From Dicyema japonicum (Eukaryota > Animalia > Dicyemida), in contig RDEW01000079.1 in the NCBI GenBank assembly GCA_011109175.1, positions 13,446 to 77,445 on the forward strand: 64,000 nt of DNA, read 5' to 3'. Both the position numbers and the translations under genes were made by a program. Within the stretch, counting starts at the first letter, position 1. Each line of letters starts with the position of its first letter. Positions 1 through 64,000 of the stretch are shown piece by piece. A model generated the notes under the pieces. It saw nothing but the letters and a program-made list of their open reading frames with translations. It ran no database searches and was not told the DNA's origin.

Positions 1-2111
1 GAGTGCCCGTATTTGTTTCAAATTTTCTTGAATAGGTTTTTCCGACTCTCACAAGGAGTGTTAGAAAGTAGAATTCGGATCATCCTTAGACTCGATTCAT
101 CAAGAAATCCGCCCAGTACCCCCATTAATTTGTTCCTGTTAACCGTATCAAAAGCTCTTGATAGATCAATTCCCAAAATATTGGTGGCGTTACGGTATCT
201 TTGATATGTTGCACACCTCCATCTGTGACTCCAGACCGCATCAGCTGTGGATCTCCCTTCTCGAAAACCACTTTGACTATCTGGTAGGTATTTGTAAGCA
301 GGTCCTTTTATTCGTTCAAGCACAGTGTTTGCCAAGACTTTGCGTAATGAATTTAGTAGTATGATGGGTCGCAAATTTTCGAGCGGTCCTCTGTTTTTGT
401 TAGTTTTTTGTATGGGGATTAGTAGTCCCGTACCCAGAGGTAGAGTTGAGTTAGTTGAAAACATTTCATTTAGTAGTGTAGCGATTTTTTCAAAAAGGAG
501 GTCAGGGCCGTATTTCAGTAGTTCTGGGTTTATCGCATCTGGTCCGGGGCTTCTGTTATTCTTGAGTTTTCGGCAGGCCGTTTTGATTTCCTCGGCCGTG
601 ATTGGTATCTTAAGGGGTCTTGGCCTTCCATCAAATGGGTGGATTTCTATGGTTTTGATGTTGAAAAGCTTCTCAAAGTGAACCGCGATGGCTTCAGTTT
701 GTTCTTTGGTCTTCAGTATCAGCTTACCGTTCTCGTCTTTTATGGTTAGTCGACTTCGGTTTGTTCGCCGCAGCAAACGGGCAGCGACGTACACCTGTGC
801 GTTGTCTTTCACTTTGTTTACTTCTTCTATACAGGAGGCTATTTCTTCTATGAAAAGCTTCTTGTTCAGACCCTTTATTTTTCTTCTGACACGTTGTCTT
901 TCGCCTTGAAGGGCTTTTATCGCATTAGTGTCAGTGGCATTTGATTTTCTCATATTTATTTCTTTTAGACTTTTCGCAAGCTCGGGAACATCTGGATGAA
1001 TAGCCTTCAGGTGCATTTTACTATTCTCCCTTTTGCCAAGACATGCTTCAGCAGCTTCGTTGATGGTGTCCTTTGTGCGTTTCCAGGCGTCTTCTAGCGT
1101 GGTATCCACCAATACGTCCTGCAAATTAGTCTGAATGTATTGTTGATATCTCTCAGTAATCTCCGGTTGAGAAATCAGCCTTTCAGTCGCGTAGTCGCCT
1201 CTGATTTTTTCAAATTCGTGATTTTTTGCATTCCTGTATTTAGTGGCATGTTTTTTCAGGGTGAAGGTCGCAATAACCATCTTGTGGTCGCTGACAGTCG
1301 TCGAACCTTCATATGAACGTGCGTTTACTAGTAGGTGTTTGTCTTTAGCCCGGCATATGACATAATCGATTTGGTTGTATATTGGAACCAGCTTTCCTTC
1401 TGAGTTCCTTCGCTTCCCCATCCACGTAGTTTTGTGGCAGGCAGGATGCGTAAATGCAGTATTGCATAGGAAAAGGTTGTTTGCCATACAAAAGTGACCA
1501 AGTATTGTCCCGGGTAAATTTCTTATTCCACGTCCATGTTCTCCCAAGAAAACATCATCCGGGTTATTCTTCATCCCGACTTTTGCATTCAAATCACCAG
1601 CAATGAGTATTAGTGATGACGACTCATATTCGTTGTACGTCCGTAACAGTGTTGAATAGAAGTCGTCTAGTTCTGTCGGATCTTTCGCTACTCTCCCGCA
1701 GTGTGGCGCATAAACATTTACAATTGTCAGAAAGCTCTTCGAAGGAGGTAAGTCGTTTAGCCGGATTTGTATAACACAGATCCTTTCATTCACACTCCAT
1801 ATAAGGTGGACTGCACTTGTCAACTTTGAGTGGATGGCAAATCCAAGTCCATAATGTTTTGAGTCGCTCGGCTGACATATAATTCGATATTCGCCAAAGT
1901 TCTCATCAAGGCTACAAGTAACTTTCGTCTCTTGTAGGCACCCAATAGATACGTCGTATCTCTCCAGGTCGTCACAGAGAATCTTCCTCGACCAGGTAGT
2001 AGATAAGCCTCTAGCATTGAACGTAAGGACTTTTAGACGAGATGCATCCCTTTGTATCCCTTGCTTTTTAGACATTTTTCTCAATTGCGATCCAATCAAG
2101 AAACGAGGCAC
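1..2111 (-). mobile_element. RTE-like non-LTR retrotransposon ORF (APE endonuclease + N-terminal half of RT); frameshifted near position 55 and continuing off the window
   Basis: 697-aa ORF with APE motifs (VLTFNARGL, GCLQETK, IVNVYAP, IAGDLNAKVG, NQIDYVI, SDHKMV) and RT motifs (SPGPDAI, NLRPIILL, QSGFREGRST, IDLSRAFDTV). Shifted frame at 1-55 reads LVRVGKTYSRKFETNTG, heading toward the QG motif. Confidence 0.93.
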
Positions 2112-2127
2112 GTCACCACCTCACCAA

Positions 2128-2292
2128 AAAAAAGAAAGGTTAAATAAGGTTAAAATAATTTCAACCCTATAATTTTAAATTTTAACCTAATAATTTTGTT
2201 TAATATACATTTTATAATAAAATATAGTTAAAAATCATTTTAATGATTATTTATTTACTATTAGTAAATTTTAACTTTTTTAAGTTCGCCCT
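2128..2292. repeat. AT-rich dispersed repeat (MITE-like end, finishing in CCCTA); second copy about 3885-4033
   Basis: Shared text aaaggttaaa...ttttaacctaataatttt...aatatacattt..aataaaatatagttaaaaat...tttactatta..aaattttaac...ccta in both places. Confidence 0.6.
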
Positions 2293-2306
2293 AGTCATGA
2301 GTTAAA

Positions 2307-2662
2307 AATTTTTTTTTTATTGATAATTAATTTTTTTAACAATTAAACAAATGTAAGTTGAGGAAGCCTGCTGCGTGGATTGCGAACGAGTTCCCTCAGA
2401 GTATGGCTATTCCAATCTTTTGTCTTAGCCATAACCCTTCTCGTTGATCCCTTTTCTTTCTGGCAAGCAATCCTCCGAGTTCTTGCAAGAATTCAGCCGT
2501 CATTGGACCAACGGCTCCCGATGATTCGGTCGCAACAGGAGTAAATCGGTAGCGATCCCCGAGGCAAGAATATTTCTTGATTTTTAGGTTTTCCGCAGTC
2601 GAAGCAGCTGCTCCAGGTGTCTGAACAGATTTAAAATGTTCGTGCTTGAAAACGTGTCTATG
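2307..2662 (-). mobile_element. 5'-truncated CRE-clade retrotransposon 3' end with A-tail and 16-bp TSD
   Basis: Minus frame KYSCLGDRYRFTPVATESSGAVGPMTAEFLQELG...WLRQKIGIAILRGNSFAI. ctagtcatgagttaaa occurs at 2291-2306 and 2663-2678. Confidence 0.85.
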
Positions 2663-2807
2663 CTAGTCATGAGTTAAATTATATATAAATTTATTAAAAA
2701 TGTCATTTTTGCCATTTTTTGATTTTAAATGCCATAATTTCTTTATGTCGTTTTTGCCATTTTTTGATTTTTTTTTCATAAATGACATTTTTTACTTTTA
2801 ATTAATT

Positions 2808-2955
2808 ATTTGGACCGCTGAGACGGAAAAAGAACGGATGGGCTAACAATCTTTCCGTTCTCTGAGAGAAAATCGCTAATATGGAACTGTACTTGTGTGG
2901 ATTCTTTTTCGAACACGATGATGCTCAGTTCGGTGCAGTCTGCTGGATCGGATAT
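2808..2955 (+). mobile_element. CRE RLE fragment
   Basis: DGKRTDGLTIFPFSERKSLIWNCTCVDSFS, matching the RPDG...WD.T RLE motif in the other copies. Confidence 0.75.
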
Positions 2956-2989
2956 TTAAATACTTTTATTAAGAAAATAATAATAATAA

Positions 2990-3090
2990 GAGAGTAAACT
3001 GCTATATAGCGACTGCCTTGACTGCGTGGCTATTCCCTCTCAGGATAGCGAGCGAGATTCGCTCAAATAACCAACAGCGCTCACGAGGGT
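2990..3090 (-). mobile_element. CRE extreme C-terminal fragment
   Basis: PRERCWLFERISLAILRGNSHAV on the minus strand. Confidence 0.7.
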
Positions 3091-4119
3091 AATATTTATA
3101 TTATGAGAAAATATTTTATTTTGGGAAGAAAAGAGTAAATAGTTTATATTATTCATTTTAGATTCCATATGCCATTTTTAGAAATTTTATTTGCCATAAA
3201 AAATGGGACAATTTATTATCCTACGTAAACGACTTAATAATTGCAACGCGTAATCGATTGAAGCAAATTGTAACCGCTAAACAGGGGATAAATAATACAT
3301 CGATTAAGAATTTAATTGTTTATAACAAAATATATCTAGTTCCTACTATCCCAGAGGCAGAGACCTTCTAGTATCATAAATTTCCATTCAGAATAAAAGG
3401 AAAAGGAAAGAAACTTATTGCAATCGTGGGAACCCCTTCGAGTACCTAATGGAGAGATCGGGTGCGCTGTTTATCGTACGTGGACCTTGCAAGTTTTCCG
3501 AACATACTGGANCATGTTTTGGTAACCAATAAATATGGATTTTCCTTCACTATTTGATTTTTTTGATATTTAATGAAACAAATTTATCAAATTTTCAGCA
3601 TTTTTGTAAAATATACATTTTTAATGAAAATTTGATTTTTTTCTCAATATACATATATTTTGGATTTTTATCAATATATCGATTTTTTGTTCTTGTTAAT
3701 TGCTGTACAGTAGCTATCATCAAATCAATTTCCAGATAAGAGTCTCTTATTTTCTCTCAACAATTGTGTAATAGATGAACGGCTCATGTGACATGGAATA
3801 ACTTGGGGTGAAGATTTTTAAGTATTTTGCTAGCTAAACATAAAATTTTACCTGATTTCATATATTTTGCAGCATCCGAAATTAACAAAAGGAAAGGTTA
3901 AAATAATTTTAACTTCTTTTTAACCTAATAATTTTTTCAATATACATTTACAATAAAATATAGTTAAAAATTTATTTTAATGATTTTTTATTTACTATTA
4001 TTAAATTTTAACCTTTTTAACTTAGTTCCCTAATAATGAGACAACACTATTTAAATTAAAAATTTCATCTTTTTTCAAAATCTACCTGAAGACACTCATC
4101 ACTGATGAATGCTCTCAAC

Positions 4120-5167
4120 TTTCAGGTTTAAAGTTGGTCTTACTAAAAGCAAAGTGGAACAATAAAATTATTTAATAAACCAAGTCATCATTATTTAACT
4201 CCTATGGAACCAACCTCTGAATTCTAGCAATTACGGTGTTGCATAGAGATGGAGTGATTATGCATATGAGTTAATCATACTTTCTTCTAACTTTTGAAGT
4301 CGAAACTCTGTAGTTGACAAAGCTTCTTGTCTCACACCATAAAATATTTTTCATGTCTGTAGCGATGTGTCTATTTACATCAGCTTTGAAAACTGACCAA
4401 ATATTCTCAATTGGTTGAGCATAGGGCTATAGGGACCCAATCTTAAAATTTTATTTCCGATAAATTCATTATCTCTGACAATTTCTTCAATTCCTGAATG
4501 GCATGGAGCATTGTCTACTACTAGTACTACTGGGAAGTTGTATGCTTCCCTGGCATTTCGTAGACAAATTCTCACTCATTCATGGCGGATTCTTTATTAA
4601 TGATCCACGTTTGAATTCATAATGTAACAATCCAACAACCAATGAAATGTACATTGGCATTTCGCGAACTTGTTGCAACGACATTAGCACCTTTTTCCTT
4701 TTTTTGAACGACCCTTTTTACGGGATACGTGCGTGTTGAGATTTGTTTCATCCATAAGTAATATCGGAATTTGCTCTGATTGATATTCAAATAATGAAGT
4801 AATAAAATTTTTTCTTTATTTAATAACACAATAATCTTTATGTTGATCGATAAATTTTTTTGCTTTTGATCCTTCCAGGTTTGTCCTTGTTTTTCAACCA
4901 ACGATGAGTAGTAGTTTCCGGAACATCGAGAGATTTTGCAAGTTCCCTCCAGTCACCATCTCCCTCATAGGCCCCGATACGAATAAAAAATTAAATATTT
5001 GCACAGAGTTGCAATATATATAGTCTTAGTCACTTTTGTTAGTCTTAGTGCTTAGTCACTTTTGCAATTGCAGTTAATCTTAGCTCTATAACAAAAAATA
5101 ATTTTTGTTCCACTTTGATTTTGTAAGAACCACTTTAATTTTTGTAAGAACCACTTTAAACCTGAAA
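4120..5167 (-). mobile_element. IS630/Tc1-like (DDE_3) DNA transposon, decayed, with TIRs
   Basis: Motifs LWMDETNF, VVLVVDNAPCH, LRLGPYSPMLN. Inverted ends tttcaggtttaaagt..tcttac (4120) and gtaagaaccactttaaacctgaaa (5167). Confidence 0.8.
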
Positions 5168-5481
5168 TGGTATAGAATCACTATAAAACTTTTCCTTCGG
5201 ATATCTGTTTCATCAATTATTATAAAAATCTTTTCGTTTCTAAAAGTTAACAATAAATTTTAATACGTTAATAATTTTGTCAACTCATTCATCTTTTTTT
5301 CTGCAAGAACCTTAACCGTAGTTCTGCATGAAAATTCGGACGGAATGTTTTTTTTAATTTTTTAAACATTTTTGATAGAATCATTATTTAAAATGTATTG
5401 TAGGATGTTTGCTTGTTTTGTTATATTCGGTAGGAGAGCAAATTCCTAAACTTTTCTTCCATACTTTTCGTATACCTAATA

Positions 5482-6330
5482 CAGTCGAACCCCGCTCCAA
5501 TAAAACCCCCGCCTTGGGGCACCCTCGCTTTTTGGGGCGATTTTATTTTTAGTACATTTTCTCAAAATTTCTATTGAAACAAAAATTAAAATTGCAAAGT
5601 GTCTACAAACTTCTTCTGAAAGAGAAGTTGCAAAAAATTCAAGATAAGCAAAGACACTATTTCCCGAATCAAAAAAAAACATTTTTTCTGTCATTAATAC
5701 CGGATCAGTCATTTCAAGATTAGTTCAAATAGATGAAGTTGAACCAGTTTCTAATGAAGTCAATCAATTTGAAAAACTTGACGAATTAACTTTTATGTTT
5801 TTCGTCGTTTGAGGATGATTCCTATTCTATTTCGGGTACTTTAATAAAAGCCATCGCGAAAAAAATATCGACAAAATTGAATTATTCAACATCTTTTAAA
5901 GCTCTAACGGTTGGTTAGACAGATTTAAGAAAAGACATGTGGTGAAAAAAAATTTGTGGTGAAAAAAAATTCTGCAGATAAAAGTAATTTGGCAAATTTT
6001 TTCTTTCAATTCGATAATTTGTTGAAAACTTATGGTCATGAAAATATTTTTAACTGTGATGAAACATCTTTGTATGTTAAACAATTTCCTTAAAGATCTT
6101 ATGTCGAATCTATAGAAACATCTCATGGTACAAAATTCAGTAAAAAAGAGTAACAGTTCTCCTTTGCTGTAATGCAGCAGAAAATGAATTAAGACCCCTC
6201 GTTATTGGAAAATACAAATCACCTCGTTGTATGAAAAGTTTGCTTAATTATATTTTAACATAGATTTTGATTGTGAAAAATACGTTATTTTATATGCAGC
6301 GTCAAAAAATTCCTGGATGCAATTTTTTTT
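5482..6330 (+). mobile_element. Tigger/pogo transposon, 5' portion, decayed
   Basis: TA|CAGTCGAACCCG terminus. HTH/CENPB pieces (KDTISRIKK; FKASNGWLDRFKKRH) and DDE_1 start (IFNCDETSL; RVTVLLCCNA; RPLVIGKYKSPRC). Confidence 0.8.
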
Positions 6331-6939
6331 CATTTTTCGATTGTATTTTTATTTTTAATTCTGGAGTGGCTGATAGTAAATTACTTATATCAAAATAGTC
6401 TTTTAACTGCCTCTAGAAAGCTTACTGAAATTATTTTATCAATTTTAGCCGAAAATACAAAAGTTTTAAAATTATTGCAATTTTGTAGTTTAAAAAAATT
6501 TTAACATTTTTAAGACAAGAAAACGGAAAATTATTGCAGACAGAGATAAGATGTCAAGAGACAAAGAATGAAGGAATACAAGAAAATTGGGCTTGTGCTT
6601 GAAATTAAAACTTAAGAAACAGAAAAGGATTATCTATAATCGTATTCAAAATAGTGCAAAATATCTTGCCGAATACAAAATGTTTACCAAAATACGGTAA
6701 GTGACCACACTACCTTCATAGTGCCTGTCTTATTAGACAACGCTGCCACAAATGAAAAAAGACACCAGAAACGCTGTTGGTTCACAAGCGGAGCATTCGA
6801 AGAGAATTCGAGAGATGTTGGAGGCTAAAATCACTTAATTTAGCAAATTAATTTTTTCTTTTTTGGTGGTATTGTGGTTTTAAAATAATAATAATCAAAA
6901 GGATATTTCCTACACTGATGCAAAATATGTCCACTTTCC

Positions 6940-7330
6940 CCATTTCGTTCATGCACCAAAGAGTTCAGGTTCTCACTGCTAGATGTTCACAATTCCAACA
7001 ACCTGTTATTATGGGGAGACCGGAACGCAAAGCATCCGATGCGGTTCAAGATGGCCAGGGGAATCCACTTATTATCAAACCCGAATAATCTAGTGATTTT
7101 AAACACCCTATATACAATACAAGGACTCCTTACAGAGCAAACGACATGGAATCCTCGCCTGACCTTATGATTCTTCCTCTAGAATCTCCACTCTATCCAA
7201 GTGGTCAGTGATTTACGAAATAACAGTGGCCATATTAATATTCTCAATACGTTCAAAAGAAGAGCATCCATTGAAAGGAAACCCTATTATTCACTGACAA
7301 CAAAAATGTCGATTGGAGAAAGTTTTGATA
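6940..7330 (+). mobile_element. LINE APE endonuclease C-terminal fragment (I/Jockey-like)
   Basis: Pieces LLLWGDRNAKHP, NNLVILNT, SSPDL and DWRKF, across frameshifts. Confidence 0.65.
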
Positions 7331-7699
7331 CTTCGTCGACTATTACTTATTTTGTTTCAACGCAGATGACTTCAAACTCTGAAAAGTCATGAATAGTGAT
7401 CTTTACCTCAAATTGAAGACTAACTCTTAACAACAACAGCGATTTATTAACAAAAAAGTTAAGGAGTTTTCTGGAAGTATTACATCGGAGTCCTACCATA
7501 AGAGGAAGAGACGCCTTCCTCCTTTTATTTAATTATTTTTTTTCAGGACGTATCTCCCAGCTTTATATACGTGTCCTGGATCTTTGATCTCGTCTTGAAA
7601 ACTATTGATCCGATCCTCCACAATCCCTGCTAATCGTTCTAAGAGCTTGTTTTCGTCCTCGCTTAGACAGTCTTTCAATTTCTGTTTAAGAAGAGTTTA

Positions 7700-8100
7700 A
7701 TTCCAGCTCTTCTAGTGTTCTATAGGAGGGATAAGATCTTCTCCCTCTTCGAAGAGAAGAACCACTCCTCGCACCCATAAAGTAGGCTAGGAAGAATTAC
7801 TCCTTTGAAGATGAACAGGTAGCGCTAACGTGTAACTTCGTGTACATAGGACGACTGAAAGGCTCTCATTCTCCATTTCGGTTCATGAAATCTCTCCTGC
7901 ATGTCCATAGTCGACCCCAGGTAGCGCAGACTGTGAATTGTTTACTCCCAATGTGTATTCTTGTTTCAGCTGCTTTTTATATTGCTTATTCGGAGTACGC
8001 AAGATTTTTAGGCAGAGAATTTAGCCCTCTCAAGTTGCACCAATACTCAATCTGGTCCACATAAACTTTATATCCACAAATGCAAAGCATCTGGCTGGGA
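7700..8100 (-). mobile_element. LINE RT C-terminal/thumb fragment
   Basis: LRYLG... and VILPSLLYGCEEW on the minus strand. Confidence 0.6.
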
Positions 8101-8399
8101 TCACCAGTTCGATAGCACCCAGAGGGATTTCTTGAGAAAAAGTCCTTGTGGACACTCAATAATATGAATAAATCATAGTACATATATTATTGAAGCACAT
8201 CCTGAAAAAATATTGTTAAAATATAGTTTTGAATATGAAATAAAATAGTCTAACAAATACTAATAAACAAAACTCAAAAATGAACAACGGACGTTAAAAA
8301 CGTTTATTTATTCAATAATAATTATTATTAACCCAAGAACACCAATAGTTAATTTAACTACTAAATTAATTAAGTGATCTCGAAGGCCTCAATCTGAAT

Positions 8400-9000
8400 T
8401 CTCATTTTCTCCTCGTGCGCCTTCTGGGATCCAACACAACTTCTCTGTGGGCGGGGTAGTTTCGGGAATAGGAATTGGATAGGGGTGATGTATACCCTTC
8501 TCATAAGACACGTCGTGGCTGTGTATTGTTGAGAGTTGCACTGCTTGCAAAGGGTAGCAAATCCCTTTCCATTTTGTCTGATAAGGTCTTCAAGTGATGA
8601 GGGTATTAGTTATTCTAGTTTCCGAGATTACTAATAGTAGTGGCTGTTAAGGCCTGAATGTCCAGATTTTTTGTTTGTTCGTCCAGGACAGATTGATTCC
8701 CTTGACGTAATGGCATAGCTGACAGATGGATGAATGAATTGTTTGTACAACAATTTCAAAGCTGGAAAGGGGTTTTAATGCCACCGAAAATAGTTTTGAT
8801 TATTCCTAGCTTTCTTGAGCAGCTTCCAGAGACAGCGTCGACGTGAGATGAAAAAAACATGTGTGTGTCGAAGGTGATCCCCAAGATTATCAGTTTCGTC
8901 GTGAAAGGTATTTTTGTCTGGTTGATAAATATATCCACTGTCATTTGTCCAAGTCGTTTGTCTGAGGTAAATAAAAACGAAAAAGATTTTTTAGCAGATA
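8400..9000 (-). mobile_element. LINE RT C-terminal fragment (I/Jockey-like)
   Basis: INQTKIPFTTKLIILGITFDTHMFFSSHVD, similar to LNNVPIPFTRSQTVLGVILDMHLCFSPQ at about 33000. Confidence 0.65.
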
Positions 9001-9002
9001 TA

Positions 9003-10866
9003 CAGTACGACCCGACTTGCGGGGAAACCCTCTTTTTGGGGAAATATTTTTGCCATCCCTATAAAATAGGATGATTTTTAAATAAATAAACCCTTTACTG
9101 GGGAAAATTTTTTATAAATTTAATATTTATTATTATTTATTTATTCTAACCTGTTTTACCAAATTTATTATCGATAATTTTGAAATTTATTTAAGTTAAG
9201 TTTGACTTAACCAATTAATCCGGTAAGGAATTGTAATTATCAATTTTTAAATTATTCTATAAATTTTAGAAAGCGAATGTTTGGAAAACTAATCAAAGTG
9301 AAAAAATCAGAATTTGCAAGGATATACAGTCAGGTCTCTATAAGGATAAAAAGATTTGTGAAAGATTTAACATCTCTAAAGGAATGCTATGCCGACTAAA
9401 AAGAAAAGGGAAGGAATCCTAGCTTAAGGCTTCTCAACATCCGAAGGGACAATTGGATACGAATTGAATGCCCAAGTTTACGAGATTTTTCGTAATCTCA
9501 GGTCGAAAGGTTTCCCAATCAATGGGCCAACCTTAAAGCTAATTGCACGTAAAATTGCATATAAATATTCAAATCAAGATTTCATTGCTTCCGCGAACGA
9601 CGCTGGCTGTTTGAGTTAATTTCGCTCGCAATTCTGAGAGGGAACAGCCACGCAGTGAGCGGCAGCTAACTGATGTTTTGTTTTTTTATTTGATTTATAA
9701 AATCTTTATTAAAAAAAAAGCAATTCGAAATAAAATTCAGAATATTACATGCCGAATCACAATCAGCTGATAAAGGAGGTGCGGAAAACTTCCGATCGAC
9801 TTTCAATGGTTTGCTTGAAAATATGAAGAAAGAATTTTCAATTGTGATGAAACTACATTATTTTATAAAGCCATTTCCGAAAAGAGTTTGTTGAAAGAAA
9901 TGAGTCACACAGCGACATAAATAAAAATGAACTCCTTTGTGTTGCAGTTACAGAGGAGAAAAATATAAAACGCTAACAATTGGGCGTGCCAAGTCACCAA
10001 TATTATTAAAAAGTGTGAATCTGAAAGAAATCGGCATTGAATATTATTCTTCATGCAAAGCCTGGATGACAAAAAATATTTTTGAAAATTGGTTATTTCG
10101 ATTTAACGAGGAAATGAGGGAGAAAAGAAGAAAAATAGCATTGTTATTTGACAATGCAACATGTCATGCTGTTTCTGCCCAATTTTCAAACGTCAATGTA
10201 ATATTTTTTCCAAAAAACACAACTTCCTTAATTCAGTCACGTGACCAAGGGATGACACAGACATTTAAGAATCATTTCAATAATTGGATGATGAAAACGA
10301 TTATCTATGATAAAAATCCTGTAGCTCAAATAGATGAAGCAATAAAGGGAATTACAATATTGGATGCTATTTTATGTTCGAAATCGGCATGGGGCGAGAT
10401 TACAAAACTTCAATACGACAATGCTTTGAAAATGCATGGAATATGAATATCGGAAAAAGAAAACACCAGAGAAAGTCTGATTGATTCGGATATTGTGGAA
10501 AATGCGATTTTGGAGAGCTTCTGGGGTGATAATAGTAGTGATGAAGAGGATTGCAGCGAACAATTTCTGGAACATTTGGATGATTAATAAACTATAAACA
10601 ATCGGAATGCGCATTCACAATGCTGCTAAATGTTATTAAGAAGAGACTTCGGAAAATGTCCTTGATCTATGCAGATTCAAAGCAAATATTTTGAGTTCGA
10701 TGCGAAAAAAACAAAACACTCGATTAAAATTAACAGATTTTTTATTAAAAAATAAAATTATAATTTCTGTCTTGGTTATATTATTAAGGTTAATATCGAA
10801 CAGGAGAGACCCAAATTTTGGAAAAAACCTCAAAAGGAATATTTTCCCCAATTCGGGGTCGCACTG
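9003..10866 (+). mobile_element. Tigger/pogo transposon, full span, pseudogenised (DDE_1)
   Basis: TIRs CAGTACGACCCG / CGGGGTCGCACTG with TA on both sides. ORF 9937-10446 has KAWMTKNIF..W, LLFDNATCH, FFPKNTTSLIQ..DQG. Confidence 0.9.
9590..9730 (+). mobile_element. CRE 3'-end fragment nested in the Tigger element
   Basis: RERRWLFELISLAILRGNSHAVSGS* followed by a T/A-rich tail, interrupting the transposase after DFIAS. Confidence 0.75.
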
Positions 10867-12839
10867 TATCAAGCCGGTTATAATTTAACCATATTTAAAT
10901 CTTGTGAAGGTATTCTTGTAATCTTCATGATGCGTTAATAGTTATAAATAAAATTTAAATAAAATAAATAAGTTAGATTTACTGTTATTTTTAAATTTTA
11001 AAATGTTTTTACTAAAAATAATTAACGAAAAGGATACATGTCAGCAAACCGAGGGGTTAATTGGTCGGAAGGTTGAGGTAGTATTATACATCTTTTGCAC
11101 ATAATGTCTATTTATTGTCATCACGTGAGCATGGACGAAATGACGGGGTACGAAGACGTTGGAAACTCGAAGTTTTCTCAAAAAGCCGTCTGGTACACCT
11201 ATCATCCGAGTTCGAATTTTGCCCAGCCCAAAGTTAAAGGAACTTGATGGATTATATGTTGACTTTACTTAGAAGTAATATATGATCTTAACCATGCAGT
11301 CAAATGACATTTTTTTGGAAGAGCAATAGGTTTCTCGAAGCTCGTTGCTCACTCTCGATATTATAATTAATCTCCTATTTCTCTTTTCGACAATTCCTCT
11401 TATTCCAATAATGTAGGAAAGAAAGGGATTACGGAAATAATCCTTATGATAAACTGCCATTTGGTAATCCAGTCGTTATGTATTTTGAAGACGACTGTCT
11501 TACCATCTAAGTGTGCCCAAATACATCAAATTTTTGAAAGTATTGATCTATTAGTCTCTCCCTTTAACCTCAAGTATCAGGAATGCGTCTCGATAAATGC
11601 TGTTGCAAAGAAAATAACTAATTTTCCTAGTTCAAAAAACAAAAATATTTAACAACAAATTTGATAACACATATTCAAACTTTTGTGAATAAATCCCCAC
11701 TGAAATGAAAAATATCTGAGCATTGAAGTATTTGTTAAGCCATCTAAATTCTAAAACTCGAGTTTCTTCCAAAAAGTATGTGTTACTTTTTGTAAATTAG
11801 TTAGAGACAATTTCTCAAATATGTTGGATCTCTAAAGGATCATCCAAACTGCTGTGAGAACGTATTCAACTGGCTGATATATAAAAAAGGTTTATATTTT
11901 CTCCAAAACCTCAAAATAACCAAAACTTTAACGGCTAGTTAATATTATGCACGGAAATTTTAAAATATATGCCAGTCGAATTTTTTATATAAAAATCTTC
12001 ATAATAAAGAATATTCCGATGTAATAAACATTTGCTTTCAAATTGCAATGATTCTTCAATTTAATTAGACAATCACGAAAACATCAATTTCCAGTGAAAC
12101 TATTTGTATGTTAGTGCTACATCAACCATACATCAAAGAGGTCAATTTTATAACATCTTCACTGTAACTAGCTTCAGTTTGAATGAAAATAAAATTTGCT
12201 ATATATCCACCTATTATGTAGTGCAAACAATTTCATTTTAGTGATAACGAAACAAGACATAACATGAAATACACGGAATTGTTTAGACAAATTACATATT
12301 TGACGAAATAATCTTCAACGATTAATTTAGGCAATTTACTTATGACTGAAACAGAATTATGGCCAATGTTCAATCGAGCAGGTTTTATTTAGTTAATAAA
12401 GTCTCTTTGGGGAAGAAATAATAATCTTCATAACATATTTCCGTGATTATATTGTTACTATAAATATTTTCTGCAGTCACAGTATCGTATTAAATAAGGA
12501 GTTGTTAATAAGTAACCAACGAATATTATGTCCAGTGGATTTTTTATTACGTTGTTTAATTGTTTTTTGGAAATCCATTCTTCTCATATTATTGAGCATA
12601 CTCTTGCTATCCTTCTATTATAGGAACAACGAAACGGTGAAAATGACAAGATCACAATATACTCTATTCAGAAAATTACATTTATTTTAGTGAGTCGTTT
12701 TTACAATGATTACATCGGAAATAATTACTCCAAAATGACCGTACAGACTTTACAACTTAATAAGCGTTTTTGTTTGTTATGATAATTGTACAACCATGAA
12801 AAAGATTTTTTCCTTTAATCAATCTCTATTAGCACATTA

Positions 12840-13322
12840 NNNNNNNNNNNNNNNNNNNNNNNNNNNNNNNNNNNNNNNNNNNNNNNNNNNNNNNNNNNNN
12901 NNNNNNNNNNNNNNNNNNNNNNNNNNNNNNNNNNNNNNNNNNNNNNNNNNNNNNNNNNNNNNNNNNNNNNNNNNNNNNNNNNNNNNNNNNNNNNNNNNNN
13001 NNNNNNNNNNNNNNNNNNNNNNNNNNNNNNNNNNNNNNNNNNNNNNNNNNNNNNNNNNNNNNNNNNNNNNNNNNNNNNNNNNNNNNNNNNNNNNNNNNNN
13101 NNNNNNNNNNNNNNNNNNNNNNNNNNNNNNNNNNNNNNNNNNNNNNNNNNNNNNNNNNNNNNNNNNNNNNNNNNNNNNNNNNNNNNNNNNNNNNNNNNNN
13201 NNNNNNNNNNNNNNNNNNNNNNNNNNNNNNNNNNNNNNNNNNNNNNNNNNNNNNNNNNNNNNNNNNNNNNNNNNNNNNNNNNNNNNNNNNNNNNNNNNNN
13301 NNNNNNNNNNNNNNNNNNNNNN
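12840..13322. other. Assembly gap (N run)
   Basis: Contiguous Ns. Confidence 1.
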
Positions 13323-13355
13323 GACAGACAGACACACAGACAGACAGACACACAC
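13323..13355. repeat. (GACA)n/(CA)n microsatellite at the gap edge
   Basis: gacagacagacacacagacagacagacacacac. Confidence 0.85.
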
Positions 13356-13704
13356 CATACCATTTTATTATTAAGATTATGTTGTATGTTTGTATAATAA
13401 ATGATTCTTAAGTTAAAATTTGTTAGGTTAAAAATTTTTGTTTTATAGGTTTAAAATTTGGTTATTTTTAGGTTAAAAAGTTATAATTTTTAGGTTAAAA
13501 ATCGAAGTTTTTTTAGGTTAAAAAAAAAATTGCCCTAGTGATGACATTTCGTGCCAGCGATTTAGCTGATAGATATCTCGCATATTCCGAAAGATAATAT
13601 CAAGATAAACAATAAATAATCTTCTACTGCAGAAAGAACGCTATTTTAAACAATTCAAAAATTATCAACCGTCGAATTTGGAATAAATAAAAATACTGTT
13701 TCTT

Positions 13705-16340
13705 TTAAAATAATAGTACTGGATGGTCCGCGGCCGATCCAGGAGAGGATGCCGAAGAGAGAATTGCGGACGGGGACCACGTGTCTGTGCACGTGGCGTC
13801 CCAGATCAGGCATTTACCGTTCCGGAATGGGAAGGTTGTCATCCCATCCGGGCGCTTGCCGTCCCCCCTGTCCAGACCGACTGGTTCGAGAACATTCGGG
13901 AAGCCGGCAGCATTCAGTGCTCTGGAGATAACGTCGTTGAGTGCCCCATGACGAGGCGAGCGGCCTGCGCTCCGGCGGCACGAGAGGGGGTGCAGCCCTT
14001 TCACATCCACCACTCCTCCGCAACGGCACCGATGAGGCGTGCAGATGTCGAGACCCAACCGGAGAGCAGTTCCAATCCGGAGGGTCTCGTCGTCCAACAA
14101 CGAGCCCGTTGATGCCGACGGAAATGCGTCGAGCCAGGAGCCACTGTGTTTCTGTGCTGCGGAGAGCAAGCACGCCAGGCGGTGTTGGTCCAGAAGGGGC
14201 TGTAGCGTTGAAAAGGACTGAGATGCCCAGATCTCGTCCCAATCTCTCTGTCTGGACATCTCAGAAGGGATTGGGAGGTTGGCGGCGGTCCAAAATTTTT
14301 GCAGGTCGTCGGCCGGTAAATCCAGAGAGAGTTCGTTGAAGGGGAGTAGAACCTCTCTGACAAGCTGACGGCTGCTGGAAACTGAGGAGAAGTGGGCATG
14401 CGGCGCCAGGTCTTTAGGCGAACGGAGGCCGATCCCTCCGAACCTGACGGGGAGTTTTCCTTGAGTCCAACCGATTTCGTCAAAGGCGATGTTCAGAACT
14501 GCTTCCGTGGACGATTTCAGCGAAGTTTCCATGGAAGATAGCATGTCAAGATGAGAGTAGCATGGCAGGCAGCGGAGCGTGTATAGCAGTTTCGGCATGT
14601 GCCTACTGCTTTTCATGAGGAAGAAGGCGATGTGCGAGTCTAGATTTAGAAGCCTGCTTGTGAGGTCACAGAATTCCAGGTCCTTCTTTACCAGGTGGGC
14701 CCTTAGGCCGCCGATGGGCTGAGAGGCAGCCGAGGAATGTGGCTTTGGACATGTTGGTAGTCTGGACTCCGGGGATAAGATCAGTTATTGATTTTCTCAG
14801 ATCGAGAAAATTTTCCTGAGGATAGTTGATATTCAAAAGCTCGCATTTTCCTTCATTTACTTTAATCCCGAGGTGTCTGAAAGGAGAGTTTAGAGATTAT
14901 ACGGCATCATTGATTGCGAAGACGAAAAGGAGGAGCTCGAGTGGGTCACCCTGCTGAACTACTGTCCGGGAGCGGACGACTTCGTTCTCAAAGATAAGCG
15001 TTCTTTCTTCGCCGTAGGAAAGGAAGACCAACTGGGCGATCTCCGGGGCCCTTTTAAGGCAAGCGTCGAAGATGCAATCTCTCCTTACACTGTTGAAAGC
15101 GTTGCGTAAATCGAGCTTCACAGCTGCGTGGGGGGAGTTGAGTGCTTTGTTAGAAAAGAAAATACTTCTGGCAGCGTGAACTGAGGCTTCGCAACCGTTG
15201 GCGATCCTCACCCCGAGTTGTTGAGGAGCAAATTCGAAGCTGAGGCGAGGGCATACACTCCTCGCAGCCAATTTAGCAGTCAGGCGGCGGAAGTAGTTTC
15301 CAACTGCTATAGGGCGGATTCCGCCGTCCTTTTTCCGGAATGTAAGAAGATGTGCCGAGAAGAGCATGTTCCTCGCAAAGTGGGGGATCTCACCGCTCAA
15401 TATCCTACCGGCTAGAGCGACTATTGCGGATATCAGGGTATTGCCTCCTTCTCTTGTTGAATGAGAGGTGAGGTCCTTGATGTGGCCCGGGCGTAAGCCA
15501 TCGAGCCTCCCGCAGCTGCTTTTCCCGAATGATTGGATTAAAATTCTGATTTCTTCTTCTGAGAAGTTGAGTGCGGAGGGTACAGATAGGCGAGTGATAG
15601 GTTGTACATCGAAGGGAGAATCCCGGTGTTTTTATCTCAGATGGGTATGGACATCATAAGTCGGTTTTAGCAAAGTTTCGTCGTTTGTGACTGTGCGAAT
15701 CACAGCTCGGACGCCACCTTCGGCTAGGTTGGTGCTGACACGTTCGTTCAAGGTGTTTTCCCTGCAGTGCGGAATGTTCTTTTTGTTCTTTTGGGGACGT
15801 TTGTAATTAGATTCTTGGAGGTTGATTGGTGCGAAGAGATTCTATTGACGTTCTCTTTGATCAATGTTAAGAGAGGAAGGGGGTTCCTCCCAGTGCGATA
15901 GGGATTCCGAGCGCATGAGGGGCAAAGCTGATTAGACGAGACCAAGCTTCGCAGCTGTCCGACGAAGGCCCATCGTTGATGAAGGAAGAGAGGCATGTGG
16001 CAATTTGTATCCTGGCGGACATGGAAATCCGTAGAGGAATTTTCAAAGAACCTCGAAACTTTAATAATTTGATGAGAAATGGGTTGACTTCCAGCGTATA
16101 TCCTCGTGTGAGAAAGACGAAGGCGAAGGAGCACTCCGTAGAGCATCCGATTGAAGTCTTTTGGATGAGAGGCATGAGGGACAAAGCAGGTTGGGAATCT
16201 CGATTGCGGCCTTTTCGAATTTTAAGGCAGCCGAGTGGAAATACTGCTGACAGATCGGGCATCTGAACCCGTTCTTCCTGGGAATGGAGGAGAGGCATTT
16301 CGTGCAGGGAACAGTATCATGTAGAACATCTTCCGGAACT
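13705..16340 (-). mobile_element. Near-full-length CRE-clade retrotransposon (PHD-like N-terminus, RT, C-terminal zinc motif, RLE); frameshifted and 3'-truncated
   Basis: RT: GGIRPIAVGNYFRRL, QQLGV..GCEA, KLDLRNAFNS, VQQGDPL, IWYLDD-type motif near 14840. RLE: CRCGGVVD...HPLSC, RHGALNDVI, GLDRGDGKRPDGMT, LIWDATCTDT. Confidence 0.92.
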
Positions 16341-17633
16341 TATCTTCACTTTTCTTTGAAATAAACAGTTTTGTCAAGTGGCCTACGTTTAACTAATTGA
16401 AAATAGATCGAAATCTAATTTTTATTACTAATAAAATAATTTATATTTTATATATACAAGATTAAATTAAAACATAAAAATAATAGAATATATTTGTAGA
16501 GTTACTTTATTTTTTCCTTCTTCTATCAGCTCACAGTTGGAGGACATTTCATTTTCTGCTAACTCGCTAATATCGTCGCCTGTTTCTAAGACTGAACAAT
16601 AGTATACTATACTTATGACTTGTGCTAACTCTTCTCTGTATTCCAATAGTTTTACTAGATTACATATTTCAGTGTATATTTCATCGAATTGGAGAATTTC
16701 ATTTTCATATTGAGTTTGGCGTCTTCCGAGTTTGATATATTTTGTTATACACGTCAGTGAAATAATTATTCATAAGACTGTCTTCAGGAAATAGAATGGG
16801 GAGAGCATTAGGAGATGTCCCCACACTTCTATAAATAAATGTGCGGGATAATATCATCTTAACATTCCTCATATTAACATGACACACTAAATACAAATTT
16901 ATTATAATTTAATATTCTAATAAAATAGTATGTTTTATGATAATCAATCTCTATTTTTAACTAATTTAAGGTAGTTGATTAAAGGCTAATTAATTCACTC
17001 CCAATTTCGGGAGATTAATCTTCTTTTTAGAGAAGGGGATAACCACCACCTCTCCTTTATCTCTCTCTACATATCAATGACGACTCTTGTTCTTTACTTA
17101 CCATACTGTCTTTATAAAAATGATTTTCTTAGATTAGGAGGATACTGCCTTAATTTCTCTCCTCTTCAGTGATATTTATCCCATGTCTGTATTCGGTTCG
17201 GTCAGTGTTTTTTCCATCAGGACTGATTGTATTTCATCTGAGTTCTTTCTTCAATAGATAACTTGTCGGTGTAGTTCTTTTTAACTTGAGAATTATAAAG
17301 GCTCATCAACTTTCCAGCCAAAAGGTCGTATTTATGGCAGTTCTCAACTTTGACATGTTTCAGGACATCCCGGGAAATAACTCTAATATCGAAGAGAGTA
17401 ATTTCATTTTTTATTTTGTCATACCGAAAATATCAGACTCGTTACACTGAATGTTTGTCTAATTATAGGGTTTTCCGAGTTTTAGCGTCGAATGCGCAAG
17501 CATTAGTGTTGATGCATCAAGCATTAGTGTTGAAGCTTCAAGCATTAATGTTGAACCTCCGAAAATTAGCTTTTAAACCGCATATTAGCCAACATTAACG
17601 TTTTCGAGAATTTCTGTGTTAGAGCATGAGCTA

Positions 17634-19124
17634 CAGTCAACAAAAATAAAAACTGAACAACCATTTTCTCACGAATTTACTATGAAATAATATCTAAAAA
17701 ATAACTTATATTGATTTTAAACATTAAATAAAGTATTGTTTATTTTTTAGTTTTCTATAAAATATTATATTTATGCGGTTTTTCATTCATTGATAATTCA
17801 GAACCCCAAAAAAACTGAACAAATTTATTTAATATCTAGTATGTCCTCCATTAGCTCTTATTACATCTAGTATTCGGCCTGCCATGCTATTAATGAGACT
17901 TTTTGCGTATTCTGTTTTAAGTTCATTCCAAATGGATGATATTTCTGCAAATAAATGCTCCTTTTTCAAAAATTCTCTTCCTTTGATTTTTTCTATAATA
18001 AAGCCCAAACATTCTCTATGGGGTTTAAATCTGGGCTTTGTGCAGGCCATGGTAGCAATTCGATATTATTTACTTGAAAAAGCTCTTTACTAATGCCGAA
18101 GTATGTTTCGGATCATTGTCTTGTTGGTAAATAGGATCTTTAAGTTCGATTTTGTTCAGAAATGAGATAAGATTATTCGTTAGTATGCTAACATACAAAG
18201 CTCCATCCATCTTCTCTTTTATCCAAACCAAATTACTGAATCCATTTATGCTTATGGCACCCCCTATACCATGATAGATCCTTACAGAATTTTACTGTTT
18301 TTGTCACATTGTTTGTTAAATATTTTTCCTTGCGATTTCTCCATACAAAAGTTCTTCCATCACTATTGTACATGTTGAATTTACTTTCATCACTGAAAAT
18401 AACTCGCTCCCAAAAATATTTTGGGAGCATATTCCATGTTTGGCATAGCGTCAATCGTCGAAGTTTATGTTTTTTGTAAGAAGTGGCCTTTTCGTGGGCG
18501 GATAAGCATTCAGACCAATTTTTTTATTGTATTTCTTATTGTTTGAGCTGTTACTGATTTTCCTGTTTTTTCTGTAAAGTTTTGGCATATTTAACACAGT
18601 TGAAATGGACATCCACTTTTCGAGCCTCATTCATTTGAAATATTTCTTGACGATTAAGCAACGATGGTGGACAAAACCCGGCTTTTCTGTCCGTCGAGCA
18701 GTTGTTTAAGTAGCTTCTGATAATTTTCGATATCGTGCCGAGCGATCTTTTGGTGATATCTTGTATTTCTCTGTATGTTTTTCCAGATTTATACATGCCA
18801 ATTATTATGCCTTTTTCTTCAGATGTTGTATGACTAACCATGTAGCGAGATTACAAATGATTGAATTTGAACGAATTTAAAAAAATAAGATGTTGTTGAC
18901 CTTTTCCTTTGATATATTTAAGTAAATTAAATTTGTTCAGTTTTTTTTTTTGGTTTTGAATTTTCGATTTCATAAAAAAGCGCATAAATATATGTTTCTC
19001 AAAAAAACTAAAAAATGTAAAATACTTTATTGCATGTTAAGAATAAATTTGAGACATATTTGTAATATTGTCCCATAGTAAATTTATGAGAAAATGCATG
19101 TTCAGTTTTTATTTTTGTTTACTG
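17634..19124 (-). mobile_element. Tc1-family transposon with ~200-bp IR/DR-type TIRs, decayed
   Basis: TA|CAGT.AACAAAAATAAAAACTGAACA at both ends. Transposase pieces MVSHTTSEEKGIIIG, WERVIFSDESKFN, and DNDPKHTS / SPDLNPIENVW. Confidence 0.9.
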
Positions 19125-19192
19125 TATATGGATAAAAAAGAAATACTATACCCCTTTCAACCAAAAACTGATTTTTGAACATTCAATTAATG

Positions 19193-19751
19193 ATTTTTGA
19201 ACATTTCGCCTCGTCATGGGGCACTTAACAACGTCATCTCGAGAGCACTCAATGCTGCCAGTTTCCCGAACGTACTGGAACCAGTCGGTCTGGACAGGGG
19301 AAACGGCAATGGGATGACAACCTTCCCATTCCGCAATGGCAAATGCCTAATCTGGGACGCCAACGTGCACAGACACTTGGTCCCCATCCGCCATTCTCTC
19401 ATCCGCATCTTCTCCTGGTTCGGCCGCGGCTTTGGCGGAAGCCCACAAAACTGAGAAGTACTTGAAACTCGCCGCCCAACACTCCTTTGTCCCTCTCGCT
19501 TTTGAGACCTCCGGTGCCTCCGGGCCGCAAACATCCAAATTCCTGAAGGACGTCGGCCTCCTTATCGCTCGCAGGAAAATGGACGAACGCGAATCCTCTG
19601 GCTGTGACAGAGGATCTCGCTCACAATCGTGCGCGGTAATGCGCAAGCTATCCGTTTGGCAGGGATCTAACCGTTCTCTGGCAACGCTCGCAGATCGAGC
19701 TCGGCTTTTTTTTATTTAATCTCATGATGTTTATCATTTAAAGAAAAACAT
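19193..19751 (+). mobile_element. 5'-truncated CRE insertion (RLE + 3' end) with 7-bp TSD
   Basis: RHGALNNVISRALNAASFPNVLEPVGLDRG, LIWDA, FVPLAFETSGASG. attaatg at 19186-19192 and 19752-19758; the empty-site sequence is visible in the 24310-24602 copy. Confidence 0.88.
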
Positions 19752-20646
19752 ATTAATGGAAAATCGAACAAAGAAATAAGTGACTATCTAAATATGCCTC
19801 AATCCTCCATAAGCCGAATATTTTGTCAATAGAGAAAATCCGGAGATATTGAGAGCAAACCTCGTGGTGGAGACTATTCTTCCAAATTAAGTGATTTACA
19901 CAAGTAATACATTCTTAGTTTGGTCGATGATAATCCATTATTAACACTATCAAAGTTAAAAGACATGCTGTTTTCTGAATATCGGATAAATATCAGTCCG
20001 AGTACTATTAACAGATGTCTTAAAGACTTTCACTAAACAGTTAAACAAATAGTGAAAATACCAATGAGGCGGAATATTGATACAACCATTGAACTTAGAA
20101 AAAAATATGCAGATAATTTTCGACATTTACAAATTGAAGATAAGAGCATCATTTTTCTGGATGAAGTAGGCTTTTCAGTTTGTACTCGTGCGAAAAAAGG
20201 GAGAGCAAAGTCTGGAAACTTGCCTTATTTGACGGTGCCCCAAGTAAAAAGCAGAAACATATCTGTTTTGCCGCAATGAACAAATATGGAATCATTTTCC
20301 ATGAAATTTTCAATTTTTCTTTAAATGGAGAAACTTTTAAAGAATGTTTGATCAAACTCAAAGATACTTGCACCAAAAATTATGATATTCTGAATCCATT
20401 ATTTATTAATGGATAATGCTCGCATACACCATTATAAAAGATTAACTGAAGTTATCCCGAATTTTAATATTGAATATCTACCACCCTACTCTCCTTTATT
20501 TTCTGCAAAAAAGAATTAGCAGTAAATTTTTTTGAAAAAAATAAATACTAAATTCGAAACTAACATTATTAAAATTCTTAATATTTGTGTAATAAATTTT
20601 TATTGCTCAAGAATTAAATAGAGGATAAGATGACCAAAATTTTTTA

Positions 20647-21540
20647 NNNNNNNNNNNNNNNNNNNNNNNNNNNNNNNNNNNNNNNNNNNNNNNNNNNNNN
20701 NNNNNNNNNNNNNNNNNNNNNNNNNNNNNNNNNNNNNNNNNNNNNNNNNNNNNNNNNNNNNNNNNNNNNNNNNNNNNNNNNNNNNNNNNNNNNNNNNNNN
20801 NNNNNNNNNNNNNNNNNNNNNNNNNNNNNNNNNNNNNNNNNNNNNNNNNNNNNNNNNNNNNNNNNNNNNNNNNNNNNNNNNNNNNNNNNNNNNNNNNNNN
20901 NNNNNNNNNNNNNNNNNNNNNNNNNNNNNNNNNNNNNNNNNNNNNNNNNNNNNNNNNNNNNNNNNNNNNNNNNNNNNNNNNNNNNNNNNNNNNNNNNNNN
21001 NNNNNNNNNNNNNNNNNNNNNNNNNNNNNNNNNNNNNNNNNNNNNNNNNNNNNNNNNNNNNNNNNNNNNNNNNNNNNNNNNNNNNNNNNNNNNNNNNNNN
21101 NNNNNNNNNNNNNNNNNNNNNNNNNNNNNNNNNNNNNNNNNNNNNNNNNNNNNNNNNNNNNNNNNNNNNNNNNNNNNNNNNNNNNNNNNNNNNNNNNNNN
21201 NNNNNNNNNNNNNNNNNNNNNNNNNNNNNNNNNNNNNNNNNNNNNNNNNNNNNNNNNNNNNNNNNNNNNNNNNNNNNNNNNNNNNNNNNNNNNNNNNNNN
21301 NNNNNNNNNNNNNNNNNNNNNNNNNNNNNNNNNNNNNNNNNNNNNNNNNNNNNNNNNNNNNNNNNNNNNNNNNNNNNNNNNNNNNNNNNNNNNNNNNNNN
21401 NNNNNNNNNNNNNNNNNNNNNNNNNNNNNNNNNNNNNNNNNNNNNNNNNNNNNNNNNNNNNNNNNNNNNNNNNNNNNNNNNNNNNNNNNNNNNNNNNNNN
21501 NNNNNNNNNNNNNNNNNNNNNNNNNNNNNNNNNNNNNNNN
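20647..21540. other. Assembly gap (N run)
   Basis: Contiguous Ns. Confidence 1.
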
Positions 21541-21696
21541 TTCTGGCACGACGCAGTTGGTGGAAAGAGGATCTCTTTCCTAGCAGATATTAGTGTGGCG
21601 TTACGTGGTCCACCAAATTCACTTGGGCACTTCAATTGGATTTGGAAACGCCCAGGTGGAACCTAAGGCCCACCGAAAAAGGACCATTCGAATCTT

Positions 21697-21851
21697 GTGC
21701 TGTCTAATACGGTCAAGTACATCTTTGATTGTTTCAAGTCGAGTGAAGTGTGTGTCGTACATCGAAATTGACAACAACTACATCTACGACCTGCTGGAGG
21801 AGGAGTGAGTGGTGTCTCTAATGCACAGACACCGACCTCCAAGAAGATCCG
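21697..21851 (+). pseudogene. KIF23: Kinesin-6 (KIF23-like) motor fragment, second copy of about 30111-30265
   Basis: Near-identical to the 30 kb copy; YIEIDNNYIYDLLEE plus the same 24-nt intron. Confidence 0.8.
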
Positions 21852-21857
21852 TATAGA

Positions 21858-21928
21858 TGTACTCGTTCTACCTATCTTAGAACATACCAAAAACTACATG
21901 TCACTTTCAAACTACGTATAAAAAATAA
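21858..21928 (+). pseudogene. 3' end of the orphan gene at 33441-33978
   Basis: tactcgttctacctatcttagaacat...ttcaaactacgtataaaaaataaa matches about 33912-33979. Confidence 0.75.
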
Positions 21929-22008
21929 AAGAAATATTAAACTAATTGATAAAACGAGTGAAAAAATTAGGCCAACTACTAAGGTTATTTATTCTGCCCT
22001 TCCTAACC

Positions 22009-22575
22009 TCATGAATCATTCTTATTATCAGTTTTATTTTCGCTTTGACTATTTCTTTCATCAGCCATTTTTCGATAAATATTCTCAAACACTCGCAGTT
22101 AACACGACTGTAATTCGTTTGTAGAATTCTTCAATTCATCCAACCCCACATTCTCCTTCTTTAACATCTCCTTCACTTTCTCGACCTTCTCCTTCAACTG
22201 GTCAGAATCTTCCTGAGACATTTTGTCTTTAAATTCAATCAATTTAGATTCTGTGTCGTGAACAATCCCATCAGCAGAATTACAAGCTTCGACGCGTTCC
22301 TACAATGAATTAATATGATTGAAAAAACTCTTCTCTCAGAATCCATTTTGAAAAATTTTGGGCGTCCTCAACCATTCGCTCAATATCCTCTTTACTGAGG
22401 CCTCCGGAGGATTTCAAAATGACTGGAACTAATAAAATGAGGAATACTTTGCTGTTCTTTTCCAGTTCCTTTATCTCTTGCACTTACATTGACTATTCCA
22501 TTCGCATCAATATCAAAAGTGACTTATATTGAGGAATTCCTCGAGGTGCTGGTGGGACCCAACCTTGGTAATATT
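22009..22575 (-). pseudogene. HSPA9: Mitochondrial Hsp70 (mortalin) C-terminal fragment with 25- and 29-nt introns
   Basis: [33 protein letters not shown]|[22 protein letters not shown]...|ERVEACNSADGIVHDTESKL...KMADER. GT-AG introns at 22423-22447 and 22300-22328. Confidence 0.88.
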
Positions 22576-22679
22576 AAAAACTGAAAACCAAAAAGCTGAG
22601 ATCCTTTGATATAATTTGTACTCGGCATCAAAAAATGTGATTCAACAACAAAATTTTTATTTTAAATAATTAGAGAGGC

Positions 22680-22870
22680 TGTTAGGAGAAAACATATGGT
22701 GACCTTCGGCATTCCTGCCTTTTCAGTCTAGCACACACGCTCGCCTCTCTACACAACCACAGGTTAGGACTTACCGTCGTACCTGCCACCCAGTAATTAT
22801 CTTCGCTAGGACCTCAGGGAGGCCTTTGAGGGACAATTCCTGGCGGCGTTGGAGAGCTCCTCTCGCCATT
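22680..22870 (-). pseudogene. Unidentified GC-rich gene fragment with tiny introns (copy of about 34720-34910)
   Basis: Minus-strand introns gtaagtcctaacctgtggttgtgtag and gtcaccatatgttttctcctaacag; matches the 34.8 kb copy. Confidence 0.55.
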
Positions 22871-22949
22871 CCAAAGTCGGATCCAACTTCAGCTGGCATC
22901 CCTGAACTGCGCTTCTTAGCTGCATACGGAAGACTGGTTCGAGGCACTC

Positions 22950-23330
22950 CCCATCTCTAGCACTGGATCTCTACTGGAAGACGAATCCTTACGGATTGGC
23001 ATCTGCCTACGTTTGGGCTTGGAGATCTGCTAGCCCCACCTGTACCGGTGCGGGTCTACGATTTTGCCGAACTGTTTGCACGCCTTATCGTGTAAAAAGA
23101 GTGCCGGTAGAATTCCCCGCCACATCCACCTTAACGACGTTGTTTGAAGGGCACTTGAGTCGGCAGGTCTCCCCTCCACTCTAAAACCAGTCGGCCTCTT
23201 CCAGAGTGATGGCAAAAGTCCCGACGGGATGACGATTGTTCCTTTTAGGGAAGGCAAGTCCCTGGTCTTGGATACCACCTCCGTAGACTCTTTTTCGTGA
23301 CGATGCTACCCAAGACTGTCAGCAATCACA
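22950..23330 (+). mobile_element. CRE zinc-motif/RLE fragment
   Basis: SSTGSLLEDESLRIGICLRLGL, HALSCKKSAGRIPRH, DGKSPDGMTIVPF. Confidence 0.85.
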
Positions 23331-23389
23331 GAGCCGTAGGAGCGGGGAGATCTTGGGGTTTATTTGTAGGCAGACTTTCATAATTATGT

Positions 23390-23700
23390 TCCTCTGACGG
23401 TGTTCTTGATGTCATGTTTGATGGCCACGTGAAAGGAATCGGGACTGGAGGTAACAAATTTCCGGACAGCTTGCACTCCATCTTCGAAACAGTTAGCGAC
23501 GACATGCCGAGCTGGGCGGAGAAAGTTCGTTGTTCGAGCCACAACACACGATTGTTGCAGCAGCTTAGCTGCCAGTTGACGGGGAAAGTTTCCCACTGCA
23601 ATTGGACAGCTTCTGTAAATATAGCCTTCTTTAGCAGTGAAAACAATTTTCAGTGCCCTTGTTACGCCGAAATCCCAATTGCTCTTGCAAGAGATACTGT
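23390..23700 (-). mobile_element. CRE RT fragment
   Basis: PIAVGNFPRQLAAKL...GVQAVRKFVTSSPDSFHVAIKHDIKN. Confidence 0.75.
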
Positions 23701-23739
23701 TTATCCTCAATATAAGTTGATTTTCATTTTTTCCATGAT

Positions 23740-24130
23740 TTTTGAGATAGAACATATGAGACTGATTGGTCTGTAATTTGCCGGATCAGAACTCGGTTTT
23801 CCTTTGTTCGGAATCATGCGAACGATTGTCCTCTTCCATGCTTGAGGAACGTGTCACCGAGGAAGACTTATTGGTGTTTTGCGGGATTCCTCGACGGGGA
23901 CGGGGACTGTGTTAGAGTTCTATTGTCGAACACGGAACTGATGGTACGAATCGGGAGCACGTCATCCAGAAATTTTTCGACGACAGGGGTACCCCTCCTG
24001 AAGACTCCCTTTCCCCTTTGCTGTTCGTGATATACCTGGAGGCGGAACTGCACGATCTTAGACGCTTTCAAATCACTGAAATTGTATACGCTACGATGTG
24101 GATTTTATATCACCTGATACAACAGCCTAG
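23740..24130 (-). mobile_element. APE-type LINE RT N-terminal fragment
   Basis: WKRTIVRMIPNKGKPSSDPANYRPISL. Confidence 0.75.
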
Positions 24131-24309
24131 AGGCGGTTACTTGACGTTGCTCCAGCAGAGCTTGGAAAATGGTTCCTTACCGTGAATACAACTAAAAATG
24201 AAATCACGGAAATTCCCACATATGGGATCAAGATTGGATGAGGAATGGAGACGTTCCAGAAACCCTGGCTGACTCCTCGGAGATAGTGAGGACATAACCC
24301 GGAGGAAAG

Positions 24310-24602
24310 GCCATTGACAAAGTATTCGGCTTATGAAGAATTGAGGCATATTTAGATAGTCACTTATTTCTTTGTTAGATTTTCCATTAATTGAATGTTC
24401 AACAATCATTTTTTTGGTTGAAAGGGAAATACTATTTCTTTTTTGTCCATATATTGCTCTTACTCTAACACAGAATTTCCCGAAAAACGTTAATGCTTGC
24501 TTATATGCGGTTTGAAAGCTAATGTTCAGAGGTTTAACACTAATGCTTGATGCGTCAACACTAATGCTTGCGCTTTCGACGCTAAAGCTCGGAAAACCCT
24601 AT
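24310..24602 (-). mobile_element. 5' end of the IS630-like family of 17466-20500 (uninterrupted copy)
   Basis: Reverse complement matches 17466-17632 joined to 19127-19192 and 19759 onward; EHSINGKSNKEISDYLNMPQ. Confidence 0.85.
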
Positions 24603-24614
24603 ACTCTCGACGGT

Positions 24615-25100
24615 CGCGTTAAACAGGCTGAAAACGGATTGGGTGGCTAACAGGCCGACAATGATCGCGCTTCGTTTGCGCCTCTACGATGCTTTTGTGA
24701 AACCGGTACTACTATATAACTCCTCAATTTGGGAGATCTCGGCTTCGGAAATTAAAAGCCTCAACTCCTTCCATCGAATACAACTGCGAATACTATGCGG
24801 GGTATAATGGCCGACACTGATCAACAATGAGGCACTGAACCGAAAGTGCTCTGCGCGAGCTGTGACCTGCGACGTGATGGATGTCCGATGGAGACTGTTT
24901 GAACATGTCCTGCGGTTGGGCCCGACGTCACTTGCAAATCTGGCTATGGAGGAGTACTTTGCTGCAAGTGAAAGAAATATCTGGGGCCCCCGCGTAAACA
25001 CTACCAGAGATGCTGGACGCAGATCTCCAATCAATCAACCTCAGGCTTAAAAGTGGGGATGATCTGGATGCAATCAGGATTTTAGCATGCAACAGGAGAG
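24615..25100 (+). mobile_element. RTE-like LINE ORF 3' end
   Basis: LRLRLYDAFVKPVLLYNSSIW...FHRIQLRILCG...WPTLINNEAL...RWRLFEHVLRL. Confidence 0.8.
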
Positions 25101-25719
25101 GATGACAAAGGATTGTCGAGAAAATCGTTTCAAATCCCGCACGTGTGGAGATATAACTATTATGTCTCTAAGGCAGTTGCTAATAATAATTATCGATCTG
25201 TTACTAATCTTCCTAGTCTGGGTTCGATTCCCAGGGGCTGCCTGTGCCGGAAACTTCGATTGGGCTTGACGAGCGACGCCGTTATAACATCTCATCACAC
25301 ACAGATTCCTAATATGATTGGACTTTCTAATGGGACGTCACGAGCTTTCTAGCGTCGTTGCAACCTCACACAGCCAAAAGAAAACGTATAAGACAAGGAC
25401 TCAATAATTCCGGATTAAGTTCTCTTTCCGGTAAACGAAGACAGCAAAGATCATCTTTTCCTTGCCGTCCCCCCGAAGGATGTGTTCCAGTAAGATAATT
25501 GTTGTTTCCATATTTTCGCTACGAGCGACAACGGTGGTTTAATTTTTGCAAAAATTTTTGCAGGTCCACGGTGGTTTTGCAATTCCGGATTAATTAGAAT
25601 AATTAACTTCCTTGCTCTCTCTTTAAAAAGCTCTCTTTGTGCGGCTTAGCGCAAGCGAAATCTCAGTAACCTACGGGCCTCTGGTTTGCGATGCGTTTAT
25701 TTTGATTCTTGTATGGTTC

Positions 25720-26760
25720 GTAAAAAGAATTCAAAGATTAATTATGAAACAAAAATTAAAATTGCTAAAGATATAAAACATGGTCAATTTTCAGAAAGAG
25801 ATATCGCTAAAAGTATAAAACGAGCAAAGGTATCTTTTTAAATAATTGTTTATTACAGGTACTATTTCTCGCAATAAACAAAATTTGGTTAATTATTTTG
25901 ACGTGGGATTAACTGAATGCAATCGAAACAAGGAATCATGCGATCCAAATAATCAATCTTCTACACAAGAAAAATCGTCTACACTAGATAGATTAGTTTT
26001 TGAAACTTTTCTACATTTGAGAGTTGAATTTCTTACAATTTCTGGAATTATATTAAAACTCATTGCAAAAATAATTTCTACAAAAATAAATTATGAATCA
26101 TTTAAGGCATCAAATAAATGGCTCGAACGGTTCAAGAAAAGGCACGAGTTGCTATTCAAAAATATAAGTGGAGAAATGAATTCGTCTGACCTTGCTTCTG
26201 TATCCAATTTTTTCTCTGCTCGGAAACTGTAGGAAGTGAAAATATTTTCAACTGTGACGAAACAGCTTTATACATAAAGCGAACGCCGTCGAAATCTTTT
26301 GTTCAATTTAATGACAAATGTAATGGAATTAAAAAGAGTAAAGAAGGTTTCCCTTCTCTTTGTTGTAATGCACTTGGTGAAAAGTTAAAACCTCTATTAA
26401 TTGGAAAATTCAAATCTCCTCGGTCTTTAAAAAATTTTAACACCGAGGATTACGGAGTACTAAATGCTGCTTCAAAAAATTCGTGGATGACTAGTGATAT
26501 TTTTGCGAATTGGTTATGGAAAGTAAATCAAGATATGATTTATGAAAACAGAAAAATTGTTTTAATACTGGAAAATGCGAGCTGTCACAGAAATGCAGAA
26601 TATTCCAATGTTGATTTACTTTTTCTTCTAAAAAATACGACCGCTTTAATTAAACCCTTAGATATGGGAATAATAAAATCCTTAAGTCCCTCTACTTCAA
26701 TAAACTACTTGATTTTACCCTTATATTTGAGAAAGAACAGCTCTCTGATTTGAATCTGAA
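25720..26760 (+). mobile_element. Tigger/pogo transposase, decayed
   Basis: FKASNKWLERFKKRH, IFNCDETAL, KPLLIGKFKSPR, SWMTSDIFANWL, LILENASCH, NTTALIKPLDMGII. Confidence 0.85.
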
Positions 26761-27349
26761 TAATATTTCAAAAAAAACAATGGCTACTAAACCTACAGTC
26801 ACTCCAATCATTAAGTGGTTCGAAAAAATATGATATAGTCTACAGTAAGTGGTTCGAAAAAATATGATATAGTAAAATATTCAATGGCGAATCGCATATT
26901 TTAGAATTAATATAGTATTAATATTTAATACTATATTTGCCGATCAAAATTAAAAAAATAAATGGGTAGAGCCATACGTGTCGGCCACCCATATGAGCCG
27001 ACCGTGACATAATATATATAATATATAATAAATTTAGAGTTGCTGTTGAAATAATTCTAGTTGTTGTTGTATGGAGTATCGTCACGTCATTGATGCTCAA
27101 AAAACTATTAATAAATAATAATTTGAAGAGTCACTTCAAAAATTACTTTCGATAGACAAAAGGTCTGGCATCGTTCGCGGCAACGCACACTGCGTCCTTG
27201 CCGCTGGGCATCCTAATTAATTTCATAACATTGATTTTTGTCCGAATTTAAAAAAAAAGATAGACAAAAAGAAGATTAAAAACACCTATTTTCTCATTGC
27301 ACTGCATAGAAAGATAGGGCGAAACTAATTACCGTTAAAAAATATAATT

Positions 27350-27600
27350 TCTAAAATAGGTTTGTGTATATAATCCAAAAAGTATTAAATAAATGGTTGA
27401 AATGAAAAAAAGATTAAATTATTGTCAAAATAGCCCGAATTCAATTACAGAATATCGAATATCATATGAAATTCTGTAAGTCAACAATATATTTAATCAA
27501 TTTTGATACAAAAACAAACCATTAATATAATAGAATACAATTTGATAAATAAATAAAACAATGCACCACAAGAAAATTAACCACGAGTTGCAACGTGTTA
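27350..27600. repeat. AT-rich dispersed repeat; other copies at about 37945-38185 and 48330-48570
   Basis: Shared aatccaaaaagtattaaa..ggttgaaa...gaattcaattacagaatatcgaatat.atatgaaattctgtaagtca.caatatatttaatcaatttt. Confidence 0.8.
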
Positions 27601-27758
27601 CATTTATTATAAAAATTAGCGTTTATAAAAAAAAGTAAATGATAAGTAATTAATTAAATTTTTATTTTGGCTGTATTATTAATAACTAAGTATTTTTTAA
27701 ATCTGCCGGAGGTTAATCGATTTACGGCTTATTGATTTTTACGGCATTTTACGGCAAC

Positions 27759-27797
27759 GGCTCGTTGTCAACCTGGGCTCATTGTCAACCTGTCACA
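27759..27797. mobile_element. Isolated Ginger-like terminus (...TGTCACA) with two internal direct repeats
   Basis: ggctcgttgtcaacct gggctcattgtcaacct gtcaca. Confidence 0.5.
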
Positions 27798-27829
27798 ATA
27801 ATTAAACATTAAAATCTATATAATATAGA

Positions 27830-28860
27830 TTTAAGAATTTTCTCGAAGATGTTGATGCTGAGTATGGAGATTTGCTCATGCATTATTATTATTGCCCCAT
27901 TTGCTCATGCATACAACCGTACGATGGTTGAGTCGGGAGCATGTCTAAAAAGGTTGTATAAATTTTAAATAAATCGCATTTAGATTTTATGACCTTCTCC
28001 CGGAGATGATAAATTTTATTGACAATAAGATATTTATCTTCAGCCTACTGATAAGGAGTGGATTACGGATTTAGCATTTATGGTTGATATTTCTACACAC
28101 CTTTCGATTTTGAATACTTCTCTGCAGGGTAAGAACAAACTATGTCATGAGTTATACGGACTGGTTTCTGCATTTATCGAAAAACTACACCTTTTCAAAA
28201 TACAAATTGCAAGTAGAGTTACCATTCATTTTCCAATACTTCAAACTACAAGCAAGGAGGAAGATATATGAAAAAATATACATCTGTTATTAGTGACTTA
28301 ATCGATGAATTCAAAACACGTTTTAATGATTTTAAAGAAGCTCTACCTATTATGCAAATATTTTTCGTCACCTATGGAAACAGATGCTGTAACCGCTCCA
28401 TATGTATATCAGCTGGAGCTTGTTGAAATGCAGGCAGATTTACAACTTACCGCGCTATTTAAGTCCAGTGAACTATTGGATTTTTGGAGTCGAATTCCAC
28501 AATGGAAATATCCGAACTTGGTCGATAATGCTCCAAAAAAATGCATCAGTCTTCGGATCAACGTATAATGTGAAGCTCTTTTCAGTAAACTTACGCGAAT
28601 AAAAAGTAAGTATCGAAATCGATTGACTGATGAACACCTAATACATCGTCTTCGAACTTTACTCCTCGTTTCGATAAAATAGTAGACGCCAAGCAAAATC
28701 AAATCAATTTTTTTCGGAATGCCACTTTTTAGCATTAGTCAATATTTTTCTCGAATGCCACTTTTAGCATTAGTCAATATTTTTCTCGGAATGCCACTTT
28801 TTAGCATTAGTCAATATTTTTTTCGGAATGCCACTTTTTTAGTCTTAGTCAATTTTTTTG
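27830..28860 (+). mobile_element. hAT (Buster/SPIN/GTF2IRD2-like) transposase 3' part, decayed
   Basis: DAEYGDLLMH..VRWLSR, LAFMVDISTHLSILNTSLQG, LELVEMQAD, CEALFSKL. Confidence 0.85.
28708..28859. repeat. Four tandem ~37-bp units (subterminal repeat after the hAT ORF)
   Basis: (ttttcggaatgccactttttagcattagtcaatat) x4 with indels and no spacers. Confidence 0.9.
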
Positions 28861-28914
28861 TTATTAAATAAATAATTATTTTATTTTTTAAATAATGCGT
28901 TATAATTTAATACG

Positions 28915-29150
28915 AAGCGGCCCCGCCGACATTATCGACGTTGCGTTGCCTCTCACGACAGAGATCAACTGGAGAAGCCACCAAGTCTCACGTGCGTCGT
29001 ATCATTTGAATTTGGCCAAGCGTCCAAGTTTCTTCAGGAATCGGAGCGATTTTCCACATATTCCTCCAGTTATCTCGATTACTATCGGATAGAACGCGAA
29101 TCGGTCGCGCACTCCGTACGGACTTTCGAATTTCTTGAGTGCAAGTGAAG
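28915..29150 (-). mobile_element. CRE 3'-end fragment
   Basis: DRFAFYPIVIEITGGICGKSLRFLKKLG...RETWWLLQLISVVRGNATSI. Confidence 0.75.
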
Positions 29151-29882
29151 GATTGGTACCATAGTTCTTTTTAATCCTTATTTACAATTTAGAATAATTT
29201 GAGTTTACCCTATCTCCAATTTTAAATGAATGTTTTGAATAATGAACCCCCATTTTTTGTTCATTTTTTGGAATATCGAGATGTCACATCGGTGGGCCTG
29301 AAAATTAAAAGCAAAATTCTATGTTTTTTGAATCTATTCTATATTTTGCGAATTTTAACTAACCATCTGAATTAAGGACTTGAAAATTTGCAAATTTCAC
29401 AATCGGCAACAATTTTACGGATTATTTGTCGTATTTGCAGTAAAGTATCTTTCATGGCACATGTTCTCGAGAGTGTTATGTCCACAATGCGAGATGAATT
29501 TGGCTAGCCACCAATTTCATCTCGTCAACGTTGTCCGTCGAAATCACTAATTTGTGGTTTCCACACGGCTGTTTGAAGTATATTCTTCCATTGATTAACA
29601 TAAATTTTCAGCTTTCTTTTTAAAGCAGTAAACTTTTTGTCTCGATTGATTTTCGATATTTTGTCCATTTAAAACTTGTTCTAGCAATCGATACTCATCC
29701 ATATCTTTACAAAAGAACGCGACATAAGTAACCCAGAAGAAACACGCCTTTATATATATATTACAATTACAGATGTATGTCGTAATGTGTTCATCAGCCA
29801 ATAATTGATGGTATGATAGTTGATCAGTTAGGTATACTGTCGACTCCGAGATCTGTCCAAGACGACACATTATCGCATTACA
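29150..29882 (-). mobile_element. Internally deleted Ginger-like integrase element
   Basis: Minus start TGTAATGCGATAATG. HCGHNTLENMCHERYFT...IIRKIVADCEICKFSSP resembles the ORF at 42828-43019; C-terminal HSFKIGDRV. Confidence 0.65.
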
Positions 29883-30975
29883 CGACGGACGGAGGACAAT
29901 ATCGTGGGGGGAAGGGAAGGCAAGTGAGGACGTCGCACCACTTTTGACGGGGTGTACGAACGAGGGTGCAGTCAGGAAGAGTTGTTCGAAAAGTGTTGCC
30001 TGCCTCTGGTGGGGAAGCTGTTTTCGGGGGAGGACAGTGTGGTGATGGTATACGGGGTGACTGGGTCGGGAAAGACACATACAATGATTGGGGAGAATAA
30101 CAAGGGGGGTGTGCTGTCTAATTCGGTCAAGTACATGTTTGACTGTTCCAAGTCGAGTGAAGTGTGTGTCCTACATCGAAATTGACAACAACTACATCTA
30201 CGACCTGCTGGAGGAGGAGTGAGTGGTGTCTCTAATGCGCAGACACCGACCTCCAAGAAGATCCGGGAGGACAAGTCCTGTTATGTGCACAACGTGGTGG
30301 AGAGGAGTGTGGCCGACTACTCTCAGACGATGGAAGTGCTGGCCCGAGGTTGGTAGTCCTCCCCAATGGTAGGAAACAAACGACGGCGAGTGCGCTCGAC
30401 TGCCTCAATCCCACTTCCTCCCCGCAGTCATGCAATATTTACCGTCAAGTTGAATGGGGTATGTCTCCTCATTCACTCACTAGGTCCCTGAGCTGTCCTT
30501 CGTAGACTATGCCGGCAGTGAAAGGGCGATTCGCACCAACAACCAGGGTGCCACAGTCCGCGAGACAGGTTGTCTCTTCTCGTCACTCCTGGCCACATCA
30601 ACAACTCTCTCATGGCTCTGAGCAGTTGGATTGAGTACATCAAGGAGAATCCGATAAAGCTGCCAAGTTGACTACTCTTTTCAAGACATACTTCCACGGG
30701 GCAGGACATATGTCCATTATTGTGTGGTGCAAACCATCCGACTACGAGGATAACATGGTACTCCATCTTCACTATCACAGAAAGTCATGCAGTTTGCACA
30801 GACTGCTACACAAGTCCACCTGTCCTACCCCACTCTCCACAACTGTTGCAGTACTATCACTACTCTCACTCATAGATATCCCTCCTTTGGATGTCCTTCT
30901 CACACTAACACCCTTTGATTCCATGGACGACGTCGACCTCTTTTATGCCCGCCTGCAAGACGTCATTAGACAGGC
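29883..30975 (+). pseudogene. KIF23: Kinesin-6 (KIF23/MKLP1-like) motor-domain pseudogene with six 23-25-nt introns
   Basis: TFDGVY..CSQEELF, YGVTGSGKTHTM, YIEIDNNYIYDLLEE, KKIREDK, NPTSSRSHAIFTVKL, LSFVDYAGSER, HINNSLMAL, KLTTLFKTYFHGAG, DYEDNM|KVMQFA. Introns 30219-30242, 30349-30372, 30459-30483, about 30569-30591 (acceptor degenerate), 30758-30780, 30851-30875. Several frameshifts. Confidence 0.85.
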
Positions 30976-31189
30976 AGGTGCCATCCTCCACTTTTCTCGC
31001 TCCCCTCCCACCATTAAGAACCACTCATTTCAAAGACACCCCTCAAAACTAATCGTCCCAGACCTCAAAAAAGTTAATGTCCCCCGTAACAAAAAAATGT
31101 TTAAAAGATTTTATTTGAATTAAAACTTTGAATTTGTTTTTTATTCAACAATCAATAGCCTTATTTTATTGGAGTATATTTTAGCGCGC

Positions 31190-31410
31190 GTATGTGGTTC
31201 ACCGTTTATGGTGGCGTTGATACAATCTTAAATTATATCCGAAAAGAACCATTAGTCAACATTCATCCAGTTGACCCCCCTGGACAGCGCTTCTTCCAAG
31301 TTCGTGCACTTTCCCGGTGGCGGCTCATCATCTCCGGAGATGTTGAGGAAAATTCTCGACCTAGAAAGAAGCTCAATATATTGAGACTGAATATCAACGG
31401 AGTTAGAGGC
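31190..31410 (+). mobile_element. LINE ORF2 N-terminus: decayed 2A-like peptide followed by the start of APE
   Basis: LIISGDVEENSRP-RKKLNILRLNINGVRGK. Confidence 0.75.
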
Positions 31411-31594
31411 AAGCGCGATCCTGCATTTTAGCGCCCTAAAATCTAAGAAGATCAATTTCTACTAAATGTTGAATTTTTATTGTTATATTTTTTTTTATAA
31501 ATTATTAAAAAATTAGAAGTATAATTTTCGTAATTGTAACATAAAGTTCACTTAGAAGACCTGCTGCTTCGATATATATTGTTAAAACAACTCT

Positions 31595-31760
31595 GCCCAC
31601 TTCAGATTTGTGGACTTTGAGATTTCACATCGTGATATTGTCCACATGTTATTAACCACTCGTGATGCTGTCGATTGGTTTGCCAAATATCGGCTGATAC
31701 TAAACTCGATGGCTTGTAGTTCTTGTGGAGAAAATTGCACCCTTGTTGCATACGTTCAAC
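31595..31760 (+). mobile_element. Probable Merlin (IS1595-like) transposase N-terminal fragment
   Basis: DAVDWFAKYRLILNSMACSSCGENCTL, matching the W..LL...C..CG..L pattern of Merlin N-termini. No DDE domain visible. Confidence 0.45.
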
Positions 31761-31844
31761 GGGAGAAGTGTGGAAAGCCATTCGGCACGTGGCGAGGGGT
31801 GACGCAAGCGAAACTGCAGAAGAATATGATTAAACAGATGTGAA

Positions 31845-32100
31845 CAACCTAATCAAATTCTACGCGAAGATAGCTCACAAGGAGCACAGAAAATCGGATA
31901 CACTCACTTCTAACAGAAGACTTAAGAAACGGTCCGCACCTTTTTTTTTCTTGGCAATAGAGGTGGTGGATACTTTACATTCCACAAAAACGACGTTCTT
32001 TCACGGTCCGGACAAAATACCGGTCATTCTATTTAAAAATCTTGGTGAAAAAGAAGTCGCATTTCTAACAGCTATCTTTAACTATTCGATCAACCATAAT
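31845..32100 (+). mobile_element. LINE RT pre-domain fragment
   Basis: EVVDTLHSTK...GPDKIPVILFKNL...FLTAIFNYS. Confidence 0.7.
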
Positions 32101-32134
32101 TAATGAGAGCTATGGAACTGTGATCTTTTTTTGA

Positions 32135-32320
32135 TAACTTCATCAATACCTCCGGAATCGTCGGCAAGGCTGCTGCTCAACTCCTCACCGACATTGGCAG
32201 GAAAATCTTTTCAAAAACATACGACTGGAGGGAGACGAGCTGGCTTTCCAGCGAATCTCGGTCGCTGTGCTCCTCGGAAACTGCCACTCAATACGCAGCG
32301 CGGCGTCGTTGAGCTGACCC
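32135..32320 (+). mobile_element. CRE 3'-end fragment
   Basis: TSGIVGKAAAQLLTDIGRKI...RETSWLFQRISVAVLLGNCHSI. Confidence 0.75.
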
Positions 32321-32329
32321 TCAGGCTCT

Positions 32330-32622
32330 CGACTTTTCTCTCAGTTTTTAATTTTTGTTTATTAAAAAAAACTTCATCAATATTTGGTTTTAAATTGCTG
32401 CATCCTATCATAAGAATTGATTTTAAGTGTCTGTCAGTCAATCTTGCACGATGGGCAGACTGAATATATTTCATCCTCGAAAACGTTTGCTCACATTGGT
32501 AAGTTGTGCCAAATATAGAAATCATCTTTATCGCAAAATTCTTAGTCTCGGAAACTCATCATCCTTGAGATATTTGTAGAACTCAGCGAGTTTGGCCCGC
32601 GGGCCGTAGTTGGTGACCCCTG
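32330..32622 (-). mobile_element. Deleted hAT (Buster/Charlie-like): left terminus joined directly to the dimerisation domain
   Basis: Minus start CAGGGGTCACCAACTACGGCCCGCGGGCCAAA, then MISIFGTTYQCEQTFSRMKY...RARLTDRHL. Confidence 0.85.
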
Positions 32623-32639
32623 TTCTAAGTGGACGAAGG

Positions 32640-33170
32640 GGAAGGGTGTGCCTCGGTGGGCTATAGTTTACGCCTCGACTCCTGCCCAACGGTGTACCCC
32701 AAGGATCCCCTTATCCCCAGCACTCTTCAACCTCTTCCTGGAAGATCTCCCGCCCCCCATCGACAATAATGATGTTATCCTATCTTATGCGGATGACATC
32801 GTATTGGCCTCACGGGACCGGGACATCCAGAAGGCTTCTGAAAGGCTCCAAGCCAACTTGGATCGACTCAACGTTTGGCTAACGGATAACCGACCGAAGT
32901 CCGTAACGTCCTTTTTCACATCTGATAAAAGATTGGGAAGGAAGACAGTCGATTTGACTCTGAACAACGTGCCCATTCCCTTCACCAGAAGTCAGACGGT
33001 GCTAGGGGTAATCCTTGACATGCACCTCTGCTTCTCGCCACAAGCAGACAACCTACTTCGCAAATGTGAAAAGAAAACGAACGTACTCAGAAGTCTATCC
33101 GGTTTATGGAGAAACGGTTCTCACCCGGTATTGGCGAATATCTATCGCCAACACTTTGAACCGTCTCTAG
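32640..33170 (+). mobile_element. LINE RT core fragment (I/Jockey-like)
   Basis: GVPQGSPLSPALFNLFLEDL..ILSYADDIVL...VLGVILD. Confidence 0.85.
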
Positions 33171-33440
33171 TCCGGATAAGTTTTGTTAAAAAGCCACAAA
33201 TACATCCATTCCACAATTGTCTCATCCTGAACCCTTTGATGGAAAAAAATATGCTTTTTCTAAGCGTGAGAATATTTTGCAATTAAAATCTGTCCCGATT
33301 ATTGGAAAAAGTGAAGAGAATAATAGTAAATTAATTTTTTCGACCTGTTTTTTCCTCTACTCCAATTTCGGATGTCCAATGTGATACAGAAGAGAAATGC
33401 CGTTTAGCTTATTTTAATTTCTCCAAGTGTATCACCTTTA

Positions 33441-33978
33441 ATGGATCCTCATATCCCCGAAGAATGTTTAACTATTCCGACTGGCGATGCCTCTGCAGTG
33501 GTTTGTGAATCTCCTGGTGAAGGGATGAATATTATTGAAAAGAAAGATTCAGGTGAGTATATATCAGAGTATATTGAACTAGTTGTGAAAGATTCTAGCT
33601 CAGTTTATGTAATTCCGGAACAACCAGTAACTAAATACACAAAATATCAAATTGTTAAAGACACTGTGACCGAAACAGTGGTTGACCCTTCTTGTGAAAC
33701 AGAATCTGAGTATTCACTGTTTAATGGAGGTTTTTCTTAGGAGAAATAAATTTCGTGTAAAAAATCTCGTAAGAAAAATCAAACCAGTCAAGATCTCTCA
33801 AGATATCAATCTTCCAAAGTGTGGGACTATGAGTACGGACTATGTCAGTGATGAAACACTGAAAACGTTCTTCAAAGAGAACAAAATACTTTACGGTCCA
33901 TTTAAAAGATTTACTCGTTCTACCTATCTTAGAACATGCAAAAAACTATATTACTTTCAAACTACGTATAAAAAATAA
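33441..33978 (+). pseudogene. Orphan host-like gene; two overlapping ORFs joined by one frameshift near 33730
   Basis: ORFs 33441-33740 (acidic, V/E/S/T-rich) and 33682-33978 (basic). No recognisable family. Converges on Hsp70 with 80 bp between the stop codons. Confidence 0.45.
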
Positions 33979-34058
33979 ATGAGATATTAAACTAATTGAT
34001 AAAACAAGTGAAAAAATTAGGCCAACAACTAAGGTTATTTATTCTGCCCTTCCTGACC

Positions 34059-34625
34059 TCATGAATCATTCTTATTATCAGTTTTATTTTCGCTTTGACT
34101 ATTTCTCTCATCAGCCATTTTTCGATAAATATTCTCAAACACTCGCAGTGAACTCGACTGTAATTCGTTTGTAGAATTCTTCAATTCATCCAACCCCACA
34201 TTCTCCTTCTTTAACATCTCCTTCACTTTCTCGACCTTCTCCTTCAACTGGTCAGAATCTTCCTGAGACATTTTGTCTTTAAATTCAATCACTTAGATTC
34301 TGTGTCGTGAACAATCCCATCAGCAGAATTACAAGCTTCAACGCGTTCCTACAATGAATTAATATGATTGCAGAAAACTCTTCTCTCAGAATCCATTTTA
34401 AAAAAATTTGTCCGTCCTCAACCATTCGCTCAATATCCTCTTTACTGAGGCCTCCGGAGGATTTCAAAATGACTGGAACTAATAAAATGAGGAATACTTT
34501 GCTGTTCCTTTCCAGTTCCTTTATCTCTTGCACTTACATTGACTATTCCATTCGCATCAATATCAAAAGTGACCTCTATTTGAGGAATTCCTCGAGGTGC
34601 TGGTGGGATCCCAACCTTGGATAAT
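34059..34625 (-). pseudogene. HSPA9: Mitochondrial Hsp70 C-terminal fragment, copy 2, with 25- and 30-nt introns
   Basis: [39 protein letters not shown]|... Introns at 34473-34497 and 34349-34378. Confidence 0.9.
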
Positions 34626-34719
34626 ATTAAAAACTTAAAACCAAAAAGCTGAGATTCTTTGATATAATTTGTACTCGGCATCAAAAAATTTGATTCAACA
34701 ACAAAAATTATTTTAAATA

Positions 34720-34990
34720 ATAAGAGAGGCTTCGGAGAAAACATATGGTGACCTTCGGCATTCCTGCCCTTTCGGTTCAGCACACACGCTCGCCTCTCTA
34801 CACTCCAAGGTTAAAACTTACCGTCTACCTGCCACCCATCATTATCTTCTCTAGACCTCAGGGAGGCTTTGAGGGACAATTCCTGGGAGTTGGAGAGCTC
34901 CTCTCGCCATCTACCATAGCTAGCCAGATGGCTCGTCTTCTGACTTCTTAAGCGCGTCTACGTACTTCTCCCTGTCTCTCAGAAGGCCAA
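34720..34990 (-). pseudogene. Unidentified GC-rich gene fragment (coiled-coil-like) with a 24-nt intron
   Basis: LLRDREKYVDALKKSEDE...RWREELSNSQELSLKASL; intron gtaagttttaaccttggagtgtag. Confidence 0.5.
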
Positions 34991-34991
34991 G

Positions 34992-35330
34992 CATGGACGC
35001 CGTGGTCAATCGGGTAACACATGGCGTTAAAAACGCGAACCAGGCACCTCTCCTCAAGTGGAAAGCACGCAACGCGCCTAATCGCTGCATTGCACGCATT
35101 TTAGTACGTGCAATGTGATCATCAAACTTACGGACTGCTTGAAGAGCACGCCCAAGTAAGTCATCCGATAAAATACAGCGATTGCTGACTCTCTTAGCGA
35201 TAACCTAGGGATAAAATTAGTGTAACCCCTCGTCTTTTTACAGACTTTAAGGACACTGCACTTGTCCGCACACATCTTTAATCCCTACTCCCACACCAGT
35301 TTACAAGCCATCCACAAACCTGTAGCCTAC
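34992..35330 (+). pseudogene. Unidentified GC-rich gene fragment with tiny introns
   Basis: ATG GAC GCC GTG GTC AAT CGG start; intron-like gtaagtcatccgataaaatacag and gtaacccctcgtctttttacag. Confidence 0.45.
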
Positions 35331-35399
35331 GACACGCACACTCGGGTTTCATCGACTGATCCAGAGATAATGTCGTCTGCATAGATCACCATTTCTGTA

Positions 35400-36140
35400 C
35401 GAGCATTGGCTGGCATAGGCGCTGAGGCATAAAGACATTGAATAGTGTGGATCAATTTCGTCATATAACGGATATCTTGGCCGACTGGCGCCAAAATACA
35501 TGATCGCCTTCTGATGGTCTATCCTCGTCGTTTTTATTTTCTTTTTTTTCATTTTTATACCCAAGAGACAATGTTTTTGAAAGCTTCCTTTCTCTTTTTC
35601 TCAAGTTCGTCATCACTGTCATGTTCCAAATCCTCTTTTTCTGTATCATCACTGTTATGTCCCACAAGCTCTTTTCGATGTGTTTCACTAACTGAATTGC
35701 AATTCTTGATTCCCATCTGCTTTGTTGTCGAGTGAATAGTGTAATTATAATCCTCGACAATATCTTTGATAATATTGACATAACGTCAAAAACAATTTTT
35801 TGATTCACTGGTCGAGAAATCCAACCTTTTACACTCTTATTAAATCTAAAATTAATTAATACAGAAAACAATTTTCTATATGTCCCTGTACCCAAGGGGT
35901 CCGTGGTCTTCCAAATACGTGCGAAATACTATACTTCTCGCATAGTTCGTCCATCTTGGAATTCTTAAATTCTTTTCCGTTATCAGTATGCAGGATGATA
36001 GGTGGTCCAACAAAATAAATAATCCGTTGTAAGCTAGAACAACCTCATCGGCAGATTTCGTTTTAATAACCTCAACCATGGCATATTTAAAAAAGAATCT
36101 ATCACATTTAATACCTAGCTATTTATTAATATTTAAATAC
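35400..36140 (-). mobile_element. Ginger-like integrase core and C-terminus, decayed
   Basis: FKYAMVEVIKTKSADEV, ILHTDNGKEFKN, GRPRTPWVQGHIE, RFNKSVK, EGDHVFW. Confidence 0.75.
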
Positions 36141-36499
36141 CATGAATATGAGTCGTTCAACGATGAATAACGTCGTAAATCGACTAAGTCTGCAATATAT
36201 CGTCACGTGGTCTGCTCGCAATGATGGGTGTGATCTCTTGTTTTGATGTTCACTAATCGTTTTGACTAATTTTAAATAAAGAAACGTATTTGACAAAAGT
36301 TACATCTACCGATAGTCTCTGCAATCTCTATCCTTCTCAAATTATAATACTGCATCTTAGCTTGTATGCAGCCTATCCCTCCCAAAATTATTTTTATTGT
36401 GCTCGGTCTAGTGAAATAACACTTTAATAAACCTCTATCTTTTCTTTTTTATCTAAACGCTTGAGACATCATTTTATTTATTTAACCCCATTCCCCGAA

Positions 36500-36850
36500 T
36501 TTGAGGAATGCGGCACAAGAAAACCACAGACCTCTTAGGGTCACACAAAGTTAAGGATGGAGTTAATCTTGTGTGATCTCCTTACAGCGGCGAGGTTTTT
36601 GCATTCCAGGACGACGTGCGTTACTGTGTGTCGTCCCTCAAGGCAGATTGGACAGGACGGGTCGACATCCTTGTCCAATTTGTTTTGATAGCGCGGAGTA
36701 GGGATGATCCCACAGCGAAATCTTGCGAGTTCGACCCGAGATCATCATCAACGGGAAGTAAGGAATTTCATTTAAAGACAATTAATCTGGCTATTCTCTT
36801 AAGACGCATTCGCTGGACTGCTCTATTATCGCAGACACTCAAATCCAACC
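36500..36850 (-). mobile_element. LINE ORF2 C-terminal zinc knuckle (I/Loa/ingi-like)
   Basis: LARFRCG...QNKLDKDVDPSCPICLEGRHTVTHVVLEC. Confidence 0.75.
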
Positions 36851-39076
36851 CAGACCTTTGGTTGGTAGGCCCATAAACACGCATATTCGAGAATCACGTA
36901 CCCTGACCGTAAAGAGGAAATGTACTAAAGACACACTTGGTCGATGATTAACTACATATTTATCTAATTAAACCAATATAGACTTCTCTTTTCTCTGGTT
37001 TTGTCACAGTCCGTCCACCATATCATCACACAAAATTGATATGGACTCTAGACAAGTGTGCGCGGCACACCGTTTGACAACCTCTGGAGTAGACCCTCAG
37101 CTATCGTCAGGGAAATGAGTCCTACAAAAAAAGTTCTCTTGAAATACATCGACAAATCTAACCGCAATGCAGAGGATTATATTAAATCAATTCTGAATTA
37201 AAAGTGTTCATATTTAAGTGTAAAAATGCTTCTGTGTTTTTATCAAAAAAATAGCAGATCTCTACGTGTGTAGAACCAATCTACCTGCTTTTTTAAGGAC
37301 TAATCTATCGTATGCTGTTTGACTATATTAACTTGCTCGCCTTCTCTACATTTTTTTTTCACGTCAAGCTAAGAAATCATGTGACGTCGTCTTAAGATGT
37401 AGCACCAACTGTGCAGATGAGAAAATTAATTCATGAATTTAAAAATATAGTTATCTGTCAATTTTGCCGTTTTATAAGCTTTTTGGAATCAAAAATGGTG
37501 TCAGACCTCCCATATTCAACAATTTTTCCATAAAAAAACTTAAAAAAAAATTGAATTCTAGAATTTTTTCTTCCAGTAGGATTTTGAATCTGAGTTCATG
37601 CCTGGATTACAGGAAGAGGAGGACATTAAAAAGTTGAAAACAACAAAATCGACTAAAATGTGTCAAATAAGTCAAAAGTTGAGCTGTGAGTTCAAATGTT
37701 GTAGATGGACAGTACTAAGAAGATGGGTAGTTACAATATTCTCTGATTATCAAAGTGGAAAGCCGCAGCAAAATTACTTTTATCTAACACCTGGAAGCAG
37801 TTCTTATCCAAAGGCAACAAAAATGGTGAGGACAACCACTATTCATGCCAGTCCCATATACGAATCCTTGTTTAATGCATTATTATAAACTAGAGATCAA
37901 AAATCCAACAAAAAAGAAATAAACGTGAAATTTTAATAAAAATAGGCAAAAAATAGGCTTTTGTATAAAATCCAAAAGTATTAAATGGTTGAAAAAAAGA
38001 TTAAATTATTGTAAAAATAGACACAATTCAATTACAGAATATCGAATATTATATGAAATTCTGTAAGTCACCAATATATTTAATCAATTTTAATACGAAC
38101 ACAAACCATTAATATAATAGAACAAAATTTGATAAATAAAGAAAACAATGCACAACAAGAAACGAACCACGAGTAGTAACCTGGTAATCTTATTACATTT
38201 GGTTTTCCAGATAAAATTAACTATAATAAAATTAATATTTTATTATAATATAATTTAAATTATTCATTTCTGAGTTTGAGCTCGTGACATTAGTGGCAGA
38301 TTGTGTGGATTAGATTTATTGTTTCTGATGATGAATTCAAAGCACAAGTCAAAGAAATATCGAAAGACCTTATTATATCCCCTCAAATAATTTGCGCAAT
38401 TTAATACCCTGTGTTCCATCTGACGACACAGTTCAAAAAATTGCCTACATTTTTTAGATAATACACTAATTTTTAAAGATTTTTTAATTTGATAAGGAAG
38501 CTTAAATCACAAAAATGGTAATGTTCTAAAACAACTCAAATTTTAGCGCTAAGAAGCATATATCTTTTAATATAAATTATTGAAAATAATTATTTAAAAC
38601 TAAAAAAACGTTGATACAAAAGAGCAGATAAGGAGACTTGGATCACATACTAATCCTCTAGAGGATTACTCGACAGTGCCTTTATTTACAGAGCTTTTAT
38701 CGACAGAACATTTATCAAAAGAGCTTTTAGCTAAAAATGATATCAAGAGTTTCTTTGAAGGTCGTGGCATTGCTAGTTTCAAAAGAGCGGACCATGCCAC
38801 GGGGACGCTAGGAATGAATGCTAAAAATTTTCAGAAATCGAGTTATAATCATTATATATTTTCTATAAATATTAATGTTTTTGAATAAATAAAAATATCG
38901 AATTATTTTCATCAGCGTGTTCTGCATGCTGTTCTGTTGTTGTGGTGTTGCTTTTTTCGACATTTGATTATTATTTTTTATTCAACATTTTTTTAAAGAT
39001 AATTTTGTATATGCATTTTATTGCAGATTAAATATTGGGTACATGTAGAATATCTTGAAAAAAGTTATTTTACAAG

Positions 39077-39653
39077 TTAATTTGTGTCCATTGTATTAAT
39101 AATTTCAATTGAATGCATCTTTTTAAATAATATCTTTCCCATTTCTTTCAATTTAATGCATCTTTTTAAATAATATCTTTTTAAATAATATCTTTCTGGT
39201 AGTACATATATACAACAGTTATTGAGTGAGAGGTCTGTCAGATCCGTCAATTGGAAGAGAGGCCGAGGAAAACTATACGAATAAAGAGCCAAAAAAACAC
39301 AGAGAGTAGATTTGTGTCACAATTGAGTACCTTCACCTAACTACATTTTGACAACTCAACTGGGAGAGTGGAAAGCTCTAAAATACTTGAAAAAAGCCCG
39401 TCTATTTGTGCTTAGATTTAATTCTTCCAGATATTGTAGATTGCATATTGTGGGGGAAATAAATATATTTTGTGGGCATTTTACTGGTGTGAGGTGTGTT
39501 AGATGATTGAATCCTGTATCCAAGTGCTGGATATAGTACCCTGGAATATCTACGAGGGATGGCAGTGTTTCGAGGCACAGTCTATCTATGATGACTTGGT
39601 TTATTTGAGGTTTCTTTTTCTTGAAAGGAAAGCAGAGGAAAAATTTGTTCATT
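39077..39653 (-). pseudogene. LAP-family (Scribble/Erbin/LET-413-like) N-terminal LRR fragment, copy A
   Basis: MNKFFLCFPF...HLDTGFNHL...TICNLQYLEELNLSTN...LPVELSKC...VLNCDTN..SFPRPLFQLTDLTDLSLNNCCIYVLPE. In-frame stop and small intron-like gaps. Confidence 0.6.
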
Positions 39654-39741
39654 TTGTTATTTCTGAAATAATTTAAATAATAAACGCTACACCACAACAA
39701 CGATATTTTAGATAGCGGGTTTGTTATATTTATTTAAATTA

Positions 39742-41300
39742 TGTCACGGGTTGGATAATGCCCCGGATTGGATAATGCTCCCTCAACGTTATTTTAAAAA
39801 AATAAATATTTTTTCCAATTAATTTTTATTAGATTTTTGGATTCTCCTAATTATTTTTGTAATTTATTAAAGATTTTTTTTGAATTAATCTCGCGTGCAG
39901 ACTCGCTTTTGTTATCTAAATTTTCCAATTTGAAAAAATAATAAGTATTATAGATCAAATATATGTATATGAAATGGTATTACTAAAACTTACTAAAAAT
40001 GAACTTGACGAAATCCAAAAAATTCAATTAGATGTATTTTTTATTGACCGAATAGACAGATCTATAAAAAAAGATACAGAAAATTATCAGAACAGTTAAT
40101 TTTTGAAGACGACGACATAGTATACATAATATACAAAAACCAGAGATTACGCTTTTTTGCCGAAGAAGAAAATGAACTTAAGCTAAAAATTATTGAGGTT
40201 ATTGGTAAAAAGTTATTGTAGATTGAACACATGAGGACACATTTTGGAAGAGAAAAGTTACTTTCAATACTTCGAAATCAACTTTATTGTGTAACACGAG
40301 ACGATATTAATGCTGTTATCTCAAAATGTCTTCACTGTCAAGTTAATATGTTTCGAATTATTTGTAGTCAAAAAAGTTGATGGCTACTAAGCCCATAATT
40401 ACTCCTATAATTGCAAGACGACCTAGAGACCGCTATATTGCAGATTTGGTGGATTTAAGGAGGTATGCTAGCCTTAACAGCAATAATGGATGGGTATTTC
40501 CTTCTGAATTAATTTTAGTTGGTTGTAGTTATAGACTCCTTTTCTAAATTCGCAGTTGTTAAACTTTCCAGACGGAAATCAGCCGAGGAAATCACCAGGT
40601 AACTTAAGAATATTTTTTGATGATTAGTCCCCATTCATTCTACAAACGGATAATAGGAAAGAATTTAAGAACAGAGTTGTTGAAAATATGTGCAATGATC
40701 TAAAATCATTCACATATGCGGACGTCCTAGAGAACCATGGGTTCAGGGACAAGTAGAGAGGCAAGTTATTTGTAAATTTATCTTTAAATTTAATCAATCG
40801 ACTAAAAGGTAGATTAGCTCCATTACTGTGTCAAATGGGTCTTTTGGAAGCTATAAGGATTTTACCAAGAACTCGTATATAAATATAAAATGGCAAAGCA
40901 TGAAACGACCAAGAGGACACCTTTTGAAGTTTTTATGCGGGGAAATAATCTAATCCCAGAGGAAACAAAATCAGCGTTATTACTATTCGAAAGAAATGAA
41001 GCGGAGCAATTAAGTCAATCGGAATCAATTGGATCGGATTATTTTAAAAACGAGGAGGATTATTTGAATCAAGAAAGTGTGTATGATGTCCATGTTCTTG
41101 TCGGAGAAAAAATGAAAATAAGGCAGAAATGGAAATTTAATAAAAGATCTACAAGTAGGAGATAACGTTACTCAGATATGATATCGATGCAAATCCGAAT
41201 AATCGAAAATGCCCGTTATATGATCAAATCGATTCAACTATATACCAAATATCGGAAGTTGCTAAAGATACCTGCGAACTTAAGATATGAATGACGATTT
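39742..41300 (+). mobile_element. Ginger-like integrase element (subfamily A) with 25-27-nt introns; right end not found
   Basis: TGTCACGGGTTGGATAATG terminus. HMRTHFGREKL..CLHCQ|, DRYIADLVDL, GW|LVVVIDSFSKF, LQTDN.KEFKN, QVE|RFNQ. Introns 40342-40367, 40494-40518, 40761-40787. Confidence 0.82.
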
Positions 41301-41539
41301 ATTTAAAAATGTACACAGAAGTCGTCTGAAAAAAGTTTTAGATAATAAAAAATTTTGAATTTTTTATATTTGTTTTTAAACGGAGAACCTAAAAAAGAAA
41401 AATTGGTCATGTGTGTTTTGCCGACTCTTGGTAAAATTCATTCAATCAAAAAATTGATAAAAAAAATAATAATTCGATTTAATTCCATTATCAAGTTATT
41501 TTTAATTAATTATCATCAAAACAATACAACATATTCATT

Positions 41540-42349
41540 CTCGCGTGTTGTTCTTGTAGTGCTTTTTTCTGTCATTTGTTATTTGCCATTTATCGTTCCT
41601 ATCTTTAATCTTTCTTATCGATTACTCTCTGTTCTGTCTGTAACTCTTGTAACAAAAGGAAGAAAACAATCCGTTGCGACTGCTGTGACGCCAGTTTTCA
41701 TCTTTCATGCATCAAGTTGTCTAAGAAGTCTGCTTTATCTCTTAATCGTTGGGTTAGGGCCGAGGCTGGAAACTGTCTGTCGACGGTCTCCGTCCCATTC
41801 ACTTAATCGACCTCACTTCCGATACTGCCGAGGCTGGAAACTGTCTTTCTCAATCCATCACCAAGCTATGTAACTTATTTCTCCGTGGGGATATATCTGA
41901 GCATGCTAGATTGCTTTTCTTCTCTGCGAACCTGACAGCATTGGGGAAAAAAGACGGCGGCATTCGGCCTATTGCCGTCGGGAACGTTTTCCGTCGTTTG
42001 TTTGCTAAAGTCGGATGCAAGCTGGTAATTCCATCTATTAGTGACGAACTCTAGCCCATTCAGTTGGGCGTTGGCGTATCTGGCGGGTGTGAGGCCTCGG
42101 TCCACGCATCCCGGTGTTTTATTGAATCGTCCCGCCTTTCTGAACAGCCCCGGCTATTATTAAAATTGGATGTTAAGAATGCGTTCAATTCTCTCAACAG
42201 AGAGCATCTACTTGAGGTTTGTAAAGACAGAATTCCTTCATTGCTGCCATTTGTTTTCTTTCATATGGGTAACCGAGCCTTTTGGCTGCCGGTGATTCCT
42301 TTATTTCTTCTTCTTGCGGTGTACAGCAAGGTGACCCTTTTGGGTATTA
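41540..42349 (+). mobile_element. CRE retrotransposon 5' half (PHD finger, internal deletion, RT to QQGDP)
   Basis: CSVC..IRCDCCDASFHLSC..RW; DGLRPIHL; GGIRPIAVGNVFRRL; QLGVGVSGGCEA; KLDVKNAFNS; GVQQGDP. Confidence 0.9.
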
Positions 42350-44156
42350 TGTGACATGGGCAGCGCGTTACGCATGGGCCGCGCGTTACATTTTTTGACA
42401 TTGAAACTGTCAAATATAGAATTCTTTGATTAGCCGAAATTTAAATTTTTATAGTGAAAAATATATTAAATTAATCGATTTCAAACATGTTAAATTATCT
42501 TTAATTTATTAATGTTACAATTATTAAGATTTAAATTTTTTAACTTCGCAAACCTACATTTCTAGCGTGTTTTTTATCTTGTTTTATCTTGTTGTAAGGA
42601 GTTCTTACAAAGGTTTTGTAAAAACATTATCGAATATGAGATTTTAAAGGATGCGTTGGCTGGTAAATTTCCAGAAAATTTTTCGAGCAGCAAAAATATA
42701 GGCTTGCCAATAAAATAGAGAATTTTACTATCATCAATGAAAGGTATTTTGAATGCGTAATAAGTTTCAGATTGTATCTTAAATCCGCTGATCCAAGTTA
42801 GTCATTACTCTGGATAATGAATCTGAAATGCTGCTTGTTGCAAAAACATTGCACGAGTATTCTCACGGAGGAGTGAATAAAATTGAATATCAGTGTCGAC
42901 AAAGCTACTTTACTGTAAAGAATGACATAATCAGAAAAGTAATTCGAAATTGTCAAGTCTGTAAATTTTCACGTCCTTTAAAAGTTTCACGCATTTTTTA
43001 TTGTAGATTGGAGATATAAATCACCATGTTCTTGCTTCTTGTCCTAATGAACGTTTCAGATAGATCTTATAGACTTAAAAAGATTTTCAACTGTTAATCA
43101 TGATTTTAAATTGATTTTAACGGTCATTGATGTCTATAGCAGGTTGGTTAGTTAAAACAATCTTTATAGATTTGCCTTCGCCAGGCCTCTTTATAATAAG
43201 TCAGGCAAAGAAGTATCGGAAAATTTAAAATCCTTATTTTATTTAAACGGCCAATGTCAAATTCTTCAGTCAGATAATGGTCTGAGTTTAAGAATCAGGA
43301 AATAAAGACAATCCACGACACAGGGGATTGTAGAGAGATTCAACCAAACTTTAACAAGAAAGTTATCAAAAATGCTTGATAACAGCGAGAAAAAGTGGAT
43401 AGTGGAATTAGAAAAATGTGTGTACAGTTATAACATCTCTGTACATTCATTTTCTAATGAGAGCCCCTTTGAAAAATATAGGGAATTAAGGGAATAAATC
43501 CAATAATTGATGGTTATATATATAATTATGTTTTAGATGATTCAAATGATTGTTCTATTTCAGAGCAAATGGAAGATTCATTAGATTGTTCAACTCCAGA
43601 GAGCGTAGAAAATTTGCGTAATCCAATTTAAAATATATACGTAGATAATTCCGAGTCAGAATGTTCCTATCCGGATCCAAAAAAATTCAAATTTTATAAG
43701 GAAACCCATTGGTGAAACTTCTAATTATTACAAAGCTATGAACAGGAAAATGAATGTTCATAATAGTAAGTATGATTATAATGTCGGTGATAAAGTAAGA
43801 AATAAAAAAAATTAATAAATAGATTCGAATTAAAAAAATTTTGGAACTAATCCATCGTTGCGACTAAATAAATTCGAATCACAGTACTATCCACCAGCTG
43901 AAATATAAATATTTTATCGAATAATCGCGTAGAGGTAGTTTTAAGTTTATTTATTTAATAGATTAAACACTCAAATGGGAAAAGTCTATAGTCGGGATGG
44001 ACAGGATTAAAAAACTTAATTAATTAATTATTTTTGTGGTTGATAATTAAATAATAAGATTGTTTGAAGTTTATCGATAAATTGACAGATACATCAATAA
44101 TAAGATTGTTTGAAGTGTAACGCGCATCCCATACGTATCATTTGGCCCATGTCACA
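42350..44156 (+). mobile_element. Complete-span Ginger-like DNA transposon (subfamily B): 41-bp imperfect TIRs, TATTA TSD, intron-containing integrase pseudogene
   Basis: TGTGACATGGGC...GCCCATGTCACA; tatta at 42345-42349 and 44157-44161. H2C2 motif (HEYSHGG..CQVC), ILTVIDVYS|R, LQSDNG, QGIVERFNQTL, YNVGDK|I. Introns 42744-42770, 42984-43006, 43143-43169, 43795-43822. Confidence 0.9.
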
Positions 44157-45700
44157 TATTATTCGCCCTTTCCGTAGATTTTGTTGCACGTAAGAATTCG
44201 TCGCCTCTTAATATTTGGTATTTGGATGATTGTACTATCGGTGGTCCGCCCGATATTTTACTAAACGACTTGAATCTCTAATCCCAGCTTTGTCATCCAT
44301 TGGTCTTGAAATTAATTCTCTAAATCTGAAATTGTAAATCTTAACATCGATCGTGTCAGCTTTGGAAACATTTGTGATCATTTTCGAGGCCTTTTCCCGA
44401 TCTGAGGCATACTTCTACTGCTGATCTCGAAATCTTGGGTGCTCCGATCCACGACCAATCCGCCATCCGTATTCTTAATTCCAAGAGGAATGCCCTTTCT
44501 TCTCTTTGTGATAAACTTGAAGATATTGATCCCCACCCTGCTTATTTCATTCTCAAAAATTATCTTCTGATCCCGAAAATCAATTATGTCCTAAGGAGTT
44601 CCCGCTGCTTTTCTATCCCTACTGCTTTGGATTCTTTCGACGCTCTGGTGCGTTCTTCTGCTGAGAAGATTTTTAACGTCAAGTTTGATGACGTTGGTTG
44701 GTGTCAGGCCAAGCTTCCTGTTCCTTTTGGCGGTCTGGGGCTTCGCTCCGCGCTCGACCTTTCTCTTCCCGCTTTTCTTTCATCTTCTTCAGGATTGTAT
44801 CTTCTTGTCCATAAGATTCTTGAAAAATCACCCGAATCAATTTGGACTCTGATATCAATTCTGCACTCTTGCTTTGGAAAGAAAAGGATTTCGTCTTACC
44901 GTCAGAGCGATCTCTCCAACGTGAATGGGACAAAATTATTTGTGGACATTATGTTGACTCGCTGGAGCGTCTCTTGGACCAGCACAGACTAGCTTGTTTC
45001 CGTGCCAGTCGCCAACCCTATTCTGGCTCTTGGCTTAACTGCCTTCCCACGACCCATTTGGATACCTGCCTCGACTCTGATGCCCTCCGTTTTGGAATAT
45101 GCCTTCGCCTCGGACTACCGACGTGTAACCCCCACCCCTGCCGGTGTGGATCAATGATGGACACATACGGGCTCCATGCTCTTTCCTGCAAGAAAAGCGC
45201 AGGTCGTATTCCTCGTCATTCGGCTCTTAACAAGATCATTCTCGAGGCCCTCGAAAAGGCAGGGTATCCTTCTGTCCTTGAGCCAATTGGCCTCGACCGT
45301 GGTGATGGAAAAAGGCCTGATGGCTCTACATTGTCCCTTTCGACACTGGTAAACCATTAGTTTGGATGCCACGTGTGTTGATACCTTTTCCAAGTCGGCC
45401 ATCAACGAATCCGCCTCCTTGCCCGAGTCTGGTGCTTATAAAGCTGAATCTTCTAAATTCAAAAATATCAGCGCCTGTTAGACGGCTTTTGGTTTTGGCC
45501 AATTGTTGTTGAGACTTCGTGTGTCTTTGTGTCTTTGGCTCAAAGACAGTCAATTTTGCGGCGAAACCGACTAGCATCTGGTGCGAGCTTGTGTGGGCTC
45601 GTGGGAAGATCACCGAGCGAGAATGAAGTACCTGGTGGAGTGCATCGGGATCACGTGACTATTTTTTCGGTTTCTACCGTGGTCTTGGTGATTAAATAAA
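44157..45700 (+). mobile_element. CRE retrotransposon 3' half (RT remainder, zinc motif, RLE)
   Basis: LLFALSVD..NIWYLDDCTIGG, ILGAPI, QAKLPVPFGGLGLRSA, CRCGSMMDTYGLHALSC, GLDRGDGKRPDG. Confidence 0.9.
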
Positions 45701-45955
45701 TATATAAACAGCAAAGGTAAAAGGATGACAGTCTGTATCTTGGCCCCGACCTTTGATTGGTAGGCCCCATAAACACGCATATTCGAGAATCACGTACCCT
45801 GACCGTAAAGAGGAAATGTACTAAAGACACACTTGGTCGATGATTAACTACATATTTATCTAATTAAACCAATATAGACTTCTCTTTTCTCTGGTTTTGT
45901 CACCAGTCCGTCCCACCCATATCATCACACAAAAATTGATATGGACTCTAGACTG

Positions 45956-46177
45956 GAACATCAGTCCTAGCTTTTCTCCACTTCCATTGTTGGCCTACGA
46001 TCTAGGAATTCGATTCCCATCTCCACGATAACAATCTTCTTGGTGACCTAATCGTAGACCACAATGTCGGGTTCGTTGTACTGGACAACAGTCGAGGTGC
46101 ATAATGTGGTGTCCATTATACGTTCAAGCTCCCATACACCGATTGAACTGGATGAGTCCACAACTTTCTGCCAACTT
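45956..46177 (-). mobile_element. R4/Dong-like RLE fragment flanked by a 9-bp direct repeat
   Basis: DTTLCTSTVVQYNEPDIVVYD.VTKKIVIVEMG; tctagactg at 45947-45955 and 46178-46186. Confidence 0.65.
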
Positions 46178-46955
46178 TCTAGACTGCCAATTTTTAAGAC
46201 CGTCTTTATTTTTAAATAAATTCGAGAACCACTGATATAGACATTACGAATACATTAAAACAAAATATAGGACGGTCCCAGTGTTAATGTCTACAAAAAA
46301 GTTCTCTTGAAATATATCGACAAATTTAACCGCAATGCAGAGGATTATATTAAATCAATTTTGAATTAAAGGTGTTCATATTTATGTGTTAAAATGTTTC
46401 TTTGTTTTCATCAAAAAAATAGCGAGATCTCCACGTGTGTACAACCAATCGACCTGCTTTTTTAAGGACTAATCTATCGTATGCTGTTTGACTATATCAA
46501 CTTGTTCGGCCTCCTCTACATTTTTCTTCCACGTCAAGCTAAGGAATCATGTGACGTCGTTTTAAGATGTAGCACCAACTGTGCAGATGATAAAATTAAT
46601 TAATGAATTTAAAAATATAGTTATCTGTCAATTTTGCCGTTTTATAAGCTTTTTGGAATCAAAAATGGTGTCAGACCTCCCATATTCAACAATTTTTTCA
46701 TAAAAAAACTTTAATAAAAAATTGAATTCCAAGAATTTTTTCTTCCCAGTAAGGATTTTGAATCTGAGTTCATGCCTGGATTACAGGCAGAGGAGGACAT
46801 TGCCAAGTTGAAAACAACAAAATCAACTAAAATGTGTCAAATAAGTCAAAAGTTGAGCTGTCAGTTCAAATGTTTGTAGATGGACAGTTCTAAGAAGATG
46901 GGTAGTTACAATATTCTCTGATTTATCAAAGTGGAAAGCCGCAGCAAAATTACTT

Positions 46956-48159
46956 GCTCGCTGGAACTGCCACTGTTGTATGGCTTCATTCAGAATCGTG
47001 GCCTCACAGCATCAAGCTTGTCGTGTGGCACATAAGTCTCCTTCGCTTCATGAACCCAAATCAGAACATTATATTCTCAAAATTTCCAATCTACGGAAAT
47101 CTAAGAAAATACCATTACAGATCCCTAAACAGGCTCGGATGTATGCGGCAAACTGCTTAAGCGATCTTATCACTGATGCGCTAAGCTCCGGGGAATACCC
47201 TTCTTGGATCCGTATTCTCTCCTTTGTACATTGTGTTCTTGGACAAGCAATTTATGGTTCAGTACAAAAGCAGAGCCTCTCGGCTGCCATTAACTCGAAC
47301 TCTGCGAGACTGGACGTCTCATGGATTGACTACGTTTGGGATGCGAGCAATTACCAAACGTGCATTAAGGAAAAATCCCGTCAGTGGTTCAAAACCCAAG
47401 TCAGTCGTAAACTCATAGATGGCGACATCCGTGTGGCCGTTCGGTTATTTTCTTCCGATGATTCACTTGCTGAATCTACTGCTGAGACTTTGGAACACCT
47501 CAAAAACAAACATCCGATGCCCCAGATAACTTACGGAAGTTTCCCACACAAGACAACGCTCTTATATTGTCAATTTCTAAAGATGAAATCTTGGAAGGGA
47601 TTAAATCTTTCAGACCGAGTAGCAGTGGAAGATTTAATGGTCATATAAAGCACATAATTTCTCGATTGACTACGGAAGCTGGAACCCGCTTGATCAAGTG
47701 TATTACCAGACTTGTCGAACGGATCATCAAAGCTGAGTTCCTAGGCTTGGCTAGAGATCTCCTTTTCTATTCACACCTGATTGCTTTCCGAAAAAATGAC
47801 GGAAGAGTGCGCCCCATTGCAGTCGGTAATGTCTTTCGGAGGCTCACGTGCAAAATTGCAGCCCGAAGAGTCTGTCCCTGCATCAAAACTAGCTGATATT
47901 CTATTAAAAAGATGGAAAAACAATTCATTTTGAAATAGAAGTTTATTTTTAACATTTAATTAAGAGAAATTCGAAACAACCATTTTCTGCGTCCGTTTCC
48001 GAGAAAAAGTAGTCTTTGCTGCTGACTCCAGAAAAACGTGGAATCAGCACGATATCTACACTGAAAGTATTTATTTTTATTAAATTCCCATTTCCCGCTC
48101 ATCCCTAATGAAATTATCCACAATTCATGAAGCCACCAACAGATTAATTAGCCGGAACC
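46956..48159 (+). mobile_element. CRE 5' fragment (PHD tail to RT start) plus AT-rich filler, present only in unit B
   Basis: RWNCHCC, IPKQARMYAANCL, GDIRVAVRL, GRVRPIAVGNVFRRL. Interrupts aaattactt|tttatctaac, which is contiguous in unit A near 37770. Confidence 0.85.
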
Positions 48160-49426
48160 TTTTATCTAACACCCTGGAAGCAGTTCTTATCCAAAGGCAA
48201 CAAAAATAATGAGGACAACCACTATTCATGCCAGTCCCATATACGAATCCTTGTTTAATGCATTATTCTAAACTAGAGATCAAAAATCCAACAAAAAAAA
48301 ATAAACGTGAAATTTAAATAAAAATAGGCAAAAAATAGGCTTTGTATAAAATCCAAAAAGTATTAAATGGTTGAAAAAAAGATTAAATTATTGTAAAAAT
48401 AAAACGAATTCAATTACAGAATATCGAATATTATATGAAATTCTGTAAGTCAACAATATATTTAATCAATTTTAATACGAGTATTAACCATTCATATAAG
48501 AAAACAAAATTAGATAAACAAATAAAACAATGCACAACAACAAAACGAAGCACGAGTAGTAACGTGGTTATCTTATTACATTAGGTTTTCCAGATAAAAT
48601 TAAATACAATAAAATGATTATTTTAATATAATATAATTAAAATCATTTATTTTTGAATTTGAGCTCGTGAGATTAGTGCCAGATTGTACGGATTAAATGT
48701 TTTGTTTTTGATGTTGAATTCAAACACAAATCAAAGAAATATCAAAAGACGTTATCATGTCCCCTCAAATAATTTGCGAGATATAATACCCTGTGTTATT
48801 ATCTCACGGCGCAGCTCAAGAAATTGCTTACATTTTTTAGATAATAAACTAATTTTTAAAGATTTTTTAATTTGATAAAGAAGCTTAAATCACAAAAATG
48901 ATAATGTTCTAAACAACTCAAATTTTAGAGGATATAATTTTAATATAGAATTTATCGTTGACAGTGTTATCCTTATACGAGGATTATTCGACAGTGCTTT
49001 ATTTACAGAGCCTTTATCGACAGAACTTTTATCAAAAGAGCTTTTAGCTAAAAATGATATCAAGAGTTTCTTTGAAGGTCGTGGCATTGCTAGTTTCAAA
49101 AGAGCGGACCATGCCACGGGGACGCTAGGAATGAATGCTAAAAATTTTCAGAAATCGAGTTATAATCATTATATATTTTCTATAAATATTAATGTTTTTG
49201 AATAAATAAAAATATCGAATTATTTTCATTAGCATGTTCGACATGCTGTTCTGTTGTTTTGGTGTTGATTTTTTCGACATTTGATTATTATTTTTTGTTA
49301 GACATTTTTTTAAAGATAATTTTGTATATGCATTTTATTGCAGATTGAATATTGTGTACATGTAGAATTTTTTGAAAAAAGTTATTTTACAAGTTAATTT
49401 GTGTCAATTGTATTAATAATTTCAAT

Positions 49427-49973
49427 TTAATGCATCTTTTTAAATAATATCTTTCCCATTTCTTTCAATTTAATGCATCTTTTTAAATAATATCTTTTTA
49501 AATAATATCTTTCTGGGAGTACATATATACAACAGTTATTGAGTGAGAGGTCTGTCAGATCCGTCAATTGGAAGAGAGGCCGAGGAAAACTATACGAATA
49601 AAGAGCCAAAAACAACACAAAGAGTGGATTTGTGTCACAATTGAGTACCTTCACCTTACTACATTTTGACAACTCAACTGGGAGAGTGGAAAGCTCTAAA
49701 ATACTAGAAAAAAGCCCGTCTATTTGTGCTTAGATTTAATTCTTCCAGACATTGTAGATTGCATATTGTTGGGGGAATAAATATATTTTGTGGGCATTTT
49801 ACTGGTGTGAAGTGTGTTAGATGATTGAATCCTGCATCCAAGTGCTGGATATAGTACCCTGGAATATCTACGAGGGATGGCAGTGTTTCGAGGCACAGTC
49901 TATCTATGATGACTTGGTTTATTTGAGGTTTCTTTTGCTTGAAAGGAAAGCAGAGGAAAAATTTGTTCATTTT
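49427..49973 (-). pseudogene. LAP-family LRR fragment, copy B
   Basis: ORFs 49704-50018 and 49427-49672 are near-identical to copy A. Confidence 0.6.
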
Positions 49974-50059
49974 GTTATTTCTGAAATAATTTAAATAATA
50001 AACGCTACACCACAACAACGATATTTTAGATAGCGGGTTTGTTATATTTATTTAAATTA

Positions 50060-51600
50060 TGTCACGGGTTGGATAATGCCCCGGATTGGATAATGCTCCC
50101 TCAACGTTATTTTAAAAAAATAAATATTTTTTCCAATGAATTTTTATTAGATTTTGGATTCTCCTAATTATTTTTGTAATTTATTAAAGATTTTTTTTGA
50201 ATTAATCTCGCGTGCAGACTCGCTTTTGTTATCTAAATTTTCCAATTTGAAAAAATAATAAGTATTATAGATCAAATATATATTTCAGAAATGGTTTTAC
50301 TCAACCTTACTAAAAATGAACTTGACGACATCCAAAAAATTCAATTAGATGTATTTTTTATTGACTGATTTGAAAAATCTTTAAAAAAAGATACAGAAAA
50401 TTATCAGAACAGTTAATTTTCGAAGACGAACGAAGGGATAGTATACATAAAATACAAAAGCCTGAGGTTACGCTTTTTCCCCCAAGAACAAAAGGAACTT
50501 AAACTAAAAACTATCGAGCTGATTGTTACATAATCATTTTAGATTGAACATATGAGGACACATTTTGGAAGAGAGAAGTTGCTTTCGATGCTGAGGAAGG
50601 AAATTTAAGCAGTAACCCGAGACGAAATTACTGCTGTGATCTCAAAATACGTTCTCTGTCAGGTGCATATGCATTGAATTATTTGTAGTAAAAAAAGTTG
50701 ATGGCGACTAAGCCAACAATTACTCCTATTATTGCAAGAGGGCCTAAAGATCGCTATATTGCAGATTGGGTGGATTTAAGAAGGTATGCTAGCCTTAATA
50801 GCGATAATGGATGGGTATTCCTCTCTGATTTAATTGTAGTTGGTTGTGGTTATAGATTCATTTTCCAAATTCGCAGCTGTAAAACTTGCCAGACAGAAAT
50901 CCGCGGAGGAAATTACGAAAAAATTAAGCAATATTTTTTTGATGATTGGTCCCCATTAATTCTACAGACGGATAATGGGAAAGAATTTAAGAACAAATGT
51001 ATGGAAACAATGTGTAATGATTTAAAATCATACACATAAGTGGACGTCCTAAAGCACCATGGATTCAGAATCAAGTAGAGAGGCAAGTTATTTGTAAATT
51101 TATCTTTAGATTCAATCAATCGATCAAAAGCTCCACTAGTGCGTCAAATGGGTCATTTGGAAGCTATAAGTATTTTTACCAAGAAAGCGTATATAAATAT
51201 AACATGGCAAAGCATGAAACAACCAAGAGGACACATTTTGTAGTTTTTATGCGGGGAAATAATCTAATCCCGGAGGAAACAAGATCAGCGTTATTACTAT
51301 TCGAAGGAAATGAAGTGGAGGAATTAAGTCAATCGGAATTAATTGGATCGGATTATTTCGAAAACGAGGACGATTATTTGAATCAACAAAGTGTGTATGA
51401 TAGCCATGTTCTTGTCGGAGAAAAAAATGAAAAGGAGGCCGAAATGAAGATCTACAAGTAGGAGATAATGTGTTACTCAGACATGATATCGATGCAAATC
51501 CGAATAATCGAAAATACCCGTTATATGATCAAATCGATTCAACTATATACCAAATATCGGAAGTTGCTAAAGATCCGCGAACTTAAGATATGAATGACGA
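50060..51600 (+). mobile_element. Ginger-like element subfamily A, copy B
   Basis: Same terminus; introns 50663-50688, 50815-50839 and GC-AG 51083-51109. Confidence 0.82.
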
Positions 51601-51839
51601 TTTATTTAAAAATGTACACAGAAGTCGTCTGAAAAAAGTTTTAGATAATAAAAATTTTTGAATTTTTTATATTTGTTTTTAAACGGAGAACCTAAAAAAG
51701 AAAAATTGGTCATGTGTGTTTTGCCGACTCTTGGTAAAATTCATTCAATCAAAAAATTGATAAAAAATATAATAATTCGATTTAATTCCATTATCAAGTT
51801 ATTTTTAATTAATTATCAGCAAAACAATACAACATATTC

Positions 51840-52656
51840 ATTCTCGCGTGTTGTTTTTGCGGTGCTTCTTTCTGTCATTTGTTATTTGCCATTTATCGTT
51901 TCTATCTCTAATCTTCATTATCGATGACTCTCTGTTCTGTTTGTAACACTTTTAACAAAAAGAAGAAAACCATCCGTTGCGACTGCTGTGATGCCAGTTT
52001 TTCATCTTTCTTGCATCAAGTTGTCCAAGAAGTCTGCTTCATCTCTTACTCGTTGGGTTAGGGCCGAGGCTGGAAAACTGTCTGTCGACGGTCTCCGTCC
52101 CATTCACTTAATCGACCTCATTTCCGATACTGCCGAGGCTGGAAACTGTCTTTCACAATCTATCACCAAGCTATGTAACTTATTTCTCCGTGGGATATAT
52201 CTGAGCATGCTAGACTGCTTTTCTTCTCTGCGAACCTGACAGCATTGGGGAAAAAAAGACGGCGGCATTAGGCTATTGCCGTCGGGAACGTTTTCCGTCG
52301 TTTGTTTGCAAAAGTCGGATGCAAGCTGGTAATTCCATCTATTAGTGACGAACTCTAGCCCATTCAGTTGGGCGTTGGCGTGTCTGGCGGGTGTGAGGCC
52401 TCGGTCCACGCATCCCGGTGTTTTATTGAATCGTCCCGCCTTTCTGAACAGCCCCGGCTATTATTAAAATTGGACGTTAAGAATGCGTTCAATTCTCTCA
52501 ACAGAAAGCATCTACTTGAGGTTTGTAAAGACAGAATTCCTTCATTGCTGCCATTTGTTTTTCTTTCATATGGGTAAACCGAGCCTTTTGGCTGCCGGTG
52601 ATTCTTTATTTCTTCTTCTTGCGGTGTACAGCAAGGTGACCCTTTGGGTATTATGT
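51840..52656 (+). mobile_element. CRE 5' half, copy B (PHD finger with intact ATG at 51924)
   Basis: MTLCSVCNTFNKKKKTIRCDCCDASF..LSCIKLSKK..TRW, then RT motifs. Confidence 0.88.
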
Positions 52657-52988
52657 GACATGGGCAGCGCGTTACGCATGGGCCGCGCGTTACATTTTTT
52701 GACATTGATACTGTCAAATTAGAATTCTTTGATTAGCCGAAATTTTTATAGTGACAAAAATATATTAAATTAAATCGATTTCAAACATGTTAAATTATCT
52801 TTAATTTATTAATGTTACAATTATTAAGATTTAAATTTTTTAACTTCGCAAAACCTACATTTCTAGCGGTCTTGTTTATCTTGTTGTATCTTTTTGTATT
52901 CGAATATGAGTTAGATCTTGTTTATCTTGTTGTAAGGAGATCTTACAAAGGTTTTGTAAAAGACATTATCGAATATGAGATTTTAAAG
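52657..52988 (+). mobile_element. Left end of Ginger-like subfamily B, copy B
   Basis: TGTGACATGGGCAGCGCGTTACGCATGGGCCGCGCGTTACA after tatta. Confidence 0.85.
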
Positions 52989-53480
52989 NGAGTGTGGGTC
53001 ACAAAGGACTTCCATTTGGTCGTCAATAGAAGGAATATATTGAAGGCTTTTGAGGACCAGACAGTAATGCTAATCATATATTCCACAATCATTATATTAG
53101 GAGTTATTTTGATTACGCACACCTTTTCAAAGTAAGCAATTCTCTGGGTTATTAAATAGAAAATTCCCGATAACGTATCAGGAAATAGTCTGTGGAATAA
53201 ATAGATTTGTATTAAATATTTATCGACTATTTATGGCATGTAAAAAGTTTATTACAAGAAAAAAGTCGAAACAAAAAAAGATATAATAACATTTTCAAAA
53301 AATATATACTTTACTTAAATTAACAAGCTAAATAAGTACTAATTGCGTACCAAAAAATTAATTTTAACCTTGAGTAAGGCACTTACCTGCCTCTGGCTTT
53401 CCGGTAGTGCTGCTTTTTTTTAACCTTGAGTAAAACATAGTATTCCTTTACTTCGAGGAGAATTTCTCATGTACAAGTTC

Positions 53481-54771
53481 CAGGGTTGTTAAAAATCATG
53501 ATTTTTATTAAAAAAATCAGATTTTTTTGATTTAAACATGATTTTTTGATTTAAATCAGATTTTTATTCATTTTTGTCTAAAGCGACAGCAATTGGTTTA
53601 ATCAGCAGCAAATATTCTTCAACACGACGTTTTAGGCAAATGTTTTGGACTTTGGAAGTAATATCTGTATCAATATCGGATCTATGTTCTTCACAAATTC
53701 TCAAAATTGTAGACCAATTATCCAGATAAGATTCAAAACAATCTGATAAAGTGTTCCAGCGAACATCAATCGGAAGAACAAGTTTTTTTCCTCCAGCAAA
53801 TTTGTACCATGCAGCTGGAAGATGACATTTCGAAAGTATTTATTTATTTTTACGATGGTTTCTTTAACGTCAGCTACTTCTACATCTTTTGCAAGAAGGT
53901 TGAGATAATGTGCCGAGGAACCATATGTAATAATTTAAATATCATCTTGCATCATTATCCGCCTCATTTTAGCCATGTAGCAAGCATTGTCCGTCACAAG
54001 ACTCCCGATTTTACATCCAAACCGTGCTGCGGACTTGGCAAAATCTAATGCAACAGATTGAAGATATTCCGTAGTGTGTCTGTGTCCAGAGGTGTCTACA
54101 GTGTCAATTAGATAGCTTTCTCCATCCAATGTTTCAACCGAAACACAAATAACAGGTTCATTATGAATGTTACTCCACCCGTCCAACATCATATACACTG
54201 TCTTGTCCTGGAGTCTTTGCCAAGTCTTCATGTATTTGGTCGTACACACGATCGAGCAATGGACCATCAATTTGATGACGAGAGGGTAAGCGATACCCAG
54301 GAAGAAGCATTTGGACGAATTTGAACAAATTCCGGATGTTCTACAGCAGCAAAAGGAGTGTTACTAAAATATATGTATATAGCGAGTTGCATATATCAAA
54401 TTTTTTTCGATAACGTCGTCGTAGTAACGAAATTGATTAATGATTGGTCCTCATCCTCAGGGGAATTCGCTGATCCACTTTCACTTTCGACGGATTTTCA
54501 GGATATCAAATTAGTTCGCATAACAAATAATGCTGCCTCATCCGAGATACGTGACCTTGTTCCTCCTTCCCGCAATTACGGCATCTGGCTCGACTGCCAG
54601 TCTTTCCAAGAATAATGTTTATCGAAGTGAACCCACAAGGAATCACGCTTTCTACCAGACATTTAATCATTAAAAATTTCTACCAACAATGATTTTTTTG
54701 ATTTTTTTAATGATTTAAATCACTGATTTTTTTTGTGATTAAAATCAAATGATTTAAATCAAACAACCCTG
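53481..54771 (-). mobile_element. hAT transposon (DUF659-type), internally deleted, with a perfect 8-bp TSD
   Basis: CAGGGTTG...CAACCCTG; acaagttc at 53473-53480 and 54772-54779; MMLDGWSNIHNEPVI, SLVTDNA, CSSAHYLNLLAKD. Confidence 0.9.
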
Positions 54772-55099
54772 ACAAGTTCCAGAGAAGACTCAATAAAGTC
54801 TGCGTTATTCTCCGTTAAACAATTAAAAAGTATTGAATGCAACGACTTTCTTTTACTCATTACAATTTTTACAGTCAGGTTTTGTTCACAGTTAGGGTAT
54901 TCTACAATTGTGGCCATATTTTTGTTGACTTATTAAAACCCGTAGAATACTCGCTCCATGGTCTTTAATCAATCAGAGATTCACGGCTTGGACCATTCTG
55001 CTCTTTTGGTGGATTATGGCACGTCTCCTGAAGCAAAGATTACTGGCTTGTTAAAAATTTTACTGGCTTGTTAAAAATTTGGAACTAGAAGATATTCCG

Positions 55100-56059
55100 A
55101 AATAAATCGATCAAACTCCTGGGTAAACTTCAATAATTATTTATACGAAGATTCTAGTGGTCGTTGATTCATTTACTAAGTATGCTGTTGTGGAACTAGC
55201 AAAGAATAAAAGTGCATTGGAGATTTCATCTCTACTTGAGAACATATTTTACGTAATTGGAGTTTCGCAATTCTGAAAACCGTTATTTTTCAAACTGATA
55301 ACGGAAGGGAGTTTCGCAAGTCTGAAATGGATAAGCTCTGTAAATTTTTTAAAATAAATAATATCTGTGGAAGACTTAGAGCACCATGGGTACAAGGACA
55401 AGTTGAAAGGTTCATTTTAAAGCTATAATAAAAAGCTTCGAGACTTGCTAAAATTTTAAAATAAATAGTTGACACATTTTACTTTTTTATTAATGTCGTT
55501 TACGGGGTTTTGTAATTAATTTTAAATAAAACTGTTATTATAACTGTTATTTAGAGTTGCTTTTAACACTAGAAATTGTAATAAAAAAGTATTAAAAATC
55601 GTATTAATCATAAAATCAGAGTCAAATACACTGCGCCGCAGGCCGCATAGGGAACAGTATCAAATTGACTTTCAACAATTAGGGTTTGGTTAGGGTCGTC
55701 TTTCGAAATCGAGTTAGGATATTCAAAATTTAAAAGTTTACACTTAAAACTTATTAGTTTTCGATTTTAGATAATTTTTTACAAATAAAATTGATTTTTT
55801 TTAATGAAAAATGATTATTTAAAATGGAAGAACTCTAAATATAATAAACAATATGATAATTAATCAATAATTTTTAAAAATAAGGTTAGGTTTGATTTGT
55901 TGTCTATCTTAGTTTTCCAGAATTCATTAAAACCATCAAAAATAGGTTTAAAATTGGACTTAGAAAAAAGTAGGATACTTTTTATATGGAAGTAATTGAT
56001 ATTAATGCGATTTTGATGCGGTCCATTAATATGCCGGGTCCATTAATGAGCCGGTCACA
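55100..56059 (+). mobile_element. Ginger-like integrase core and right terminus
   Basis: KILVVVDSFTKYAVVEL, FQTDNGREF, APWVQGQVERF; ends ggtccattaatatgccg ggtccattaatgagccg gtcaca. Confidence 0.7.
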
Positions 56060-56064
56060 TTATA

Positions 56065-57863
56065 CAGTGAAACCTCTCAAATTGGCCATTTTTTTTTAAA
56101 ATGCTTAAGAATACCTCCAGTTTCTTAAGAATTGGCCAATTCTTAAATTGGCCACAATTTTTAAAATAATTTCTCTAAAATTTATTATTTAAATAAATTT
56201 ATTTTAAAATGCCGTCACGTAATCCACGTGGGATTTATGTCCGCCTTTCTGCAAAGCAAAAACTTATGATTTTGAAGTATAAAGAAGAAAATAATAGCGT
56301 TTCATGTAAGAATATGGCCGAAAGGTTCTCTTATTTGTTTGGGAAAACAATATCGCGGAAAACAATCAACAATATTTTACTAAAGAAAGACTCGAATGTT
56401 GATGATTTAAAAAATTGTAAAGCTTCAACAAGACAATCCAACGTCTTAAATTCCCCGTTCTTGATGAGAAACTAGTTGAATGGATGGACTTAATTGAATC
56501 TAAAAGTAACAATAATTATAAATTTCAGGTGGTTTTATAACTGATGCTTGATTTCAAGTAAGGCTAGTCTATTTGCTAAAGAATTGCAGATTGAAAACTT
56601 TAGAAATTCCAATGGATTTCTTCAAAAGTTCAAACAGAGGCATGGGTTTAGAATGCAAAAGTTACACGGAGAAATGCAAACGGATAAACGCCCAGACATA
56701 GATTCTTTTCTGAAGAGTTTTCTGGAAGTTTCAAAATCGTACACGGATGATCAAATTTATAACTTGGACGAAACTGGACTTTATTACAAGTTGATTCCCT
56801 CGAAAAGCATATGTAAATCCCGATTTAATGGATATAAAAATGTTACCGATCGAGTTTCCCTTATGTTATGTTCAAACATGACGGGAAGACATAAGTTAAT
56901 GCCCGTAATGATAGGAAAGTATAACATGCCAAGATGCTTCAAAAACTACAACTGGAAGTGCAGTGTATCATATTACAGCTCGAAACGGGCTTGGATGACA
57001 GGCTCGATTTTTATGAGTTGGCTAATTGACTTTGATAGAAAACTCAAAATTGAAAAAAAAATTTTATTACTAATCGACCATTGCCCTGCTCATTGCGTTC
57101 CGCAAAATTTAGAAAATATTGAAATAATGTTTTTACCGAAAAATAGTACCGGTTTACTTCAGCCCATGGACATTGGAATAATCAGAACGTTCAAAGCTTA
57201 TTTTAATCGATATAAACTTTCTTATTTGACTGAATTATTGGAAATCGACAAAATTTCAGTTTACGAATCATATAAAAGGTTGACTTTGAAGGATACCGTT
57301 TTGTTTGTAAAAATGGCATGGGAGGATGTTTCTGAGGAAACCTCAACAACTGCTTTAAAAAGTTCCAACGACCGCATGAAATAGATGAGATTGTTGAAAT
57401 TAGAGAACCTGATATATCAAAACAGATATTTTCGACCCGCTTAAATTTGAAGAATTTTGGACATTGAGTACGTAGAAAATGATGCGATCGAAGAGGAAAA
57501 CAAAGATGGTAAAGAGATTCTTGAAGAGAATATAGAAGATGTAGAATTAGAAAGTATTGATTTGATATCTCCAAATAAAAATAAATTTTTGGAAGAGTTG
57601 AACATGATCGAGAAAAAGCTTTTAAGTAACATTGAGAACGAACATGATGTTATGTTAATCACTGCTATAAGAAGATACAAACAAAACCAAGTAATTCAGA
57701 AGCAAAGGCAGCAAGGGATCGAATACTACTTTCAGAAAGTTCAACAAACTAAGGAAATTTAACTTTTAATTGACATCTATTTCAGTTATTTTTATTGATT
57801 TTACTCTCAAATTGGCCACGAAATTAGAGGAACCAAAAATGGCCAATTTGGGAGGGTACACTG
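56065..57863 (+). mobile_element. Tigger/pogo transposon, full span, frameshifted, with a 23-nt intron
   Basis: TA|CAGTGAAACCTCTCAAATTGGCC ... GGCCAATTTGGGAGGGTACACTG|TA. DDE_1 ORF 56548-57384 (YNLDETGL, LLLIDHCPAH, LQPMDIGII). Intron 56506-56528. Confidence 0.92.
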
Positions 57864-57869
57864 TATTTA

Positions 57870-58843
57870 TCAAATTTCAAAGAAAAAGGAAAATTTGAAT
57901 TTGAATCATTTTTTTGTCGAGGAGTGTATGTTTTCATATTCCGGAACATCAGTCGGATTCGTAGAAAGAATATTCACAAAATGCGTCATATTTCCTTTTT
58001 GTAACTGTAATTCCCACAACTTCAATTTATTTTCAAAAGCAATGATTTCGGCATACATTTGGTGTATAAATTTATTACTTCCCTGCAGTTTCAAATTTAA
58101 GTCAGTAGATGTGATGTTATGTCTACCAAAAATGCCAATTTGGAAATATTAATAGTATTTCGGAAATATGAAGCATCATAATTCTTTTCCTCAAGAAAAA
58201 TTATGACATCTCCCGTATTTGAAAAAGCCTTTTGAGCATTGATCCTCTACTAAGCCATCTGGCATTACAAAAATATAAAAGATCCCCATATTCTGCTTCA
58301 GCGTCGATTGAAAATTGCCTAAACTGCCGATGATTCAAGCCACGGGATAAAAAAAATTTACTGAATTAACAACAGCATCCATTGTCTCGCGTAATTTGAC
58401 TGATTTGGCAACTAACGCCTCTTGATGAATAATACAGTGAATCTTGACCAAATTGTGCTCAATTCCAAATTTTTCCATTTCATTTTGGAGTAATATAATA
58501 GTTCCCTTTTTGTTCCCAACCATAGATGGAGCCCCATCTGTTGTAATTCCAACTAATTTTGAAAGCGGGAGATTTGATTCATTAAATGCAGGAAAATGTC
58601 GGTTCCTGTCACTGTACCCATCATTGGAATGACTTTGACAAATTCTTCAAAAATTTGGAATGTTTCAGTTATCCCTCGAACAAATACGACAAGTTGAGAA
58701 GTATCTCTTCTGTCAGTACTAGTATCCAATGCGATAGAAAAATATTTAAATTCCCAAGACGTTTTTAAAGAGAGATTTAAATCGAATGACATTTCTTCTA
58801 CTCTTTTTGTCACCGATCTTGAAGATAAGGAAATAAACAGATA
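57870..58843 (-). mobile_element. hAT (Buster/SPIN-like) transposase middle part
   Basis: ISLSSRSVTKRVEEMS, FSIALDTSTD, TTDGAPSMVG, HCIIHQEAL, SRGLNHRQF, EYGDLLYFCNARWLSRG. Confidence 0.88.
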
Positions 58844-61800
58844 CGGTCAAACCTCTAAATTTCGCCACGATTTGGTTGGTCCCAAAAAATGGCGAGATTT
58901 AGAATTTGGCGAGCAATAGAGGTTTTGCACTTCTGGTTTTACCAAAAATTGAAAATTATATACGTTATGATTAATGATTTAAAAATTTAAAATTGTAAAA
59001 ATTTAAGAAATTCTCAAATTGTTTAAACAAATTAATGAAATAATCATCAATAGTTTTTTCCTTCATAGTTAAGTTTCTGATCATGTTGTTAATTGATTCA
59101 AGTGAATGTATATCAAAATTTTCATTTTGATAATAAAATTTCTTTAATTTATTTAACATTTTCAACGCCTCTTCTGAATTAATAACTCATTTTCTTGGTT
59201 ATTTTTTGGATAACGTAAAATAGGTTGATTTGACTCATGTGTGAGAAATTTTTCAACTTAATCCATATCAGTGAAACTATAATCAATAAATCCCGTTTGT
59301 TCTATCGGATCCAGAATTTTATGCTTCGTGATCATTTTATCGTAGATCTCAATCCTTAAATCCGTTTCTTGCTTCTTATTTTCACAAGTAATCCAATTAG
59401 CATGCTTAAAACAATCCGCAATTGTTTTTGAATACCATTTTTCCATTGAAAATGCATAAACAGAAGGCCATATTTTAAATTCAGTTCCTTATGTGAATTG
59501 AATAGATCAGTTCCATTGTCAACTTTGTCTTACATGGCCTCAAAGTTAAATTTGTTAAAATTTGCTTTAAATTAGCGGATGATTTTTTGATCCATAGGTT
59601 GTAAAATTGTGGTCGCTTTTGCAGAAAAGTATAGCAGTTCGATTGATACTAAATTCGAATAAATTTTATGTGAAAGGCATTGATCCACAACAAGCAGAAT
59701 TTTTGTTTTTTTCTTTTGAAGATGACGATCCCAAAAGAAGCCATTTGTTAAAAATTTTGCTAGTCATCCACGCCCTTTTAGAATGTCTATAATCAATATA
59801 TTTTTCAAAATTAAAATTCTTAAAGCATTTATGTCTCTTAAATTTTCCAATAATCAATGGAATTTTTTTGTCTGTCCCAGTCATATTCGTGCAAAGCAAC
59901 AAAGAAAATCTAAAATATAAGAAATAAAATAAACCGGTTCTTTAGCATCTTTTTCCCTGGGCGATTTTTTGACAAACACTTTTTGAAGAGATATTTTTGT
60001 AGAATGTTCCTGTTTCATCTGCATTATAAATCTTTTCAGGTCCATATTCATGCAATTTTGCAAATTACTGAAATAAAAGAATTTATTTCGTTTGCAAAGT
60101 TTACGTTAGTCGTATAAGACTCTCCGTAAAAAGTTCTTAACTTTATATTGTCCCGTTTCTTGAATTTAGAAAGCCAATTATTGCTAGCCTTGAAATCAGT
60201 AATTCCGTGTAAATCGGCGACTTTTTTTGCTTTCAAAGAAGAATTGTCGTCCAAGAATCCGCCACGAAGCTCGATATGTTCCAACTAGTGATGCACCGAT
60301 AACCATTTTTGGATTTTGCCGATTACCGATTATCGGCCAATTTCACCGATACCGATACCGATTAATCGGCCATTATATTATACATAAAAATATTTATATG
60401 TAATTTATTTTATTAAAAATGTAATTAAATATTTTGTTTAACATGTCGAGCGTTGTATGGAAATTTTTTGATGTCTCAGACGATAATTCGTTTTTTTGCG
60501 TATGTAAATTATGCGATATTTTAATATCAAGAGGAGGACGAACGCGAAAGACATTTACAACATCTAATATGATAAATCATCTTAGGGTTTATCATAGTGA
60601 ACAATTAGCTGAAGAAGAAATTGTGTTACAGAAAAAACGACCTTTTTGCCAAATTGAAGCAGTTAACACTTACTCAAGTTATAGAAAAGAAAAATATGTG
60701 GAATATTGACGATCATAAATCAAAAATAATTCATAAATTAATTGGAGAAATGATTGCAGTTAATTTATTACCATATTCATTTGTTGGTGATATTGGTTTC
60801 ATTCGATTACTAAATCATATTATTCCAAATTATTGTATTCCCTCCAGAAAATATTTTTCGGAAAATATTATTCCTGAAATTTTCAAAAATGTTAAAGCAA
60901 CGATTACAAATGATATCGATTCTATCAAATTTTTGTCCCTGACAATTGATATTTGGACGGCTACCACAGCAAATAAACCTTTTCTTTGTATAACCGGACA
61001 TTGGTTAACAGATTTATTTGCACAACAAAGAGTTTTGTTACGAGTTATTCCCTTGGAAGGTTCTCATACATCTTCTAAGATTTGTGACGAGATAACTAAT
61101 GTATTAGATGAATATAATCTGAAAAAAGAAATCATTTTTTTAATTTTAAGAGATTCTGCCCCAAACATGATTGCTGGTGTAATATATTTACGTGGTGGAA
61201 GAACTTTACGAATATATTTCCCCGCTTAAGTAAAATGGCGTTGAAATATTTAACAGCTCCTGCTTCGTCTGTAGAAAGCGAAAGAGTTTTCAGCACTGGA
61301 GGAAATATATATCAACCGAAAAGAAATAGACTTTTGCCAGAGAATGGAGAAATGATGTACCTTCAATATAATTTAAAAACATTAGACTTTAATTATTGAT
61401 TCTTTTAAAAAAATTTTGTTTTTTTAACGTTTTGTTGTATACAATTGTATTTCGGAAAATAATTACATTACCGATTAATCGGCAGATTTTGCCGATAATC
61501 GGCAAAGTGGCCGATATGCCGATTACCGATTATCGGCCGATTAATCGGTGCACCTCTAGTTCAAACCATGTCATAATTTTTGTATCAATAGTTGAATATA
61601 TTAGATTGAATAGGCGTTTTTTGCATGAGAAAAGAAGATCACTATCAAGTATTTGTTGTTTCTCAAGCATTGATTGATCTTCGTAATTTTTTTTTCTTAG
61701 AATTGAAGAAAAAAATGCGGCGATATGTTCCATAGTCATATGTTTGTTATCATCGATGTAGGCTATTATGCGTCTTTTTTCATTAAACGTCAGTCTAGTA

Positions 61801-62000
61801 CACTTGCGCATGTTAGATAAAGCGTGGTTAAAATTATTTTATATTAAAAGTTAGTTTAACCAAAAAAAATTTTTTTTAATAATGAAAAATAGTGGCGAGA
61901 TTTAGAATTTGGCGAGCAATAGAGGTTTCTTTAGAAATTTTCGATTTTTTTGAAAAAATACGGCGACCAATAGAGGTGGCGACCAATAGAGGTTTGACTG
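58844..62000 (-). mobile_element. Tigger/pogo transposon interrupted by a hAT
   Basis: TIRs C(A/G)GTCAAACCTCTA with TA on both sides. Removing the hAT restores MTWFE|HIELRGGF; FKASNNWLSKFKKR, KRAWMTSKIF. Confidence 0.88.
60286..61558 (+). mobile_element. hAT (ZBED4/Ac-like) transposon, internally deleted
   Basis: TAGTGATGCACCGAT ... ATCGGTGCACCTCTA; TSD gttccaac/gttcaaac (7 of 8). BED finger (VWKFF..CKLC..MINHLRVYH), SLTIDIWT, APASSVESERVFS. Confidence 0.9.
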
Positions 62001-62119
62001 TACATTGTCGCATCCAATATTCAATCTATAAAAATAGTTCACCCACTTTTTTAATAGAATATGACGCGCCCTTTTTTTCGGTACAACATAAAAAATATTG
62101 GCTTAGAAAAAAAACATAA

Positions 62120-62390
62120 AAAATTAAAAAGTCTGAAAAGAATAAAACGAGCTCGATTTGTGAGCATTGCGTGAGAACGGTTAGATCCCGGCTAAATGCT
62201 AGCTTGCGCGTTGCCGCGCGTGATTGTAAGCGATCCTCTGTCTTAGCCAAAAGGATTCGCGAGCATCCATTTTTTCCGAGCGATAAGGAGGCGACAGGAA
62301 TTTCGATGTTTGCGAGTCGAAAGGCTCCGGAGGTCTCGAAAGCCAGACGTGCCCTTGTTTTAAGAACTCTTTTTTGGGCAAAGTATTAGT
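62120..62390 (-). mobile_element. CRE 3'-end fragment
   Basis: LAFETSGA..QTSKFL..DARESFWLRQRIA; similar to 19480-19720. Confidence 0.8.
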
Positions 62391-63701
62391 TATCGTAGAT
62401 AAACTGATCACAGTTTATAAATCTTTTACTAACTTGCTTTTAATAATTTTCGGATAAGTTGCCACAGTCCATTTTATCTATGAGACTATTATATTTCTTG
62501 CTGAACTTTTAGGAATATTGAGACGTTTGGAAATTTGATTGTAACTTTTTTTTTGGTGGCCTCGCAGACCACCTGATTTATTTCAAAAGAATAATCCTTC
62601 TGATCTCCCATAAAATAATGTTAAAACGGCTATTTTTAATATTAATAATCCGTTCTTAAGTGATAATAAACCGATAATAAACCTTTTGTGGACAAATCAT
62701 AAAAGAAATAAATAGACTATAGTCATAAAGAGTACCAACACTTTGCCCATTAAATCCCATTAAATAACACCATCGATTGTCACGTGCACGTTGATGCACG
62801 TTGACGTTGATTTCTTGGTGGGTGCTATTTTATTTCTGTTTTTCTGATCCTACACAACCTCTCTTGTCCAATGTTGCGAAGTAGGCATCCGAACGCTGTT
62901 CTTCTTCTCCCCTCCGAACATATAGCGCAAGGACCAAATGCCGAACGGAGCTTCACTAAGCAAGACGGGTCTCCGTGTCTAGGGTCGGTTAAAAATTAGT
63001 CTAAAAATCTTAACATTTTTTTCTGTTTTCTTGTTATTATTAATTTAATACACTAATGAATTAAAAATGGTCATTTCTTAACCAATAGTTAACATTTAGA
63101 GATGTACAATTATTTTCTAGATCCTGAAACTCTCTAATTTTATGAAAAAATAATAAAGGTAAAAATACTTTATATTTTATGGTTAAACGTGAAAAATATA
63201 AAAATTTATTAAGTGGTGCCAGCCCACCGTATATATCAGATTGATGCAAAGGTAATGGCCGATTTTAAAATTGGCTAATAATCTCTTGACTTTGTTTAAT
63301 TCACAAAATTATGTCTACAAATCTTCAGAATAAATGCATTGAAATATTTATGAAGCTCGTATAGAAGAATATTCATTAAATCTCCCATGAATATTCATTA
63401 AATCATCTTTAGTTATCATATAAACACAAAACTAATCATCTATATATATAAAATAGAAACACTATTTAGTTTATTTATATTTATATATATTTGTATGTAT
63501 AAAAATTGTTGTTGTAGTGTTGTGATTGTCCGTTTCTATCGATAAGAAGAACTCAAATCTAATGGGCCTTCTTGCAGAATCAAATAATAAAAACAGTATA
63601 GTTGATCCAGGAATACTGTCTCTGTAACTGGATAACGTCACAAAAACTAGCCTACATTTGGAAGTCTTCGTGCTCCAACTAACTTTCACTTCATCTCTGG
63701 C

Positions 63702-64000
63702 ATGATTAAAAATGTCAATTGTTCCTCCGAGAATGAATGGGTGTCACAGATTGTTTATTTCACAAAACAAAAACTGCGGACAATACCTAGAGGTGGTTGG
63801 AGTTTCATCCTCGAAAAGTTCAACACAACATTCTTGAAGAGTACGAATCTAAGCAGACTGAAAAATATGGTCATACTCAAACCAATAGATGACAACATTC
63901 ATGAAGGAGGTAAAAACAAGCAAAGCCCCATAAGAAAGCATGTAGAAATCTCCAATTTCGGAAAGTGTTTAAAAGAACTTAATTTCCAAATTAGCGAAAT
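63702..64000 (+). CDS. Open frame running off the window; unidentified (possibly Myb-like N-terminus of a retroelement)
   Basis: ATG at 63702 and no stop to the end: EWVSQIVYFTKQKLRTIPRGGWSFILEKFNTTFLKSTNLSRLKNM. Confidence 0.25.
   Translation, partial: MIKNVNCSSENEWVSQIVYFTKQKLRTIPRGGWSFILEKFNTTFLKSTNLSRLKNMVILKPIDDNIHEGGKNKQSPIRKHVEISNFGKCLKELNFQISE

Follow-up and report, generated by a model that had tools for sequence, protein, structure and literature searches.

A PHD finger at the N-terminus of a family of RLE-type retrotransposons in Dicyema japonicum

RLE-type retrotransposons such as R2 have been studied and are now being engineered, their N-terminal DNA-binding domains dictating the insertion site. 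R2 itself has N-terminal ZF/Myb domains and targets the rDNA. CRE elements have C2H2-type fingers and most of them are site specific for SL genes; the classical members target either spliced-leader genes or telomeres. Chromatin-guided targeting is known from LTR elements, where it is conferred by chromodomains.

All known CRE elements make target-site duplications (TSDs) and most R2-clade insertions come with a loss of target DNA (PMC3636483), while HERO is an RLE clade with many families that lack target specificity (PMC4640811). The PHD finger is an established accessory domain of transposable elements (TEs), found in ORF1 of CR1/L2, in Ginger1, in Rehavkus and in Chlamys Penelope-like elements (PMC8557442, citing Kapitonov and Jurka 2003; PMC2836005). 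The Dicyema japonicum genome was described as measuring 67.5 Mb, divided over 377 scaffolds and with a repeat content of 49%, and that description names repeats of the type studied here solely as 'LINE-1 ORF2 protein' copies (PMC6736024).

Here we analyse 64,000 nucleotides of this genome (assembly GCA_011109175.1, contig RDEW01000079.1, positions 13,446 to 77,445), hereafter referred to as the window, together with related copies from the complete assembly (67,542,437 bases in 377 contigs) and from public protein data. A preliminary description of the window had proposed a CRE-clade retrotransposon with an N-terminal PHD finger that may read histone marks, and had raised the possibility that such a design is novel. 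In the full-text literature searched we found no paper that connects a PHD with CRE, HERO, NeSL or RLE elements, Repbase and Dfam lying outside the scope of that search. Novelty is limited by the abundance of the PHD-RT-RLE design among publicly available protein sequences. A lineage that combines an R2-like RT-RLE core with a conserved N-terminal PHD and non-specific insertion provides a natural experiment on target choice.

Copies in the window

The window contains the following features of the retrotransposon superfamily, given with coordinates, strand, description and basis.

13708-16339, minus strand: near-full-length, frameshifted copy of a sister family (tblastn, 77-97% amino acid identity to L037 on C20)
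16339-16064, 15631-14900 and 14784-13708, minus strand: PHD, RT and CCHC-RLE parts, respectively, of that sister copy (tblastn)
41606-41620, plus strand: 5' end of the element copy with a short leader (DNA similarity to the C37 copy starts at 41606)
41621-41755, plus strand: N-terminal PHD fragment with C-x2-C, C-x2-C, x4-H-x2-C and conserved W, the final CxxC lost to the deletion (translation, Pfam)
41756-41777, plus strand: deletion junction, ~900 bp lost (comparison with C359)
41778-42350, plus strand: RT pre-domain and first half of the RT with GGIRPIAVG, LKLDVKNAFNS and GVQQGDP (tblastn with L044 residues 281-468)
42351-44155, no strand assigned: DNA transposon that splits the RT and is not part of the retrotransposon (inverted termini, RT alignment)
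44156-45529, plus strand: second half of the RT (WYLDD), thumb, CCHC, RLE (GKRPDG...D.TC.DT) and 3' end (tblastn with L044 residues 467-915)
46935-47890, plus strand: linker and RT start of another superfamily member, present in the second duplicated unit only (tblastn)
51909-52059, plus strand: 5' end and PHD fragment of the second copy (start codon ATG at 51924, +1 frameshift)
52084-52654, plus strand: RT front part of the second copy (tblastn, block comparison)

Translation of the plus strand frame 41609-41803 yields ITLCSVCNSCNKRKKTIRCDCCDASFHLSCIKLSKKSALSLNRWV, in which the letters are exactly those that had been read as C4HC3-type spacing ahead of an RT; the first six zinc ligands and the W are retained. 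This 65 residue piece matches Pfam model PF00628 with an E-value of 1.2e-6 and 28.8 bits (GA 24), covering positions 1-36 of the 47 positions of the PHD profile, and it is the last Cys pair that is missing. C1, RING and NSD-type PHD models all remained below their own Pfam thresholds on this piece. At the position of the start codon the first copy reads ATT, whereas the second copy and C37 have ATG. The PHD stretch in the window is the front end of a broken non-LTR retrotransposon copy.

The copy C359 (locus L031), which of all independent copies in the assembly is the most similar one, bears out the claim that an internal deletion took the last CxxC. L031 5596-5699 aligns with window 41652-41755 at 93% identity and L031 6599-6862 with window 41778-42041 at 97% DNA identity, the intervening L031 5700-6598 being the stretch of ~900 bp that is absent from the window. 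C359 reads in a single frame through ...CDCCDASLHRSCIKLSKKSASSLTRWVCSTC, including the ...RWVCSTC that supplies the final CxxC, and continues in that frame through a linker of ~330 residues with an internal duplication into GGVDGLRPIHL...GGIRPIAVG. In the window, GCCGAGGCTGGAAACTGTCT stands as a second copy at the junction (41756-41777) and recurs at ~41828-41847; this 20-nt repeat suggests a microhomology-type rearrangement.

The RT front part is found in frame 41758-42351, which is not the frame of the PHD; one stop codon interrupts it at 42052-42054, and near 42270 the reading frame changes. A 3' truncation of the RT at 42350 was ruled out, as the RT goes on beyond the inserted DNA transposon. 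The latter measures 1.8 kb and has inverted termini GTGACATGGGC / GCCCATGTCAC with TATTAT on its flanks; across it, the tblastn alignment of the RT continues from L044 residue 468 to residue 467. The second half (44156-45529) is degraded by several frameshifts and stops according to three-frame translation, and the RT-CCHC-RLE part ends at ~45519-45529. In the differently deleted C37 copy, the counterpart of window position 42176 is followed immediately by that of 45464, and the similarity extends no further than 45529, from which it follows that both halves in the window belong to one family and that the 3' end is marked.

The copy at 51924 does begin with an ATG (MTLCSVC), as the preliminary description stated, and a 1-nt insertion after CDCCDAS shifts the frame inside its finger. 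It is part of a duplicated block of ~10.3 kb, in which 37.3-42.65 kb is repeated at 46.5-52.99 kb; the two units are 92.6% identical over 1.65 kb and 97-99% identical blockwise. The duplication takes in the first ~330 bp or so of the inserted transposon before a single N (52989) ends it, and repeat spacings of 9170 against ~10300 agree with the 46935-47890 fragment being present in the second unit only. An independent second insertion at 51.9 kb was ruled out: both copies lie within the duplicated block and hence are not independent insertions. The block is either a real tandem duplication or the result of assembly redundancy, i.e. an uncollapsed allele.

Both window copies are dead. The window copy lost ~900 bp between PHD and RT, was later split by the DNA transposon and gathered stops and frameshifts, and the whole, with ~10 kb of flanks, was then duplicated in one of the two ways mentioned above. 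For the window element's own family four copies were found, namely the two in the window, C359 and C37; the former two and C37 are defective, whereas the ORF of C359 runs into an N stretch. Several long copies elsewhere in the genome also enter N stretches, which hides their integrity. The window locus is an ordinary dead copy and its value lies in the family.

Intact copies, insertion behaviour and clade

An RT query of the genome gave over 3,300 first-look candidates and the PHD piece at least 150 matches; the copy statistics given here were drawn from 46 short loci. Natural intact copies, taken with their frames as they are, sufficed for all tests. Gap-free, natural, uninterrupted ORFs were obtained for L044 (L044:715-3615, 967 aa, on C316) and for L037 (on C20). 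The sister families share a design of PHD, a linker of ~270 residues, RT, CCHC and RLE in one frame of ~970 residues, by which the claim that the PHD is contiguous with the RT-RLE ORF is borne out in natural intact copies.

In the L044 ORF, the PHD is complete (residues 11-56) and scores 27.0 bits within the full ORF and 32.4 bits as a 64-aa piece, so that, by the HMMER check that had been proposed, this natural intact copy exceeds the GA of 24 as the window piece does; some sister families (L037, C31 and C75) fall below the PF00628 GA in full-length scans. RVT_1 covers residues 331-560 (E-value 6.5e-19). The C-terminus reads CRCG...H...C, followed by RH, GKRPDG, WDATCVD and a conserved K. Among 59 relatives the invariant residues of this C-terminal part are C31, C33, H43, C47, R56, H57, R89-P90-D91, D107 and K137. 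Its AlphaFold model has a pLDDT of 91.3 and the seven best Foldseek matches in the PDB are all R2 proteins (R2Tg, R2Pm and R2Bm; E-values 4e-6 to 8e-4), generic PD-(D/E)xK nucleases ranking after these. The sequence profile of the C-terminal domain gave a weak match in the PDB, with an E-value of 0.4 to R2Bm and located at the CCHC/RH motif. The assignment as RLE retrotransposon made from the window alone is hereby upheld, by CCHC and RLE motifs and the R2-like C-terminal model in natural intact relatives.

The AlphaFold model of residues 1-345 has a pLDDT of 85.6 overall and of 92-96 over the finger. In the AF2 model, these N-terminal residues form a PHD and, behind it, a helical extension of the RT, residues 92-345 aligning to the RT of LINE-1 ORF2p with a Z-score of 6.3. 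No N-terminal APE endonuclease was detected, as judged by the lack of an Exo_endo_phos match in the 967-aa ORF, and neither a Myb nor a C2H2 domain was found in the Pfam scan of the ORF or the structure search of the N-terminal model.

Based on Pfam matches, folds, motifs and the single ORF, the family consists of RLE-type retrotransposons whose polyprotein itself carries a genuine PHD at its N-terminus. Very probably, then, the window locus is a dead copy of a single-ORF element with the order PHD (C4HC3), helical linker, RT, thumb, CCHC and PD-(D/E)xK RLE, which would move in an R2-like manner and has a finger that is more likely a non-specific tether than a reader of histone marks. Movement would be by target-primed reverse transcription (TPRT), by analogy with R2.

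How such elements insert can be studied best in the young family of L044. At least ten loci have copies that are 93-99% identical to L044, nine of which at 96% or more, and these near-identical copies point to recent activity. The element is ~3.03 kb long with a leader of ~80 nt and lacks a poly(A). All copies start at one nucleotide (CACGTTGTGTCG...), following 3-7 variable bases, while their 3' ends differ by a few tens of bases. Ten 5' junctions, representing nine independent sites as L029 and L030 share flanks and were counted as one, and four 3' junctions show unrelated AT-rich flanks; no SL-gene, telomere or rDNA target was seen at any of these ten 5' and four 3' junctions. L044 lies between direct repeats of 10 bp, TTCTTACATT, and L026 between repeats of ~15 bp that differ by one indel. 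These TSD-like repeats concern two both-ended copies only, are 10-15 bp long and lie in low-complexity AT-rich DNA, where by rough estimate a chance 10-mer match has a probability of ~0.01. The ends of the L044 family fit TPRT in which the second strand is cleaved at a staggered position and the target is not specified by its sequence. The dispersed insertions of the preliminary description are thereby seen at the level of the superfamily, given the nested and scattered fragments in the window and the unrelated junctions of the young family.

To which RLE clade the family belongs was considered next to these results. When compared by phmmer with the non-LTR proteins in the PDB, which comprise R2 and L1 only, R2 was found at an E-value of 6e-5; given this level of similarity and the absence of R2-type N-terminal domains, the family is not R2 proper. 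That it is HERO or an unnamed RLE lineage rather than CRE has in our estimate nearly an even chance. Its non-specific insertion resembles HERO, and the superfamily has many and varied members in animals and environmental eukaryote data, with variable N- or C-terminal domains (PHD, SAP, OTU, UCH); this placement is as tentative as that in CRE. Membership of the CRE clade (CRE1/2, SLACS, CZAR, MoTeR) in the strict sense of an RT phylogeny, as proposed by the preliminary description, is plausible at somewhat less than an even chance. It agrees with the RLE-type architecture in a single ORF and with the weak sequence similarity to R2 proteins, but SL-gene or telomere specificity is absent at the junctions of the young family, and an N-terminal PHD is present where C2H2 fingers are known for CRE. 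The TSD-like repeats of the two copies in AT-rich DNA are in line with all known CRE elements (PMC3636483); HERO, on the other hand, is the RLE clade with the many non-specific families (PMC4640811).

The finger, its inheritance and its possible role

The top Foldseek matches of the finger are all PHDs, with AL1 (5y20) at a TM-score of 0.84 and an rmsd of 1.2 A, followed by Pygo, PHF2/8, TAF3 and BPTF (TM-scores by target 0.6-0.84). The VIA aligner, which is independent of Foldseek, gave PHD fingers over residues 3-63 with Z-scores of 5-7.3, the other rows being three LINE-1 ORF2p entries only, aligned to residues 90-345. When the finger profile was compared with the PDB, Alfin-like proteins were best (E-value 4.7e-11) and PHF2, BPTF, TAF3 and Pygo were also retrieved. 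The predicted-fold check that had been suggested for the PHD hence has a positive outcome, obtained with the AlphaFold model of a natural copy.

PF00628 was matched by all 50 aligned N-termini, with E-values up to 0.01. Among 47 N-termini that share 28-38% identity, the eight zinc ligands C11, C14, C26, C29, H34, C37, C53 and C56, and with them W51, are each kept in at least 90% of the sequences if not in all. A word-indexed protein search identified 1,200 matches among 8,000 scored candidates. Among the best 120 of these 1,200 relatives, 113 have both CCHC and RPD, and 46 show a strict C4HC3 motif ~770 residues upstream of CCHC/RPD; many of the best 120 that do not have the PHD have a later start and could be incomplete predictions. 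Additional UCH, OTU or SAP domains occur in some relatives. The PHD-bearing relatives are mostly found on ENA, JGI and Logan contigs of element length, and the ESM Atlas has clusters of ~100-200 members annotated as PHD plus RVT_1, one of which includes a cnidarian record.

A FastTree phylogeny was made of the region from RT to RLE (126 rows); as the method is quick and the root a midpoint one, it is to be read with caution. PHD-bearing rows are scattered over the larger half of the tree (45/88), whereas one subclade of 35 rows is largely without the finger. The Dicyema families and environmental sequences make up one well-supported clade of 24 rows. The PHD-bearing relatives, their scatter in the tree and the ESM Atlas clusters together indicate that the architecture is old and common in the data.

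The preliminary description suggested that the finger reads histone marks. In that case it would bind, for instance, H3K4me3 or unmodified H3K4 and steer integration to marked chromatin, replacing a DNA target sequence. The closest folds and profiles are indeed those of PHDs that bind H3K4me2/3 (Alfin-like, Pygo, PHF2/8, TAF3 and BPTF), no other N-terminal DNA-binding domain was detected, and insertions are dispersed. The positions equivalent to the aromatic cage, which we took from profile alignments and from what are presumably the cage residues of BPTF and PHF2, are however not conserved. In H3K4me3 readers the cage consists of an aromatic residue ahead of the first Cys, another ahead of the third Cys and a Trp two positions before the His. 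Aromatic residues occupy the equivalent positions in 0-26% of 50 sequences: in 13/50 at two residues before the His, in 1/50 before the first Cys and in 0-3/50 before the third Cys. The first loop of the finger has a conserved basic N-x-R-K-[RK] and the net charge between first and last Cys is positive in all 50 fingers (+1 to +9, mean +5). Histone-tail readers are typically acidic, and going by what is generally known of PHD readers a positive finger would be unfavourable for the basic H3 tail. With an H3K4me3-type cage that is not conserved among the 50 relatives and with a finger that is uniformly basic, the reading of histone marks is doubtful and we regard it as unlikely. More likely, judging from its residues, the finger would tether the RNP non-specifically, holding on to nucleic acid or to an acidic surface of chromatin or the nucleosome, or would aid nuclear import, rather than read a mark.

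The PHD would then occupy the N-terminal place that the zinc-finger/Myb DNA-binding domains have in R2. It might even be that a large and ancient RLE lineage, now seen in Dicyema, in sequences labelled Octopus, Lepidoptera and barnacle, and in environmental eukaryotes, swapped its sequence-specific DNA-binding domains for a PHD that ties the integration complex to a feature of chromatin, for example a histone tail state or a nucleosome surface. The Octopus contig, VCDQ01010770.1, may be either host DNA or dicyemid contamination. We put this forward as a speculation with a low probability of being correct; if true, chromatin-guided target choice extends from LTR elements to target-primed reverse transcription. 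The PHD could become useful as a module that directs TPRT to chromatin or nucleosomes. Its function aside, the PHD-RLE family reveals what makes up much of this parasite's very small and repeat-rich genome.

That the PHD-like motif would be a chance pattern of Cys and His, another treble-clef finger (C1, RING) or a misjoined host exon has a negligible probability and is refuted, sub-threshold Pfam matches to the C1_1 and RING models notwithstanding, by the PHD being the sole Pfam model above its cut-off, by a fold that matches PHDs, by a Trp ahead of the last Cys pair in 45 of 47 sequences and by the recurrence of the finger in this position in over 45 diverged relatives from other sources.

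Comparison with known systems

The Dicyema family resembles R2 (R2Bm, R2Tg), of which TPRT complexes have been solved, in having a single ORF with a CCHC knuckle and a PD-(D/E)xK endonuclease behind the RT, and in an RT that is weakly similar. It differs in its N-terminus and its targets, R2 combining a ZF/Myb N-terminus with the rDNA site and the Dicyema family a PHD with dispersed targets. Target deletions, found in most R2-clade insertions, furthermore contrast with the TSD-like repeats of the Dicyema family, as seen in two copies. With CRE, whose elements make target-site duplications, it shares the RLE-type design, as well as an RT that the preliminary description judged to be CRE-like. 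Classical CRE elements reside at SL genes or telomeres, however, whereas the Dicyema family is found in varied AT-rich sites. HERO is similar in being RLE-type and metazoan and in comprising many non-specific families, a comparison made by description.

As far as the finger is concerned, CR1/L2 ORF1, Ginger1, Rehavkus and Chlamys have in common with the Dicyema family the use of a PHD as a TE accessory domain. There the PHD is part of ORF1 in APE-type LINEs, part of a DNA transposase, or placed within the RT/EN of PLEs, whereas in the Dicyema family it forms the N-terminus of an RT-RLE polyprotein and is inherited with RT-RLE across a large clade. The PHDs of Alfin-like proteins, PHF2/PHF8, BPTF, TAF3 and Pygo, lastly, have the fold, the ligand spacing and the conserved Trp of the element finger, but their aromatic cage is not conserved in it, and the element finger is basic, with its N-x-R-K-[RK].

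Tandem block and inserted sequences in the window

The dead copy of the retrotransposon lies in a region where a block of ~10.3 kb is repeated in tandem (37339-52989), with identities of 97-99% in blocks, and a third, weaker unit is found near 27.3 kb. Since the end of the block coincides exactly with a single-N gap at 52989, it may represent an unmerged haplotype and not a true duplication. Unit 2 contains an extra retrotransposon fragment of ~1.1 kb (46935-47890). The reverse transcriptase (RT) of the dead copy is split by a DNA transposon:

42351-44155: DNA transposon of ~1.8 kb within the RT; inverted termini GTGACATGGGC/GCCCATGTCAC; TATTAT on both flanks

Sequence gaps and 5' junctions of genomic copies

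In several of the longest copies in the Dicyema genome, N stretches, which may be assembly gaps at repeats, lie across the RT or the restriction-like endonuclease (RLE) part. They occur at the following and further loci and make the open frame lengths given for the longest copies too large:

L031, 6863-8432: N run
L033, 6964-8378: N run
L032, 4147-4693: N run

In the young family, all ten sampled 5' junctions (L044:636 and nine other loci) start at an identical first nucleotide (CACGTTGTGTCG), preceded by 3-7 extra, untemplated-looking bases (GAAA, AAAA, CTG). These junctions were sampled by means of a PHD query, hence the frequency of 5' truncation cannot be read from them.

Octopus-labelled relatives and accessory domains

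Among the matches listed in the protein database search, the best match of the Dicyema element is a protein labelled Octopus sinensis, with 89% amino acid identity. The Octopus assembly contains a truncated copy:

L047:5963-7940 (GCA_006345805.1, contig VCDQ01010770.1): 5'-truncated element

Upon comparison of this 43 kb contig with the Dicyema genome, the ~2 kb of the element matched at 84-89% nucleotide identity and the flanks outside it showed no match. In the RT tree, a second Octopus-labelled protein, with 59% identity and from a 668 kb contig, falls in a nested position between Dicyema lineages. Octopus is a dicyemid host (PMC6736024), and the Octopus-labelled copies could stem from dicyemid DNA that contaminated the host assembly, or from horizontal transfer between parasite and host.

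Domain matches identified extra domains in seven proteins related to the PHD-RT-RLE ones (P0007, P0009, P0030, P0034, P0060, P0077 and P0113). Some relatives have 1,300-1,600 residues with an added ubiquitin C-terminal hydrolase domain (PF00443); others show OTU, SAP, RFX or nuclear-receptor zinc-finger matches. The accessory domains of this lineage look modular.
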